Of a stretch of DNA of 64,000 nucleotides, positions 1 through 64,000 are shown one piece after another. The stretch's first letter is position 1. Each line of letters opens with the position of its first letter. The DNA is from Planctomycetota bacterium. GTDB taxonomy: Bacteria; Planctomycetota; GCA-002687715; DRQF01. The translations under genes were made by a program, and so were the position numbers. Under the pieces are notes generated by a model. The model saw only the letters and a list, made by a program, of their open reading frames with translations, had not been told where the DNA came from and ran no database searches. The stretch covers positions 3,669 through 67,668 of the forward strand of contig JAZGFI010000288.1 in NCBI GenBank assembly GCA_036479435.1. The letters run 5' to 3'.

Positions 1-1235
1 AGATCGAGGCAGGCTCGAACGATCTCTGCGTTGGCCTTCAGGACCCGGTCAACTTCGTCAGGATCGCGGGCGTCGTAACTGATATTGGGGTGAAGGTTTC
101 CTTCGCCGGCGTGGAATACATTTGCGAGCCTCAGATCATAGCGAGTGCAGATTGCTCCAATCTCCAAGATCGCCTGCTGCAAACGCGACCGAGGAACGAC
201 GGCATCCATGACGTAGACGTTGGGAGCGACACGCCCCATCGCTCCGAACGCCCCCTTGCGACCTTGCCACAGTCGCGACCTTTGCTCGGGATCGTTGGCG
301 CGTTCAAAACTGAGGAGGTCGTGCTGCTCGAAAACTTCGGCGATGGCCTTGGCATCGGCACTCACATCGCGGGGGTTGCCGTCCAGCTCGATCAACAAGA
401 CCGCGTCGGCGTGGCGTGGATAACCGGCGGCGTGGACCGAAGACTCAACGGCTTCAATCGTCAGATGATCCATCGCTTCGATTGCCGAGGCCTCGATTCC
501 TGCGGCGATGACGTCGCTGACGGCTTGGCAGGCGCCTGCCAAGGATCCGAAGGCGCCGAGCAAGGTCATCACTGAGGCGGGTTTTTGAGTCAGGCGCACT
601 TCGATCTCGGTGACGATACCCAAGGTGCCCTCGGAGCCGACGACGAGGCTAAGGAGATCGTACTCGTCCCCTTCGTCGCTCAACTCGATGATTTCGCCAT
701 CCTCCAGCACGATGGTGGCGCCGAGAATGTGCTGTCGGGTCGAGCCGTACTTCAATCCGTGGGGCCCACTCGCGTTCTCCGCGACATTGCCGCCCAAGGT
801 ACAGACACTTTGGCTAGATGGATCGGGAGCGTAGAAGAGGCCATTTTCCGCCACGCATTCGGAGAGTCGCGCATTAACGAGGCCAGGTTGGACACGAGCC
901 CTGCGGTCAACGGTGTTCAGCTCGAGGATGGAGCGCATCATTGAGGTATCGATGAGCACTCCGCCGTCACTTGGCGGCACCGCCCCGCCCGAAAGGCCCG
1001 TTCCGGCACCACGCGGCGTGACCGGGATCTGGGCGTCGAAACAAGCGCGCATGATAGCCACACAGTCCTCTGTGGAATGCGGAAAAGTCACCGCCAGGGG
1101 CATCGCGCTAAAATGCGTGAGGGCGTCGCACTCATAGACCGCTAAAGACTCGACGTCCGTCAGCAGGCGTTGCTGACCGAGGCGTCGTCTTAAGCGTCGT
1201 TCGAGTTTGCCGGGAAGCGAGCGGCGCTTCGACAT
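1..1235 (-). CDS. glcD: FAD-linked oxidase, glycolate oxidase subunit GlcD-like (3' end runs off the window)
   Basis: Missing from the ORF track because there is no stop in the window. Manual minus-strand translation from ATG 1235 gives MSKRRSL...YECDALTHF...PRGAGTGLSGGA...YAPDPSSQSVCTLGGNVAENASGPHGLKYG...GSEGTLGIVTE...NVFHAGEGNLHPNI, all GlcD/FAD-oxidase motifs. Confidence 0.9.
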   Translation of the reverse strand, partial: MSKRRSLPGKLERRLRRRLGQQRLLTDVESLAVYECDALTHFSAMPLAVTFPHSTEDCVAIMRACFDAQIPVTPRGAGTGLSGGAVPPSDGGVLIDTSMMRSILELNTVDRRARVQPGLVNARLSECVAENGLFYAPDPSSQSVCTLGGNVAENASGPHGLKYGSTRQHILGATIVLEDGEIIELSDEGDEYDLLSLVVGSEGTLGIVTEIEVRLTQKPASVMTLLGAFGSLAGACQAVSDVIAAGIEASAIEAMDHLTIEAVESSVHAAGYPRHADAVLLIELDGNPRDVSADAKAIAEVFEQHDLLSFERANDPEQRSRLWQGRKGAFGAMGRVAPNVYVMDAVVPRSRLQQAILEIGAICTRYDLRLANVFHAGEGNLHPNISYDARDPDEVDRVLKANAEIVRACLD

Positions 1236-1338
1236 GCTGGAGAATCCTAAGGATGGGGCACGAAAGGGGAGTCTATCACGACAGGGCAAACCCGTGAGAG
1301 CTGGGCCCTTGTCCGGTTGACGGTTGTGTCGCGATCAA

Positions 1339-2100
1339 ATGAGTCTAGAATTCCCCATGAACGCCGCTGCCCCAGGATTTCACGTTTTCACGATCTTTCG
1401 CACTCCCGTGTATGTGCAGGGCATGTTTTTGTTGCTGCTGCTGATCTTTTCACAGGGCAGTTTCGGTTTGGGCCCGGGTTATATTTTCATCGATTGTTTG
1501 TCGGTGGTCATCGCCTTGTTGGTCCACGAATTTGGCCATGTTTATGCGGCGAAAACAAATGGCAGCCGTTCCATCGTTGTTCTGGGCGGCATGGGCGCCT
1601 ACACCGCCTCTGACGGCCAGGCCGCTGGCTGGCGAGGCATCTGGCTTTCGGTGGCGGGCCCCCTGTTCGGTTTTGCCCTCTGGGGCCTGTTGTGGTTCGG
1701 GTTCATTCCGAGCTGGGGCCGCGAAGCCGGGCTCTTGTTCGATCTTGAGGCCGTTTTTTCCCCCTTCTCTGTGGTCTGGGGGATGCCAGCATCACAGGGC
1801 CATCTGGGCTGGTATCTTTGGGCCCGCCTCGTTCAACTCAATTTGTTGTGGGGCTTGGTAAATCTGTTGCCCATCATTCCTTTGGACGGCGGGCACGTCT
1901 TGGAACACGCGCTCAAGACGAAAATGCGGGCCCACCAGGCGGTTCGAATCGCCTCCATCGTCAGCATTGTGGCCTGCGTGGCGATCGTCGGATTGGGCTA
2001 CTTTTTGTTGGCCACCGTGCACCCCTGGAACATCTTTATCGTGGGTTATCTGGCCTACATCAACTACGACCGCCTCGCCCAAAGCCGCAATCGCTTTTGA
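1339..2100 (+). CDS. Site-2 protease family (M50) intramembrane metalloprotease
   Basis: HEFGH zinc motif, AGP motif, NLLPIIPLDGG motif and several TM helices. Start may be 1339 or 1357. Confidence 0.9.
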   Translation: MSLEFPMNAAAPGFHVFTIFRTPVYVQGMFLLLLLIFSQGSFGLGPGYIFIDCLSVVIALLVHEFGHVYAAKTNGSRSIVVLGGMGAYTASDGQAAGWRGIWLSVAGPLFGFALWGLLWFGFIPSWGREAGLLFDLEAVFSPFSVVWGMPASQGHLGWYLWARLVQLNLLWGLVNLLPIIPLDGGHVLEHALKTKMRAHQAVRIASIVSIVACVAIVGLGYFLLATVHPWNIFIVGYLAYINYDRLAQSRNRF

Positions 2101-2172
2101 TTTTCGGTCCAGGGGAGTATCGTCTTGCTTGAGACGAGCGCGTCCTCAGCTGCGATTCCCTGTCGACCCATC

Positions 2173-3441
2173 ATGAAAAAAACACTCACCTTCCTCCCTT
2201 TGTTCCTGGTGGCTCTCCTCGCCTTTGTCGCCGTGTGGTGGTTCAGCCGAGGCGATGACGGAGCCAACCTTAATATTGACGTCGATCCGCAGCAGGTCTT
2301 GCAGATCGGCGATTCCGGCGAAACCCAGCACTTTTCCGCTCGTCGTGACCTGATGCCCACGAGTGACCACGTCGACGACTTAGATCCCGCTGCCGTAGGT
2401 GCGGGTGATCCAAATCTTGGCGAGCTATACGTTGAAGGCAAGCTCGCAGCGAAGACGCCGCCTGAACTCGTCGTCGAGATCTACCCTGCCGCCACCGAGC
2501 GTCGTCAGCTAGCTGAAGGCACCCTTTTTGCCCAATTGGAACCGGGGCTGTATCGCATCACCCTTTATGGCGGCGACATCGTGCCGATCTACCATGCGGA
2601 CATTCGAATTGAAGCTGGCAAGCGCCGTTCCTTGAAGTTCGAACTCGAAAGAGGCCTCCGATTCAAGGGACAGGTCCTTTCCGCTAATCCCGAAGAGGCG
2701 ATTCCCTATGCAAGCGTCGATTTCAACGGCCAGGGGAGTGTGCGCTGCGATGGCGAGGGGTTCTTCGAAGTCGCACCGCGTTTGGCGCGCTATGCGCTCT
2801 CGAAGATCACCGTTAGCGCTGAAGGCTGGGACACCCAGATCTATCACCAACTGAGCATCGTCGATCCTGAGAATATCCAGCTCTATCTCGGTCGCGGTAA
2901 ACGCTCGGTCACCCTTGATGTCGTCAACCGCACCACGGACGAACTCCCCGACGACTGGTTGGTACGTGTCACGATCGCGCCTTTGTACACGACACGTCGT
3001 GAGGTCAAGGTCACCGGAACTCAGAACCGAATCGAGCTCGAGAATCTCTACGCCACTAACCACTACCGATTTGAGTTGCATTTCCCGGGCGGAGAATTCC
3101 CCACGCAACGTCAAAAACTCAGAATCGAGTTAGGTGAAGAGCACCGAGTATTGCGCTTCGTGATCGAAGAAGGCGCTGAGATCTTGGCGGAGGCCGTTGG
3201 GCCAGAGATCTTAAAGCAGCAAATCGAACTACAACTTCGAGACGTGCACAATGACGTGTTGGCCCGAGGCCCGATTCGTAAGGACGGTACATTCCGGCTG
3301 AATCATGTGAGCGCGGGCAGCTACTTTTTGTTCCTAATATCTGGCAGCCAGGCGAGGTCCATAGGGAAACTGAAGCTCAATGGCCGTGAGCGGCTTCGGC
3401 TAAAAATCGACTTGCTTCGCCACAAGGTGCAGAGGATCTGA
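2173..3441 (+). CDS. Membrane-anchored exported protein with carboxypeptidase-regulatory-like beta-sandwich repeats
   Basis: MKKTLTFLPLFLVALLAFVAVWWF anchor; GQVLSANPEEAIPYASV...DGEGFF...VSAEGW and DGTFRLNHVSAGSYFL repeats. Confidence 0.65.
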   Translation: MKKTLTFLPLFLVALLAFVAVWWFSRGDDGANLNIDVDPQQVLQIGDSGETQHFSARRDLMPTSDHVDDLDPAAVGAGDPNLGELYVEGKLAAKTPPELVVEIYPAATERRQLAEGTLFAQLEPGLYRITLYGGDIVPIYHADIRIEAGKRRSLKFELERGLRFKGQVLSANPEEAIPYASVDFNGQGSVRCDGEGFFEVAPRLARYALSKITVSAEGWDTQIYHQLSIVDPENIQLYLGRGKRSVTLDVVNRTTDELPDDWLVRVTIAPLYTTRREVKVTGTQNRIELENLYATNHYRFELHFPGGEFPTQRQKLRIELGEEHRVLRFVIEEGAEILAEAVGPEILKQQIELQLRDVHNDVLARGPIRKDGTFRLNHVSAGSYFLFLISGSQARSIGKLKLNGRERLRLKIDLLRHKVQRI

Positions 3442-3484
3442 AGGAGGGCGGCGAAGGCGCTTCGGGGTCACCCGCCCGTCACCC

Positions 3485-4999
3485 TCAGATCGTGGCCAGC
3501 TCGTGCGGAAGGTAGTCCATCGGCGATCGGAAGTAATGGTCGGGTGGATAAACGCCGAGGTTCGCCGCGCGGCTGCTGTAGATGCAACCGTAGTCTTCGA
3601 TCTGCCGACCGTAAAAAGTCAGCTCGTTACTGGCTCGAAAATGTGAGCCCCAAAAGCGATTCGTAGCGCGGCTCATGCGATCCCGGAGCTTTTCGCGCTG
3701 ATCGATGTGGTGGCGCAAGTCGTGTTTCTCTTGCCGAATGAGGCGTGCGATGTCGGCCTTGGCCCGTTCGATCAGGCGATCGTCGGGCGCGGATTCGAGA
3801 GTTTTTGCGAGGCCTTCCCAATGATGCAGCATTGATTCGGCCTTGAGGCGAGCGAGGTCGGCGTCGTTGATCTGGCGGGCAATCCCTGGGAGACCTGCTT
3901 GCGCGTCAATCTCCTCTTCAAGTTCCGAGATGATGAGCATCGTGCGCCAGTTTTGGCTGAGCTTGGAAGTGATGAGGTCGGCGTAGATATGGTCACCCAC
4001 GTAAAGCACTTCAGGGCCCGAGTAGCCTAGGTGGGCCTCGATGTCACGAATACAGCCGCCGACAAGAATACGATGGTCTTCGGGTATCGCTTTTTCTGCT
4101 GTCGCTCCGGTGGGGTCGAAGTAGCGCGGTTTTCTTGCGTGGCAAACGACAAAGTCGAATAGGTCCACCCACCCCAGGTCGGAAGGATCATCGCCGAGTC
4201 CAAACGCCGGGTTGACCATCGCGCGAGTGTATTCCCACTCCGAGTTCGTCAACAAAAAGACTTTCTTGCCGCTGGCGCGAAGTTGCTGCAGCATCGGCAA
4301 GACCTCGAGGTCGGGATTCAGAAAGTCGAGCGGCGACTTCATGATAATCTTCTTCAGAGACCCATCGCGATGCACCATATCGGTGTGTTCTCGGACCTTT
4401 TTCCAAAGCGGCGTGCAATCTTCATCGAGTCGCACTGCGGAGAGTGCCGAAAAAATGAGGATGTCGGGCTTGGCGAAAGCGGTATCCATCGGCCGAAAAC
4501 GCTCGCCATCGGTTTCCATAGGGATAACGTTCATGTCGCCATAGGCCACGCGGCGTTCGTCACGAGGCAGTGGATTTTTGCCGCGAAAAGCGCGCAACAC
4601 ATGACCAAATCGATCGACTTTTAAGACCGTGCCCAGTTTGGTGTCGACGATAAGGCCCTTGCAGGCGAAGTCGGGATCGGGGATCTCCTTTTCGAAGTCC
4701 TCAGAAAAGCCGTCGGCACGCAACCTTTCGATGACGAGGCGCATCGCGACGGCATCCAAGGCCTCGCAGTTGTACACGGCGAGGGTGTGGTCGAAATCGA
4801 AACCGACGGCTTTGATCTTGTCGAATCGCAGGGTGCGGTTGGTAAATATCTGTCGCCTCGAGTCAAACACGGGGCTCTGCACGGCGCGCTTGAGGACGTC
4901 ATTCCACCAGGCGACCTCTTTGGTCGAAGACTCAGATGGCTTCGCATCCGATGGCTGGTTTGACTTAGAGTCTTTGGCCAAGGCTAGTTCACTCCTCAA
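3485..4999 (-). CDS. HAD-IG family (cN-II-like) 5'-nucleotidase
   Basis: IFTNRTL, GFDFDHTLAVY (motif I), FLLTNSEWEYT, ARKPRYF, LYVGDHIYADL, WRTMLIISELE. Confidence 0.9.
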   Translation of the reverse strand: MRSELALAKDSKSNQPSDAKPSESSTKEVAWWNDVLKRAVQSPVFDSRRQIFTNRTLRFDKIKAVGFDFDHTLAVYNCEALDAVAMRLVIERLRADGFSEDFEKEIPDPDFACKGLIVDTKLGTVLKVDRFGHVLRAFRGKNPLPRDERRVAYGDMNVIPMETDGERFRPMDTAFAKPDILIFSALSAVRLDEDCTPLWKKVREHTDMVHRDGSLKKIIMKSPLDFLNPDLEVLPMLQQLRASGKKVFLLTNSEWEYTRAMVNPAFGLGDDPSDLGWVDLFDFVVCHARKPRYFDPTGATAEKAIPEDHRILVGGCIRDIEAHLGYSGPEVLYVGDHIYADLITSKLSQNWRTMLIISELEEEIDAQAGLPGIARQINDADLARLKAESMLHHWEGLAKTLESAPDDRLIERAKADIARLIRQEKHDLRHHIDQREKLRDRMSRATNRFWGSHFRASNELTFYGRQIEDYGCIYSSRAANLGVYPPDHYFRSPMDYLPHELATI

Positions 5000-5736
5000 T
5001 TCGTGGGTCGTTTGGCCCAGAGACAGGCGATGTTGCCCAACATGAAGCTGCGGTGCTCGACGGCTACGAAGCCCGCGGTTTCAATCTCGGCCGCGAGGGC
5101 CCGGCGATCCGGAAAGCGGGCCGTCGATTCCTGAAGATAGCGGTAGGCCTCGACATCGGCGCCGAGGAGCCGGACCACGAGGGGCATCACGATCTTGCTG
5201 TAGATCAGTGACGCTGACTTCGTGAAGAAATTCTGTGGGTGCCCCATGTCCAAACAACAAAAAGTGCCACCTGGTTTCAGGATGCGGAGAATTTCTCGGT
5301 AGGCCTCTTCGCGATTGCCAACGTTGCGTAAGACCCAGCCCATCGTGACCAGGTCATGTTTTGCATCGGGCAGGCCCGTCGCACGCGCGTTCCCCTGGCG
5401 GAGGTCTGGGTCTTCGTGCCCCGCCGCTAGCGCTTTGGTTCGCGCGATCTTGAGCATGCCTTGCGACAGATCGATACCAACGACCGTTCCGTCGGTCCCC
5501 AATCTATGCCTCAGCTCACAGAAAAAGTCGCCAGTCCCGCAGCCCAGGTCCACCGCGGTATCGCCAGGTCTTAGTTGGCAGTGATCCAAGGCCGTTCGAC
5601 GCCAACTGAGATCGCGGCCGAGGCTGAGGATTCGGTTCAAGCGATCATAGGGCGGCGCGATCTTGTCGAAGAGCGTACCGACGTAGCTCTCGCGTTCGTC
5701 ACCCTTAAGTCCAGCCCCCTGGGCTCCTGTCGCCAT
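4996..5736 (-). CDS. ubiE: UbiE/MenG family quinone methyltransferase
   Basis: FDKIAPPYDRLNRILSLGRDLSWR, DLGCGTGD SAM motif, AYRYLQES. ATG 5736 preferred over the ORF-track start; stop overlaps the nucleotidase start. Confidence 0.85.
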   Translation of the reverse strand: MATGAQGAGLKGDERESYVGTLFDKIAPPYDRLNRILSLGRDLSWRRTALDHCQLRPGDTAVDLGCGTGDFFCELRHRLGTDGTVVGIDLSQGMLKIARTKALAAGHEDPDLRQGNARATGLPDAKHDLVTMGWVLRNVGNREEAYREILRILKPGGTFCCLDMGHPQNFFTKSASLIYSKIVMPLVVRLLGADVEAYRYLQESTARFPDRRALAAEIETAGFVAVEHRSFMLGNIACLWAKRPTN

Positions 5737-5898
5737 TCCAACTCCTGGATTCCAATAAATTGAGGCGCCATGGTAGGCAGCGCGCACTGGCGCCACAAAC
5801 CGCCACGGTTGCATGAAGATTCAGGCCAACTCGCTGCGGACAGGAATGGACTTCGAATCGCTATGGTCGACACTCCTGCGGCCAATAGGGGTTCGCGC

Positions 5899-7773
5899 AT
5901 GCTGGAATGTCAAACGGTGGACCGGACTCTCATCTTACCTCTCGCGATTCTCGATCCCGCCACTTCTGAGGCGGAGTCCTACCTGAGTCGGCAGATCCCC
6001 ATCTTGTTGCGAAACCAGTTTAATCGACTGGCTCCGGACGAGTTTTTGGCGTCGCCCCTGGCGATGGATGCCGACCAAGGACGCGCTTGGGTGATGACAT
6101 CTGAGTGTATGCGGGACGAAACCGCATTGACATTGGCCCGTCGCCAAAAAGCCAACCATGTCGTCTTCGGCGCGCTAGGGGGGCCGCCGAGAGGGGGTCG
6201 CCATGGCGGCGCTTCGGCACCTCGGGTTCTTTTCCTGCGCGGTCTCGACGTCGAGAGTGGCCGAGCCACTTTCGAGCGCACCTTCTCGGGGGATCTGCTG
6301 CGTGTGCTGCGTTGCGCGCTTAAGGTCCTGGTTCAGTCCAGCCCGTCGCGTTTCGAATCTGTCGCCGACCGTTTTCGGCCCGGAACTCACAACGTGGAGG
6401 CCTTCGAGCAGTTTCTCCTTGGCCTCGATGTGCTGCTGGCCATCCGCACTCAAGGGATCGAACTGCCCGATCTCCAAGCTCTGTTCGATCCCTTCCATCG
6501 CGCCCTCAATCTCGATCCCTGCTACGCAGATGCCCTCACGGGGGGACTTACTTGCGCGATGCTCTTTGTGAAAACGGAGGGTCGCGAGTTGTCACTCGAC
6601 CCCGCGTTGGCAGCGCTCACTGTCTGGGCCGAGGATCATCCCGAGGACCACCGAGTACCTGCAGTCCATAGCGAACTGTTGGTTAGGCGCGGCCGGCATG
6701 TGGAGGCCTATGACTTAGTACGCCGCGCGCTTGATACACAATTCAGCTGGGACATTGACCTTATGAAGCGCCGTGGTGAACTCGAACTTCGACTGGGCCG
6801 CAATGAAGAAGCGCTGGTGAGTCTCGAAGCCTGCCTTGAAAAAAGCGATGACCCGGAGATCCGAGTCAAATGCGCCGCCGCAGCTAGTGCGGCGGGAATG
6901 GTCGAACGTTCACGCGAGCACCTTTTGTGGTTGCTGGACAGTGAAACCCAAGACGCCGGGCTATGGTGTCGACTTGCCTTGCTGGAGAAACGCTCGAAGG
7001 ACCTACCGGCAATGTGGCGCGCTTTCGCCCGCATGTTCGATTCGCATACCGCACCAACCTGTGGCGAACTTACCAAGCTCACCGTTACTCTCGCAGAAGC
7101 ACCTCCGCCGCCGGAATTCGTGGCATCCCTAAGGCGATGGTATCCGCCGCACGACTTTGACTCCGCACAACGCCTGTTCTTTGCGCGCGCCCTACGCATG
7201 GGGGGAGCGGTCATGGAATCGCGGCTATGCCTCCAGACCTCGAAGCTCGCAGATCTGAAAGATGACGAGGCCTTGATGTGGCGACGGGAGCGTTTGAATC
7301 TAGACCTGGCTGGTTTCGATGCGCGATTCGAAGAACTCGCCCTGGCCTTGTCGAACGCTGGCGACCCTCGCCCGCAGGACGGCGCTTTTCTTCAGGATGC
7401 TCTGAAGCTTGAAGAGGAGTTTTGGCCGGCTCGTTTTCTGCTCGCGCTTTGGCACGCGCGGCAGGGGGGCTGCGCGCTCGCGATTCGCGAGCTGGATAGG
7501 GTTATCAAGCAACGACCCACCAGCGATCTCGCCTGGTACACGCGCGGTATCCAGTGTTTGAAGCTCGACCGCATCCAGCAAGCCCGTGCGAGCCTTGAGC
7601 GCGCGATCTTGCTCAACGCCGAAGAGGCCGAGTATCACTGCCATCTCGCCCTCTGCCTGCTGCGTCTGGAAGGCCAGGCTCCGGCCCTGAGAGCACTTGC
7701 TAGGGCCCGACAGCTGCGCCCAGAGCACCCAGATAACGAGAGGGTGCAGTCGCAGATCGAGGCCATGGGCTGA
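5899..7773 (+). CDS. TPR protein with N-terminal TolB-N-like alpha/beta domain
   Basis: N-terminal LILPL...YLSRQIP...[13 protein letters not shown]...[13 protein letters not shown] pattern, then TPRs ([29 protein letters not shown]). No signal peptide. Start uncertain (5770/5863/5899). Confidence 0.7.
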
Positions 7774-7792
7774 GTTGTTAGACTCGTCCCCC

Positions 7793-9541
7793 ATGGAAAC
7801 CGATTCGAACTCAAATCCAGCCACCTTCATCTTGGGCATCGACCTCGGCACTACGAATAGTGCAGTAGCGGTGTTCCGCGAAGGTGAAGTGGCCGTCATG
7901 TCCAACGCTTTGGGTGAGAGCCTTACGCCCTCGGTGGTGGCACGTGACCCCGAAGACGGCAGGGTGATCGTCGGGCAGACCGCCAAAGAAATTTCGCTCT
8001 CGCACCCCGATTGTGCGGCCTCGGTCTTCAAGCGAGACATGGCATCAGAACGCGAGTACGCTTTGGCGGGGGCTTTTTTCACGCCAATCGAGTTGTCGGC
8101 ATTCGTTCTGAAATCTCTGAAATCTGACGCCTTGAGAGTTCTCGGACAAGAGGTCTGCAAAGCGGTCATCACCGTTCCCGCATACTTCGCCGAGGAACAG
8201 CGCCAAGCGACCAAGCGCGCCGGGGAGTTGGCGGGCTTGGAGGTCGTTCGGATCTTGAACGAACCGACCGCGGCCGCGATGGCCTACGGACTGCACCGTC
8301 GCGATCGGGACGGAAGCTTCTTGGTTTTTGACCTCGGCGGAGGAACTTTCGATGTCAGCATCATGGAGCTCTTTGAGGGCTCACTCGAAGTCCTGAGTAC
8401 CGCGGGCGAAAGCCGCTTGGGAGGAGAAGACTTCACGCGTCGGCTGATTTCTTACGGGATGAAACAAGCCGGCGTCGATCCCTCCTCAGAGTGGAGCGAC
8501 CCCGTTGCCTTCGCCCGCCTCTATCGTCGCGCCGAATTGGCAAAACGTGCTCTCAGCGAGCACGACACCGCGACCTTGGAAGTTCCACCCTTCGGGGGGG
8601 ATGGATTGGCAACAACGATCGTTTTGGATCGCGAAGTGTGCCGTCCGCTCTGGCAAGAACTCTTGGATCGCATTGCAAAGCCCTGCCGGACCGCGGTTCG
8701 AGGCGCCGATCTTGAAATCGAAGACCTCGACGAAGTTGTGCTCGTCGGCGGTGCTACCAGAATGCCGGTTATCCGCGAACTCGTGGCGAAGTTGTTTGAT
8801 GTGCACTTGCGAGTCGAGGTCGACCCCGACCTCGCCATTACGGAGGGCGCGGCGCTACAGGCCGCCCTCTATGCCAACGACCAAGCGGTCAGCGACGTTG
8901 TCGTAACGGATGTGCTTTCTCACAGTTTGGGTGTCGATGTCAGCTACGAGATCGCGGGCAAGTTGATCAACGGGAATTTCAGCCCGGTCATTCACCGCAA
9001 CACAACGATTCCGACCTCGCGCACCGAGACCTACTACACGATCTTTGATCAGCAGACTGAGATCAACTTCGGCATTTACGAGGGTGAAGCGCGCAAGGTC
9101 AAGAACTGCCGAAAAGTCGGCTTGCTCAAAGTCAAGGGAGTCCCCAAGAACGCCGCCGGGAAAGAGGGCGTCGAAGTGCGCTTCACTTACGATCTTGGCG
9201 GCATGCTCGAAGTTGAAGCAAAAGTGCTTTCGAGCGGCAAAATCATCAACAAGGTTTTCGAGCGCAGCCTCAAACCGCTCAGCGACAAAGAGCGCAGCAA
9301 GGCCATGGCGCGTTTGAAACAGCTCAAAGTAGATCCCTCAGAGAAAGCGTTGAATCGTGATCTGTTGGCGCGTGCCGATGGCCTGTTGGAAGAAGTGGGG
9401 CCCGAAGCCCGCGACCAATTGGAGTACTACATCCGCGGCTTTGAGGAAGCTCTCGAAACGCGGACACCTAGGCCTATCAAAGAGACGAGGCGCCAACTTC
9501 GCGAAGTCTGTGATCGGATAGACGAAGGCAATCGCTGGTAG
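7793..9541 (+). CDS. hscC: Hsp70 family chaperone, HscC-like
   Basis: [44 protein letters not shown]; DVVVTDV linker; ~582 aa with a short lid; followed by a J-domain gene. Confidence 0.8.
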
Positions 9542-9548
9542 TTCGCGA

Positions 9549-11270
9549 GTGGCGGAACTTCCCGATAGCAACGACCCCTTCGAAGTGCTCGGCGTCGAGC
9601 CCGGAGCCGATCGAAAGACGATCAAGCGCGCCTACATTGCGCTCGTCAAGCGCTTCAAGCCCGAGCACTTTCCCGACGAGTTTCAACGCATTCGAGCGGC
9701 CTACGAGACGCTTCGAGAGAGTGCGGCGCAGACGGCATCCCTGCCCTTTCTCGACGAGGCTTGGCAAGAGTCCGAAGCTTCCCAAGAAAGCGAGGGTGTC
9801 GATCCCGACTGCCTTGAGCCGCCATCTCAAGAACCGGTGGAACCCATTTCCCCAAACGACGCGAGGGATCAAGAGGAAGAAGTCGCGGCAGACTTTGAAG
9901 TCGAGGTGGAGTTTCGCGAAGTCTACGATTCGGAGGAGCGCGCCGAGCCGGGCGAGGATTCTGATGAGCCCAGCGAACTATGGAGCCTGGTGCTCGAAGA
10001 TCAATTTGAGGAGGCCCTCATCGGCTACGAAAGCGCGTTGGCGGCAAGGCCCGACGAGACGCGGCTTTACTTCGAGCGATACGCTCTTGATGCACGGCGG
10101 GGGGAGAGTCGCGAGGTTGCGCAGGCTTGGTTGATTCTCGCGTTCAAGAACAAGCTCGATATCTGCGCCTTTCTGCGCAACGTGGTCCCGCCGGGCGAGC
10201 GCCCGGGAATCGCCGTTCGTGATGATTGGGGAGCCGAAGATCTCATCGACCACCCGGATTCATTTGGTGCTTCTTGGATTTGGCGGCTTCGAATCGAGAG
10301 TTTCTTGTGCCTGGGAAAAATCGAACGGGTGGCGCGTGAGCTTGGCACGGCGCGTTATCAAAGTCTCGCCGCCAACGACGATTTCTACCTGGGGATAGCT
10401 CAGCGAGCTGCGGCGGTGGGGGCTTGGTACGGACCTGACGCGGCGGCGCCGATCGAGGAATGGGCTCTCGAGGAAGCTAGTGGCTATCCCGAGCTTTTGT
10501 TCGAGACCAAAGCCGTGCGTGGCGATGCCTGGCGAGAGCATCCAATGCCCGACCGGCTCTTTCGTTGGTTCGGAGTTGCCGACACGATCTATTGGGACTC
10601 AAGTGTGCTGATGGCCGACGCTGTGTTTGCCGATGTCGAAGACCGGCCCTTCGAGTATCACGAAGTTCTACTGAAGATGGCGGAAGAGCCCGAGAAGCAC
10701 TCTTTTTTGAAAGATGTGAACGACACGCTGGAGTACCTCGTCGAAGTTGAGGACGACGAAGGAGGTTTCTTTTTGGATTTCGACACGGGCGTCGAGCCTC
10801 CAAGTCTTGAAGTCATGGAAGATGCCTTGGGTGGAATACCCAGGCCCAAGTCGCGGATTCGGGTGCTGGTCAGCACTATCAATAGCTCCGGGATGTGGTT
10901 GTATTTTGCCATGATTCCTTTACTCATCGGCGCGGTCTTTACCGAGCCGTACTGGGCCCTAAGTGACCCCAGTGTGCGGTTTATTCTGATCATTGCCATC
11001 GGCATTGCGATCTTCAGAATGCCCGCGGCCTACAGGAAGTACGGCAAGCATGACGCGCAGCGCTTGGACTTGTCGACCGTGACCCTTGAATACTACCGGC
11101 GGCTACTTAACGTCGGGGCAAAACCCAGTCAGGCGCGCGAGTTCCTGGCGGACCGATGCGTGGCACTCCGATTCGACGCGAGCCAACTGCCTCGGATTCG
11201 CCGATCCCAAGCGCTACGCTTTTTGACCCTGCTCTATCGCGTGCAGAAAAGGGTCCCCGATGATCAATGA
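9549..11270 (+). CDS. J-domain membrane protein (DjlB/DjlC-like architecture)
   Basis: DPFEVLGVEPGADRKTIKRAYIALVKRFKPEHFPDEFQRIRAAYETL, acidic linker, helical middle region and two C-terminal TM helices. Confidence 0.8.
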   Translation: MAELPDSNDPFEVLGVEPGADRKTIKRAYIALVKRFKPEHFPDEFQRIRAAYETLRESAAQTASLPFLDEAWQESEASQESEGVDPDCLEPPSQEPVEPISPNDARDQEEEVAADFEVEVEFREVYDSEERAEPGEDSDEPSELWSLVLEDQFEEALIGYESALAARPDETRLYFERYALDARRGESREVAQAWLILAFKNKLDICAFLRNVVPPGERPGIAVRDDWGAEDLIDHPDSFGASWIWRLRIESFLCLGKIERVARELGTARYQSLAANDDFYLGIAQRAAAVGAWYGPDAAAPIEEWALEEASGYPELLFETKAVRGDAWREHPMPDRLFRWFGVADTIYWDSSVLMADAVFADVEDRPFEYHEVLLKMAEEPEKHSFLKDVNDTLEYLVEVEDDEGGFFLDFDTGVEPPSLEVMEDALGGIPRPKSRIRVLVSTINSSGMWLYFAMIPLLIGAVFTEPYWALSDPSVRFILIIAIGIAIFRMPAAYRKYGKHDAQRLDLSTVTLEYYRRLLNVGAKPSQAREFLADRCVALRFDASQLPRIRRSQALRFLTLLYRVQKRVPDDQ

Positions 11271-11688
11271 GCTTCGAAGTGCCCTGGGCTGGATTGCGAT
11301 CTCAATGAGTCTCTTCGGTATTTCCTGCGCCGGGGTAGAACCCGGCAAAACCGGGGAGCCCATGGTCGGCTCCAATCTCGAGACGATCGCTCCGATCGAA
11401 GTCGTGGGCCCACGGCGGCGCGTGGCCGTATACGTTCGTCCGGATAGTCAACAAACCGTGGTTCAAATTGGTTCCACGACGGTGATCTTTCGCGACCACG
11501 CCGGATACCATGGCCGCATCACGCCCTCGGCGGGATGGCTGCGAATCGGCGATCTCAACCTCAATTATCGCCAAAAGAAGCTTCAGATTCGCAGTCGGCG
11601 AGGCTGGGCTAACTTTGATCTCGGTGAGGGGCTAGCGCTCTACGCAGGGCAGGACGGACAGATCGGTCGAAGCATTTTTCGCCCCTAG
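11260..11688 (+). CDS. Hypothetical lipoprotein
   Basis: Hydrophobic leader with GISC lipobox; beta-rich body; overlaps the J-protein stop. Confidence 0.6.
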   Translation: MINELRSALGWIAISMSLFGISCAGVEPGKTGEPMVGSNLETIAPIEVVGPRRRVAVYVRPDSQQTVVQIGSTTVIFRDHAGYHGRITPSAGWLRIGDLNLNYRQKKLQIRSRRGWANFDLGEGLALYAGQDGQIGRSIFRP

Positions 11689-11755
11689 GCCGCAGCGGCT
11701 GGAAAGAAGGGGGTCGGGCACCTATCCTGCAAGTCTAACAACAGGGAGCCCCGAC

Positions 11756-13516
<1,761 letters not shown>

Positions 13517-13525
13517 TGTCAGTTG

Positions 13526-13594
13526 GGTGCCAGGCACCACGCCGTCACTTTTCCGTGCCTGGCACCGCAGAGTGACGGCGTGGTGCCTGGCACC
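13526..13594. repeat. Perfect 24-bp inverted repeat built from GGTGCCWGGCACC palindromes (REP-like; may also act as a terminator)
   Basis: ggtgccaggcaccacgccgtcact (13526-13549) pairs with agtgacggcgtggtgcctggcacc (13571-13594); a third gtgcctggcacc lies in the loop; located between convergent genes. Confidence 0.9.
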
Positions 13595-13613
13595 GAATGT
13601 GATTTTTGTGATT

Positions 13614-14069
13614 TTAGTGCAGCCAGGGTTCGTAGCGGCGGGAGGGGTTTGACACCACCAAGGTACCCGCTTCGATCGGGCGCAGCCTCGGGTCGAGTTC
13701 GTAGGCGGCTTCGATATCGTCGTCGCCTTCGCCTTCATCCCCGACCTCATTCAACAGCAGGCCTCGTACCCACAATGCCAAGGCGAATTCAGGATCGTAC
13801 TCGATAGCGAGGTCGTAGGCCTCAAGGGCCTGCTCCAGTTCACCCATTTCTTCGAGCGCGGAACCAATGCCGTACTGGGCTCCGGCGTATTTTGGGCGCA
13901 TCAAAAGCGCCTGGCGGAAGCTCGCCAGGGCGTCGTCCGGTTTGTCGTCGCGGATGGAGTCGAAGCCCTTGCGACAAAGAACCTGGGCTCCCCCACGCTC
14001 GAAGGCAACCTCGTCGTTGCCGCAACTCAAAGCGCTCGCAAGAACGAAAAACAACAGGAACGCGCGCAT
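13614..14069 (-). CDS. TPR lipoprotein
   Basis: ALSC lipobox and three TPRs (AQYGIGSALEEMGELEQALEAYDLAIEYDP). Confidence 0.85.
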   Translation of the reverse strand: MRAFLLFFVLASALSCGNDEVAFERGGAQVLCRKGFDSIRDDKPDDALASFRQALLMRPKYAGAQYGIGSALEEMGELEQALEAYDLAIEYDPEFALALWVRGLLLNEVGDEGEGDDDIEAAYELDPRLRPIEAGTLVVSNPSRRYEPWLH

Positions 14070-14189
14070 GGATGAACTCCGCTTGGCCCTCAGTGCCCTC
14101 TTGATGGCAGCGGTGGGCGAATACTCTCAACCGGAGTATCGGCGGGTTGTCAGGCCGAACTTGAATTCGGGGTCCGAAGTCGACCGGGG

Positions 14190-14537
14190 TCATTGCGGGT
14201 TGGTTTCGAGCTCGATGTCAACGGCTCCGTCGCCACCGGCGTCCATCCGAGCCGACTTGTAGTCCAAGACGATGCCATCGCGCTGAAGGCCTGCGAGGAG
14301 GCCCAGTACGGTGGGACGAACCACGGGGCCGCGTGCAGAGTTGCGGCCGCGGCCGGTAATGATGCGGACCCTAGCCCAGCCGCGGCGGCGGGCGTCTTCA
14401 AGAAAGTCGCGCGCCAAGCGCCGAATATCCGTCGGGCTCAACACGCCTCGATCGTGAAAATCAAAACTCGCCTTCGGTTCGTTCAAGTGCGCGTAGCGAT
14501 TTTCGGCGCGTGGCCGGTCTTTTTTCTTCTTGGCCAT
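14190..14537 (-). CDS. Standalone Smr domain protein
   Basis: FDFHD...ARDFLEDA...VRIITGRGRNS...VVRPTV...AGGDGA. Confidence 0.88.
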   Translation of the reverse strand: MAKKKKDRPRAENRYAHLNEPKASFDFHDRGVLSPTDIRRLARDFLEDARRRGWARVRIITGRGRNSARGPVVRPTVLGLLAGLQRDGIVLDYKSARMDAGGDGAVDIELETNPQ

Positions 14538-14549
14538 CGCCGCTGCGCC

Positions 14550-16199
14550 TTAGGTTTCTGAATTCGGATCTAAGAGCCGCTCGATCCCATCGCGTTGCTG
14601 GGGTGACAGGGTTTCGAGTTCGAGGCGGCTCGCGAGGATCTGGGCTTCGCGCCTTTCGGCGGGACCTTTGCCCGTCAAGTGATGTACCAAGGCGAAGCGA
14701 CTTTGCGAACTGAGTGCTCCGGAAGACTCGAGATGGCTCGCGAGTGTGTAGCCTGTCGTGCGGGCTAGGGGCGCTAGGATGTCGATGCACCTTCGAAAGT
14801 GCGAATTCTCAAGCGCGAAGTTGGATTCCGCCGCGGCAAGATTGGCCAAGGCCAGATTGAGACGGTTCTCATGATCTGACAAGCGAAGCCGAACCAAGGG
14901 CTGAAGCAGCGCAATGACGAAACTGAAGTTCCTCTCCCTCAAATACTGGATGGCAAGGGCGCTCAGGCTTTCGTTGAGTTGCTCCGGATCGTGGCGCGCG
15001 AGAAAAACTAGCGGGGGTGATTCCCCCCGGTCTGGTTCCTTAGCTTGCGATTCGACATAGGCTCCTAACACGGCCTCAAAACGTGCAGCGGTCAAGGTGT
15101 CGCGACTGAGATTCGCGAGTTCGGCGATTTCGGAAGGGAGATAGCGCGACCGCCTTTGACCCATCGCTTCCATCAAGATGTCGGCTCCCTCAGGGAGATC
15201 GCTAAGGCGCCAAATCGAAAGCTGGCGTAGGCGCGAGTGCCTTGAGTAGAGATGCTCTTCGAGGTCAGGGATGGCGCCGGCACCGAGCTGTTGTGCCAAG
15301 GCCCCGAGTGCAAACTCAGCGACTAAAAAGTGCTCGGACTTCAGAAGCTCGCGCAGGCAATCGGCGTCGAGCCCGGTATTATCGTGTGCGGCAAGTGCGC
15401 TCAGCGAGGGCCGGATGATGCTGTCCACTCCTGATTCTTGCAGATAGGGCAAGACTTGCTCGCGAAGCCTTGAGACTTCTTCTCGGCTCAGTGACAGGAA
15501 GCAAAGCGCCTTAAGCGCGTGTTTGCGAACGCCCGCAGCTTGCTCGGGAGTCGTGAAGAACAGCGCGCCCTCCAAAGTGCTGGCCGAAGGCACACACTCT
15601 AGTAGTCGCAGCGAAGTGATGACAACGTGCTCACAGGCCTCCGATCCGAGCGTTCGCTGCCTTGTGAGTTCGGCCCCAACGCGTTCGCAGGCGTAGTTTC
15701 TGAGTTCTTCGGGCATCTTTGGGAGATTCTCAAGCAGGCAGACACTCATGGCCCGGGCCTGTTCCCAAGTGCAGTCAGCGAGTCGGTCGAACAACATCGC
15801 CAAGGATTCATGGTGAGGGATGCCAGCCAGCGCTTTGATGTAGCCGCCGGAGCGCCAGCCCTTTTCGTCTCGGTGCCGGTCGCGAATCGCGGGCAATGCG
15901 TCGAGCGCGAATTCACGCAACACGTTGACCACTTGCTCGGCCAAAGAACCGGGTTCTTCAAGGAAACCCAAAATCGACGGCAAGATGGACGGATCGTTGC
16001 TGGCTCCCAAGGCGTCGATGAAGTAGCTCGCCTCAGAGCGCGCCGCAGAGCTGAGGTGAACTTGCAGGGCGTCAAGAGTTGCCGGCGATACGGGGCGCAG
16101 ACGGCCCAAGACCAAAGCTGCAGCGGAGCGTAGCTCGTGGTCGCCAGAATTGAGCAGCCTCAGGATCTGCTTCAAGTTGGAATCAGCTTCGAGAGTCAC
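14550..16199 (-). CDS. HEAT/ARM repeat protein
   Basis: LRSAAALVLGRL, IDALGASNDPSILPSIL, VRKHALKAL; all-helical. Confidence 0.7.
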   Translation of the reverse strand: MTLEADSNLKQILRLLNSGDHELRSAAALVLGRLRPVSPATLDALQVHLSSAARSEASYFIDALGASNDPSILPSILGFLEEPGSLAEQVVNVLREFALDALPAIRDRHRDEKGWRSGGYIKALAGIPHHESLAMLFDRLADCTWEQARAMSVCLLENLPKMPEELRNYACERVGAELTRQRTLGSEACEHVVITSLRLLECVPSASTLEGALFFTTPEQAAGVRKHALKALCFLSLSREEVSRLREQVLPYLQESGVDSIIRPSLSALAAHDNTGLDADCLRELLKSEHFLVAEFALGALAQQLGAGAIPDLEEHLYSRHSRLRQLSIWRLSDLPEGADILMEAMGQRRSRYLPSEIAELANLSRDTLTAARFEAVLGAYVESQAKEPDRGESPPLVFLARHDPEQLNESLSALAIQYLRERNFSFVIALLQPLVRLRLSDHENRLNLALANLAAAESNFALENSHFRRCIDILAPLARTTGYTLASHLESSGALSSQSRFALVHHLTGKGPAERREAQILASRLELETLSPQQRDGIERLLDPNSET

Positions 16200-16993
16200 G
16201 AAGGGCCTTCTTCGTCCGGCGTCGATGCCGCCTCGTCGCGAGGCCTTGGGAGTAGGGCGCGGCCATCGATGAGCTTTTGGATGCGCCGTACCAAGCCGAA
16301 GATGTGCCTCGTGTCGCGAGTTTGAATGGGTGCCGTCCTCAGTAGCCGCGCCATGGAGCCCTCGATGGCCTGGCGGCTGCCATCATGGAGATAGCCGGTG
16401 TTCTCGCAGCAGGCAATCAACTCGCCGTAAAGTCGCTGTAGGGTTTCATCGTCCGCGACGGAGCCGAGGGCCGTCGAGGCCGATACGCTAAGTTCAGGGG
16501 CGGCTTGAAAAAGTTCGTAGGCCACGACCATCACCGCCTGGGAGAGATTCAAGGAAGTGCGGTGGGCGCTGGTCTCGGCGGAGATCACCATTTGGCAACG
16601 AGTGAGTTCTTCGGCGAACAAGCCAAAGTCCTCGCGTCCGAAAAGCAGGGCGACTTTCCCGCGCCCCGCCTCCTGAAGAATGCGCGGTGCCGCGGCCCGT
16701 GGCGTCGCCGTTGGCCGCCGATGTCGCTCTCGCGCCGTGGTGCCGACGAGAAAACTGCAGTCGCTCACTGCATCGTCAAAAGTCGAAACGACTGTCGCTG
16801 ATTCGAGGACGTCGTGGGCCCCGACCCCCATTTCGCGGCATTCGTCATGCTCCAGCCAGGACTTTCCCAGCAAACGCAGGTCGCGTAGGCCGAAATTTTT
16901 CATCGCTCGGGCCGTCGACCCGACGTTACGCGGGCCCTTTGGCTCGACGAGAACCACGCGGATGCGATCGAAAACCGAATTCTCTGAGCTCAC
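16196..16993 (-). CDS. trmJ: SPOUT tRNA methyltransferase, TrmJ/LasT family
   Basis: IRVVLVEPKGPRNVGSTARAMKNFG, VGTTAR, LFGREDFGL, SLNLSQAV. Confidence 0.9.
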   Translation of the reverse strand: MSSENSVFDRIRVVLVEPKGPRNVGSTARAMKNFGLRDLRLLGKSWLEHDECREMGVGAHDVLESATVVSTFDDAVSDCSFLVGTTARERHRRPTATPRAAAPRILQEAGRGKVALLFGREDFGLFAEELTRCQMVISAETSAHRTSLNLSQAVMVVAYELFQAAPELSVSASTALGSVADDETLQRLYGELIACCENTGYLHDGSRQAIEGSMARLLRTAPIQTRDTRHIFGLVRRIQKLIDGRALLPRPRDEAASTPDEEGPS

Positions 16994-17157
16994 GAAGGCA
17001 TTCCTCGAAACATCAACCCTTGAGCGTGCGATTTGGCTCGCTCCCTTACAATAGCCGATCCGAATCCAAGCGACGATGGACTCTGCGGAGTGAAAAACCG
17101 ATAATCGAAGGCGAGTGGACTCGGTGCCATGATGGGCGCCCCTAGAAAGGTAACTGC

Positions 17158-18342
17158 ATGTTTCGAATTCTAACGACTTCGGTCCTGATCGCGCTTACAA
17201 CTCTCAGCCTCGGTGCCCAGCGTCGCGGCCCAAGCGCCGAACCATCGCGGGCAGGGAAAGGCTCCAAGATCTTCATCGTCCGTCCGAGCGCAGCTTTTGA
17301 GGGGCGCATCATCAAGCGTCTCAAGTCGAAGATCATTGTCGAGACGGCCTTGGGGCGACGCGAGATCGAGAGGGGCGCCCTGATCGAAGACAAGGATGCC
17401 GCAGCACTATTGGATCGCTATGCGAAGCGCCTTCAAAAACTCGACCGGCGCGATCTTAAGGCACGCAGGGTCTTGGCACTTTGGTGCGAACGCGTCGGAT
17501 TGACTTCTGGTCTCGCCGAACAACTCGAGGCCATCTTGAAACGGGCGCCGAACGACGCCAAGGCGTGGTCAACTCTAAAGCGCTTGTCCCCGGCATTTCG
17601 ACCGGCAGCGCGCAATGTAGTGCCAGCGGAGAAGAACCGCTGGTCGCGCAAGGAGGTCGATCTACTGATGGCAGGGCTTCGGCGCACGTCGCGCGTTCGC
17701 GCCGCCATCCTCTGCGAGCGCCTGCGCGGTCTTCCCGAAGAAGTCATTACCAATCCTTTGCTTAAGGCCGCGGCAAAAGGCTCTCGGAACGAGCGCCTCG
17801 TCGCCTCGCGCCTGCTCGGAAACCTCAAGACGACACGGCGCGTCAAGCCTCTTTATCGCCGAGCGCTTGCGGACCCCGTGTGGTCGGTTCGCGAAGCAGC
17901 CGTGCAGTCGCTGAAGAGGCGTGATGATGGCAGCACTATTGGCCCGTTCTTAAAGGTGTTGTTGCAAGCGCCGCGGGCTCAGCACCGACTTTATGCGGCC
18001 GAAGCTTTGGGACAGCTGGGTGACCGGCGTGCGGTACCGGCCCTTCTTCGCGCTCTGCGCGCGGCGGGCGACAACCCCGTAGCTCGTTCCAACTTGACGT
18101 TCACCCGCCAGATCGCGTACATCAAGGACTTTGATGTCGAAGTGGCTCAAGGGGCGGTGATTGCGGATCCCATCGTCGGCATCGTGCAAGAGGGAGTCGT
18201 TCTCGACGTGGCCCTCGTCGCGATCACGGTCCAACGGCGTACGATCGGCGCCGCCTTAGGCCGGCTCACTGGCCAAAATTTCGGCGGTGACCACCGCAAG
18301 TGGTCTGCCTGGTGGGCTAAGAACAAAGCCACCTTCGCTTGA
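17158..18342 (+). CDS. Exported HEAT repeat protein with a C-terminal beta-hairpin insert
   Basis: Signal peptide; HEAT repeats (VREAAVQSL, RLYAAEALGQLGDRRAVPALL); ALGRLTGQNFG..W.AWW C-terminus. Confidence 0.8.
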   Translation: MFRILTTSVLIALTTLSLGAQRRGPSAEPSRAGKGSKIFIVRPSAAFEGRIIKRLKSKIIVETALGRREIERGALIEDKDAAALLDRYAKRLQKLDRRDLKARRVLALWCERVGLTSGLAEQLEAILKRAPNDAKAWSTLKRLSPAFRPAARNVVPAEKNRWSRKEVDLLMAGLRRTSRVRAAILCERLRGLPEEVITNPLLKAAAKGSRNERLVASRLLGNLKTTRRVKPLYRRALADPVWSVREAAVQSLKRRDDGSTIGPFLKVLLQAPRAQHRLYAAEALGQLGDRRAVPALLRALRAAGDNPVARSNLTFTRQIAYIKDFDVEVAQGAVIADPIVGIVQEGVVLDVALVAITVQRRTIGAALGRLTGQNFGGDHRKWSAWWAKNKATFA

Positions 18343-18549
18343 GCTGCTAAACCTCTGCAAGGTAATTGCTTAGGCTAGCTCGGCCCGAATTCGTATCCCT
18401 TTTCCGCGGGCTCCCTGAAATCCCCTTTTTAAGGTGCGGTTCAGGCTAGACACGAGTCTGGCCGATGAAGACCGAGATGGTGAACCGCGCCTTTTCTGAG
18501 GTGTGGTCCAGTTATTGACCTAGGTAGAGCCGGGGCGGCAGGGACGAGG

Positions 18550-21500
18550 ATGAAGAACCAACTCATCGATAAATTCTCCAAAGTCGGGAGACTTGAAGTC
18601 CGGCTTAGGGAGATCGTCGCCCGAGCCGACGACGGAGAAGTCACGTCGATGGATGCCGGCGACCTTATCGGTCGCCAAATCGTGGCCTTCATCGAAGCTC
18701 AGCCGGACGCCGACTCGGAACTCAAAAACCTTCATCTCGATGCGGAGCTTGCGCGCGGTGTTCTCTACCAGCGCAGCAACGGCGCGACACCTCTTGAAGC
18801 CGCCGAGTCGCTGACCGAAGCTCATCGCCTGATGAAGATCCTCGGCAAAGACCAGGAGAACTTGGACCGCCTCATCGAGCCGACCTGGAAGAACTACGAG
18901 GACTTGGTGGAAATCGGTTCTCGGCGCACTTCTTGGTCAAGCCTACAAGTAATCTTTGATGTTCTCGAGGATAGCGAAGCCCACCGTTCGCTTCGCCCGA
19001 AAGTGGTTGAGGCCTTTGCAACCCTGGCCGCTGAATTTGATGAGGACTGTGAAATCGGTGGCGCCATTGCGCGCGTTCTCGAAATCTCCAAATGGGGCCG
19101 TGACGAGGCGCCCGAGGCTTTGGCCAAACTGCTGACCTTCATGCCAAGACTGCTCCAGATGGAGCTCGCCCATATTGACACCGACATTGCCTTGCAGGCC
19201 TTTCTTTACGGCTCGAAGAACGATGCGGAACTTGAAGTTGAGACCTACGAACATCTCGTTCGCCGTCTTATCGACGATGGTCGCCGCGACACCGAGGTGC
19301 GGATGGTCTATAAGGCCTTCTTAGAGCACCACCCCGAGCGTCACACCAAGATCGACGCGGCCCTTAGACGTCTTGCTCACGTTCATCCCGACCCCACGTT
19401 CTCGCACGATCCCGACCTCGACGGCTTGAATCAGCTCTGTTGCGAAGTTTTTGGTGCCAACGCGATTTGGCCCTGGCGCAATCGCGCCCTCATGATGAGG
19501 CGCAAATCCGATCTTGTCGGCGCCGTGTCCTGTCTCGCCAAAGCCATGAACATCTCGGGTGAACCGCCGGATCTGATCGGCCTTTTGGCTCCGGTCTTGT
19601 ATCGCATGGGGTTTCTAAGGTCGGCCAAGGAGTTCGCTCGATTCGCTCCCGCGGCGGAGCGCCAGCGTTTTCGCCTTCGCACGCTCGACTTGCTCGAGGC
19701 CGTGCCGCGAACTGACCGCGGGGCCGAGAAACTCGTTGGTGTCTTGGAAATGGCCTTGGCCGAACCCGAACTGCCCCCGGAGTTTCGCCCCGGGCTAAGC
19801 CGCCGGATTGCAGAGCTCCAACTTGAACTCGGCAACACAGACCGCGCGCTGGCGCTCTTCACGCAGATTCTAGACGACGACCCCAGCGACGAAGTCGCCG
19901 CAGTCCGGCTCGCAGAAATTGAAGCCAGTCGAGGACGCACGGGAAAGGCCCGAACCCTGATCTCGGGCGATCTTTCGGCTCGCGTCACTCCCTGGGTCAA
20001 GTTCATCGAGAGCTTGATGGCAGAATTCGAAGAAGACCTAAGCCTCGCTCACCAGCGAGTCTGTGAGGCCATTGCGAGCCTCCCTGAAGCTCACGATGCG
20101 GGCCGTCTTCACTGCCAAAAAGCCTTTGCCATCCTCGACAAGCGCATTCGCGACGATCACGGTGAGGCGGTCGCAAACGGTCCTTTGCTCTCGATGTTGC
20201 AAACGGATGTATTCGGCGCGGTTCACGAAGACTTGGCGAGCTTGACGCCTCGGCTCGAGCAACGCCGCCTGGAACTAAGCCTTCGCGCTGGAGACTTATC
20301 ACAGGCCGAAGAGGCCATCACGGCGATCTCGAGTCGCAATCCCGATCACGCCGATGTGTTGATCAACGGCTTGCGTTTGGGGCTTCGAGCCGAGAGCCAA
20401 AAGGACTCGACCTTCTTTCTTGATCAGCTCACCGCCTTGGAGCTTGAACAGACCGCCGAAGTGGCCTTTCTTTTTGGTCTCCATTCAGCTCGTTGGGGCG
20501 AACCAGAATCCGCCCTTGAGCACTTCGAGCGTGCCGTTGAACTGGAGCACGGCGCCCCCGCGATCTTGGCACTGGCCACGATGAAAGCGGAAACCGGAGA
20601 CGAGGCAGGGGCGCTCGAGTTGATAGAGGCCCCAAGGGATGATCAGCACGAGGGCAGTGAGACCCAGCTGCGGCGTTTGGCCCAGATTCGAGGTATTCTC
20701 CTCGAGCGCTCGGGCCGCATGACCGAAGCTCGCGTCGCTTACCAAGGCGCGTCTCGCTTGGGACAAGGTTGGCACGAAGCGCGTCGTCGGGCTGGATTGC
20801 TGAGTTTACAAGAGGGCCTCGCGAAATCAGACGCGGTCTTAGTTCGGGACGCTGTTTCCTGCCTTGAGGGCTTTCGAGATCCCGAGTCCGTCATTGCCGA
20901 AACGCGGGCGCGAGCGGCGCTCGCTAAGACTCCTCGCGAGGCCGCGAGTTTGTTCGAGACCGCGATTAAGCGCGTGGATGCCCGGCATCGACTACTTTTC
21001 GAACGCCTGCGCTTACCTCACCTGCTCGAAGCAGGAGAGTTTGACACCGCTGAACAGATTGCATCCGATCTCCTCGACGACGTGGAGATGGAAGCATCAA
21101 TACGCCAGGGTATTTCGGGCGTTCTGGCCTGGCTGCAACGGCGTCGCATTGTCGACTCCCTGACTTTTATCGATCCGGCTAAGACGGATGACATTGAAAA
21201 AGTCGCCGATGAACTCAGCGAAACCTCTCAGTATGCGGAGGTCATTGGCCTGGACGCCGCCGTTGCGACTCTCCGGCTACTTGTCGACCCCAAGGCCAAA
21301 AAGCCCAAGATAGATGGAGCCAGCGCTCCAGAACTCGTCTTGGCGGCAGCGTTCGCGGTCGGTCTCAGCGACTTGCCATCCCAAAGCTACGATGAACTCG
21401 ACAAGTTGCGGGACGACTTAGAACGTCCGGACCTTGCCGAACTCAGTCGTTATCGACTCGCCGTTGAAGGAGCTGAGTCCGAAGAGCTCGCGGTCGATCG

Positions 21501-23526
21501 CGCGGCAAAATCTGCCATGCGCTTGGGTGCCCAACTTCCATACTCGGAGAGTTCGATCAAGCGCCTCGCTGGGATTCGCGCCGTAGCCAGCGGCGATCGC
21601 GCAACTCTCGAAGAAGTGCTCGCCTCCGGAGTTGAAGGGCTCGACGATCTCATGATCTGTCTGGAGCTCTCTGAGCTTTGTGCCCGCGATGGCGGAGTCG
21701 ACACCACTCGGCTAACCCGTGGCTTGGCGCGGCTCAGTAAGTCCACCGGCAATAAGGCCTTTAGTGACGCGCTGCAACGCGTTCAGAAACAACTTGCGAC
21801 CATTCGAGAAACACCGTCGCCAGCCTGGGCTTCCTCGCGGCTACGCACCGCCGGTAAGCGCGCTCGCGTGTTTTTGCCCGCAGTTCTGAAATTCTGGGAA
21901 TCCCAAGCTGATCATGCGGACGCGAGGCCTGAAGTCTTCCACCAGGTGGCTTTACTTCGGATCTCCGCGGCCCACGAAGCGGAAGCTGCCGGCTGCGAAG
22001 ACGAGTCGGTTTGGTTCGAAGCCCACGATGCCTGGCGTTGTTTGATCGAATGCAAACCCTACTGGAAGGAACTGAAACAGCGACTGGGAGCACCGGCCGT
22101 TGAGGCCACCCGCGACAAGCTAGCGAAATGGCTCGTCTTCGCGCATCTCAAGCGAGCGCAGTTCTACCTCGACGCCAAGAAGTTGGCTCACGCCATGCGA
22201 CATGCGAAATACGCGACGAGTTCGCCTCTCGCTGACATGGCGGGTCGGCCGGAACTCAATGAGCGCGTCTTCTCCCTGTTTGCTAGCGACTTCGAGCGAC
22301 TTTTGCAACGCAAGCATTTCTCCGAAGCGCTAGAGTGCCTCGATCACGTCTTGCTCGCAGATGAAAAGAACACTCACGCCGAACGCGAGATGATACGGGT
22401 TGCGGCCGAGGGGCTGCGCCAGCCCTTTGGCATGCTGGATGCCCTCCGGAATGAACCCGACGAGTTCACCTTGTCAGAGCTTGCACAGTTCATGCGTTCG
22501 CTCTTGGCCTACGCCGATCGCGGAGTCGATCGAACTGAACGACGCGAAAGCATCGATTCTCTGCTCGCTGAGGACCTTGCGATCTGTCTGCGGGGACAGG
22601 CCTTTCTGTTGTTTCACGACCAAAAGGACGCCGAAGGCGCAGCGAAGCTGGTCGATCGAGCGCTCGAGATTCTTCCCAAGTCGTCGCGAAGTGAAAAACC
22701 CTTGCGTGATCATCGGGCAAAACTAAGCGTCGCCATGGCGAGCGACGTGATGGCAAGTGCCTCGAACACTCAAAGTGGCCTCGAGGCCTACGGCAGAGCC
22801 CTGTCGGACATTGATTCAGTGCTGTCGGAAAGCGCCGGCAACCGGGACCTCATGCGCGAGAAAGCCCGGCTACTCTTGGCAAAGGGACTGCCGGATGAGG
22901 CTGAGGATTTGGCGCGCGAGCTTTACGAAAACGCGCAGGAGTCCAAAGACGCGGATCGAGTTCGCGAGGCGATTGAGTTGGTACACGAAGTCCAGCAGGG
23001 CCGCGACGCCTCCCAGCTTCACGGCAAACTCGGCGCGGTGGAAATGCTCATTTCCGAGCGCAACTGGCGCACGGCGCTCCAGGTTTTCAAGGAGGCAGCG
23101 GTCGGTCACGAAAGCGACGGGCCCTTTGTCGTCAAACACATTCAGATCCTGCTCGGCCTCCACAAAGTGCGGAAAGTCGAGGAGGCGCTACCGGCTCTCG
23201 ATGGATTTGTCGAACTGAAAGACGATGCGCGTCTGCTGACCGCTCAGCTTCAGTGTCTCAAGTACATGTCTTCGGTGGGTGGCGACATCTACTCGGCTTT
23301 CGAACTCTACGAGCGCCAGGACTACAAAAAAGCCATGAACCTGATGCTCGGCCTGGCGGCTGCGGACACGCAGGATCTTGGCGCTCAGTTCCTGACTGCG
23401 GTGTGCCAATATCACCTGAACGGCGAAGCCGAGAGCGAAGAAGTCTTTCGACGCGCTGACCAACAGGCGCGCGTGGTGGAGGCCTTTTGGGTCTGTGAGT
23501 TGCTCAAGGTGGAGAAGAGTCGATGA
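18550..23526 (+). CDS. Giant (1658 aa) TPR/alpha-solenoid protein
   Basis: Uninterrupted ORF after RBS gagg; multiple TPRs (IAELQLELGNTDRALALFTQILDDDP, GEPESALEHFERAVELE); no signal peptide. Confidence 0.85.
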   Translation: MKNQLIDKFSKVGRLEVRLREIVARADDGEVTSMDAGDLIGRQIVAFIEAQPDADSELKNLHLDAELARGVLYQRSNGATPLEAAESLTEAHRLMKILGKDQENLDRLIEPTWKNYEDLVEIGSRRTSWSSLQVIFDVLEDSEAHRSLRPKVVEAFATLAAEFDEDCEIGGAIARVLEISKWGRDEAPEALAKLLTFMPRLLQMELAHIDTDIALQAFLYGSKNDAELEVETYEHLVRRLIDDGRRDTEVRMVYKAFLEHHPERHTKIDAALRRLAHVHPDPTFSHDPDLDGLNQLCCEVFGANAIWPWRNRALMMRRKSDLVGAVSCLAKAMNISGEPPDLIGLLAPVLYRMGFLRSAKEFARFAPAAERQRFRLRTLDLLEAVPRTDRGAEKLVGVLEMALAEPELPPEFRPGLSRRIAELQLELGNTDRALALFTQILDDDPSDEVAAVRLAEIEASRGRTGKARTLISGDLSARVTPWVKFIESLMAEFEEDLSLAHQRVCEAIASLPEAHDAGRLHCQKAFAILDKRIRDDHGEAVANGPLLSMLQTDVFGAVHEDLASLTPRLEQRRLELSLRAGDLSQAEEAITAISSRNPDHADVLINGLRLGLRAESQKDSTFFLDQLTALELEQTAEVAFLFGLHSARWGEPESALEHFERAVELEHGAPAILALATMKAETGDEAGALELIEAPRDDQHEGSETQLRRLAQIRGILLERSGRMTEARVAYQGASRLGQGWHEARRRAGLLSLQEGLAKSDAVLVRDAVSCLEGFRDPESVIAETRARAALAKTPREAASLFETAIKRVDARHRLLFERLRLPHLLEAGEFDTAEQIASDLLDDVEMEASIRQGISGVLAWLQRRRIVDSLTFIDPAKTDDIEKVADELSETSQYAEVIGLDAAVATLRLLVDPKAKKPKIDGASAPELVLAAAFAVGLSDLPSQSYDELDKLRDDLERPDLAELSRYRLAVEGAESEELAVDRAAKSAMRLGAQLPYSESSIKRLAGIRAVASGDRATLEEVLASGVEGLDDLMICLELSELCARDGGVDTTRLTRGLARLSKSTGNKAFSDALQRVQKQLATIRETPSPAWASSRLRTAGKRARVFLPAVLKFWESQADHADARPEVFHQVALLRISAAHEAEAAGCEDESVWFEAHDAWRCLIECKPYWKELKQRLGAPAVEATRDKLAKWLVFAHLKRAQFYLDAKKLAHAMRHAKYATSSPLADMAGRPELNERVFSLFASDFERLLQRKHFSEALECLDHVLLADEKNTHAEREMIRVAAEGLRQPFGMLDALRNEPDEFTLSELAQFMRSLLAYADRGVDRTERRESIDSLLAEDLAICLRGQAFLLFHDQKDAEGAAKLVDRALEILPKSSRSEKPLRDHRAKLSVAMASDVMASASNTQSGLEAYGRALSDIDSVLSESAGNRDLMREKARLLLAKGLPDEAEDLARELYENAQESKDADRVREAIELVHEVQQGRDASQLHGKLGAVEMLISERNWRTALQVFKEAAVGHESDGPFVVKHIQILLGLHKVRKVEEALPALDGFVELKDDARLLTAQLQCLKYMSSVGGDIYSAFELYERQDYKKAMNLMLGLAAADTQDLGAQFLTAVCQYHLNGEAESEEVFRRADQQARVVEAFWVCELLKVEKSR

Positions 23527-24023
23527 TTGACCCCAGTTCCGACGCGAAGCAGCTGCCTTTTTCCATCGACGGAATTCTGAACCCAGCGGCGAGATCTGCT
23601 TTGGCGATCTTGAGTACAGAGGCGGCGGAAGTCGACCACCGCGGTGCGGGGGCGGTGTTGGCCGATGCCCTTGAGCTGCACGATCGCGACGCGGAGCTGA
23701 CGACCGTCTACGGCCGGCGAGTGGCCCGCGAAGAACTGAAGGACGCCGCCGCGGCGCTAGAAGATCCAGAACGACGCGTTCTCGCGGAACTCTTGGATTT
23801 TCCGAGCTACGACATTGAGTTGGATGACCTCAGCGATTTGGCGCAAGCTCTCGATGATCACGCCCAAAGCTTCACGACGACACCGGAACTTGAGAACTTG
23901 GATCTCATGGCTCGGCTCTTGGATGCTGTCGTGGGCGAGCCCGAGCTCCCCCAAGCACCCCCGCTCGATGTCGCGCCACCGGCACTGCCGGTTCTTAAAG
24001 ACATCATAGACGGTCTCGCCTAG
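23523..24023 (+). CDS. Acidic hypothetical protein with a degenerate J-domain-like segment
   Basis: ATGA overlap with the giant TPR gene; EELKDAAAALEDPERR resembles the J-domain helix III-IV signature (AYEVLSDPEKR). Confidence 0.65.
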   Translation: MIDPSSDAKQLPFSIDGILNPAARSALAILSTEAAEVDHRGAGAVLADALELHDRDAELTTVYGRRVAREELKDAAAALEDPERRVLAELLDFPSYDIELDDLSDLAQALDDHAQSFTTTPELENLDLMARLLDAVVGEPELPQAPPLDVAPPALPVLKDIIDGLA

Positions 24024-24036
24024 CCGAAGCTAGGAT

Positions 24037-24079
24037 CCGGCCCATTCGTCCACGCCAGGGCGGGTCGAGAATGGGCCGG
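24037..24079. terminator. Hairpin between convergent genes
   Basis: 11-bp stem ccggcccattc / gaatgggccgg; no clear U-tract. Confidence 0.5.
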
Positions 24080-24094
24080 GCATGGAGCTCTTTG

Positions 24095-24529
24095 CTACTT
24101 TCTGAGCGCGTCGCGAATTTCCACCAAGAGTTCTTGGTCTTTGGTGGGCTTCGGCGCTTCGGCTGGTTTTTCCTCTTCCTTTTTCTTCATCGAGTTCATG
24201 ACCTTGACCATCATGAAGATGGCGAAGGCGACGATGAGGAAGGTAATGACCTCATTGATGAACATACCGTAGTTGAGGTCGACGGCGTCGATCTTCTTCA
24301 CGGCTTCGATACCGTCGGCAGGTTCAACTCCGGCCACGCCCTCTTTGAGGGTCATCTTCATCTGCGTGAAGTCGATGTCGCCGATCAGTAGACCAATGGG
24401 GGGCATGATCACGTCTTTGACTAGCGAGGCGACGATCTTCCCGAAGGCGCCGCCGATGATGATGCCGACGGCCATGTCGACGACGTTGCCTTTAAGGGCG
24501 AAGGCCTTGAATTCTTGTAGCATTCCCAT
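24095..24529 (-). CDS. mscL: Large-conductance mechanosensitive channel
   Basis: [28 protein letters not shown]...NYGMFI...LLVEIRDAL. Confidence 0.97.
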
Positions 24530-24736
24530 GGGTGGTCTCTTCCGTTGTTTGGATTGGCAAAGGTGTCAAAGAGCGTCTGCCCTCAGTCCGGCAAAATACC
24601 AGCGGCTCTGATCGGCGGCAAGCAGCCGCTCTCAATTGGGGGCCCAAATTCGCCATTGCGAAGTCGAATTGCCGGGCAGGAATCTTTTTCCGGCTTGGAA
24701 ATCTAACCGCAAGACTCCAATTCGACGGAAACTTGG

Positions 24737-25750
24737 CTATTCAGCCGTCCAGGTGTCGCCGCCATAAATCAGGTCTTTGAGTTTCCCCGGTCCGCTCTTT
24801 TTAGTCGCGACGGCGATCTGACCGTGAACCCCAGCCTCCAAAGACCGGGTGGGAACGTTGCGGAAGACACCGATGGGCGTGGGGATCTCGGGACTTGCCA
24901 TCGCCGTCATGGCGAAGGTCAAAGAGGGATTGGTTTCGTCCCAAACCTGAACGCCGTTTTCGCCAACGTCGGCCAACTTGACCACGGCCGGTACGCCCTG
25001 GTTGATGACGATGCCGCGGTCGCGTTCTTTGCCGAAGATCATCTTTTCGCCGTGCTGAAGATCGATCAGGCGGTCTTCGCGCACATCGCGCGCGACGTCG
25101 CGCTCGAAGGCGCGATTGTTGAAGATATTGCAGTTTTGAAAAATCTCAACGAAGGCACCGCCCTCGTGAGCCGCGGCTTTGGCGAGGGTGTCTTGAAGAT
25201 GCGGGCCCATGATGTCGACCGAGCGCGCGATGAAAGTAGCGCCTGCGCCAAGCACGAGTTGAATGGGATCGAAGGGAGTGTCCAAAGATCCCATGGGTGT
25301 CGATTTCGTGACTTTGCCCACTTCACTCGTCGGTGAGTACTGCCCCTTAGTCAATCCATAAATCCGGTTGTTGAACATCATGATCTTGATGCCGATGCGT
25401 CGCCGGAGCGCGTGGATCAAGTGGTTGCCGCCGATCGACATGGCGTCGCCATCGCCGGTCACCACCCAAACGTCTAGATCTGGGTTCGCGAGCTTCGTAC
25501 CCGTGGCAATGGCCGGGGCGCGCCCGTGGATGGTGTGGAAGCCGTAGGTGTTCATGTAGTAGGGGAAACGGCTCGAACAACCGATGCCCGAAATGAAGAC
25601 GATGTCCTCGCGTTTTTTTCCGAGGGCGGCGACGACCGACTGCACCGCATTCAAGACTGCGTAGTCGCCGCAACCCGGGCACCAGCGCACGTCTTGGTCG
25701 GTTTTGAAGTCTTTCTTCGTCAGGCTGGACTCGCTGAGGCTGGTATTCAT
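24737..25750 (-). CDS. korB: 2-oxoacid:ferredoxin oxidoreductase beta subunit
   Basis: WCPGCGD, SGIGCSSR, HGRA, GDGD TPP motif, YGLTKGQYSPT. Confidence 0.93.
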   Translation of the reverse strand: MNTSLSESSLTKKDFKTDQDVRWCPGCGDYAVLNAVQSVVAALGKKREDIVFISGIGCSSRFPYYMNTYGFHTIHGRAPAIATGTKLANPDLDVWVVTGDGDAMSIGGNHLIHALRRRIGIKIMMFNNRIYGLTKGQYSPTSEVGKVTKSTPMGSLDTPFDPIQLVLGAGATFIARSVDIMGPHLQDTLAKAAAHEGGAFVEIFQNCNIFNNRAFERDVARDVREDRLIDLQHGEKMIFGKERDRGIVINQGVPAVVKLADVGENGVQVWDETNPSLTFAMTAMASPEIPTPIGVFRNVPTRSLEAGVHGQIAVATKKSGPGKLKDLIYGGDTWTAE

Positions 25751-25754
25751 CGTG

Positions 25755-27626
25755 TTACTCCCCGTCCAAGAGTTGTTGGACGGCGTCGAGGATTTCCTCG
25801 GTCTTGAAGGGAAGCCCCTGGACCTTGGTCATGGACTTGATCTCGATCCCTAGTTTGCCTTGCAACAAAAACGCGAGTTGGCCGGTGTTCATCTCTGGAA
25901 CCAATACGTGGTCAAAGCGCTCAAGCGCGTCTTTCATTCCCAGCGGGAGTGGATTCAAGTGACGCAAATGCGCTCGGGCCACGCGTTCGCCCCGCCCCTG
26001 CAGGCGTTCGACAGCGCCGGTTATCGCGCCGGTGGTCGATCCCCAGCCCAGCACCAACACGCGGCCTTCTTCGGGGCCGTGTACGGAAAAGGGCGGGATC
26101 GCATGAGCGATTCCGGCGATCTTCGCGTGTCTAAGGTCGGTCATGCGCTGGTGATTGTCGGCGTCGTAGTTGATGTTTCCGTTGCCGTCTTTCTTCTCGA
26201 GGCCGCCGATGCGGTGCTCAAGACCCTTCGTTCCCGGTAGAGCCCAGGGGCGAGCGAGAGTCGTCTCGTCGCGTTTGAAGGGTTCAAAACCCTCTGCGTC
26301 TTCCGGAGCGGGGTGGCGAACTTCGATGGGGGCCAAGTCTTCGATGTTCGGTAAGCGCCAAGGCTCGGCACCGTTCGCCAAGTAGCCGTCGGACAAAAGC
26401 ACCACCGGCGTCATGTAGGTGACCGCGAGTCGGACGGCTTCCAGCGCCGCGTCGAAGCAGTCGGCCGCCGTCAGAGAGGCCACGACGGGAATAGGGCTAT
26501 CGCCATTGCGGCCAAAAAGGGCTTGCAGCAGGTCGGACTGCTCAGTCTTAGTCGGCAATCCCGTCGAAGGTCCGCCGCGCTGTACATCGACCACAACCAG
26601 CGGTAGCTCCGTCATGACGGCGAGGTTGAGGGCTTCAGATTTCAGTGCGAATCCAGGCCCACTCGTGGTGGTGACACCAAGTGAGCCCGCGAAGGAGGCT
26701 CCAATCGCCGAGCATATTGCGGCGATTTCGTCTTCCGCTTGGAAGGTCACGACCCCGAAGTTTTTGTAGTTTGCGACTTGGTGCAAGATGTCGCTCGCGG
26801 GCGTGATGGGATAGGAACCCAGAAAAAGCGTCTTACCGCAGAGCTGACTCCCCGCGACCAAGCCGATCGACAGCGCCTCATTGCCTTGGATGTTGCGATA
26901 GACACCGGGCTCAAGTTTAGCCTTGGGAACTTCGTAGCTCGTTTGAAATTCGCCGGTGATATCGGCGTAGTTGTGGCCGGCCCGAAGAGCGCGGATGTTG
27001 CCGTCCGCGATTTCTGGCTTGCCCTTTTTCTTGCCGAAAGTCTCGTTGAGCCAAGCCTCGGTGTTGTCGAGGGGGCGATTGTAGAGCCAGTAGACCATCC
27101 CCAGCGCAAAGAAGTTCTTGCAGCGCTGGACGGTCTTCCCGTCGAGGCCGCTGTCCTTCAAGGTCTCTTTGATCAGGGTCGAAAGCGCCACCTTGACGAC
27201 ACGAAAAGCCGCGAGGCTGTCGTCCTCCAGCGGATTCGTTTCGCATTTGGCTTTTTGAAGGTCGAGTTTACCGAAGGAATCGGTGTTGACGATGATCGTC
27301 GTCCCGGGCTTCATGTCCGGCAAGTTGACCTTGAGGGCGGCGGGGTTCATCGCGACCAAGACGTCGGGACAATCGCCGGGCGTGTGGATGTTGTAGCTCG
27401 AAAAGCGAACCTGAAAGCCCGACACGCCGGGAAGCGTACCCGCAGGAGCCCGGATCTCGGCCGGGTAGTCGGGAAAGGTCGCGAGGTCGTTGCCGAGTAT
27501 CGCTGAGGTATTGGTGAACTGCATGCCAGTGATCTGCATGCCGTCGCCAGAATCGCCGGCAAAGCGGATGGTCGCTTGATCGAGACGTTCGACTGATTTC
27601 TCCGCCCCGTTGCTGTCGCTGGGCAT
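25755..27626 (-). CDS. korA: 2-oxoacid:ferredoxin oxidoreductase alpha subunit (gamma-alpha fusion)
   Basis: AGDSGDGMQ, YPAEIRAP, YPITPAS, QAEDEIAA, QRGGPSTGLPTK, EMNTGQ. Confidence 0.93.
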   Translation of the reverse strand: MPSDSNGAEKSVERLDQATIRFAGDSGDGMQITGMQFTNTSAILGNDLATFPDYPAEIRAPAGTLPGVSGFQVRFSSYNIHTPGDCPDVLVAMNPAALKVNLPDMKPGTTIIVNTDSFGKLDLQKAKCETNPLEDDSLAAFRVVKVALSTLIKETLKDSGLDGKTVQRCKNFFALGMVYWLYNRPLDNTEAWLNETFGKKKGKPEIADGNIRALRAGHNYADITGEFQTSYEVPKAKLEPGVYRNIQGNEALSIGLVAGSQLCGKTLFLGSYPITPASDILHQVANYKNFGVVTFQAEDEIAAICSAIGASFAGSLGVTTTSGPGFALKSEALNLAVMTELPLVVVDVQRGGPSTGLPTKTEQSDLLQALFGRNGDSPIPVVASLTAADCFDAALEAVRLAVTYMTPVVLLSDGYLANGAEPWRLPNIEDLAPIEVRHPAPEDAEGFEPFKRDETTLARPWALPGTKGLEHRIGGLEKKDGNGNINYDADNHQRMTDLRHAKIAGIAHAIPPFSVHGPEEGRVLVLGWGSTTGAITGAVERLQGRGERVARAHLRHLNPLPLGMKDALERFDHVLVPEMNTGQLAFLLQGKLGIEIKSMTKVQGLPFKTEEILDAVQQLLDGE

Positions 27627-28058
27627 GGTTCCTCGTTGCGCAGATCGGATTAGACCAGCAGAGCGGTCTGTTACGTCTCCACGCCTTTCGTTGAATTCAA
27701 GGCTGTGTTCCCCATCGAGGCCCGATCGGGACGCGATTATAAGTCTCCCTCTTTATTGAACCAATGTTCAAAAACCCGGGGCCAGCTCGCGTTTGCCGCT
27801 CGAATTGAAGAGCATAAGCAGCTCTCGTATTTAGGGTTACAGCCGCCTCCCCCAGTGGAACTCCGAAGCCGCCAATCTCGGTCCCGGCCTTAGGTGAAAC
27901 CCCGATTCACTTTTGGGCCCAGCTGAACCATGTATTTGCAAAAGATATAAAAGGTATAGGTTGTGATTTGCCGATGACTGCAAAGCGCGAAGGCTTCAGG
28001 GAAGTTCCCCGGTCTCCGTCGACACGAGACACTTTTTTCTAATTTTACGGAGACCACC

Positions 28059-28544
28059 ATGAAGCGACTGCTCGCTCTGCTTTTTGTCTTCGGCGTTACT
28101 TGGGCTCTGCCTGCCGCGGATGAGTCCGCTGAGGCTGCCGTCATTGCGATGACCTTGGACGATCTCGCCCAAGGAGCCGACGCCATTTTCGCCGGACAGA
28201 TTATCTCGAAGTCCTCAAGCTGGACTGAGAACGGCGCCATGATCAACACCGAGTTCACCGTTCAGGTAACCAGCACCCTCAAAGGGCAGCTGCCGCAGCA
28301 AGTGACCGTGAAGGTTCCGGGCGGCGACCTCGACGGCATCAAGATTCGCAACGCGGAAGCGCCCACTTTTGAACTCGGCGAAAGCGTTTACGTGTTCGGC
28401 CAGCACGACACCGCTACGGACCAATACAAGACCTACGGTTGGTTCCAAGGCAAGTACACCGTGCTGAACGGCATGGTGCGTGAACTCAACGGCGTGAGCG
28501 TCGATGAATTTCACACCCAAATCCTCAACGCCGTGAATAACTAG
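28059..28544 (+). CDS. Secreted hypothetical protein, probable NTR/TIMP-like OB fold
   Basis: RBS ggag; signal peptide; LDDLAQGADAIFAGQI...TEFTVQVTSTLKG...PGG...PTFELGESVYVF pattern. Confidence 0.7.
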   Translation: MKRLLALLFVFGVTWALPAADESAEAAVIAMTLDDLAQGADAIFAGQIISKSSSWTENGAMINTEFTVQVTSTLKGQLPQQVTVKVPGGDLDGIKIRNAEAPTFELGESVYVFGQHDTATDQYKTYGWFQGKYTVLNGMVRELNGVSVDEFHTQILNAVNN

Positions 28545-28559
28545 GAAGGGGACAGAAAC

Positions 28560-29858
28560 ATGAAGATCATCAAATGGATCGCCCCGGTCACCATCTTCGC
28601 CGCCTTGGCCTGGCTCGGTCAGAACCAAGCGGACGACGCTCGCGCTTTTGCCACGCACGGTAGCTCCTGGGCCAGCCCCACCGCGCTCTACAAGGTCAAT
28701 GCCAACTTCACGGATGCCAGTGCGGGCACCGCCGAAGAACAGATCGCCGCTATCCAACGCGCGGCCTCCGAGTGGAAGAGCGCGGGACAAGTTCCCTTCG
28801 AGTTCATCTACGACGGCACCACCACCAACACGACGGTCGCCCCGAGCGACGGTGAGAACGCTGTCTTCTACAGCAACAGCGACGGCGGCGGCGCCCTTGC
28901 AACGGCGACTTGGTCCTCGTTTGCGAACGGTGATTTCTTTGGCTTTGATATCGAGTTTTACTCGATGGGCGGCGCCCTCGACTTTGTATGGGCCACGAAC
29001 CCCGTTGGTTCCCAGTTCGATATCGAGTCGGTCGCGACTCATGAGTTTGGCCACGCTCTCGGCCTCAGCCACTCGGCTTCGACCGACGCGACGATGTTCG
29101 CGTCAGTGGTGGCGGGATCGATCGCGAATCGCACCCTCGCCGCCGACGACATTGCCGGTGTGCAGTCACTTTACGGCGTGCAGGCCACTGGTGCTCCGAC
29201 CGTTAGCAATGTCGCACCCTTCTTCGGTTGGATTGGCGGCGGCGAGCGTATCCGCTTGACCGGTACTGAGCTGTCCGGAGGCGACCCTCAAGTCGTCACA
29301 ATTGACGGTGTTCAAGCCACTGGCGTCACCGTCCTCGACAACAGCACGATCGAGTTCGACGTTCCGATGGGAGTCCGCTCTGGCTTTGTGCCGGTCAGCG
29401 TGTCCCACGCTCAGGGCAACGTCGACCTCGGCGATATCTTCTTCAACACGAGCATGCGCTTCACCTCGGATATGCAGGTCGGCGGCACCGGTCAGATCGA
29501 ACTGTTCTACCCGGCCGATGCCAACCTGCCCTACCTCGCGGCACCTGCCATCAACTTTGACATAGGCATTCCGGTTAGCACCTTTGGTGACTCTGGTGAC
29601 ACCCGCGTGATTCCCTTGAACAACGACAGCCTGTTCCAAGAACAACGCCAAGGCCTCTACTCCGATACTTTCCTCGGCTTCGAAGGCTCCCTCGACGGCA
29701 ACGGCAGCGCCATGTTGCAAGTCGTTCTGCCCAACCTGCCCTTCTTGCAAGGCTACGTGGTCTGCTTCGCTTCCATGACCCTCGACATGTCCTTCACGTC
29801 GGGCGTCAAGAACATCTCGAACGCCGCCGCCGGACAGATCCAGGCCGCAACGCCCTAA
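28560..29858 (+). CDS. Secreted matrixin (M10-like metzincin) with IPT/TIG domain and C-terminal domain
   Basis: HEFGHALGLSH zinc motif, ATMF Met-turn, PTVSNVAPFFGWIGGGERIRLTGTEL IPT start; signal peptide. Confidence 0.9.
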   Translation: MKIIKWIAPVTIFAALAWLGQNQADDARAFATHGSSWASPTALYKVNANFTDASAGTAEEQIAAIQRAASEWKSAGQVPFEFIYDGTTTNTTVAPSDGENAVFYSNSDGGGALATATWSSFANGDFFGFDIEFYSMGGALDFVWATNPVGSQFDIESVATHEFGHALGLSHSASTDATMFASVVAGSIANRTLAADDIAGVQSLYGVQATGAPTVSNVAPFFGWIGGGERIRLTGTELSGGDPQVVTIDGVQATGVTVLDNSTIEFDVPMGVRSGFVPVSVSHAQGNVDLGDIFFNTSMRFTSDMQVGGTGQIELFYPADANLPYLAAPAINFDIGIPVSTFGDSGDTRVIPLNNDSLFQEQRQGLYSDTFLGFEGSLDGNGSAMLQVVLPNLPFLQGYVVCFASMTLDMSFTSGVKNISNAAAGQIQAATP

Positions 29859-29908
29859 TCGTTCGCAACGCAAAATGACGATCTCGGGTTTTGATCCTGA
29901 GCGAGCGG

Positions 29909-29948
29909 GGACCCGGCTTCCATTCTTGGAAGCCGGGTCCTTCTCTTT
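29909..29948 (+). terminator. Intrinsic terminator after matrixin
   Basis: ggacccggcttcca-ttct-tggaagccgggtcc followed by ttctcttt. Confidence 0.8.
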
Positions 29949-29965
29949 GGTCCGACCAAGTTGCC

Positions 29966-30130
29966 TGAAAGGGTAGTGACTTTGGTCTGACGCAAACGTT
30001 CAGGGTTTAGGATTTGAGGTCGGCCTTTGCTGACACATGGCTTGCGGTCGCCAAAATGGATGAAGAGTTGACTTTGGATTTGAAAGGCTAGTGGAAAACG
30101 TCTGACGCAGAAGTTGCGGGTTTGCTGGAT
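29966..30130 (+). repeat. Intergenic repeat element: two imperfect direct copies 115 bp apart
   Basis: tgaaagggtagtgactttggtctgacgcaaacgttcagggttt (from 29966) aligns without gaps to tgaaaggctagtggaaaacgtctgacgcagaagttgcgggttt (from 30081). Confidence 0.75.
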
Positions 30131-30190
30131 GTTGGTTTTCTCGCGAGCGCGAGCTTGATCGTGATTAATTTGGTCTAGCGCTACACTTAG

Positions 30191-30229
30191 ACCCGCGGTC
30201 TCCTGGTGATGGAGTCCGCGGGTTTTCTT
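30191..30229 (+). terminator. Terminator-like hairpin in the leader of the next gene
   Basis: acccgcggtctcc / ggagtccgcgggt (one mismatch) followed by tttctt. Confidence 0.5.
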
Positions 30230-30410
30230 GCCGGGTCGGGCGCAAGGAATCGCTTGTTGAGGCTGTGGGCATTCCGTACGATTTGTTTGATCCCCAATGA
30301 TAAGCGTCGCTCACGGACTCGGCATTGTTGTGCCCTGATGGAAGGGACACCACGATGACTCCGAGGGTCCGCGGACTCTCTCGGGGGTGGCGCAAGACCA
30401 GAGGTTCGAC

Positions 30411-33206
30411 ATGAATCGAAGCATCTTTGCGCTCCACCTCCGTTCCCATTTCTTGTTCACCGCGTTGGGCCTGACGCTTTTTGCGTCCGGCTTGTTGGCG
30501 CAACAGCCGCTGAACACCGAACTCCTTCAAAACGGCGGTTTCGAAACCGGTGACACTACGGGTTGGACCGCAGCGGGGGGCACGATTGGCGTGTTGCTCT
30601 ACGGCGATCCGAACACCCCCGATACCGGCGTCGCCGTGGCGATGGGCGGCGCGAGCTTTATTGCGCGCTGCTCGACGAACAGCAGCTCGGCGACTTTGAC
30701 CCAGTCTTTTGACTTGAACGGCAACGCCGTGGACGTCGATGCTGGCAACTTGGCATTGAAGCTCGCGGGATTTTTTGGCGGCAACGGCAGCGACAATGAT
30801 CGCGCGACCTTGACCGCGCGTTTTCTGGACGCATCTTCAGCGCTCATCGACACGCTTTTAATCGGCGACATCACCCGGACCAACCGCAATGCAGAGACGA
30901 CTCTGATGCGCCGTTCGGGCGACATCGTGGTACCGGCGGGGACTCGGACCCTGGAAGTAGAGATGCGCTATGCGCGTTTCTCGGGACTGGGCTTGGATTC
31001 CCTCGCGGATAACCTCAGCGCGGAACTGGTCCTCGCGGCGGCAGCGATTCCCGCGGCTATCGCCTTGAACCTCGAACTTTTAGACAACGCTGGTTTTGAA
31101 ACCGGGGCTATCATCAACCCCGCGCTCGAGTCGGCTTGGACCGTTCGGTCTGGAGCTTGGCAGTCCGCCAACTACGGCGATGCGGAACTCCCCACGGCGG
31201 CCATCGCGACCGCCATGGGCGGCGGGGCCAAGCTAGCGCTTTGCATCACGGATAGTTCCAATCCCTTCATGACCCAGACTTTTGATCTGCGCGGCAATGC
31301 CGCCGACATCGACGCCGGAAATATCTTTGTCGACCTTGAGGGCTATTTCGGAGGCTTCGTGGGGAACGCTGATACGGCGGAACTAAACGCGCTCTTCTTC
31401 GATGCGAGCGCTGCGGCTATTCCTAGCGCGGATCTTCGCATCGGACAGATCACCGCGACCAATCGCAACCAAGAGACCACGGTGATGCGCCGTTCGAGCG
31501 AAGGCCAGGTCCCGGTCGGTGCGCGGAGCATGGTGATTGAGCTGCGCTACCGGCGACTGTCTGGCTTGGGCGTCGAGGCCTTCGCGGATCGCCTCGCGGT
31601 GAAGCTGACCAATGCGCCCATACTTGCGCCTTTGGCCCTCGATACCCAACTCATCAACAATCCGGGGTTTGGGGCTATCGAACTCATCGACCCCGCGATT
31701 GAATCCAGCTGGACGGTAAGTAACGCGCTCTTCGCGGCGGTGGCCTACGGCGATGTGGATTTGCCTTCGGTGGACGTTTCGGCCGCCATCAACGGAGGGT
31801 CGAGGTTGCTGAGGTGCTCGACCGACTCCAGTGTGGCGCGCATCGGCCAAAGCCTCGATTTGCGCGGCAATGCTGTTGATGTCGACAACGCTGCGCTCTA
31901 CGTCGAGCTTGCGGGCCATTTTGGTGGCAGCGCGGCCGATCCCGATCGGGCCTCGATGCGGGTGATCTTTTTTGATGACACGGATACGGAAATCGTCGTG
32001 CCCTCGACTGATATTGGTGCCATCACCCGGACCAACCGGAACGACGAAACGACCGTGATGCGTCGCAGTGGAAACTTCGCAGTGCCAGTAGGCGCGCGCC
32101 GAATGCTCGTCGAGATCGAACTGAATCGCCTCGCCGGCCTCTCGCTGGACGCCTTGGTCGACAACGTGTTTGCCGCTTTGCGCCACGGGCCGCTTCCAGT
32201 GCCGGGAACCACCACTTTCACCGAGATCGTCGACCGCGGCGATTTCGAAGATGAGTTCATCATCAATCCGAACGAGGAAGTGAGTTGGACCGTGACCAAC
32301 GGGGGGTTCATTTCGGTTCCCTACGGTGATCCGAATCAGCCTTCGATGACGATTGGCAGCACGATCGGTGGCGGCTTGCGACTCGTGAGCGATCGGCTTG
32401 GGGGCTCAGTGGCGCGCATGGAACACCGCTATCCCGTGGCGTCAGATGCGACGAGTATCGATTTGGGACAGGCGGAGTTTTCGGCCGAGGCCTATCTTGG
32501 CGGGGAGGGCTCGCAACCTGATCACGCTAAGCTCGAAGTCCTCTACTTGGATGCGAGCGGCGCGACCCTTTTGACTGACACCATTGGGCCGGTTACCAAC
32601 ACCGACCGCGGCAACGTAACCGACATGCTCTTCAGAGAGGGTTGCTTCACAGTTCCTGCCGGCACCCGTGAGATCGTCCTGAAACTCGTCTTCACTCGGC
32701 TCTCTGGGCTTTCGAATGAAGCCCATGCCGACAATATCAGCGCCCGATTCGACATTGTTGACAATCCGGGGTCGAACGAAGACCTGCGATTCCTCACCAG
32801 CCTCGGGGGACCCCTCAACGGCGGCGCGGCGAACGACATCAAGTTTGCCCTGCCGGGCGACGTGCTCACGATGCAGATCGACTCGCCGGGCGGTACGCGT
32901 AACTTTCAACCCTTGGTGTTGGTGGGGCACTTGTTCACGACCGGCTCGCCGCCTCTTTCACCAGGTGGCTTCCCGACGGTTTGCGTCAACCCGACCACGG
33001 GATTTGTTTTCATTCTGCTGGATGGCGTGACGCCGCAGGGAGTCTTCGGACCCCCGGTCGTCTTCCCGGGCGGAACGATCGAGCAAGTTCTTATCCCCCT
33101 CGGAGGTGCCGGCCTCAGCGTCAACCTCCAGGCCTTCGCCCTGGATGGCAGCGCGGCTAACGGGTTCTTCGCGACGACGGATTGTCTGGAACTGCGTCTC
33201 CAGTAA
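30411..33206 (+). CDS. Secreted protein with four tandem ~190-aa jelly-roll (carbohydrate-binding-like) repeats and a C-terminal domain
   Basis: RBS gagg; signal peptide; repeats begin LLQNGGFETG / LLDNAGFETG / LINNPGFG / IVDRGDFE and end ADNL / ADRL / VDNV / ADNI, each with VPxGxR. Confidence 0.85.
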   Translation: MNRSIFALHLRSHFLFTALGLTLFASGLLAQQPLNTELLQNGGFETGDTTGWTAAGGTIGVLLYGDPNTPDTGVAVAMGGASFIARCSTNSSSATLTQSFDLNGNAVDVDAGNLALKLAGFFGGNGSDNDRATLTARFLDASSALIDTLLIGDITRTNRNAETTLMRRSGDIVVPAGTRTLEVEMRYARFSGLGLDSLADNLSAELVLAAAAIPAAIALNLELLDNAGFETGAIINPALESAWTVRSGAWQSANYGDAELPTAAIATAMGGGAKLALCITDSSNPFMTQTFDLRGNAADIDAGNIFVDLEGYFGGFVGNADTAELNALFFDASAAAIPSADLRIGQITATNRNQETTVMRRSSEGQVPVGARSMVIELRYRRLSGLGVEAFADRLAVKLTNAPILAPLALDTQLINNPGFGAIELIDPAIESSWTVSNALFAAVAYGDVDLPSVDVSAAINGGSRLLRCSTDSSVARIGQSLDLRGNAVDVDNAALYVELAGHFGGSAADPDRASMRVIFFDDTDTEIVVPSTDIGAITRTNRNDETTVMRRSGNFAVPVGARRMLVEIELNRLAGLSLDALVDNVFAALRHGPLPVPGTTTFTEIVDRGDFEDEFIINPNEEVSWTVTNGGFISVPYGDPNQPSMTIGSTIGGGLRLVSDRLGGSVARMEHRYPVASDATSIDLGQAEFSAEAYLGGEGSQPDHAKLEVLYLDASGATLLTDTIGPVTNTDRGNVTDMLFREGCFTVPAGTREIVLKLVFTRLSGLSNEAHADNISARFDIVDNPGSNEDLRFLTSLGGPLNGGAANDIKFALPGDVLTMQIDSPGGTRNFQPLVLVGHLFTTGSPPLSPGGFPTVCVNPTTGFVFILLDGVTPQGVFGPPVVFPGGTIEQVLIPLGGAGLSVNLQAFALDGSAANGFFATTDCLELRLQ

Positions 33207-33220
33207 GTGCCTTGCTTGAC

Positions 33221-33263
33221 GACACGGGCCCCAAGGTCTCTTCCTTGGTGCCCGTGTCTATTT
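33221..33263. terminator. Terminator between convergent genes
   Basis: gacacgggccccaagg / ccttggtgcccgtgtc (15/16 bp) followed by tattt. Confidence 0.7.
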
Positions 33264-33291
33264 CGCCGCAAAGGTGGGACGTCGAACGAAT

Positions 33292-34296
33292 CTACTCGTG
33301 TCGCCGCTCGCGCGTCATCAGCTGAGTGATGGCGCGCCGAGGGTCTTTTCGGCGGAACAAGACCGCATAGACTTGATCGGTGATGGGCATTTCGATGCCC
33401 ACCGAATGCGCCAACTTTCGGATGCTTTTGGTCGTGCCGACGCCTTCGGCGATTTTGACGGAAGTTCTTAGGATCTCGTCGAGGGTCTCACCGCGTCCGA
33501 TCCTTTCGCCAACGGCACGGTTGCGTCCGAAGGGCGAAAACGCCGTCGTGATGAGGTCACCCACGCCCGCCATTCCGTAGAAGGTTTTCTTCTTGGCGCC
33601 CAGCGCGCAGCCGAGGGTGGCGGTTTCGACGAGGCCTCGCGTGAGGAGAGCGGCCTTGGTGTTGTCGCCCAAGCCCAAGCCGTCGAGGATGCCGGCGGCG
33701 ATGGCGATAATGTTTTTCATCGCGCCGCCGAACTCGACGCCAAAGAGATCGTCATTGGCATACACCCGAAAGTTCGGCGTCGACAACTCGTCACGAAGGC
33801 GACGAGCCAAGGGTAGCGAACGCGCGGCGATGACCACCGTCGTCGCGAGGCCCCGAGCGACTTCTTCGGCGTGACTCGGTCCCGAAAGGACGGCGACTCC
33901 TCGACGTTGGCAAACCGAGCTGATGATTTGACTGGGGCGCTCGAGCGTGGCGAGCTCGATGCCCTTGGTCAACGAAATGATGGGGATGCGCGCCGGAACA
34001 AGTTCACACAACCCAGACCAAGTGCCGCGCACGTACTTGGTGGGGATGGCCGAAAAGACCATCGTTGCCTCTGCGAAGGTTTCTTCGGGATCCATGGTCG
34101 CACGCAGGGAGTCGGGAAAGTCGTAGCCTTCCAGAAACTTGTCGTTGCGCCGCCGGCGATTCATGACCGTGACTTCTTTGGCGTCGTGACCGAGCATGAC
34201 GACTTCGTGGCCTTTTGCGGCCATCAGCCCGCCCATCGCCGTACCCCAGCCGCCCGCACCAATGACGGCGATCTTTCCCTTGTTCTTAGGGCTCAA
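33292..34296 (-). CDS. gpsA: NAD(P)H-dependent glycerol-3-phosphate dehydrogenase
   Basis: IGAGGWGTA, TKGIE, SGPSHAEEV, GAMKNIIAIAAG, GDLITT, GRNR. TTG 34296 overlaps the plsY stop (TTGA). Confidence 0.95.
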   Translation of the reverse strand: MSPKNKGKIAVIGAGGWGTAMGGLMAAKGHEVVMLGHDAKEVTVMNRRRRNDKFLEGYDFPDSLRATMDPEETFAEATMVFSAIPTKYVRGTWSGLCELVPARIPIISLTKGIELATLERPSQIISSVCQRRGVAVLSGPSHAEEVARGLATTVVIAARSLPLARRLRDELSTPNFRVYANDDLFGVEFGGAMKNIIAIAAGILDGLGLGDNTKAALLTRGLVETATLGCALGAKKKTFYGMAGVGDLITTAFSPFGRNRAVGERIGRGETLDEILRTSVKIAEGVGTTKSIRKLAHSVGIEMPITDQVYAVLFRRKDPRRAITQLMTRERRHE

Positions 34297-34919
34297 GCTT
34301 TGTCTCCGATCTTCTTTTCTTTGCCACGGAAAACTCGAACGAGGTTCGCTCGGTGGGAAACTAGCACCACGACGGCTAACAGCACAAAATAAGCGATGAA
34401 CCAAGGCCGTCCCGGATCACCCCGGCTGATAAGCGTGTAGACGATCGACAAACTCATGGTGGCCAACACGCTCGAGAGCGAAACCCAACGGCAGCACAGG
34501 ATGCAGATTCCCCAAATCCCCAGGGCCGCCAGGCCCGTCATCAGGCTAATGGCTAAGACCACGCCCGATCCGGCGGCGATGCCCTTGCCGCCTCGGAATG
34601 AAAGCCAAAAAGGAAAAAGGTGCCCCAAGATAACGCCAAGGCCGACAACCAGCGCCAGGGGTAGCGTCTCCTCGGAATCAGCTTGCCACCAGATTTTGGC
34701 CGCCAGCGTCGGCAACAGACCTTTCAGCATGTCGGCGAGGTAGATCAAAAAAGCCCAACGGCGACCGAGCACCCGCCCCGCATTGGTCGCCCCCAAGTTG
34801 CCGCTACCGTGTTGCCTAAGGTCCTCACCCCGCAATACGCGTACGGCGAGATAGGACCAGGAAAAGGTCCCAATCAGATAGGCGATGGCGGCGGCGACGA
34901 GATAGGTCAAAAAGGGCAT
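34293..34919 (-). CDS. plsY: Glycerol-3-phosphate acyltransferase PlsY
   Basis: GSGNLGATNAGR, DMLKG, GHLFP..FRGGKGIA, HRANL. Confidence 0.95.
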   Translation of the reverse strand: MPFLTYLVAAAIAYLIGTFSWSYLAVRVLRGEDLRQHGSGNLGATNAGRVLGRRWAFLIYLADMLKGLLPTLAAKIWWQADSEETLPLALVVGLGVILGHLFPFWLSFRGGKGIAAGSGVVLAISLMTGLAALGIWGICILCCRWVSLSSVLATMSLSIVYTLISRGDPGRPWFIAYFVLLAVVVLVSHRANLVRVFRGKEKKIGDKA

Positions 34920-35016
34920 AGTCGTTGATAGCTCCGCGGGCGCGAAGCTTAAAGGGATCCTTGCGTGGTTCTCGCGATGAAAGACAATGGGATTCAGCCC
35001 TTGACGAGGAGGACCG

Positions 35017-35559
35017 GTGAGCGATCAGACCGAAGCCAATCTAGCCCCGACGGCCTCGCCCGAAGTGAAACCAGTCGTGGCTCCAGATCGTGGCCCTCGC
35101 CTTGTGACCGTTCTCCTCGTGCTGGTTGTGCTCAACGCCCTCGCCGTGTTCTTGGTGTGGAAGACGGAACCCCAAAGCCTTGAAGAAGATCATGTCACCG
35201 CCCAACTTTTTCTCGACGGTTTGGTTTTTGGCATCGCCGATGCCCCTGATCGCGTCGTGACCGGTTACTCGATCGCCTATGACCAACTGTCGGAGTCCGC
35301 TCGCGCAAAGTGGGACTACGCAGGATTCTCCGAGCATTTTGAGAACAAGGTCGCCGAATCGGGCTATTTGGTCTCCTGGGTTCCCCTCAGTGGGGAGCGA
35401 GGGAGCCTTGGGGCGCGTTACCTTGCTTACCGTCTTGACTTCGAGGGCCGAGACGACGAACCGCTTTCTTTTCACTGTGAGCTCAAGGTTATTCCTTTCG
35501 AGGGCCAACATCGCATTGACAGTTGGAAGTTGCGCGACCTGAAGGACGAGGAACGCTGA
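35017..35559 (+). CDS. Single-pass membrane hypothetical protein (NTF2-like fold possible)
   Basis: RBS gagga; GTG start; one TM; AYDQLSESAR motif; TGATG coupling to the next gene. Confidence 0.6.
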   Translation: MSDQTEANLAPTASPEVKPVVAPDRGPRLVTVLLVLVVLNALAVFLVWKTEPQSLEEDHVTAQLFLDGLVFGIADAPDRVVTGYSIAYDQLSESARAKWDYAGFSEHFENKVAESGYLVSWVPLSGERGSLGARYLAYRLDFEGRDDEPLSFHCELKVIPFEGQHRIDSWKLRDLKDEER

Positions 35560-37607
35560 TGGCAGTCGGGCCAGACTTCGGGGTTGATGCCGGCGGTACC
35601 TTCACCGATTTTGTGGGCGCGGATGGTCGCGGCCTCAAATTACCTTCCAACGCACTGGAGCCCGCGACCGTCTTAACCGAGGGGATTGCAGCCTTAGCTG
35701 ACGCAAGATTCTCCGGAGCGTCGCAGCTTGAGATCGTCCACGGCACGACGATCGCGACCAACGCGATCTTGACGGGGCAATTGGCAAGAGTCGGGCTGCT
35801 GATCACCGCGGGTTTTCGCGACCTTTTGCAGTTGGGAAGGCAAGCGCGGCCCGAACTCTACGATCTCAACCCTCAGCCCCCTTTCGCACCGCCTCCCCGG
35901 CGCCTTATCGAGGAAGTACCAGAACGTCTGGATGCGCAGGGTAAAGTCGTTCTGCCGCTCGACGAAGAGGCTCTTTTGCATTCCGCGACAAAGCTGAAAT
36001 CCCGTGGTGCCGAGGCCCTTGCGATCTGCTTTTTGCACTCTTGGCGCAACGCCAAGCACGAAAAGCGCGCTGGCGTCATCCTGAGTGGTCTCGGCTTGCC
36101 GGTGTCGATTTCTGCGGCCATCGCACCGGAATTTCGCGAGTTCGAGCGCTTTTCGACCGCCTACACCAACGCCTCCTTGATGCCCTTGCTTGGCCGCTAC
36201 GTCGCCGAACTCAAGAGTCGGCTGCCACCGCTTCAAAAGCAGCTCGGTCTGACCGCCGTCCCTCGAGTCTCGATTCTCGCGAGCGATGCCGGGCGCAGCA
36301 GTCTTGATGAAGCAGCTCAGCTGCCGGTGAAACTGGTGTTGTCGGGCCCCGCGGGCGGGGTGATCGGCGCTTGGCGCGGAGCGGCTACGAAAACGCGTCG
36401 AAAACTAATGACTTTGGATCTTGGCGGTACTTCTGCCGACGTCGCCTTGCTCGACGGCGGTGAGCCCATCGTGCACCGCTGTCTCATCGCCGGGCGGCCC
36501 CTGATGGTGCCCGTGGTGGATGTTCACACCGTCGGTGCCGGCGGTGGTTCGATCGCGCGCAAAGATCGCGGCGGAGCCCTTGCAGTGGGGCCGGCAAGCG
36601 CTGGCGCCGACCCGGGTCCTGCGGCCTACGGTCGCGGCGGCCCGGCAACCGTTACCGACGCCCATTTGGTATTGGGACGCATGCTCCCCGGTCACTTCCT
36701 CGGCGGCGACTTCGAACTCGATGTTGATGCGAGTTGGCGCAGTATTGAGCAACTATCCGTGAGCCTGAATCTTGAGCCCTTGGTTTGCGCGGAGGGGGTT
36801 TTGCAGGTCGCCGAAGTGACGATGGAGCGAGCCCTGCGCCGCATCTCTTTGGAACGTGGCCATGACCCGCGGCAATTCAGCCTCGTTGCTTTTGGTGGTG
36901 CCGGCGCTTTGCACGCCGCCGCTCTGGCACGGGGGTTGGGCATGACGGAAGTCGTCGTCCCGCGCGACGCGGGCATGCTTTCCGCCCGAGGTATGATGCA
37001 GGCTCGGGTGCGCCGAGAAAGCAGTCGTTCGATGCTGGGAAAGACCCTGTCATCCGTCGAGAAAAACCGCGATCGCTTAATCGCGCCACTCAGGCGGGAT
37101 CTCGATCGTGCGCTCGCGCACGAAGACGTCGCAAAGACTGACCGCGAGTACGAGGTCTTTGCCGACTTGAGATACCGCGGACAAAGCCACGAGATCACGG
37201 TGCCCTTTCGAGGCGTCGGGACCAAGAAGAAGTTTGCGGCCGCGCATCGGCAGCTTTTTGGATTCGACCAATCGGATATCTCTAGCTCTGAATCTGACTT
37301 CATCGAGTGTGTGGCCCTGCGACTTCGAGTAAGCGGACCTCAGCCGAAATCGCCGCGGTACCGCCGTCCTCCAACTCCCAAGGGCGACAAGGCCCTGCAG
37401 ACGACAATGTGCGTGTTTGATGGCAAGCGGCAGCGCACCTCGGTTTTCGATCGCCTTGCGCTGCGCTCCGGCAAAAACTACGCCGGGCCCGCCATTGTTG
37501 TCGAGTACTCCGCGACGACCGTCGTGCCTCCGGACTTCGATTTTCATCTAGAAGCTTCGCAAGCGCTGGTGCTGACGCGCCGGCCAAAAAAAAGGCGTCG
37601 GTCATGA
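35559..37607 (+). CDS. Hydantoinase/oxoprolinase subunit A
   Basis: GVDAGGTFTD, HGTTIATNA, LSGPAGG, DLGGTSAD, GAGGGS, SAGADPGP, DLRYRGQSHE. Confidence 0.93.
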   Translation: MAVGPDFGVDAGGTFTDFVGADGRGLKLPSNALEPATVLTEGIAALADARFSGASQLEIVHGTTIATNAILTGQLARVGLLITAGFRDLLQLGRQARPELYDLNPQPPFAPPPRRLIEEVPERLDAQGKVVLPLDEEALLHSATKLKSRGAEALAICFLHSWRNAKHEKRAGVILSGLGLPVSISAAIAPEFREFERFSTAYTNASLMPLLGRYVAELKSRLPPLQKQLGLTAVPRVSILASDAGRSSLDEAAQLPVKLVLSGPAGGVIGAWRGAATKTRRKLMTLDLGGTSADVALLDGGEPIVHRCLIAGRPLMVPVVDVHTVGAGGGSIARKDRGGALAVGPASAGADPGPAAYGRGGPATVTDAHLVLGRMLPGHFLGGDFELDVDASWRSIEQLSVSLNLEPLVCAEGVLQVAEVTMERALRRISLERGHDPRQFSLVAFGGAGALHAAALARGLGMTEVVVPRDAGMLSARGMMQARVRRESSRSMLGKTLSSVEKNRDRLIAPLRRDLDRALAHEDVAKTDREYEVFADLRYRGQSHEITVPFRGVGTKKKFAAAHRQLFGFDQSDISSSESDFIECVALRLRVSGPQPKSPRYRRPPTPKGDKALQTTMCVFDGKRQRTSVFDRLALRSGKNYAGPAIVVEYSATTVVPPDFDFHLEASQALVLTRRPKKRRRS

Positions 37608-39193
37608 AAACTTCTCGCCGCCAACAAGTGGTGGTCAACGCCATCGAGGTCGAGATCTTTCGCCAGCTGTTCGAGTCAATTGCGGACGAGATGGGGGTGG
37701 TGTTGCAACGCACCGCCTTCTCGCCCAACATCAAAGAGCGACTCGATTTTTCGTGCGCGCTTGCGGACGCCGAGGGCAGCATGCTGGCGCAGGCGGCTCA
37801 CATTCCGGTGCACCTCGGGTCCTGTCATCTCACGACGAAAGAGGTCTTTGCGGCTTGCACCTTGCAGCCCGGCGACGTCGTGGTCCTGAATGATCCATTT
37901 CGTGGCGGCACCCACCTCCCCGATATCACGATGGTGGCGCCGGTTTTCGCCCCCGACGGCAAGCGACTTTGCTTCGGCGTCGTGGCGCGCGCCCATCACG
38001 CCGATGTCGGTGGCGGCGTTCCGGGCTCTATGGGCAACTTCGACGAGATCTACAAAGAAGGCCTGATCATCCCTCCTGTGAAGCTCGTGGCGGCGGGCTC
38101 AAAAGTCGATGATGTCGAGGCCTTGGTGCTAGCTAACGTCAGGACACCCGATGAACGTCGCGGCGATTTGGCCGCACAGATCGCATCGGTTCAGCGGGGC
38201 GTCGAGCGCATAGAGGCGCTGATGTCGGACTATGGTATCGAGGTTCTTGCGGCCGCGGGGAAAGCCCTCATGGCCCGCTCGGCGCGTGCCCTCGGCGAAG
38301 TCTTGAAAGAGATTCCAGACGGTCTTTATCGCGCATCCGATCGCCTGGATGGCGAAGGAAGCGCCAAGATCGCGGTCCAGCTTGTGGTTAAGGGCTCTAA
38401 GCTGACTGTCGATTTCAAGGGCAGCTCACCCTCCGTCGCCGAGGCCCTCAACGCGCACGAGGCGATCACGCTTTCGTGTTTGTTTTACGCTCTCCGCTGC
38501 CTCGCGGATGAATCCATTCCGACGAATTCGGGGCTCTTGGCGCCGGTCCAGTTGCTGGTGCCGAAGGGGAGCATTGTGGGTGCGGTTCATCCGGCGGCGG
38601 TGGCAGGTGGCAACGTCGAGACCTCCCAACGCATCGTTGACGTCATCTTTCGCGCGCTCGCCGAGGCTTGTCCGGGCCTGATACCGGCCGACTCGCAGGG
38701 CACGATGAACAATCTCTCTTTTGGCGGCAAAGATCGGTCGGGCCGTGTTTTCACTTACTTTGAAACCATTGCGGGGGGGCTGGGCGCGGGCAAGCATCAC
38801 GACGGGGCGTCCGGTATGCACTCGCACATGACCAACACCCTCAATACTCCCATCGAGGCCCTCGAAGTCGCGTTGCCCTTGCGGGTTCGCGCCTATCACT
38901 TGCGCCGCAACAGCGGGGGATCTGGGCGGCATCCCGGTGGCGATGGGGTCGTCCGTGAGTTCGAGGCGCTCGACTCCTTGGAAGTTTCCTTGCTAACCAC
39001 GCGTCGCCTGAGTGCGCCGTCGGGGCGAGCTGGCGGCGGAGATGCGAAGCCGGGGTGTGATCATCTCATCGATGCCTCAGGCCGCCGTCGCAAGTTGAAT
39101 CCGAAATCTCAGTTCGTCATGAAGCCGGGGGAGACTCTGCGAATCGAGACTCCCGGCGGCGGTGGCTACGGCAAGCGAGTTTCGCGCGGGTGA
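37604..39193 (+). CDS. Hydantoinase B/oxoprolinase subunit
   Basis: [61 protein letters not shown]. Confidence 0.93.
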
Positions 39194-39475
39194 AACCCCG
39201 GTGAGGAGCCGCGACGGCGTCAGGTCGCCGGCTCTACCACCGAATGAAAATGATGTCGGAAAAAACTTCCGACCTAAGTCCTGTCTCAGAAAGAGTCGGG
39301 CTTTTTCAGCATATTTCAACTCCCGTCCGGCGGCCTTCCTGCGTCGATATATCCCTTTGCGAATGCCCCCCAGGCAAGAGGCGTGCAACGACATGCTCAG
39401 TGATGAGATTCCATTACTGAGTTCTGCCGCCGGTGCGAGGTCAATGTGATTTCGTAACGGCAGATTGGGGGCTAT

Positions 39476-41407
39476 ATGAGTACTGTGAACGCGAAAAGGA
39501 ACTTGTTCTTTTCAATCATTCTCTTGGTGGGAGTACTGCCGGGGATTGTACGCAGCCAAATTGCTCTTGAGATTGCGACCGAGTTTAGCCTCGGACAAAG
39601 TTCCGAGGGAGCCCGGAGTGAGCCGGTCGTGCTGGGCGACGATGCCTTCGCGATTCTGTGCCCCTCCTTTGACTCGGGTAACCTCGGCGCCCCCTTCTGC
39701 AACCTTATCGTGATGCGCCGCCTTCACGGCGTTCCCCTGTACAAGGCCATCGATTACCTCACCTCGGCGCCCACGGCCGACGATGTTTGGGTGAATCCCA
39801 TCGGTCTCAATTCGACGTCGATCCTGATTCCCGGCCCCGGTGCCGATGGTTTCTATGCCACGAGCGACGACGTTCTGTCAGTTTTCCGAGGCTTGGATTT
39901 CCCCTTGCTTGCCGTGCAAGAGGACTTCCTTCTCGGCATCGCTGGTCCGCGCCGGAATTCCGAAATTGTCTGCGTCGATGCCAACACGGTGATGTGGGTG
40001 GATTATGGCCCCGACGGCCTCGCCAACACCGGTGAGGAGTTTGTGAGGATCATCCGCGATCTCCAAGGTTCCCCTTACGCCGATAGCATTCCGCTGAGCT
40101 GGGGAGCTTCCGGTCGACTCGTCGAGATGGAACCAGGCTACGCCGCCGCCGTCTTGTCGGGCCCCGATGGCGTGTTCGACTCTCTAGATGACACGATGGA
40201 CATCTTGCATTTGGACTCGGTCGGGGGCACCGTCAACGTCATTCATCGCAAGTTTGTGGAGAAGCCCAGCACGCCTCTGCTCGGAGTTCGCTGGCCGATA
40301 CACATTGGCAACAACAAACTCATTTTCCCGAACCTCGGTCGAGATGGACGCTTTGGGTCATCGGATGATCAGCTCGTGTTTCTCGACACTCTCGACTACA
40401 CGAAGACCCGCGGCATCCAAATGGGAAACCACCACCCTTGGTCGACGATCTTTGGGCCCGCCAACGTGGATGTCGATGAGAACGGTACCATCATCATGAC
40501 CGCTGGCGGTTTTGACAACCTCCGTGGTACGCCCAATGACGAAATCATCTTTATCAGCTCACCGTTCATTGGCGCCGCCAACGTCGATGCCGTTGCCTTG
40601 ACCGTCGCCATTCACTCGAATTCGTTGTTCGAACCAACGAAGTCCGTGACCCTTTCTTCTGGCATCACCATGATCCCTTTCCGTGACACGACTACAGTTG
40701 GGTTCGTGAGTGCGGGGGTCATCATCATCAAGCCTGGTGCCTCGGGGCAACGTACGGCGACTCTCCACGACATGGGCGAAACTGTTGACAACATCGAAGC
40801 GCTTGGCGCCACGAGTGCAGCTGTCTTCACGTCCAGTGGAGCTGTATTTCATCTCTCGCACCTAGACCAGGCCTCTTACGAGACTCAGCATATTGCGGGA
40901 ATTGTCGCCGAAGATCCGAAGTTTGTGACCGTTGCCAGTAAGTCGGTCATGATCTCGACGGCCCCAGGCGTCATTGTCAACGGCTTCTACAACGACCGCC
41001 TGCAGCTTTGGCGTTTGCGCGCGACGCTTCCCTATGGCGAGCCCACGGCGAACGATCAAGGTTACGAGATGCGCCTGCGCGGCGACGGAACTTTGCCCAA
41101 GATCGACGGCCCCTTGTTCTGGATCACCCTGGAAAGTGCCCCTCCGTCTTCCTTCGGATACCTGTTGGTAGCGCCTTCGCGCGGCAGCTACATGCCGGCC
41201 TCTGACGCCGAGATTCTCATCAACACCGAATCGATGTTGACGCCAATCGCCTGGTCGACCGACCAAAACGGCAACAGCTCTTTCCCGGTCATTCCCCTTG
41301 GTGTTCCGGAACTTGCGGGCATCGCCTTCAACGTCCAATTCCTAATCGTCAACACCCAAAACCCACGCCAGTTCGAACTGTCCAACGGCCTGACGATGGT
41401 CTTTTAA
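39476..41407 (+). CDS. Secreted repeat protein with GxDG-x(4-5)-DD loops and a C-terminal domain
   Basis: Signal peptide; GADGFYATSDD, GPDGLANTGEE, GPDGVFDSLDD, GRDGRFGSSDD, GFDNLRGTPND about 55 aa apart. Confidence 0.75.
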   Translation: MSTVNAKRNLFFSIILLVGVLPGIVRSQIALEIATEFSLGQSSEGARSEPVVLGDDAFAILCPSFDSGNLGAPFCNLIVMRRLHGVPLYKAIDYLTSAPTADDVWVNPIGLNSTSILIPGPGADGFYATSDDVLSVFRGLDFPLLAVQEDFLLGIAGPRRNSEIVCVDANTVMWVDYGPDGLANTGEEFVRIIRDLQGSPYADSIPLSWGASGRLVEMEPGYAAAVLSGPDGVFDSLDDTMDILHLDSVGGTVNVIHRKFVEKPSTPLLGVRWPIHIGNNKLIFPNLGRDGRFGSSDDQLVFLDTLDYTKTRGIQMGNHHPWSTIFGPANVDVDENGTIIMTAGGFDNLRGTPNDEIIFISSPFIGAANVDAVALTVAIHSNSLFEPTKSVTLSSGITMIPFRDTTTVGFVSAGVIIIKPGASGQRTATLHDMGETVDNIEALGATSAAVFTSSGAVFHLSHLDQASYETQHIAGIVAEDPKFVTVASKSVMISTAPGVIVNGFYNDRLQLWRLRATLPYGEPTANDQGYEMRLRGDGTLPKIDGPLFWITLESAPPSSFGYLLVAPSRGSYMPASDAEILINTESMLTPIAWSTDQNGNSSFPVIPLGVPELAGIAFNVQFLIVNTQNPRQFELSNGLTMVF

Positions 41408-41482
41408 AATGGCCTAACGACGGCCTCTTGATAACAAGCGGGGCTAGCGCCATCCGGCTCTAGCCCTGCATCCATCCAAACC

Positions 41483-41521
41483 AAACCCTGAACCTTTGCG
41501 TCAGACCAAAGTCAACACCCT
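41483..41521 (-). repeat. Reverse-oriented copy of the 29970-30008 element
   Basis: Reverse complement agggtgttgactttggtctgacgcaaaggttcagggttt matches 29970-30008 at 36/39 positions. Confidence 0.85.
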
Positions 41522-41585
41522 ATGCGGCCCTCGTTCCCGAAGCGCCGTCGCCAAGACTCCAAACACCTTCGGTCAGATCACCGAC

Positions 41586-42221
41586 TCAGCTACTAAGAAC
41601 CCGGTCGACGAGCTCCTCCAAGGCCTTGGCCTCGCCGAGGGTGGCCGCCATGAGTTCGTCGAGACGGTCCTTTGTCTTGGCGTAGTCGCAGCCCTTGAGT
41701 CCGGCCAAGTTGATCTTGACGTTCATGGCCGCGGCCTTGGCACCACAGGTGACCAAAAGCGCCGCGATTCCGGCGTCGGAGACGGCGTTCTGGTTGCCGG
41801 ATTCGGCGGCGAAACGGATGGCGGGCAAAAGATCGCGGCAAGCTTCGAGGGTTCTTAGCGGGACTTCGCTGGCGTCCAAAGTCGCGAGTCGGATCGCCTC
41901 TTTGCGGGCGGCTTTCGCGTCGTCATCGCCTTTGGGCAATTTCCAGGCGGCCATGTAGGCGGCAAAAACTCTTGCGTCGTCGTCCATGAGCTGTCGCAAC
42001 TTGTAGCGTGCGGTTTCGAGGGGGGCGAGCCGTTCTTTGAACTCGTTTTCGACGGCGGCGTACTTCTTTTTGCCGATCGTAAGATTGGCGACCATCGAGG
42101 TTAGGGCTGCCCCCAGGGCCCCGCAGAGTCCGGCGACGGCACCGCCTCCGGGCGTAGGGGCTCCCGAGGCGAGGTCGCGGAGGAATTCGTCTAACAGGGG
42201 GTTTGCGAGATCGTCGCTCAT
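41586..42221 (-). CDS. Formiminotetrahydrofolate cyclodeaminase/cyclohydrolase family protein
   Basis: LASGAPTPGGGAVA, MVANLTIGKK, GNQNAVSDAG, NVKINL. Confidence 0.9.
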   Translation of the reverse strand: MSDDLANPLLDEFLRDLASGAPTPGGGAVAGLCGALGAALTSMVANLTIGKKKYAAVENEFKERLAPLETARYKLRQLMDDDARVFAAYMAAWKLPKGDDDAKAARKEAIRLATLDASEVPLRTLEACRDLLPAIRFAAESGNQNAVSDAGIAALLVTCGAKAAAMNVKINLAGLKGCDYAKTKDRLDELMAATLGEAKALEELVDRVLSS

Positions 42222-43513
42222 GTCTGTTGGTTCCCGTGGTTGGTGGCGATGCGCTGCCCTTGGTGCACGACGTGCTGCCCGTTTTTGACGACGTCGCGAA
42301 CGATGTTGTTGCCAAACTGGTAGGGCAAAAACTGAGGGCTTGGGGCGTCAATGGCGATGAGGTCGGCGCGCAGTCCGGGTGCCAGGCGACCGCGGTCGGC
42401 GGCCAAACCCAATGATGCCGCGGCGTTCACCGTGGTGGCGTTGAAGATTTCGGCCGTTGACAAACCGTAGTTAATGGAGGCCAGAGTCATGATCATGGGC
42501 ATCGACTGCGTGTGGCAAGAGCCGGGGTTGTAGTCCGTCGCCAACGCAATCGGAAGCCCGGCGTCGATCATGCGCCGCGCCGGGGCGTGTGAGGGCAGAT
42601 TCAAAAAGAAAGACGTGCCCGGCAATAGGACCGGGATGGTGCCCGCCGCCTTCAAGTCTTCGATACCCTGGTCAGAGATGGCCACTAAGTGGTCAGCCGA
42701 GATGGCGTCGACTTCGGCCGCGAGCTCGGCTCCGCCGGTGGATTCAATTTCGTCGGCGTGAAGGCGCGCCCGAAGCCCCGCGGCTCGCGCCGCCATGAGG
42801 ATGCGCCGTGACTCGTCGACGTTGAAGACATGCTCTTCACAGAACACATCGCAGAAAACGGCGAGGCCCTCGCTCGCGACGGCGGGAATCATCTCGTTGA
42901 TGATGAGGTTGATGTAGGACTCGCGATCGTCCCGCCACTCGTCCGGAATCTCATGGGCTCCCAAGAAGGTGGGAACGAAGCCCAAGGGGTGGGATTCGGC
43001 GACCCGTCGAATCGCGCGCAGCGACTTGAGCTCATCCTCGGTGCTCAGTCCGTAGCCACTTTTGGCTTCGAGGGTGGTCGTTCCGAGCTCCAAGAAACGA
43101 TCGGCGCGGATGCGAAGCTTGGCAACCAGTTCGTCCTCGCTGGCTTCGCGCAGCGACCTAACCGAGGAGCGGATGCCCCCGCCAGCCTTGGCGATCTCGA
43201 CGTAGGAGCGACCCTGGTTTCGCATCTCAAACTCAGCCTCGCGGCTCGCGTTAAAAACGGGGTGTGTATGCGGGTCCACGAAACCGGGCATGACCAACAA
43301 ATCGCCCCAGTCCAGTTCGCAAGTGGCTTGGTAGCGCTGGCGGAGGTCCGCAAGAGGCCCGAGGGCTTCGATGCGGTCGCCTCTAATCGCCACGGCCAGT
43401 CCCGAGGACTGCGCCATTTGATTCATCTCGGCGCCCGATCGAGGTCCAGGCCCCGGCGCGTCGAGGGTGATCCAAGGTCCGCGGCTGAATACCAATAAGT
43501 CGATGTTTTCCAT
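42218..43513 (-). CDS. hutI: Imidazolonepropionase
   Basis: PGFVDPHTH, GGGIRS, EAKSGYGL, FLGAH, DVFCE, HADEI, SADHL, ATDYNPGS. True start is ATG 43513; the 664-aa track ORF is over-extended. Confidence 0.95.
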   Translation of the reverse strand: MENIDLLVFSRGPWITLDAPGPGPRSGAEMNQMAQSSGLAVAIRGDRIEALGPLADLRQRYQATCELDWGDLLVMPGFVDPHTHPVFNASREAEFEMRNQGRSYVEIAKAGGGIRSSVRSLREASEDELVAKLRIRADRFLELGTTTLEAKSGYGLSTEDELKSLRAIRRVAESHPLGFVPTFLGAHEIPDEWRDDRESYINLIINEMIPAVASEGLAVFCDVFCEEHVFNVDESRRILMAARAAGLRARLHADEIESTGGAELAAEVDAISADHLVAISDQGIEDLKAAGTIPVLLPGTSFFLNLPSHAPARRMIDAGLPIALATDYNPGSCHTQSMPMIMTLASINYGLSTAEIFNATTVNAAASLGLAADRGRLAPGLRADLIAIDAPSPQFLPYQFGNNIVRDVVKNGQHVVHQGQRIATNHGNQQT

Positions 43514-43666
43514 GGGCGTGGAGGGTAGCGTCTGAATCCCCGGACTGGCAAGTTGGTGTCGAAAATCCGGATCTGGGTCTTGGTATCTTGCCATCGCGCC
43601 GCATCTTTGTTGAGCTTGGGCGTGCAAGAATCTAGCTGCCATCCTCGTAATCCTTGGAGCCCCCAC

Positions 43667-44659
43667 ATGTCTGCTCTGCGTATCCTCCTCGCCGCTGTGT
43701 TGGCGTTGTCGTTTGTTGCCTGCGGAGACGATGAGCCGAAAGACATCAAGACTTACAAAAAGAAGGGCTCGGACACGATGAAGAAGGAGGGCACCGCCCT
43801 CAGCGAAGAAGAAAAGCAACGTCGCGAGCAGGCCGCAGCCGAACGCAAAGAGACCGAGGCGTCCAACAAACGCTTGAGCCGCGCCGCGGGTCATCTGACT
43901 AAGGCGAAGGACAGCTTTGAGATCGCGGAGGCCCTCGCCGAGTTTCAGGCCGAGGGCGCCCGGGCGGCGACCTATATTGATCGCGTCGAAAAATTCGTCG
44001 ATCACGAGGACGCCGAAGTCCGCGCTCAGGCGATCAAGACCGTAGCCTCCGTAAAGGGGGTCAAGGCGCGCGAGATGCTCGAGAGAATTCTCAACAACGC
44101 CGATGAAGACGAATACGTGCGCACCGCCGCGATCGTAAGTTGGACCCGTGCGGGCTTGACGGATTCGGGACCTATTGAGGCTTTGCTCGACGATATTGAC
44201 CCAGGCATTCAACGCGAGGCTCTGAAATACCTCATGGTCGACAAGCCAACGGGCACGCGACTTGAATTCATCAGAGGCAAACTCAGCGACCTGGCGGGGC
44301 CGGCCGCGAAGCTCGGTTTACAGTGGCTCATGAAGCGCCGTGATCAGATCGTCGACTTGCCCAGTTTCGTGGTGGAGATGCTTGATCACCAAGATTCGAG
44401 GACGCGAGCCCTTACCGTTGCCTTGGCCGGAGATGCGAGCCTCAACAAGTACGCGGTAGCCGAGAAATTCATGCGCTCGATGATCGACGACCCGAATTTA
44501 GTGGTCCGCAAAGAAGCTCAAAAACTCCTGACCGCCTGGGCCGGGTCGAAGGCTCTGCCAAGCTACGATGCCGAAGCTGACGAAGAAGCGCGGCGAGCTG
44601 CGGTCGAGAAGTGGCTTTCGTGGTTGAGCGACAATGAGGCCAAGTTTCCCAAGAATTGA
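43667..44659 (+). CDS. HEAT repeat lipoprotein
   Basis: MSALRILLAAVLALSFVAC lipobox; HEAT motifs DAEVRAQAI, DEYVRTAAI, NLVVRKEA. Confidence 0.8.
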   Translation: MSALRILLAAVLALSFVACGDDEPKDIKTYKKKGSDTMKKEGTALSEEEKQRREQAAAERKETEASNKRLSRAAGHLTKAKDSFEIAEALAEFQAEGARAATYIDRVEKFVDHEDAEVRAQAIKTVASVKGVKAREMLERILNNADEDEYVRTAAIVSWTRAGLTDSGPIEALLDDIDPGIQREALKYLMVDKPTGTRLEFIRGKLSDLAGPAAKLGLQWLMKRRDQIVDLPSFVVEMLDHQDSRTRALTVALAGDASLNKYAVAEKFMRSMIDDPNLVVRKEAQKLLTAWAGSKALPSYDAEADEEARRAAVEKWLSWLSDNEAKFPKN

Positions 44660-45016
44660 GATTCTGCGAGCCGGGTCAGGATTGTCGCTGCCCGCCGCCC
44701 GCTTCGCAAATTGGCCCGAAATAACCATGCTAAGTCCCGGCAGGGCGGTAGTTTGGCCCAAGACCCTGCGGTAACACGCCGTTTTAGGGGGCAGAATTGA
44801 CGGGCTTTTTTTCTGCGGGATACGGTCCGCGAGGCTAGGTAAGTCGATCAAAGATGGGCGGCGGCGGTGCGGAAGATCTAAAAGCGCTCCTATCGCGGAG
44901 CTTTGTCCGTATCATGATGCGGGTCAGTTGAGACCCGGTGATAGGGCGCAATGCGACCCAGTTCCTGTTTCTATTCATGAGCGTACTTTACGGTCCACTA
45001 AGGAGACACTGAGTCG

Positions 45017-46285
45017 TTGACCGACAAGCTACCGTTACTGCTCGCGATTGCGTCGGCGGCCCTCTACGCCGTTGGAGTCGCGGCCGATAGTGCTCTGCTG
45101 CACTTCAGTCACAACAAGCTTGAGAAGTTTCTCAATGACGAGGCGCGGCACCAATCCGTCGCACAGCGATTGAAGGACTTCGATGGCTACGTGCTATCTC
45201 TGGCTATCTTCAATCGCCTCTCGATCACCTTATTCATTGGCGCCTTTTTTTGGTGGCGCCATCAAGTCTTGCCGCAGGTGGCCCCGCAGGGCTCCAGCGT
45301 CAGCTACCTGACAACCTTCCTTTTGGCGATCGCTTTTTGCGCCGTCTTAATCGGCGGTCTGGTGCATGCCGTCGTGCGTCAGCACGCCGAACGTGTGCTC
45401 TTGACCTTGTTCGTCTTTGTGGTTGCCGTCCATCGTGCGCTTACTCCCTTGCGTCGCCCGATCGAGGCGATCGCTCGTTTGGGCGTCGGCCAGCCCGAGC
45501 TCAGCGATGAGGAAGACGCGGTCGAGGAAATCCTCGATGCCGTGGCTGAAGGGGAAGCAGAGGGCACGATTGCTGAAGGTGCCGCCGAAATCATCGAAAA
45601 CATCATGGAGTTCAAAGACAGCACGGTGCGCGAAGTGATGACGCCGCGCACCTCCATGATTTGCGTTCGGTCGGACAAAAATATTGATGACGCAATGGCA
45701 CTCGTCGAAGAACACGGCTATTCCAAAATACCGCTCTACGGTGAGAATCGTGACGACATCGTGGGCGTGGTGTTCCTTAAAGACATCATGCGTCGCCGCC
45801 GCGAAGGCAACGATCTCAAGCTGGCCGACCTCGCCCGCAAGGCTTTTTTCGTGCCGGAGACTAAGCGAGTCCATGAGCTGCTGAAGGAGTTTCAGCTGCA
45901 AAAGAGCCAGATTGCGATCGTCATTGACGAATTCGGTGGCACGTCGGGGCTCGTGACCGTCGAAGATATTGTCGAGGAAATCGTGGGCGAGTTAGAAGAC
46001 GAGTTCGACACCTCAGGCACGCCGGACATCGATCAGCTCGGCGAACGCGAGTTCGAGATCGACGCGAAAGTGTCGATCGACGAGCTGAACGACATGTTGG
46101 AGTTAGAGTTGCCGCAGGACGGCGACTACGAAACCGTCGGCGGATTCTTGTCGGCCCGGCTCGGCAAGGTTCCCGAACCCGGCGAGGAAACCGAGTATGA
46201 AGGCGTTAACTTTGCGGTCACCGAGGCTGACGAGCGCCGCGTGAAACGCGTTCGGGTGACGGTCAGTCAATCCGTCGAAGGCTGA
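45017..46285 (+). CDS. Hemolysin/CorC-family (CNNM + CBS pair + CorC_HlyC) transporter-associated protein
   Basis: N-terminal TMs, VREVMTPR, GYSKIPLY, FVPETK, VIDEFGGTSGLVTVEDIVEEIVGE, YETVGGF; RBS aaggag. Confidence 0.9.
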   Translation: MTDKLPLLLAIASAALYAVGVAADSALLHFSHNKLEKFLNDEARHQSVAQRLKDFDGYVLSLAIFNRLSITLFIGAFFWWRHQVLPQVAPQGSSVSYLTTFLLAIAFCAVLIGGLVHAVVRQHAERVLLTLFVFVVAVHRALTPLRRPIEAIARLGVGQPELSDEEDAVEEILDAVAEGEAEGTIAEGAAEIIENIMEFKDSTVREVMTPRTSMICVRSDKNIDDAMALVEEHGYSKIPLYGENRDDIVGVVFLKDIMRRRREGNDLKLADLARKAFFVPETKRVHELLKEFQLQKSQIAIVIDEFGGTSGLVTVEDIVEEIVGELEDEFDTSGTPDIDQLGEREFEIDAKVSIDELNDMLELELPQDGDYETVGGFLSARLGKVPEPGEETEYEGVNFAVTEADERRVKRVRVTVSQSVEG

Positions 46286-46287
46286 CT

Positions 46288-47118
46288 TTGCCGCGCCCCT
46301 CGTCATCTGGCTCAGGTGTGGCCGAAGTCACGACGACGGCGCTCTTACTGCGGCGCTACGATTTTGGCGAAACGAGCCAGATCGGGCATTTGCTCGGCGC
46401 GGCCGAAGGCCGGGTATCCGTTCTCGCCAAGGGCATCAAAAAACCCAACCCGCGCCTGAAGGGCCCGTTTGACCTCTTTCAGTGGGCGCGTGTCCGCTAC
46501 CGCCGTCGCGCCGGCAGTGACCTGGCACTCTTGACTTTCTACGAACCTCTCACCGGTTTTCGCGGCCTGCGCAGCCGCCTGGATCGCTTTTATGCCGCGG
46601 CTTATTTGTGCGAGCTCGTTTACGAGTTGGCTCCTGAGCGCCACTCCCAGCCAGATTTGTTGCGCGCAGCTCTCGCCGGGCTCAAGGCCCTCGCAGGGGT
46701 GCCGCGAGGTCGCAGCTCTTCGGTCCTCGTGGCCAGCGAGCTTCAGATCTTGGAAGCCACGGGCTTTCGACCCGATCTCGACCGTTGCGTCGGCTGCGGC
46801 CGGCCCTTGCGGGCCGAATCCACACGCTTTTCGCCCCGTTTAGGCGGGTTTTTGGGAGAGGAGTGCCCGACCCAGGGCTCGTCGCTGCAATTTTGTTCGG
46901 CCGGCAGCCGGGCCGCGCTCGCGGCTCTGTGGCGTGCCGGGCCGGCCTCCGCCGCTTCACTTCGCCTCGATCGTCGCCAGGAGTCGGAACTCAGGAGCTT
47001 GTTTCGCGAGCACGGACGCGAAATCCTAGAGAGACCTCTTCGCAGCGAGCCTTTCGTCACTGACGTCCGATACGGTTTTCCTCGGTTAGGAACGTGCGCG
47101 TCCAAGCTCGGGCCCTGA
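46288..47118 (+). CDS. recO: DNA repair protein RecO
   Basis: LLRRYDFGETSQI, GRVSVLAKG, GFRPDLDRCVGCG zinc region. Confidence 0.88.
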   Translation: MPRPSSSGSGVAEVTTTALLLRRYDFGETSQIGHLLGAAEGRVSVLAKGIKKPNPRLKGPFDLFQWARVRYRRRAGSDLALLTFYEPLTGFRGLRSRLDRFYAAAYLCELVYELAPERHSQPDLLRAALAGLKALAGVPRGRSSSVLVASELQILEATGFRPDLDRCVGCGRPLRAESTRFSPRLGGFLGEECPTQGSSLQFCSAGSRAALAALWRAGPASAASLRLDRRQESELRSLFREHGREILERPLRSEPFVTDVRYGFPRLGTCASKLGP

Positions 47119-47202
47119 CCGCGCAAGTGGCCGCGATTGGTGCCGGCGGTGGTTGGGATGGCTTCCCTGTGGTTATCATGGGCTCAGCAACCCGAGGTCA
47201 AC

Positions 47203-48348
47203 ATGAACCGAATTTCGATCGCTTTCTTGATTCTCTTGTCCGTCGCGTCGATGACGAGCTGTAGCAGCTTCGGTCGCAAGCTGAATCAGTCTTTGCCGGA
47301 CTTTCTTCGGTCCAACCCGGGCGAAGACGAAGTCTTGCGCTACCAGGAGCGGGTTCGCGTCCTGAATCGCAACGAGGCCGATTTGGAAGCCGTTGATAAG
47401 GCTTACGAAGCCGCTCAGGCGCTCGAAAAGGAAGAAGAGTGGGGCGACGCCGCCGAAGCCTACGAGGAGTTCATCAAGAATTTCCCCGACACGCGCCACG
47501 ACGAAGAGGCACATTTTCGGCTGGTCATGGCTCACCGCAGGGACGAAGAGGAGTTTGAGTCCTCCCAAGCGCTCAAGAAGTTTCTAAAGCGGTATCCGAT
47601 TTCTCGACACAACAAAGAGGTCGAGAAACTCAGCTACGACATGGCGACCGAGTACGTCAACGGCGATCACGATGGATTCTTGTTCGGCAACCGCAACAAT
47701 GGCGTGGAACTTTTTCGTGAGCAGGTCCTAAACTTTCCGAACGGTGTCTACGCTCCCGACGCCTACTGGCGTCTCGGTAATCACTACTACGACAACGACG
47801 AGTACTTCGAGGCCGCAGCGGCCTACGACACTCTCTTGGAACGCTACGGCGATTCGCAGTGGGCCAGTCGCGCGCTCTACAACCGCGCCCTGACGCGGAT
47901 GACGCAGATAAAGGGCATTGACTACGACCAACAGGTCATGGAGCAAGCGGTCGACGACTTTAAGTCCTACCTCCGTAAATATCCCGAAGCTGATCGTCGC
48001 GAAGATGCTGCGGTTTATATCGAACAGATTGAGAACATGATCTGCGAAAAGCAGATCTCAATCGCGAACTGGTACGACGGCAGAGGCTACCCCGGTGCCG
48101 CGCGCTACTACCTCGTCAAGGCGAAGCGAGACTGGGGCCACACTGAGGCTTCTGCGGCCATCGACGGGCAGCTCGCATCCTTGCCCGACGACGAGGGGAT
48201 CGAAGTCATCTTGTCGCGCGATTTGCCCACGCCGCCGTCAACGAGCCAGCCCAGCCTTGATTCCGACGGCATGGAGGACATCCGCGACGAGGTTCCCGGC
48301 CCGGTGCTGCTGCCTTCGGCGTCACAACCCGCGAGCGGGACTCCTTGA
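47203..48348 (+). CDS. bamD: BamD-like TPR outer-membrane lipoprotein
   Basis: MTSC lipobox; TPRs; YDQQVMEQAVDDFKSYLRKYP; IANWYD..GYPGAARYY; precedes lptE. Confidence 0.75.
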   Translation: MNRISIAFLILLSVASMTSCSSFGRKLNQSLPDFLRSNPGEDEVLRYQERVRVLNRNEADLEAVDKAYEAAQALEKEEEWGDAAEAYEEFIKNFPDTRHDEEAHFRLVMAHRRDEEEFESSQALKKFLKRYPISRHNKEVEKLSYDMATEYVNGDHDGFLFGNRNNGVELFREQVLNFPNGVYAPDAYWRLGNHYYDNDEYFEAAAAYDTLLERYGDSQWASRALYNRALTRMTQIKGIDYDQQVMEQAVDDFKSYLRKYPEADRREDAAVYIEQIENMICEKQISIANWYDGRGYPGAARYYLVKAKRDWGHTEASAAIDGQLASLPDDEGIEVILSRDLPTPPSTSQPSLDSDGMEDIRDEVPGPVLLPSASQPASGTP

Positions 48349-48881
48349 AGCGCTCCTACTTTTCGGCGCTCTTGATTCTTGTCGTTGGCAGCACGGTGGG
48401 CTGCGGCTACAGCTCAAAGTCCCTTTTGCCTGCGGGCGCGACGTCGATTGCGATCGAAATTTTCGAAAACGACACGTTTTATCGTGAGATCGAGTTCGAC
48501 TTGACGCGCGAGATCGCCAGTGAGTTCCGGCGCCGCACCCACTATTCGATCGCCTCTCGTAGCCGAGCGGACCTCATCATGACGGGCCGGATTGTTGATG
48601 TTCGCCGTCCCACTCTCGTGGAGAGCGACAACGATTTTGTCAGCGAGCAAGGGGTGATTGTCAGCGCCGAAGTCGTTCTGACCGATCCCCGCACGGGGCT
48701 CATCGTCGAGACTTTTAGAGCATCCCGCCGCACCGAGTTTGTCGTAGAACGGGGCGAAAACCTGAACTCTGCCTTTGCGGAGGTGGTCGAGGAACTGGCT
48801 GAGCGCATCGTCGATCTACTGGAAAGCGGAAGTTTTCGCGAATCTCTCCAAGGTCTCCGGGCCGGAGACGAGAATTCCTGA
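48345..48881 (+). CDS. lptE: LptE-family lipoprotein
   Basis: VGCGYS lipobox, SIAIEIFENDT, ADLIMTGRI, ELAERIV. Confidence 0.75.
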   Translation: MKRSYFSALLILVVGSTVGCGYSSKSLLPAGATSIAIEIFENDTFYREIEFDLTREIASEFRRRTHYSIASRSRADLIMTGRIVDVRRPTLVESDNDFVSEQGVIVSAEVVLTDPRTGLIVETFRASRRTEFVVERGENLNSAFAEVVEELAERIVDLLESGSFRESLQGLRAGDENS

Positions 48882-49140
48882 TAATAGAACCCGCGGATCG
48901 GAAGATTCCGCGTACCAATGGCTTAGGTGTCGAACGACCCGCGCAAAGCGCTCCCATAGCGGAGCCATGTGGGCCTTTCCCGTCGCCTTGTGTCATTTTG
49001 GAGATCCGACGAGATACGTGTCCGGCGCGATCTAGTCGATGACTGAATAGAAATGCGCTTTTCCTAGTCAAGCACCAGATGGTGCCGCGCTAGACAAAGC
49101 TAAATGGCGCCTCAGGGAATGCGGTGCAAGGGAGACGGGA

Positions 49141-51570
49141 ATGACTGATTCGAGCCAACAAGACCCCAAAGATCCGCGTCGCGACGAGGGATCAGGGGGT
49201 GAAGACCGTCCCCGCAAGGGCCGGAGCTACACCGGCTATATCCTCGTCGCCTTGATCTTGATTATCACCTATCTCGTTATCCAGAATTCCATCGGCAAGC
49301 CCAAGACGATTACCTTGCCGAACTTCTTCAACCTGCTGCTAAGAGGGCGCGTTGAAGGCGTCACGATCGAAAAGAACACCCTCGCCGTCAAGCTCACCGA
49401 GAGCGACGCGAAGTCCGGCAAGGCCGCGCGCGTCAACGTCCCCGAGAGTTTCATCTCGCAGCACGCGCTCGACCTCGAAGAGATGGCCGAAATGGGCCGC
49501 GAAGCCGCCGGTCGCGACGAAAAGGGCGTCGACGAACTCTACATTCTGTTTGGCCGCGCTCTGGCCAAGGGATCTGAGCCGAACTTTTTGGTTTACAAGC
49601 GTTACGTTCTGAGCATCGGCGGGAAAAACAGCTTACTCGTCAAGATGAGTCGACCCCCTCTGAATGACCTGACGGACTCCACTGCTGGCGGCATCGACGA
49701 TGTCGAACACACGGGGCTCACGGATTCCTTTCTGCTTGAGCCGAAGAGCGTCGTCGGCAACGGCGAGAGCTACAATTTGACTTTCAACGATCTGTTGAAG
49801 GTCACCAATACGAGCGCCTTCAACTTAGCGCATGGTCTGCCTTCTCCGACAGAGGTGACCGTGCCCGTCGTGGTGGGCAAAAAAGGCACCTTCTCTTGGG
49901 CTGAGGGCGATGAGCTGTGGCAAAAGCTGCTCGTGTCCTTGATTCCATGGGTTCTCATTATCGCGTTCTTGTGGTTCTTCGTGTTCCGCCAGATGCGGGG
50001 CGGTGGAGTTGGCGGCAACGTCCTTTCCTTTGGCAAAAGCCGAGCCAAGATCGCCAATCGCGAGACCAGCAAGGTGACTTTTGCGGATGTCGCGGGCATC
50101 GACGAGGCCAAGGCCGAAGTCGAGGAGATCGTGGAGTTCCTTAAGAACCCTCAGCGCTTCGCGAGGCTTGGGGGCCGAACGCCACGCGGTGTGCTTCTCG
50201 CCGGTTCACCGGGAACGGGCAAGACCCTGTTGGCGAAGGCCATCGCGGGCGAAGCCGAAGTCCCCTTCTACAGCATCTCCGGCTCGGACTTTGTGGAGAT
50301 GTTCGTCGGAGTTGGCGCTTCGCGAGTGCGCGACCTCTTCAAGCAGGCGCGTGAGAACTCGCCCTGCATTGTCTTCCTCGACGAGATCGACGCCGTTGGT
50401 CGGCGCCGGGGCGCGGGCCTTGGCGGCGGTCACGACGAACGCGAGCAAACGCTGAATGCCATCTTGGTTGAAATGGACGGATTCGACACTGACACGGGCA
50501 TCATCGTCGTGGCAGCGACGAACCGAGTGGATGTCCTGGACCCGGCGCTGTTGCGCCCGGGACGTTTCGATCGCCAGATCAACGTCTCCCTGCCCGACGT
50601 GCGTGGCCGTGAGGCAATCCTCGGCGTCCACGTGAAGGGTGTAAAAATGCACCCCAGCGTGAATCTAGAAAAGATCGCGCGCGGCACTCCCGGTTTTAGC
50701 GGGGCGGAGCTTGAAGCTCTCGTCAACGAATCGGCGATTCTCGCCACGATGGCCAAAAAAGACTACGTCTACGAAGAGGATCTCGAAGAGGCGCGGGACC
50801 GCATTCGTTGGGGCCGTGCCAAGCGCAGCCGCATCATGGATGAGGCCGACCAAAAAATTACGGCCTACCACGAAGCGGGCCACACGATTGCCTCTTGGCT
50901 GCTGCCGGACGCAGATCCACTGCACAAAGTCACGATCATCCCGCGTGGCCCTTCGCTCGGCGCCACGATGTATTTGCCCGACAAAGACCGCTACAGCATG
51001 ACGAAGGGGCAGATGGAGACTTTCCTGAAGATCTGCTTTGGGGGTCGACTCGCCGAAGAGCTCTTTTGTGGTGACATCACCTCCGGAGCTGCCAACGACA
51101 TCAAGCAAGCGACGGATTTGGCGCGCCGCATGGTGCAAGAGTGGGGCATGACGGACAGCGTGGGTCTGATCAGCTACGAAGTCGGTGAAGAGAACCCCTT
51201 CCTCGGTCGCGACATCGGTCGTCAACACCGCATCAGCGATGCGACGGCGGAGCGGATCGAAATTGAGGTGAGGCGAATCATCTCTGAAGCCTACGAGGCT
51301 TGTCGTGAGCTTCTCGTAAACAACAGCGACAAGCTCGAGCTTTTGGCCGAAGCCCTGCTGGAATATGAAACACTCGACAAAGAAGAGATCGATGGACTCC
51401 TGAACGGCGAATCCATCGAAGCAGTTCGTGAGCGGGCACGGGAGGCTCAGGCCAATCTCGAACGCGAGCGCAAAGAGGCAACACGGCCCCAAGTAACGCC
51501 GCGACCGCAGCCAGACCCTGATCCCAACCCCGACTTCCCCTCCGGCCTAGCCGGTGAAGGCGCGGGCTAG
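49141..51570 (+). CDS. ftsH: ATP-dependent zinc metalloprotease FtsH
   Basis: Two TMs, [36 protein letters not shown]. Confidence 0.97.
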
Positions 51571-51602
51571 TGGGTGGGCGCTTTGGCGACCGTTGTGACT
51601 AG

Positions 51603-52478
51603 GTGACCACCGCGCCCGCTGATCCTTGCCCTGCCCCTTTGGTCACCCGCAAGGGGACGATCGGGCTTAGCGGGCGCACGCGGATCATGGGTGTTTTGAA
51701 TCTAACGCCGGATTCTTTTTCTGACGGCGATCGCTTCGCGACGCTGGAGCAGGCGGTTGATTGCGCGCTCCGCATGGAAGATGTGGGTGCCGACTTCATT
51801 GATATCGGCGGATTCTCGTCGCGCCCTGGCGCCGCGGACGTTTCCGAAGATGAAGAGCTGCGGCGAGTCCTCCCCGTGATCAGCGCCCTCGCGGCCCGAC
51901 TGAGCTGTCCGATATCCGTGGACACCTTTCGGGCGCGCGTGTTCGCGGAGTGCTTCGAATCCGGTGCCGCCATGTTGAATGACATCAGCGCTTTTCGCGG
52001 TGACGAGGCGATGCTCGAGACTTTGGCGAAAACCCAAGCCCCCGCGTGCTTGATGCACATGCAGGGCGATCCGCAGTCGATGCAGGAGCGTCCGCACTAC
52101 GAAGATGTCGTGGCCGAAGTCACCGCCTTCTTCCAGGAGCGACTTGCGAGCGCCGCCGCCGCCGGCGTATCCGCAGATCGATTGCTTTTGGATCCTGGGA
52201 TTGGCTTCGGCAAGACTCTTGAGCACAATTTATTGCTGCTTCGCGCGGTGCCGGATTTTGCGGCCTTGGGATGCGGATTACTTTACGGCACGTCGCGAAA
52301 GAGCTTTCTTGGAAAGATCCTTGGACGTCCTGATCCCCGCGAGCGAGAATGGGCCACCGCGGCGACCACCGCTTACTTGTTCGCGGCAGGGGTTCATGTG
52401 CTCAGGGTGCATGATGTCGCAGCAAATATCGATGTGTTAAATGTTGTCAAGATGATTCATGGAAAGGACTTAGGATGA
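51603..52478 (+). CDS. folP: Dihydropteroate synthase
   Basis: MGVLNLTPDSFSDG, SRPGA, DPGIGFGK, SRKSF, RVHDV. Confidence 0.96.
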   Translation: MTTAPADPCPAPLVTRKGTIGLSGRTRIMGVLNLTPDSFSDGDRFATLEQAVDCALRMEDVGADFIDIGGFSSRPGAADVSEDEELRRVLPVISALAARLSCPISVDTFRARVFAECFESGAAMLNDISAFRGDEAMLETLAKTQAPACLMHMQGDPQSMQERPHYEDVVAEVTAFFQERLASAAAAGVSADRLLLDPGIGFGKTLEHNLLLLRAVPDFAALGCGLLYGTSRKSFLGKILGRPDPREREWATAATTAYLFAAGVHVLRVHDVAANIDVLNVVKMIHGKDLG

Positions 52479-53377
52479 TCTTACACTACGCAAAGCTACT
52501 CTTTGAAGTCCTTCTCGTGGCCCTGGTTTACTACGGATTCATCCGGCATTTGCAGCGCACGCGCGGCGGGGGATTGCTCGCGGGCTTCATCGTATTGCTG
52601 CTCATGACGATCGGGGGCTTTGCGCTCGTGATCGGCCTGCTCGAATTACCGCACCTCCAAAAACTCGCCGACGCCGCCTTACCCGCGCTTTCGATCGCGC
52701 TTCTGATCATTTTTCAACCGGAATTGCGTTTGGCGATCTCGCGCCTGGGGAGCATCAAGCCGCTCCGCATCATGCAGCGCTTTTTCGGTTCCGCAACGCC
52801 GCACCATACGTCGCGCGTCGTCGATGCCATCTTGAATGCCTGCGAGCGCCTTTCGAGAGGCCACACCGGAGCCCTCATCGTGGTGCAGCGCATCGAGGGA
52901 ATCGAGGGTTTTGCGGTGGGAGGGTGTAAGCTTGATGCCGAGGTGACGAGCCGGCTGTTGGAGACGATCTTTTTCGACGGCACATCGCTCCACGACGGCG
53001 CCGTGATGATCATTGACGGACGCTGCATGTTTGCCGGTTGCAAACTTCCAGTGTCGGCCTCGAACGCTCAGGTGCGTCAGCGTCGTTTGGGCACGCGGCA
53101 CTCCGCCGCTCTTGGCATCTCCGAAGAATCCGATGCTCTCGTCATTGTGGTGTCCGAGGAGTCAGGGCGCATCTCGATTGCGAAACAGGGAAAGATTGAG
53201 ATCGGCGTCAGCCTCGATGATCTCCGCCACGAGATTAGCGAAGGCCTTGAGACGCAATTCAAGCGCCCGAATACGGAACCCAGTCAGAAGATGGATCACG
53301 CCGAGTTGCAACCGGCTTTGGCCAACGAGGGCGAAGCTGACATCAGCCTTGAGTCCAGGGATGAGGACGTGGCCTGA
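52475..53377 (+). CDS. cdaA: Membrane diadenylate cyclase (CdaA/DacA)
   Basis: Three TMs, IIFQPELR, GALIV, LHDGA, LGTRHSAA, VVSEESGRIS. Confidence 0.88.
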   Translation: MILHYAKLLFEVLLVALVYYGFIRHLQRTRGGGLLAGFIVLLLMTIGGFALVIGLLELPHLQKLADAALPALSIALLIIFQPELRLAISRLGSIKPLRIMQRFFGSATPHHTSRVVDAILNACERLSRGHTGALIVVQRIEGIEGFAVGGCKLDAEVTSRLLETIFFDGTSLHDGAVMIIDGRCMFAGCKLPVSASNAQVRQRRLGTRHSAALGISEESDALVIVVSEESGRISIAKQGKIEIGVSLDDLRHEISEGLETQFKRPNTEPSQKMDHAELQPALANEGEADISLESRDEDVA

Positions 53378-53501
53378 TGAGCTTCTTAAGATCGCTGTTC
53401 ACCGCGAACTTGCTGGCGAAGTTTTTCTCCTTCGCTGGCCTGATAAAGTTCTTTAGATCGCTCTTCACCGAGCACCTGTTGGCGAAGTTCTTCGCCCTCG
53501 T
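53370..53501 (+). repeat. 66-bp tandem duplication spanning the cdaA stop and cdaR start
   Basis: 53370-53435 versus 53436-53501, about 53/66 identical and ungapped. Confidence 0.9.
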
Positions 53502-54573
53502 GTTTGCCGCCGCGACGATCTACCTCGTCGACCGTGAGCTGCGGATCGAATGGTACGACGTCTCGATGGACATCGTAACCGGCGATGAGTCACGCGAGGG
53601 GAGCAGCCCCTATGTTGTTCTGCGGACGGCTCCCAATATTTGGGTCCACCCGGACGATCTTGAAAAGACGATTCGCCTGACGATTGAAGGGCCGGAGAAA
53701 AACCTTGCCGTTTTCCGACGGAATCCCGCAGTCCAGTTGAATATCCTCGACAGTTGGGCGAAGAAAGGTGGCAGCGGTGAGACCAAGCATGTTCTCGTCG
53801 ACGCCGACTTCAGCCTGCCTCGCTTTCCCGGGGTTGAGATAAGTGTCGAATCGGATGTGGTTATCCGAGTGGATCGCTTCGTCGAAGTTGAGAATGTTCG
53901 CGTCGAATACGCGCAAACTCCAAAACTCCTTTCGGTTGGGATTCTATTCGACCCTAGTCTTACGAAGATCGAACCATCGCACCTTAGTGTTCGAGGGCCA
54001 AGACAATACGTCAGCGGCCTTGGCGGCGAACTCGGCGCAGCTCTCCCCTTGAGACTCGCCTTGGGTGACAAGGCTCAATACCGTCCCGGTTCTAGCTACG
54101 ACGCACTACCGGCGGATGGATTTAGCCGGAACCAAGTGACCTTTTCGAATCGCGATTTCGTGAAAGTTACCCTCGGCGCACGAACCGATGAGATCGTTTC
54201 TTTGGTGCTCGGCGCTTTTGATGTGACCTTGGCCCTCGACTATCCGAGCTACGAAGCGATTCAGGACAAGAAAGTGCTATTGGCGATCGAGGCGCAGTTG
54301 TCGCAAAAAGTCAAAGTGACACTCGAAGGGCCAAAGTCTCGCGTGAGCCCCTACCAAAGTTTGGAAGCCCAGAAGCGGTTGAGGAAGCGACTGCGTGTCA
54401 TCGTAGATCCGACTTCTTTCGTCAATGACGTCGCCGGTGGTTTGACCCCGCCAACGCAACTCGACGTGCGACTTATCGCCATTGATGGCCTTCTTCCGGA
54501 AGGGCTGAGGGTCAAGGAACTCGATCCCAATCCGATTTCGATCACGATCAAAAAACAGACGACACAACACTAG
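53377..54573 (+). CDS. CdaR/YbbR-like membrane protein
   Basis: LAKFFALVFA TM typical of the YbbR N-terminus; repeated LTIEGP / LSVRGP / VTLEGP; lies between cdaA and glmM. Confidence 0.7.
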   Translation: MSFLRSLFTANLLAKFFSFAGLIKFFRSLFTEHLLAKFFALVFAAATIYLVDRELRIEWYDVSMDIVTGDESREGSSPYVVLRTAPNIWVHPDDLEKTIRLTIEGPEKNLAVFRRNPAVQLNILDSWAKKGGSGETKHVLVDADFSLPRFPGVEISVESDVVIRVDRFVEVENVRVEYAQTPKLLSVGILFDPSLTKIEPSHLSVRGPRQYVSGLGGELGAALPLRLALGDKAQYRPGSSYDALPADGFSRNQVTFSNRDFVKVTLGARTDEIVSLVLGAFDVTLALDYPSYEAIQDKKVLLAIEAQLSQKVKVTLEGPKSRVSPYQSLEAQKRLRKRLRVIVDPTSFVNDVAGGLTPPTQLDVRLIAIDGLLPEGLRVKELDPNPISITIKKQTTQH

Positions 54574-54587
54574 CGAGTCATCAAGCC

Positions 54588-55955
54588 GTGCATCAACGAC
54601 GTTACTTTGGAACTGACGGCATTCGCGATCTTGCGAATGCCGGAAATCTCACTCCGGACAAAGTTCTACAGATCGGCCATGCCATGGGCCGCCTTGTCAG
54701 GGAGAAGTGTCCAGGGCCCTCAAAGCCGATCGTCGGCATGGTCCGCGACACGCGCCTGTCGGGTCCGATGATCGGGCGCATCCTCTCAGGCGCTCTCATG
54801 GCCCACGGCGTCGACGTGTATGACGCGGGAATGTTGCCGACACCTGCGGTTGCCTATCTGGTGCGCCGCGAGCAATGGGAACTCGGAATCGTCATTTCGG
54901 CCTCTCACAACCCAATGCCCGACAACGGCATCAAGCTCTTCGGTACTAACGGCCGCAAGCTATCCGATGATCTTGAACTTGAGATCGAGCGCTACATCGA
55001 TCAAGCCGCGAGCCGTGATGTCTCGGTTACCGGTGCAGACGTTGGTCGGTTGACGCCCTTTCGCGAGGGTGAACAACTCTACATGGATGCCATGTGCCAG
55101 GAGTACTTTGGTGATCTCGACCTCAACGGCATGAAGATTGTCATCGACTGCGCCAACGGGTCAGGTAGTCGTGTGGCGCCGAGGATTCTCGCGGCGCTCG
55201 GCGCGGAAGTCACTCAGGTCAATGACAAGCCGGACGGCCTTAACATCAACGACAATGCCGGCGTGTTCGCGATTGGGGCTTTGGCGCCGATCATTGCCGC
55301 CGAAGGTGCAGATCTTGGCCTCGCTCTCGACGGCGATGGCGACCGCGTCATCATGATGGACGAAAAGGGCCGCACTCTCGACGGCGACGACATCCTCGCG
55401 ATGTTGGCGCGAGGTTTTTCCGCGGACACTCCTAAGGAAGAGCGCCAGATCGTCGCTACAGTCATGAGCAACATGGGGCTTAAGATCATGGCGGCGGAGC
55501 ATGGGATTGCCTTGCATGAAACTGCTGTCGGTGACCGTTATGTCGCAGAGAAAATGCTTCAAACCAAAGCGAAGATCGGCGGCGAACAAAGTGGGCACAT
55601 CATCTTCGAAGAGGATGGTGTTTGGTTCGGCGACGGCTTGTATTCGGCCTTGCGCGTCGTGAGGGCCATGAAAAAAGAAGGCATTCCCTTGTCAAAGCTC
55701 GGCGACGCGATGGAGCACTTCCCTCAAGTGCTCATTAACGTTGAGGTGAGCGAGAAACCGCCGATCTCCGAAATTCTCCCACTTCAAAATGCTCTCCGCA
55801 AATACCAACTTCAGCTTGGGGATGCGGGCCGTATCTTGGTGCGTTACTCCGGAACTGAGAAACTTGCGCGGGTCATGGTCGAGGGCCGTGAACAAGCGGA
55901 AATTCACGCGATTGCCGAGGACCTAGTTGCCGTGCTGAAGACTGAAATCGGATAG
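54588..55955 (+). CDS. glmM: Phosphoglucosamine mutase
   Basis: YFGTDGIR, ISASHNP, DGDGDR, TVMSN, GGEQSGH, RYSGTE. Confidence 0.96.
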   Translation: MHQRRYFGTDGIRDLANAGNLTPDKVLQIGHAMGRLVREKCPGPSKPIVGMVRDTRLSGPMIGRILSGALMAHGVDVYDAGMLPTPAVAYLVRREQWELGIVISASHNPMPDNGIKLFGTNGRKLSDDLELEIERYIDQAASRDVSVTGADVGRLTPFREGEQLYMDAMCQEYFGDLDLNGMKIVIDCANGSGSRVAPRILAALGAEVTQVNDKPDGLNINDNAGVFAIGALAPIIAAEGADLGLALDGDGDRVIMMDEKGRTLDGDDILAMLARGFSADTPKEERQIVATVMSNMGLKIMAAEHGIALHETAVGDRYVAEKMLQTKAKIGGEQSGHIIFEEDGVWFGDGLYSALRVVRAMKKEGIPLSKLGDAMEHFPQVLINVEVSEKPPISEILPLQNALRKYQLQLGDAGRILVRYSGTEKLARVMVEGREQAEIHAIAEDLVAVLKTEIG

Positions 55956-55969
55956 GGGGCGTCTTCTTC

Positions 55970-57184
55970 ATGTCTACAAGACGTTTGGACATGCGCACCT
56001 GGGCTGAGATCGATCTTGATGTCGTCCAACGGAACGCGGCCAGAATCCGCGAACGCCGGCCTCACCACGACTTGATTGGAGTTCTCAAGGCCGATGCCTA
56101 CGGGCATGGCGCAGCAGCTCTCGCCGAAGCGGTCGTGGGAGCGGGAGCCACCATGCTCGGCGTCGGCGACTCGCGGGAGGCTCTCGAACTTATTCTGGCC
56201 GGCGTCAAAGTCCCGGTGATCATCCTCGGTGCCATTATCGACGGCGAGATGCCCGCCGTCATTCGCCACGACATTCGCACCACGATTCACTCGATGAATC
56301 GCGTCGAGCAGCTAGAGCGAGAGGCTGACCGGCAAGAGCGCCAACATTCGGTTCACATCAAAGTTGATACGGGCATGGGGCGACTGGGGATGATGCCCGA
56401 GCGAGCGGTAGATGTCGCGCGCCGCATCGCCCAATCAAGTTCCCTCCTCCTGGAAGGTTTGTCGACTCATCTCGCCAACAGCAATTTGGATGTCACCGAA
56501 AAATCGCAGCGTCAGCTGCGGGTTTTTCAAGAAGTTCACGACGCGGTTGTCGCCGAGCTTGGTCCGATCCCGGTGGTTCACGCGATGAATACGGCCGCGG
56601 CTTGGAATCTTGATGTCGTGGACGAAGTCGGAAACGCGCTCCGCGTCGGGGCAGCGCTCTACGGGATTCCGGGCCCGACCCTCCAGCCCTATCCCTTTGA
56701 ACCCGCGATGACGCTCAAAAGCCAGATCATCTTCATGAAGGATGTCCCGGCGGGAACCTCAGTGGGCTACAACGGCACCTGGGTCGCAGAACGCCGTTCG
56801 CGCCTGGCGACGTTGCCCCTTGGTTTTAACGACGGGCTGCCACCATCGTCGAGCGTTGACGGCTTCGTGTTGGTGCGGGGCCAACGGGCGCCGGTGCGAG
56901 GCGCGGTCTCCATGGACTACACCACCGTTGATGTCACAGACATCGAGGGTGCCGCAGTTGGCGACGAAGCTTTGGTTTTCGGGCGCGGACAGAAGAACTT
57001 GGATGCCGATGGGCCAGCTCAAGAAAGCGAATTGCCCCTGCGGGATGTGGCTGAGAGAGTCGGTTCATCGCCCTACGCGATGACTTGCGGCGTTGGCAAA
57101 CGCGTGCACCGTCTGTACTTCGGTCAACGATCTGAGAATGAGATCAAAAAGATGACTTTGGAAGAGAGTCAAGGGCACCCATAA
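55970..57184 (+). CDS. alr: Alanine racemase
   Basis: VLKADAYGHG (PLP lysine), KVDTGMGRLG, VGYNGTW, SMD. Confidence 0.93.
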   Translation: MSTRRLDMRTWAEIDLDVVQRNAARIRERRPHHDLIGVLKADAYGHGAAALAEAVVGAGATMLGVGDSREALELILAGVKVPVIILGAIIDGEMPAVIRHDIRTTIHSMNRVEQLEREADRQERQHSVHIKVDTGMGRLGMMPERAVDVARRIAQSSSLLLEGLSTHLANSNLDVTEKSQRQLRVFQEVHDAVVAELGPIPVVHAMNTAAAWNLDVVDEVGNALRVGAALYGIPGPTLQPYPFEPAMTLKSQIIFMKDVPAGTSVGYNGTWVAERRSRLATLPLGFNDGLPPSSSVDGFVLVRGQRAPVRGAVSMDYTTVDVTDIEGAAVGDEALVFGRGQKNLDADGPAQESELPLRDVAERVGSSPYAMTCGVGKRVHRLYFGQRSENEIKKMTLEESQGHP

Positions 57185-57219
57185 TCGGGGCCAGAGCCTT
57201 TTGAGCCGCGGAGCTATAT

Positions 57220-60200
57220 TTGTACCGACGTCACTACTACTTGCTTGCGCTGGTTTTCTTGGGCGGTGTCTTGGCGCTCGATCTGTCGTTCTTGCTACAC
57301 CCAGATCGCCTCGAGAGGCTCATTGACGCCGAACTCAGCAAGAATCTCAAGGTCGACTACCGCTACGACGAACTCGGATTTGACGGCAGGGCAATTATTG
57401 TTGAAAAGCTGGAGCTGTCCCGGCCCAAGAATCCCGACCAGCTCGCGCTTAGTTGTGAGCGCGTCGGCGTAACTCTCGACTTGGGGGCACTTTTTTCGGG
57501 TGAACTCAAAGTCAAGCGGATCGCCATCGAACAACCAGTTGTTTACCTGCGCTGGAATGACCAAGGCGATCTGGACCTTGCGAGCCTCGTGAAGTCGTCG
57601 GACACGAAGTCGCGCGCGCCGACAATTCCCGTCCTTGATATTACCGGCCTTCAGCTCAAGTTCATCAATGCTCCCTTCTTTGATGACGCGCGCGACATCA
57701 ACATCGGTCACGTCGACCTGGAGCTGACGCCGCGTTTCTCGGATGCTTTTTCTTATTCATTCAGCGGCAAGGTCAAGGACGAGACTTTCGGCCGACTCGA
57801 TATCGAAGGAACTTTTGGCGCGGCCCTGTTCCGCGGTGCCGTGCGCTGCCAGGGATTTAGAATCACGCCTGAGCTCATCGGCTTGTTTCGCAAAGACCTG
57901 AGACAAGCACTTGAACCCATTCGCATGTCAGGTGGTCTTGATCTCAAGCTGGACGTCGACTCCCAAGAACTCCTGCAAGGTGTGGACCTGCGGTTGACGG
58001 CAACTACCAAGGGACTGGGTCTCGGTTGGGGAAACAGCCCCGACCTTGTCGAAGGGCTCGAGGGCACCTTTGTCTTCGAGGGGCAACGCTTCGAGAGTAA
58101 ACACCTCCAGTTCAAGTTGTGCGGTGCTCCAGTGCGAGTCACGGACTTTCGGGTCGACTTTCCCCATAAGATCGGGTCGCTGAATGTCGTCACCGGCAAT
58201 GATGGGCTCGTTGTCGATGAGCCCACGTTTTTCGCGCGCGCCCTTGTCGAAGACCTTTGGCTTAGTGAAGAATTCGGAAAGTCCTTGTTGGAGCTGCCCG
58301 ATCCCTTTCCTGAGATTGGCGAGACGATCATCGCTCTTGGCTGCGAAGGCAAGATCGTTTTGGATTGCACTCTGAGCCGAGACCCCAAAAAGCAACGCGA
58401 TCCCGCGCAGCGCAGAGTCGCCATTGATTGCGCCATCGATTTTCAAGAAACGACGATGGCTTGGCGGGGCTACGCTGATGACGACACGGGACTCCGCGAA
58501 GGGTATCCCTACCCCTTCACTCGGCTGATCGGTCGGCTGCAACTCCATAACGATGGGATCTTCACGGTGGGTGAGGGACTCCGCTCGCAAGCAGAAGACC
58601 AGGATGTGGTGATCAAGGGTCGCGTGGATTTTGGGCGCCAACCGCTCGCCTATGATGTTCGCGTCGAGGCGATCGAGCTGAATCTCGATGGTCGCATCAA
58701 AGCCGCCCTGAGCGACGACGAGAAAAAGATCTACGACAGCTTCGACCCGGAGGGCCAAATCGATTTTGATCTTCATGTCCAGCGCTTGGCGAGCGCGCTA
58801 GACGAGGATGCGCAGGTCCGCATCGAATTCGGTTTGCACCTCGATTCAGCCAAGCCCGAGGTATTCCCGATCGACCTCGTCAATGTCGAGGGCCGGGTTG
58901 TCTTGGAGGAGGGGCGACCGATTAGTTTGCGCGGTATCACGGCAGAGGCCGCGACGGCGAAATTCAGTTTAGGCGGTGAATTGGATTTTTCGGACGACGG
59001 AGGGGATGGAGACTTCAAACTTGAGATCGGCGTCGAGGACTTGCAGGCGGATGCGACTTTTCTCAATGCCCTGCGACTACCCTACCCGGACGTCAGCAAT
59101 GAACTCACCCGCTACCAGTTGAAGGGTCTTTTCGATGTGGAGGCGACGATCGACTCCAACCCGGCGGTTGCCAACATCTTTGACTTGACGCTGAAGGGTG
59201 TTGATTTCCGGATTCCCGATCTCGCAGAAGTGCCTTTTGAGAACTATCGCGGCAAGCTACGGGTCGTTGGCGAACGTCTTGATGTCGTCAGTGGTGGATT
59301 TAGCGCTTACGGTAACCAGATGGAGCCCTCGGGTTGGGTCACCTTTGGCGATGACGCCCGTTGGGATCTTCGGGTGAAAGGTAGCCGGCTGACCGTGGAC
59401 GACCGTCTTATGCGTTTCGCGGCTTCCTTCTCCGAGGAAGTGGCAGAGTTTACGAATCAATTCGACGCCAGCGGCCACACCGGTCTCGATGTTCGCTTGA
59501 GGCGTTCGTCAGTGGGAGAGCTCATCACTACTCGAGTGTTGCCGGTGGGCCTTAGTCTTCGTCACCGCAGCAAGCCCTTGGTGATTGGCAACATCCACGG
59601 GATTCTAGAGATACGTGGCGACGCCTTGCGGCTCGAAGAACTTACCTCCGATCTCATCGGGGGGCGTGGCCCGAATCCCGTGCCCGCCACTGTGAGCCTC
59701 GGCCAGGGAAGTTTTACGAGCATGGATGGGCTCCATCTCAAAGACATCCAAATTGTTGGTCTTCCGCTCGGCGCATCGACCGTCTCGTGGGCGCCCGCCG
59801 CAGTGGGGGAATTCCTGCGTGACCTTGCGATGGAGGGTCATGTCGACGTCAGCGTCGAAGTCTTACGTTTTCACGAGGGCCGAGCTGTTTTCAAAGCCGA
59901 CATCAAGCCCCGGCTTTTGCGAGCCGATGTCGGTTTTTCTTTGGAACTCAATTCCGGCGTGCTTGATCTCTCCAGCGCCGTCGTGACGGCGGACGGGCTC
60001 GAGTTCATGGAAGGACGATTCAAACGCTCCCACGGCAAAATACAGCGCTTCCTTTTCCAGAAACTCGCGGCCGATTTTTTGTTTGAGAATGGGGCCTTGA
60101 GTCTCTCGAAAATCGATACGAGGCTCATTGGTGGTCGAACCAATCCCAAGGAAACTCGATTCAAGGTGCAGTTGGGCGAGGTCAAGACTTTCGACTTGGG

Positions 60201-60864
60201 ATTGAGGCTTGCCGACGGAGATCTTTCAAACCTCGTCAAGATCTTCGGCGGCAAAGCGAACAGTCTCCAAGGACGGGCGAACTTGGTGATGGGAATGTCG
60301 GGACAGGTTGGAGAACTCGATAGTTATCGTGGAGAGGCGCGGGCGAAGATGCGTGGCGATCGACTCTACGATTTGCCCTTCTTCGCTCCGGTTTTTCAGC
60401 TCATCAACTTCGACTTTCTGACCACTCCGCAGCGAGGCTCGCAGCGAGGCGAAGTTGTGATGTCTTTGGGTAACCGAGAACTGACCGTTGAGTCGGCGTC
60501 TTTCCGTGGACCTGGTATCAACCTGGATGGCAGCGGCGCCATCGGTTTTGACGGTCTTTGCAAGCTGGCCTTTGAACCCAAGGCGATCAAGTTGCTGGAT
60601 AGCATCCCCATCGTTGGCGACATCAGCGACTTGGTCGGCGGGATCATCGTCGACAAAGTCTATGTTACTGGCCCGATCGAAAATCCCCGAGCGAGCATCG
60701 GCAACTACATCACGGATCTTTTGCCTTCGGCCCCAGACTCGGGGCGGCGGCCGGTCATTCGCCCCCCACGGGAAGACAAGAAGTCAAAGACGCCGCCGTC
60801 ATCGAGACCGACGCCTAAGCTCGGGCCGAAATCCAAGTCTGCATCAAAGCCGAGGAGACCATGA
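57220..60864 (+). CDS. AsmA-like (YhdP/TamB-type) bridge protein
   Basis: N-terminal TM; LGALFSGELKVKRIAIEQPVVYLR AsmA-N pattern; long beta-rich body; C-terminal LDGSGAIG...IPIVG...VTGPIENP. Confidence 0.75.
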   Translation: MYRRHYYLLALVFLGGVLALDLSFLLHPDRLERLIDAELSKNLKVDYRYDELGFDGRAIIVEKLELSRPKNPDQLALSCERVGVTLDLGALFSGELKVKRIAIEQPVVYLRWNDQGDLDLASLVKSSDTKSRAPTIPVLDITGLQLKFINAPFFDDARDINIGHVDLELTPRFSDAFSYSFSGKVKDETFGRLDIEGTFGAALFRGAVRCQGFRITPELIGLFRKDLRQALEPIRMSGGLDLKLDVDSQELLQGVDLRLTATTKGLGLGWGNSPDLVEGLEGTFVFEGQRFESKHLQFKLCGAPVRVTDFRVDFPHKIGSLNVVTGNDGLVVDEPTFFARALVEDLWLSEEFGKSLLELPDPFPEIGETIIALGCEGKIVLDCTLSRDPKKQRDPAQRRVAIDCAIDFQETTMAWRGYADDDTGLREGYPYPFTRLIGRLQLHNDGIFTVGEGLRSQAEDQDVVIKGRVDFGRQPLAYDVRVEAIELNLDGRIKAALSDDEKKIYDSFDPEGQIDFDLHVQRLASALDEDAQVRIEFGLHLDSAKPEVFPIDLVNVEGRVVLEEGRPISLRGITAEAATAKFSLGGELDFSDDGGDGDFKLEIGVEDLQADATFLNALRLPYPDVSNELTRYQLKGLFDVEATIDSNPAVANIFDLTLKGVDFRIPDLAEVPFENYRGKLRVVGERLDVVSGGFSAYGNQMEPSGWVTFGDDARWDLRVKGSRLTVDDRLMRFAASFSEEVAEFTNQFDASGHTGLDVRLRRSSVGELITTRVLPVGLSLRHRSKPLVIGNIHGILEIRGDALRLEELTSDLIGGRGPNPVPATVSLGQGSFTSMDGLHLKDIQIVGLPLGASTVSWAPAAVGEFLRDLAMEGHVDVSVEVLRFHEGRAVFKADIKPRLLRADVGFSLELNSGVLDLSSAVVTADGLEFMEGRFKRSHGKIQRFLFQKLAADFLFENGALSLSKIDTRLIGGRTNPKETRFKVQLGEVKTFDLGLRLADGDLSNLVKIFGGKANSLQGRANLVMGMSGQVGELDSYRGEARAKMRGDRLYDLPFFAPVFQLINFDFLTTPQRGSQRGEVVMSLGNRELTVESASFRGPGINLDGSGAIGFDGLCKLAFEPKAIKLLDSIPIVGDISDLVGGIIVDKVYVTGPIENPRASIGNYITDLLPSAPDSGRRPVIRPPREDKKSKTPPSSRPTPKLGPKSKSASKPRRP

Positions 60865-61928
60865 AGAATACTTACGTCGTGATCATGGCGGGAGGTTCCG
60901 GGACGCGATTTTGGCCCCGCGGACGCCGTAGTCTTCCGAAGCAGCTGTTGGCCATGGGGCCTGGTGGCACCTTGATTCAAGAGACTTGGGCTCGCATCCC
61001 AGCGTCGATTGGAGTCGAAAGGACCTTAGTTCTGACCGGCGCGAGCCAAGTTGAGGCTCTGTGCGAACAGTTGCCTGAGCTGTCGTGCGAGAACGTCATC
61101 GCCGAACCTGCGGGGCGTGATACGGCGCCTTGTATCGCCTTGGCGGCGGCGGTGGTACACCGGCGGTGCGCGGATGCGGTGATGATCGTGCTCGCCGCCG
61201 ATCACGTCATTCAGCCGCCCGAGGCCTTTCAGCATTGCCTCGAACGCGCGGTGCAAGCGGCGCGATCAACCGAGGGCTTGATCACCTTGGGCATCCCGCC
61301 GAGCTACGCGGCCACGGGCTATGGCTATCTAGAGTTGGGAGCTGAGATTGAACCGGGGCTTCGCGAAGTTGCGAACTTCGTGGAGAAGCCGGTTGAGGCG
61401 GTGGCTCAGGATTACTTGGCAGCTGGCAACTACCTTTGGAATAGCGGCATTTTCATTTGGAAGGCTGCGACGGTACTCGAAGAGCTTAAGGTCTTCGTCC
61501 CCCAACTCGCCGAGGGCGTCGAGCGGATCGCCGCGGCTGATGGCGATGAGTTCGATGCGATCTTGGCTAGTGACTATCCGAAGTTGGAAAAGATCAGCAT
61601 CGATTACGCGGTCATGGAGCGGTCGAAACGTCGGTATTGCGTTCCCGCGACTTTTGAGTGGGACGACGTGGGATCATTCTCTGCGCTCGCACGGTTGAAT
61701 CCCGCCGACGCTCGTGGAAACGTCGCACTCGGTGACGTGCTGGTCCTCGATACGAAGGGCTGCATCATCGACAATCGCAGCGACGGCCTCGTGGCGACGC
61801 TCGGTGTCTCCGACCTGATTGTCGTACGCACTCAAGATGCGGTGCTCGTCGCCCGCAAAGACCAAGCTGAGCGCGTCAAGGAGATTGTCCAAGAATTGGA
61901 GCGAAAAGGTGAAACTCGATACCTTTGA
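60861..61928 (+). CDS. manC: Mannose-1-phosphate guanylyltransferase
   Basis: IMAGGSGTRFWP, PKQLL, EPAGRDTAP, FVEKP, WNSGIF, SIDYAVME, WDDVGS. Confidence 0.93.
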   Translation: MKNTYVVIMAGGSGTRFWPRGRRSLPKQLLAMGPGGTLIQETWARIPASIGVERTLVLTGASQVEALCEQLPELSCENVIAEPAGRDTAPCIALAAAVVHRRCADAVMIVLAADHVIQPPEAFQHCLERAVQAARSTEGLITLGIPPSYAATGYGYLELGAEIEPGLREVANFVEKPVEAVAQDYLAAGNYLWNSGIFIWKAATVLEELKVFVPQLAEGVERIAAADGDEFDAILASDYPKLEKISIDYAVMERSKRRYCVPATFEWDDVGSFSALARLNPADARGNVALGDVLVLDTKGCIIDNRSDGLVATLGVSDLIVVRTQDAVLVARKDQAERVKEIVQELERKGETRYL

Positions 61929-61991
61929 TAGGCCGAAGGCGAGTCGTCGTCAGGCAGATCGATCGAGATTTTTTTCAGGGGACGAAGGGTC

Positions 61992-62423
61992 TTGAAGAGC
62001 GAGTCGTTTGCGGGGCGCCTGATGGGCCTCGACTACGGTGAGAAACGGATCGGCATCGCCATGAGCGACCCGATGCGAATCCTCGCCACCCCCTCCCAAG
62101 TCTTGACGCGGACCGAGATCAGTCGTGACCTCGCGGCCCTCAAGGCCCTCGCCGAATCCGAAGGCGTAACCGCCATCGTGTTGGGCTTGCCGACGAATAC
62201 GGATGGCAGCGAAGGTGAAATGGTGGTCAAGGTGCGCGCTTTCGCAGCGCAGCTAGAAGAGGCGCTCAAGCTGCCACTACATTTCATGGATGAGACCTAC
62301 AGCTCGCTGGAGGCCGACGCCATGCTTCGGACTCGTGAACGCGATTGGAGAAAACGCAAAGCCAAGCGCGACATGTTCGCGGCCCAGGTCATTCTTCGCG
62401 CCTGGATGGATCACTACCTCTAG
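61992..62423 (+). CDS. ruvX: YqgF/RuvX family RNase H-like nuclease
   Basis: GLDYGEKRIGIAMSD, VLGLP, DETYSS, D..AAQVIL. Confidence 0.92.
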   Translation: MKSESFAGRLMGLDYGEKRIGIAMSDPMRILATPSQVLTRTEISRDLAALKALAESEGVTAIVLGLPTNTDGSEGEMVVKVRAFAAQLEEALKLPLHFMDETYSSLEADAMLRTRERDWRKRKAKRDMFAAQVILRAWMDHYL

Positions 62424-62743
62424 ACGGCAGGCCCTTGCTATACTCTGGCGCATTGAAGCAGCGACAGCTTGGCTTTTGGCCTAAAGAGGCGCCATAAGTC
62501 ATTGCTCATAATGAGTTTATGTTGTTTTGCGGACGCGCTCCTTGATTCGTGTTTGTCACGTGAATGAGGGTTCCACCCTGGGCTGGGATTGGCCATTTTC
62601 GGATTTGCTCCTTCTCCGGGAGCGACCGAGTGGTTTTTCGCGGCGCGGGGTGCAGGAAGAAGGGCTCGTAACCGGGTGTTCAAAAGACACCCGCTCGAGC
62701 ACATCGGCAATCAGCCATAGCCAATTATTAGAGAGAAGAACCG

Positions 62744-63034
62744 ATGTCAGAACTGACGGAGACCATCCCCGACAAGGCCGATATTATTGGTCGTTTTCGG
62801 ACCCATACCGGTGATACCGGATCACCCGAAGTGCAAGTTGCGTTGCTTTCTGCGCGCATCAAACACCTCACCGAGCACCTCAAGTCGCACAAAAAGGACA
62901 ACACGTCCCGCCGCGGCCTGTTGATGATGGTCGGTAAGCGCTCGAGGCTCCTCCGGTACCTGTGGCGCCAAGATCCCAGCCGTCACGACAAGGTGGTGCA
63001 AGAGCTCGGAATTCGCTCAACTCACGGGCGCTAG
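62744..63034 (+). CDS. rpsO: 30S ribosomal protein S15
   Basis: [29 protein letters not shown]...[10 protein letters not shown]. Confidence 0.97.
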
Positions 63035-63132
63035 AATTGAGCGGCATTGCCCCTGGACACGGGTCCGGGGCCGATGCCCCGCCTTCGGCCTTCAAGGGAA
63101 TGTCGGAGTTTTGAAGGAATGAAGGAAAGAGA

Positions 63133-64000
63133 ATGAAATTTAATCAAATCAAGGTTCAAACGAACCTGGAAGGGAAGACGCTAAGCCTCGAAACTGGCTA
63201 CTTGGCAAAACAGTCTTCCGCTTCCGTCATCGCCACGCTTGGCGACACCGTCGTCTTTTCGTCGGTCTGCTCCGCTGACCCCCGTCCGGGGCTCGATTTT
63301 TTCCCCCTTAGTGTCGATTATCGCGAGAAACTTCAGGCTGCGGGTAAGTTCCCCGGCGGCTTCATGAAGCGCGAAGGACGACCGACAACCAAAGAAATCC
63401 TGACCTGCCGTCTCATCGATCGCCCCGCGCGCCCGATGTTTCCGGAGGCCTACAAAGACGAAGTGCAGATTTGCACCTTCGTAGTGCAGATCGATCGTGA
63501 GAACGATCCCGACATGGTGGCGATGAACGCTTCCTTTGCCGCCCTGCACGTTGGCGACTTGCCGTTCTTCGGCCCCTTGGGCGCCGTGCGCGTCGCGCGC
63601 GTTGAAGGTAAGTTCGTCCTGTTTCCCAGCACTGAGGAAGTCAAAGAAGCTGACATGGAGTTGATCGTCGCGGGTAACCACGACGCGATCACCATGGTAG
63701 AAGCGTCTTGCAACGAAGTCTCGGAAGAGGACTTCTTGGACGCCCTCGATTACGCCCACGCTGGCGTCAAGACCATCTGCAAACTCATGGATGAGTTTCA
63801 AAAGAAGGTCGGCAACAAGAAAACCCCCTACGTCGAACCCGAGAATTCGCATCACGAGATCTACGACTCCGTTATGGACGAGTATCGCGATCGCTTCGAG
63901 GACCGGATTTTCACCGAGGGCAAGCACGAGAGGACGGCGGCGCTTCGCGATCTTCGCAACCAGGCGATGGACCAATTCGTCAGTGACGATGACGGTGATG
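63133..64000 (+). CDS. pnp: Polyribonucleotide nucleotidyltransferase (5' part; runs off the window)
   Basis: Manual translation MKFNQIK...LETGYLAKQ...DFFPLSVDYREKLQAAGKFPGGFMKREGRP...RLIDRP; rpsO-pnp order. Confidence 0.96.
   Translation, partial: MKFNQIKVQTNLEGKTLSLETGYLAKQSSASVIATLGDTVVFSSVCSADPRPGLDFFPLSVDYREKLQAAGKFPGGFMKREGRPTTKEILTCRLIDRPARPMFPEAYKDEVQICTFVVQIDRENDPDMVAMNASFAALHVGDLPFFGPLGAVRVARVEGKFVLFPSTEEVKEADMELIVAGNHDAITMVEASCNEVSEEDFLDALDYAHAGVKTICKLMDEFQKKVGNKKTPYVEPENSHHEIYDSVMDEYRDRFEDRIFTEGKHERTAALRDLRNQAMDQFVSDDDGD

Follow-up and report, generated by a model that had tools for sequence, protein, structure and literature searches.

Our analysis shows that three secreted proteins encoded in the window, that is, the whole 64,000-nucleotide stretch of DNA under study, end in domains of one superfamily. 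These are Ig-like beta-sandwiches of 120-140 residues, with subtypes A and C and a more distant subtype B. Many further copies were found in the same genome, nearly always as the C-terminal domain of exported proteins that are otherwise widely different. We infer that the domain may act as a cargo-independent destination tag, a reading that we hold tentatively, at slightly less than even chances.

Three genes with related tails

The initial annotation of this DNA, made from the letters alone, had pointed to three ORFs whose products end alike, and both the ORFs and the tail sequences quoted for them were present in the window as described (Table 1). An N-terminal hydrophobic stretch of the signal-peptide type could be read from the sequence of all three proteins. 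In protein A, Pfam recognised Peptidase_M10 at residues 44-206 (E 4.7e-18) and TIG at residues 213-285 (E 1.3e-7). The A-type profile then matched residues 303-428 (E 1.4e-33), stopping 4 aa short of the stop. Protein B probably starts at the Met at residue 9, and its copies in public databases begin at that residue. Its four repeats share 31-48% pairwise identity, with a motif spaced at residues 50, 235, 426, and 618; the only Pfam and NCBIfam matches, to CBM_4_9 and NTTRR-F1, were below threshold and fell where repeat 1 begins. The type-B profile built within the genome matched residues 794-935 (E 3.2e-46). Protein C fell into no Pfam or NCBIfam family and has G.DG motifs at residues 122, 178, 229, and 288; the C-type profile spans its residues 524-643 and so reaches the last residue.

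Table 1. Tail-bearing genes and their parts (positions in the window)
Feature	Position	Strand	Description
Gene A	28560-29858	+	432-aa matrixin-like metalloprotease: signal-peptide-like N-terminus, Peptidase_M10, TIG, type-A C-terminal domain
Type-A C-terminal domain of A	29466-29855	+	Residues 303-432
Gene B	30387-33206	+	939-aa secreted protein: four ~185-aa repeats, then type-B C-terminal domain
Four tandem cargo repeats of B	30501-32762	+	Residues 39-223, 224-414, 415-606, 607-792
Type-B C-terminal domain of B	32766-33203	+	Residues 794-939
Gene C	39476-41407	+	643-aa secreted protein with G-x-D-G motifs and type-C C-terminal domain
Type-C C-terminal domain of C	41045-41404	+	Residues 524-643

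The likeness of the three tails held at the profile level but not in pairwise comparison. BLASTP among the three proteins gave no significant match between tails, the only one reported being B 902-915 against C 605-621 at E 11. Profile comparison with hhalign, in contrast, aligned the C-type with the A-type profile at 96.8% probability (E 2.2e-10, 104 columns). The value was 92.8% (E 4e-7) when C was represented by itself and its one ortholog, and 55% (P 1.2e-4) when C stood alone. The A-type and B-type profiles aligned at 60.5% (P 8.4e-5) over 109 colinear columns with a score of 30.5; none of 61 controls reached that score, the best of 60 block-shuffled alignments scoring 20.7 and the reversed alignment 11.3. 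Between C and B, none of 31 controls reached the real score.

An iterated search through the 18,734 ORFs of the genome, seeded by the C-type profile, picked up protein A at E 3.5e-8 in a round to which A had not yet contributed. Strong B-type members then joined at E 2.7e-4 to 7.9e-4 and in the same C-terminal register, protein B itself attaining only E 0.5. Used alone as a query, the C tail found no paralog in the genome, and the C-type family became visible there only after relatives had been gathered from other genomes. Type-B profiles, whether of the whole domain, broad, or of the last 45 residues, missed A and C, also when filters were switched off. In a protein language model, the neighbours of the A tail overlapped with those of the B tail, and none of them had a Pfam family. 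On these sequence comparisons, A and C are clearly homologous and form one family; for B, a remote relationship is probable, the link to A and C having a probability of about 60%.

Extent and predicted fold of the domain

The shared unit proved longer than first thought: it covers 120-140 residues rather than the ~50 originally quoted, and the motif described at the outset is its conserved last third. AlphaFold modelled the A tail as a beta-sandwich with two short helices, seen in type A (pLDDT 94.7), and the B tail with nine strands (pLDDT 89.7), type B having one additional N-terminal strand. It had been proposed that predicted structures of the tails should superpose, and the A and B models did agree, both being Ig-like sandwiches with a strand order colinear along the profile alignment. 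The predicted models have the two sheets and 7-9 strands of an Ig-like fold, and hundreds of Ig-like structures matched them at Z>=5. In Foldseek, the best match was RhoGDI for the B model (E 7e-4, TM 0.40), and VISTA and PapD-type chaperones for the A model (E 5e-4, TM 0.42-0.44); the best VIA scores were Z 8.2 for B and 7.4 for A, both with macroglobulin domains. These matches are generic Ig-like ones only, none of them specific.

No T9SS C-terminal domain structure was among the fold matches listed, and a sequence search of the PDB with the tails gave nothing under E 0.02. Pfam and NCBIfam gave no match at E<=1 over the A, B, and C tails; in the scans of 73 paralogs, too, no reported match fell on the tail, and in the Atlas no Pfam 38.1 family lay across the aligned part of the tail. 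No known ligand-binding family, which would have spoken against a sorting role, matched the tails by sequence or by fold. Three polar positions of type B were nearly invariant among the 150 matches listed (Q117 in 150/150, D6 in 148/150, N127 in 145/150), which suggests a conserved site and not a core alone. In the titles and abstract openings of the literature searched, we found no description of a planctomycetal C-terminal domain like these tails; the passages of PMC11685898 that came up concern a different, small subdomain.

A large, terminal family on diverse exported proteins

Profile matches were as numerous as had been anticipated for a sorting signal. The own genome has about 66-79 tagged ORFs, roughly 1.5% of its total of about 4600, with a single copy each. 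Type B accounted for 27 paralogs there, with matches ending 3-8 aa ahead of the stop. Among 1.84 billion proteins, type B was represented by 1100 clusters at 50% identity with E<=1e-3, 873 of them with E<=1e-10.

The expected C-terminal placement was nearly universal, across types A, B, and C. In type B, the match ended 0-9 residues from the protein end in all 150 proteins listed of the 1100, and two copies in one protein occurred in 0/150. Type A was C-terminal in 30/30 best matches, one from each of 30 other genomes, and type C in 18 of 19. Within the own genome, 54 of 66 matches ended <=10 residues from the stop; at E<=1e-10, this was the case for 35/37, and 0/37 were internal. Six of the 66 lay internally or near the N-terminus, all of them weak or partial and including proteins with Kelch, TIG, and P_proprotein domains. 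When the A/C alignment was compared with longer proteins in a word-indexed search, only 7 matches came up. Some proteins consist of a signal peptide and the domain only; examples are a 163-aa ORF of contig C46 and several matches of 146-190 aa. The database records examined call the tail carriers 'hypothetical protein' or name them after their cargo domain.

Signal-peptide-like N-termini and diverse cargo, seen at first on three proteins, recurred on most members. Cargo in the own genome comprised M10 and S8 peptidases, GDSL lipase, endonuclease/exonuclease/phosphatase, beta-helix, PPC, LTD, SdrD_B, FG-GAP, Kelch, GSDH, CCP_MauG, NIDO, TSP_C, and a PETase-like hydrolase; M14, BNR, arylsulfotransferase, and FGE were found among the Atlas structure matches. 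FG-GAP propellers were the commonest, with at least 23 carriers (6/26 type-B and at least 17/38 type-C proteins scanned). One cargo family can go with several tail subtypes: FG-GAP occurred with A, B, and C, S8 with type A and weak type B, and SdrD_B with B and C.

Within the evidence examined, the superfamily was confined to Planctomycetota. Among 201 sampled genomes of the phylum, 38 carried type A, 28 type B, and 23 type C; types A and B were present in 10/10 genomes of the window's own order. The genome sets of the three subtypes are nested, perhaps in part because the profile of one also detects its homologs. A first look gave 33 to 331 candidates per genome. Such a lineage pattern is typical of sorting systems.

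Search for an associated machinery

Within 4 kb of the 66 tagged genes, no gene family recurred beyond kinases, ABC ATPases, and more tagged proteins. The 345 clustered neighbours included 7 Ser/Thr kinases, 4 ABC ATPases, and 5 further FG-GAP proteins, with no convincing partner among them. At least 2 of these 5 FG-GAP proteins were themselves tagged proteins first missed by the profiles and confirmed by iterated search. By our estimate, the neighbouring kinases look like chance in a kinase-rich phylum.

For known systems, the T9SS components SprA, PorV, and GldM (TIGR04189, NF033710, TIGR03517) had no match in the genome, which is 92% complete; SprA and GldM are the less secure negatives, as the only control match was for PorV, in Bacteroides thetaiotaomicron and under its cut-off. 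TIGR04183 matched nothing in the whole genome, in a search that also matched 0/14 control genomes. Exosortase (PF09721) had no match in the genome either, the control matching in one genome.

What the domain may do

Little is known about how proteins of Planctomycetota come to lie on the outer membrane or outside it. If the domain is a destination tag, a tagged protein would leave the cytoplasm by Sec and fold in the periplasm, where some component of the envelope would pick out the sandwich at its C-terminus and either transfer the protein through the outer membrane or anchor it on the cell surface. This would follow the logic of the T9SS C-terminal domain, with an unrelated sequence and in a phylum without T9SS. 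This reading is supported in that the tails form one superfamily, which is real and strictly terminal, cargo-independent, borne by exported proteins, patterned by lineage, and unlike any known domain. That the tail marks substrates of a planctomycetal outer-membrane pathway not yet described, as an export or attachment signal functionally analogous to the T9SS C-terminal domain, or serves as a modular address tag for type II secretion, is a narrower proposal and an unlikely one.

The idea of a sorting or anchoring tag, put forward with the initial annotation, came through its in-silico checks favourably, but no known machinery was found with it and a dockerin-like or envelope-binding module fits the same signature. 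Several points weigh against it. No machinery was found near the 66 tagged genes, and the six non-terminal matches of the own genome, albeit weak or partial, are at odds with a terminal address. An Ig-like domain behind an FG-GAP propeller could be purely structural. Finally, the link from B to A and C, at about 60%, makes B only a probable relative, judging by sequence, and iteration leaves protein B itself at E 0.5.

The first alternative is a passive docking or binding module. Proteins would be exported by a general route, and the sandwich, taking no part in membrane crossing, would bind a surface partner, an envelope or matrix glycan, or a substrate, and so keep enzymes and adhesins near the cell. 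We regard this as somewhat unlikely. A terminal, single-copy, many-paralog signature on diverse cargo suits docking modules equally, and by analogy it would describe dockerins as well; the stand-alone proteins of signal peptide plus domain, the failure to find a machinery near the tagged genes, and the fact that the Ig-like sandwich is a common binding fold all go in the same direction. Yet the tails match no known family of docking or carbohydrate-binding modules in sequence and nothing specific in fold, and whereas binding modules often repeat in tandem, tandem copies were absent from all 150 type-B proteins listed.

Less probable still is a structural spacer, an Ig-like 'stalk' that first accompanied FG-GAP beta-propellers and was then spread by domain shuffling, with no addressing role. 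It would give stability or reach, like the thigh and calf domains that follow the integrin propeller. FG-GAP propellers do lead the cargo list, the fold matches are spacer-type Ig domains (alpha-2-macroglobulin, complement, intimin, filamin; Z 6.5-8.2), and a few copies are internal. However, a spacer has no reason to stand last in >90% of its carriers or to end 0-5 residues from the stop, compact enzymes such as lipase, peptidases, and peroxidases carry the domain though they need no stalk, and type B keeps near-invariant polar positions. That there is no common domain at all, and that the tails resemble one another by chance as beta-strand-rich, Gly/Pro-rich C-termini, is very improbable: although pairwise BLASTP was not significant, sequence searches with type-B profiles missed A and C, and the link from B to A/C consists of profile-profile scores of about 60% probability, A and C matched significantly by several designs, no control (61 for A-B, 31 for C-B) attained the real score, the C-seeded iteration drew in strong B-type members in the same C-terminal register, and the predicted A and B models are congruent.

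If the domain is a tag, its recognisable sequence would give a ready list of surface or secreted proteins for lineages known only from MAGs, and a handle for tracing the recognising machinery via phylogenetic profiling. Under the narrower proposal of an undescribed pathway or of type II secretion, for which the substrate signal has long been elusive, sequence alone would reveal substrates by the dozens to hundreds in each genome. Even as a mere docking module, the domain would represent a large uncurated superfamily that merits a database model, and such a model would annotate many C-termini now without a tail annotation.

Comparison with known systems

PEP-CTERM, LPXTG, GlyGly-CTERM, and MYXO-CTERM signals consist of a signature motif followed by a transmembrane helix and a basic tail, whereas the tails here are modelled as beta to the end. 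In agreement with the first description, which had noted the lack of such an ending, neither a hydrophobic helix nor a basic tail was present in the final 25 residues of A, B, C, and the paralogs. Both models found their best fold matches in the macroglobulin (MG) domains of alpha-2-macroglobulin and complement and the Ig domains of intimin and invasin. VIA aligned 84-107 residues with CD109, A2M, C3, and C4 at Z 6.8-8.2, a score level that the tool classes as a common arrangement. Identity is 3-16%, with no sequence relation.

PPC (PF04151) and the proprotein-convertase P-domain are beta-sandwiches found C-terminally on secreted peptidases, whose secretion or folding they may assist; unlike the domain described here, they are limited to peptidases. 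PPC and P_proprotein stand as separate domains in two tail-carrying proteins, and the tail is therefore a module distinct from both. Dockerins are short Ca-binding helical repeats, mostly C-terminal and single-copy, present in tens to hundreds per genome, and do not act in export. They show the same genomic signature on unrelated secreted enzymes, but they are helical, whereas the domain here is an all-beta sandwich (apart from the two short helices of type A) and gave no match to PF00404.

A parallel in layout is the T9SS C-terminal domain of that system's own type A (Por_Secre_tail, TIGR04183/PF18962), which is cargo-independent, single-copy, lineage-restricted, and present in dozens per genome on peptidases, adhesins, and hydrolases. 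It is about 70-100 residues long and is removed by the sortase-like peptidase PorU, the cargo being attached to a surface glycolipid. The tails had been said not to be of this kind, and indeed neither A, B, and C (E<=1) nor 35 paralogs (E<=0.01) matched TIGR04183 or PF18962. What the two have in common is an Ig-like sandwich at the extreme C-terminus, in single copy, on varied signal-peptide cargo; the domain described here differs in being longer (120-140 residues), in its motifs, and in its planctomycete host.

Relatives of the three C-terminal domains in the genome

The initial annotation had likened the C-terminal tails of three proteins of the window, here A, B and C, and the tails that it quoted match the true C-termini of the three ORFs. 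As read from the sequence, each protein has a hydrophobic, signal-peptide-like start. Gene C has no family match in Pfam-A or NCBIfam, and gene B has sub-threshold matches only. Just upstream of the matrixin gene A, and in the same orientation, is a short ORF; its product begins like a signal-peptide protein, falls in no Pfam or NCBIfam family, and could inhibit the protease or partner it.

Features of the window and of other contigs of its genome (locations without a contig handle are window positions)
Feature	Location	Strand	Length (aa)	Description
Short ORF	28059-28544	+	161	
Gene A	28560-29858	+	432	Peptidase_M10 (E 4.7e-18) at residues 44-206; IPT/TIG at residues 213-285
Gene B	30387-33206	+	939	four ~185-aa repeats, mutual identity 31-48%
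B, N-terminus	30411-30530			small-x-small-Gln ending
B, motif	32766-32810			type-B opening motif
Gene C	39476-41407	+	643	
C, N-terminus	39476-39570			small-x-small-Gln ending
L002, L001, L003	C131:7670-13009		574, 584, 577	tandem FG-GAP genes
L019	C46:1953-2444			type-B tag without cargo
Non-terminal copies	C84:13946-15559, C194:3133-5448, C15:800-1951, C10:15073-16167, C199:965-2221, C299:18216-20564			weak or partial

BLASTP among the three proteins gave nothing significant tail-to-tail. Thus, we sought relatives of each tail separately in the window's genome (5.47 Mb in 299 contigs, completeness 92%), from which 18,734 crude ORFs (minimum 80 aa) were taken. The B tail retrieved more than 20 proteins in a first search and iteration converged on 27, the match spanning ~140 residues and ending 3-8 residues before the stop in nearly all of them. 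Iteration from the A tail settled on another group, of about 10 proteins, and with a deeper profile reaching the true end, seven strong members ended 0-4 residues before the stop. As a lone query, the C tail found no relatives in this genome; a profile of its relatives from other genomes found 33 further ORFs. Pooling all profiles gave 79 tagged ORFs, as compared with about 4600 non-overlapping ORFs in the genome.

The three tandem paralogous propeller genes on one contig, each type-B-ended, look like a recent local expansion of tagged adhesin-like proteins. Tags without cargo also occur: in proteins of 146-170 aa (L019, and P0016, P0083, P0090 and P0147 of a global set), a type-B domain follows a signal-peptide-like start. 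With its 146 aa, P0090 cannot accommodate a signal peptide and may therefore be a fragment.

The domain is terminal and its cargo is mixed

The global set comprises the 150 best of 1100 type-B representatives (873 at E ≤ 1e-10). Among these 150, the match always ended at most 9 residues from the last residue, the profile envelope fell 2-6 residues short of the end in 149 proteins and 12 residues short in the other, and no protein carried two copies. Type A, taken as the best match per genome, was terminal in 30/30 other genomes, and type C at 18 of 19 loci of other genomes, the remaining one lying 362 residues from the end. In the window's genome, 66 ORFs matched at E ≤ 1e-3; in 54 the match reaches to within 10 residues of the stop codon, in six it ends 11-45 residues short, mostly through alignments that break off early, and in six it is internal, each of these being weak or partial. 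At E ≤ 1e-10, 35 of 37 end within 10 residues and none is internal. Of the six non-terminal copies, which lie inside the protein or close to its N-terminus, one precedes Kelch repeats and another TIG and P_proprotein domains; such departures from the terminal pattern could be genuine internal copies, fusions or artefacts of assembly.

FG-GAP propellers form the largest cargo class in this genome (6 with type B, at least 17 with type C). Enzymes include matrixin, S8 subtilase, GDSL lipase, endonuclease/exonuclease/phosphatase, glucose/sorbosone dehydrogenase, di-haem cytochrome c peroxidase and a PETase-like hydrolase; other cargo comprises right-handed beta-helix, PPC, lamin-tail and NIDO domains, nine SdrD-B repeats and a thrombospondin C-terminal region. 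Many tagged proteins have no family. A given cargo family can carry differing tail subtypes, and the tail therefore behaves as a mobile module. A profile scan with many matches, nearly all C-terminal and on very mixed cargo, is what the initial annotation had anticipated of a sorting tag.

Many of the signal-peptide-like N-termini end in small-x-small and then Gln (ASAQ, LLAQQ, VRSQ). By a crude regular expression, this ending occurs in 91/150 global type-B proteins and 30/66 carriers of the window's genome, against a background, including cytoplasmic and spurious ORFs, of 570/4285 ORFs of at least 200 aa. A passage of one paper describes Gln at +1 as specific to Bacteroidetes (PMC5837995). 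The glutaminyl cyclase PF05096 was not found in the window's genome.

Distribution in Planctomycetota

By source names and Atlas taxa, on few named records, the tail family appears to be planctomycetal. Of 201 genomes sampled across the phylum, 38 have type A, 28 type B and 23 relatives of the C tail. The B set and the C set both fall within the A set, a nesting that may partly reflect cross-detection among homologous subtypes. In the window's own order, 10/10 genomes have both A and B. Because scoring was limited to about 20 candidates per genome, per-genome copy numbers are lower bounds. Three genomes of a single family (G033, G063 and G088) each have 228-331 first-look type-A candidates, and 21/21 of those scored matched in each; by first-look candidates, this expansion far exceeds that of the window's genome.

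Relationship and predicted fold of the three tail types

Profile-profile comparison aligned types A and C over 104 columns (96.8% probability, E 2.2e-10), and still did so (95.5%, E 1.3e-8) once C-type sequences scoring more than 20 bits to the A profile were dropped. Against the A-type profile, C with a single ortholog reached 92.8% and C alone 55%. Controls (30 block-shuffled and one reversed alignment) scored at most 24, versus 60 for the real pair. On these profiles, the A and C tails are one family.

Type B is more distant. In-genome profiles of A and B gave 24% (E 8e-4) and deeper ones 60.5% (P 8.4e-5) over 109 colinear columns, with a score of 30.5 versus a maximum of 20.7 in 61 controls; C against B gave about 60%, limited to the last 38-39 columns. 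A C-seeded iterated search converged on 48 ORFs of the window's genome. A strong A-type paralog entered at E 6e-4, then protein A at 3.5e-8 before its own inclusion, and strong B-type members at E 2.7e-4 to 7.9e-4, A-type and B-type entrants having a common C-terminal register. Protein B itself stayed at E 0.5, and B-type profiles never matched A or C directly in sequence searches, which counts against the B link.

AlphaFold, given family alignments, predicted nine strands for the B tail (pLDDT 89.7) and, for the A tail (pLDDT 94.7), seven or eight strands with a pair of short helices. Mapping the two DSSP strings manually along the A-B profile alignment placed the strands of A, in order, on strands 2-9 of B; both models are confident, and their predicted folds agree. 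Foldseek returned generic Ig-like sandwiches only (best E 5e-4 to 7e-4, TM 0.40-0.44). The best VIA scores, Z 8.2 and 7.4, fell on macroglobulin-type domains and are of a size that, per the program's note, may reflect only a common arrangement; many entries, including CD109, C3 and C4, are common to the A and B lists. In the ESM Atlas, both tails adjoin unnamed Planctomycetota clusters, one of which (118 aa, 63 members) is in both lists. The Atlas model of the A tail matched C-terminal parts of planctomycetal proteins at TM 0.75-0.83; their cargo is M14 peptidase, BNR, arylsulfotransferase, FGE-sulfatase, DUF1028 or Kelch, and no Pfam family covers the aligned part.

Taken together, the three types form, on our reading, a single superfamily in which B has diverged and bears about 24 extra N-terminal residues. 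The claimed likeness of the three tails thus holds for A and C at profile level, fails as pairwise similarity, and extends to B with good probability.

Type B opens with a strongly conserved motif, P-G-[ST]-x-E-D-[LF], whose Gly and Asp each occur in 148/150 global proteins; later positions are near-invariant (Q117 150/150, N127 145/150). These polar residues hint at a metal, recognition or processing site.

Possible role and comparison with known systems

Collectively, these data show that the tail is a terminal beta-sandwich that occurs once per protein, independently of cargo, on exported proteins, with expansions in certain planctomycetal lineages. An envelope component might read this domain as a destination tag, and the tagged protein would then pass across, or become fixed to, the outer membrane. 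We infer such a role tentatively, as the likeliest reading though somewhat short of probable. Apart from kinases, ABC ATPases and additional tagged proteins, the genes near tagged genes included no recurrent family, and no partner was found. The main rival, a dockerin-like module that passively docks or binds, would yield an identical genomic signature; we consider it rather unlikely. A structural stalk with an origin tied to FG-GAP propellers would account for the commonest cargo but leaves unexplained the strict terminal position and the tail on compact enzymes, and is improbable.

The destination tag would differ from two known systems, as already proposed. The T9SS C-terminal domain was rejected: no model matched the tail, and SprA, PorV and GldM were not found in the window's genome, although three of the four T9SS searches rang in zero control genomes and are weaker negatives. 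A PEP-CTERM-type signal was likewise rejected, the tails having neither terminal helix nor basic tail and exosortase not being found in the genome. Neither Pfam-A (2025 copy) nor NCBIfam (release 20) has a model over the tail, the PDB yielded no chain with a related sequence, and literature listings and abstract openings showed no C-terminal domain of this kind. This domain family is absent from the curated libraries tested; the tail would belong among the terminal tag domains on secreted proteins, a known kind.
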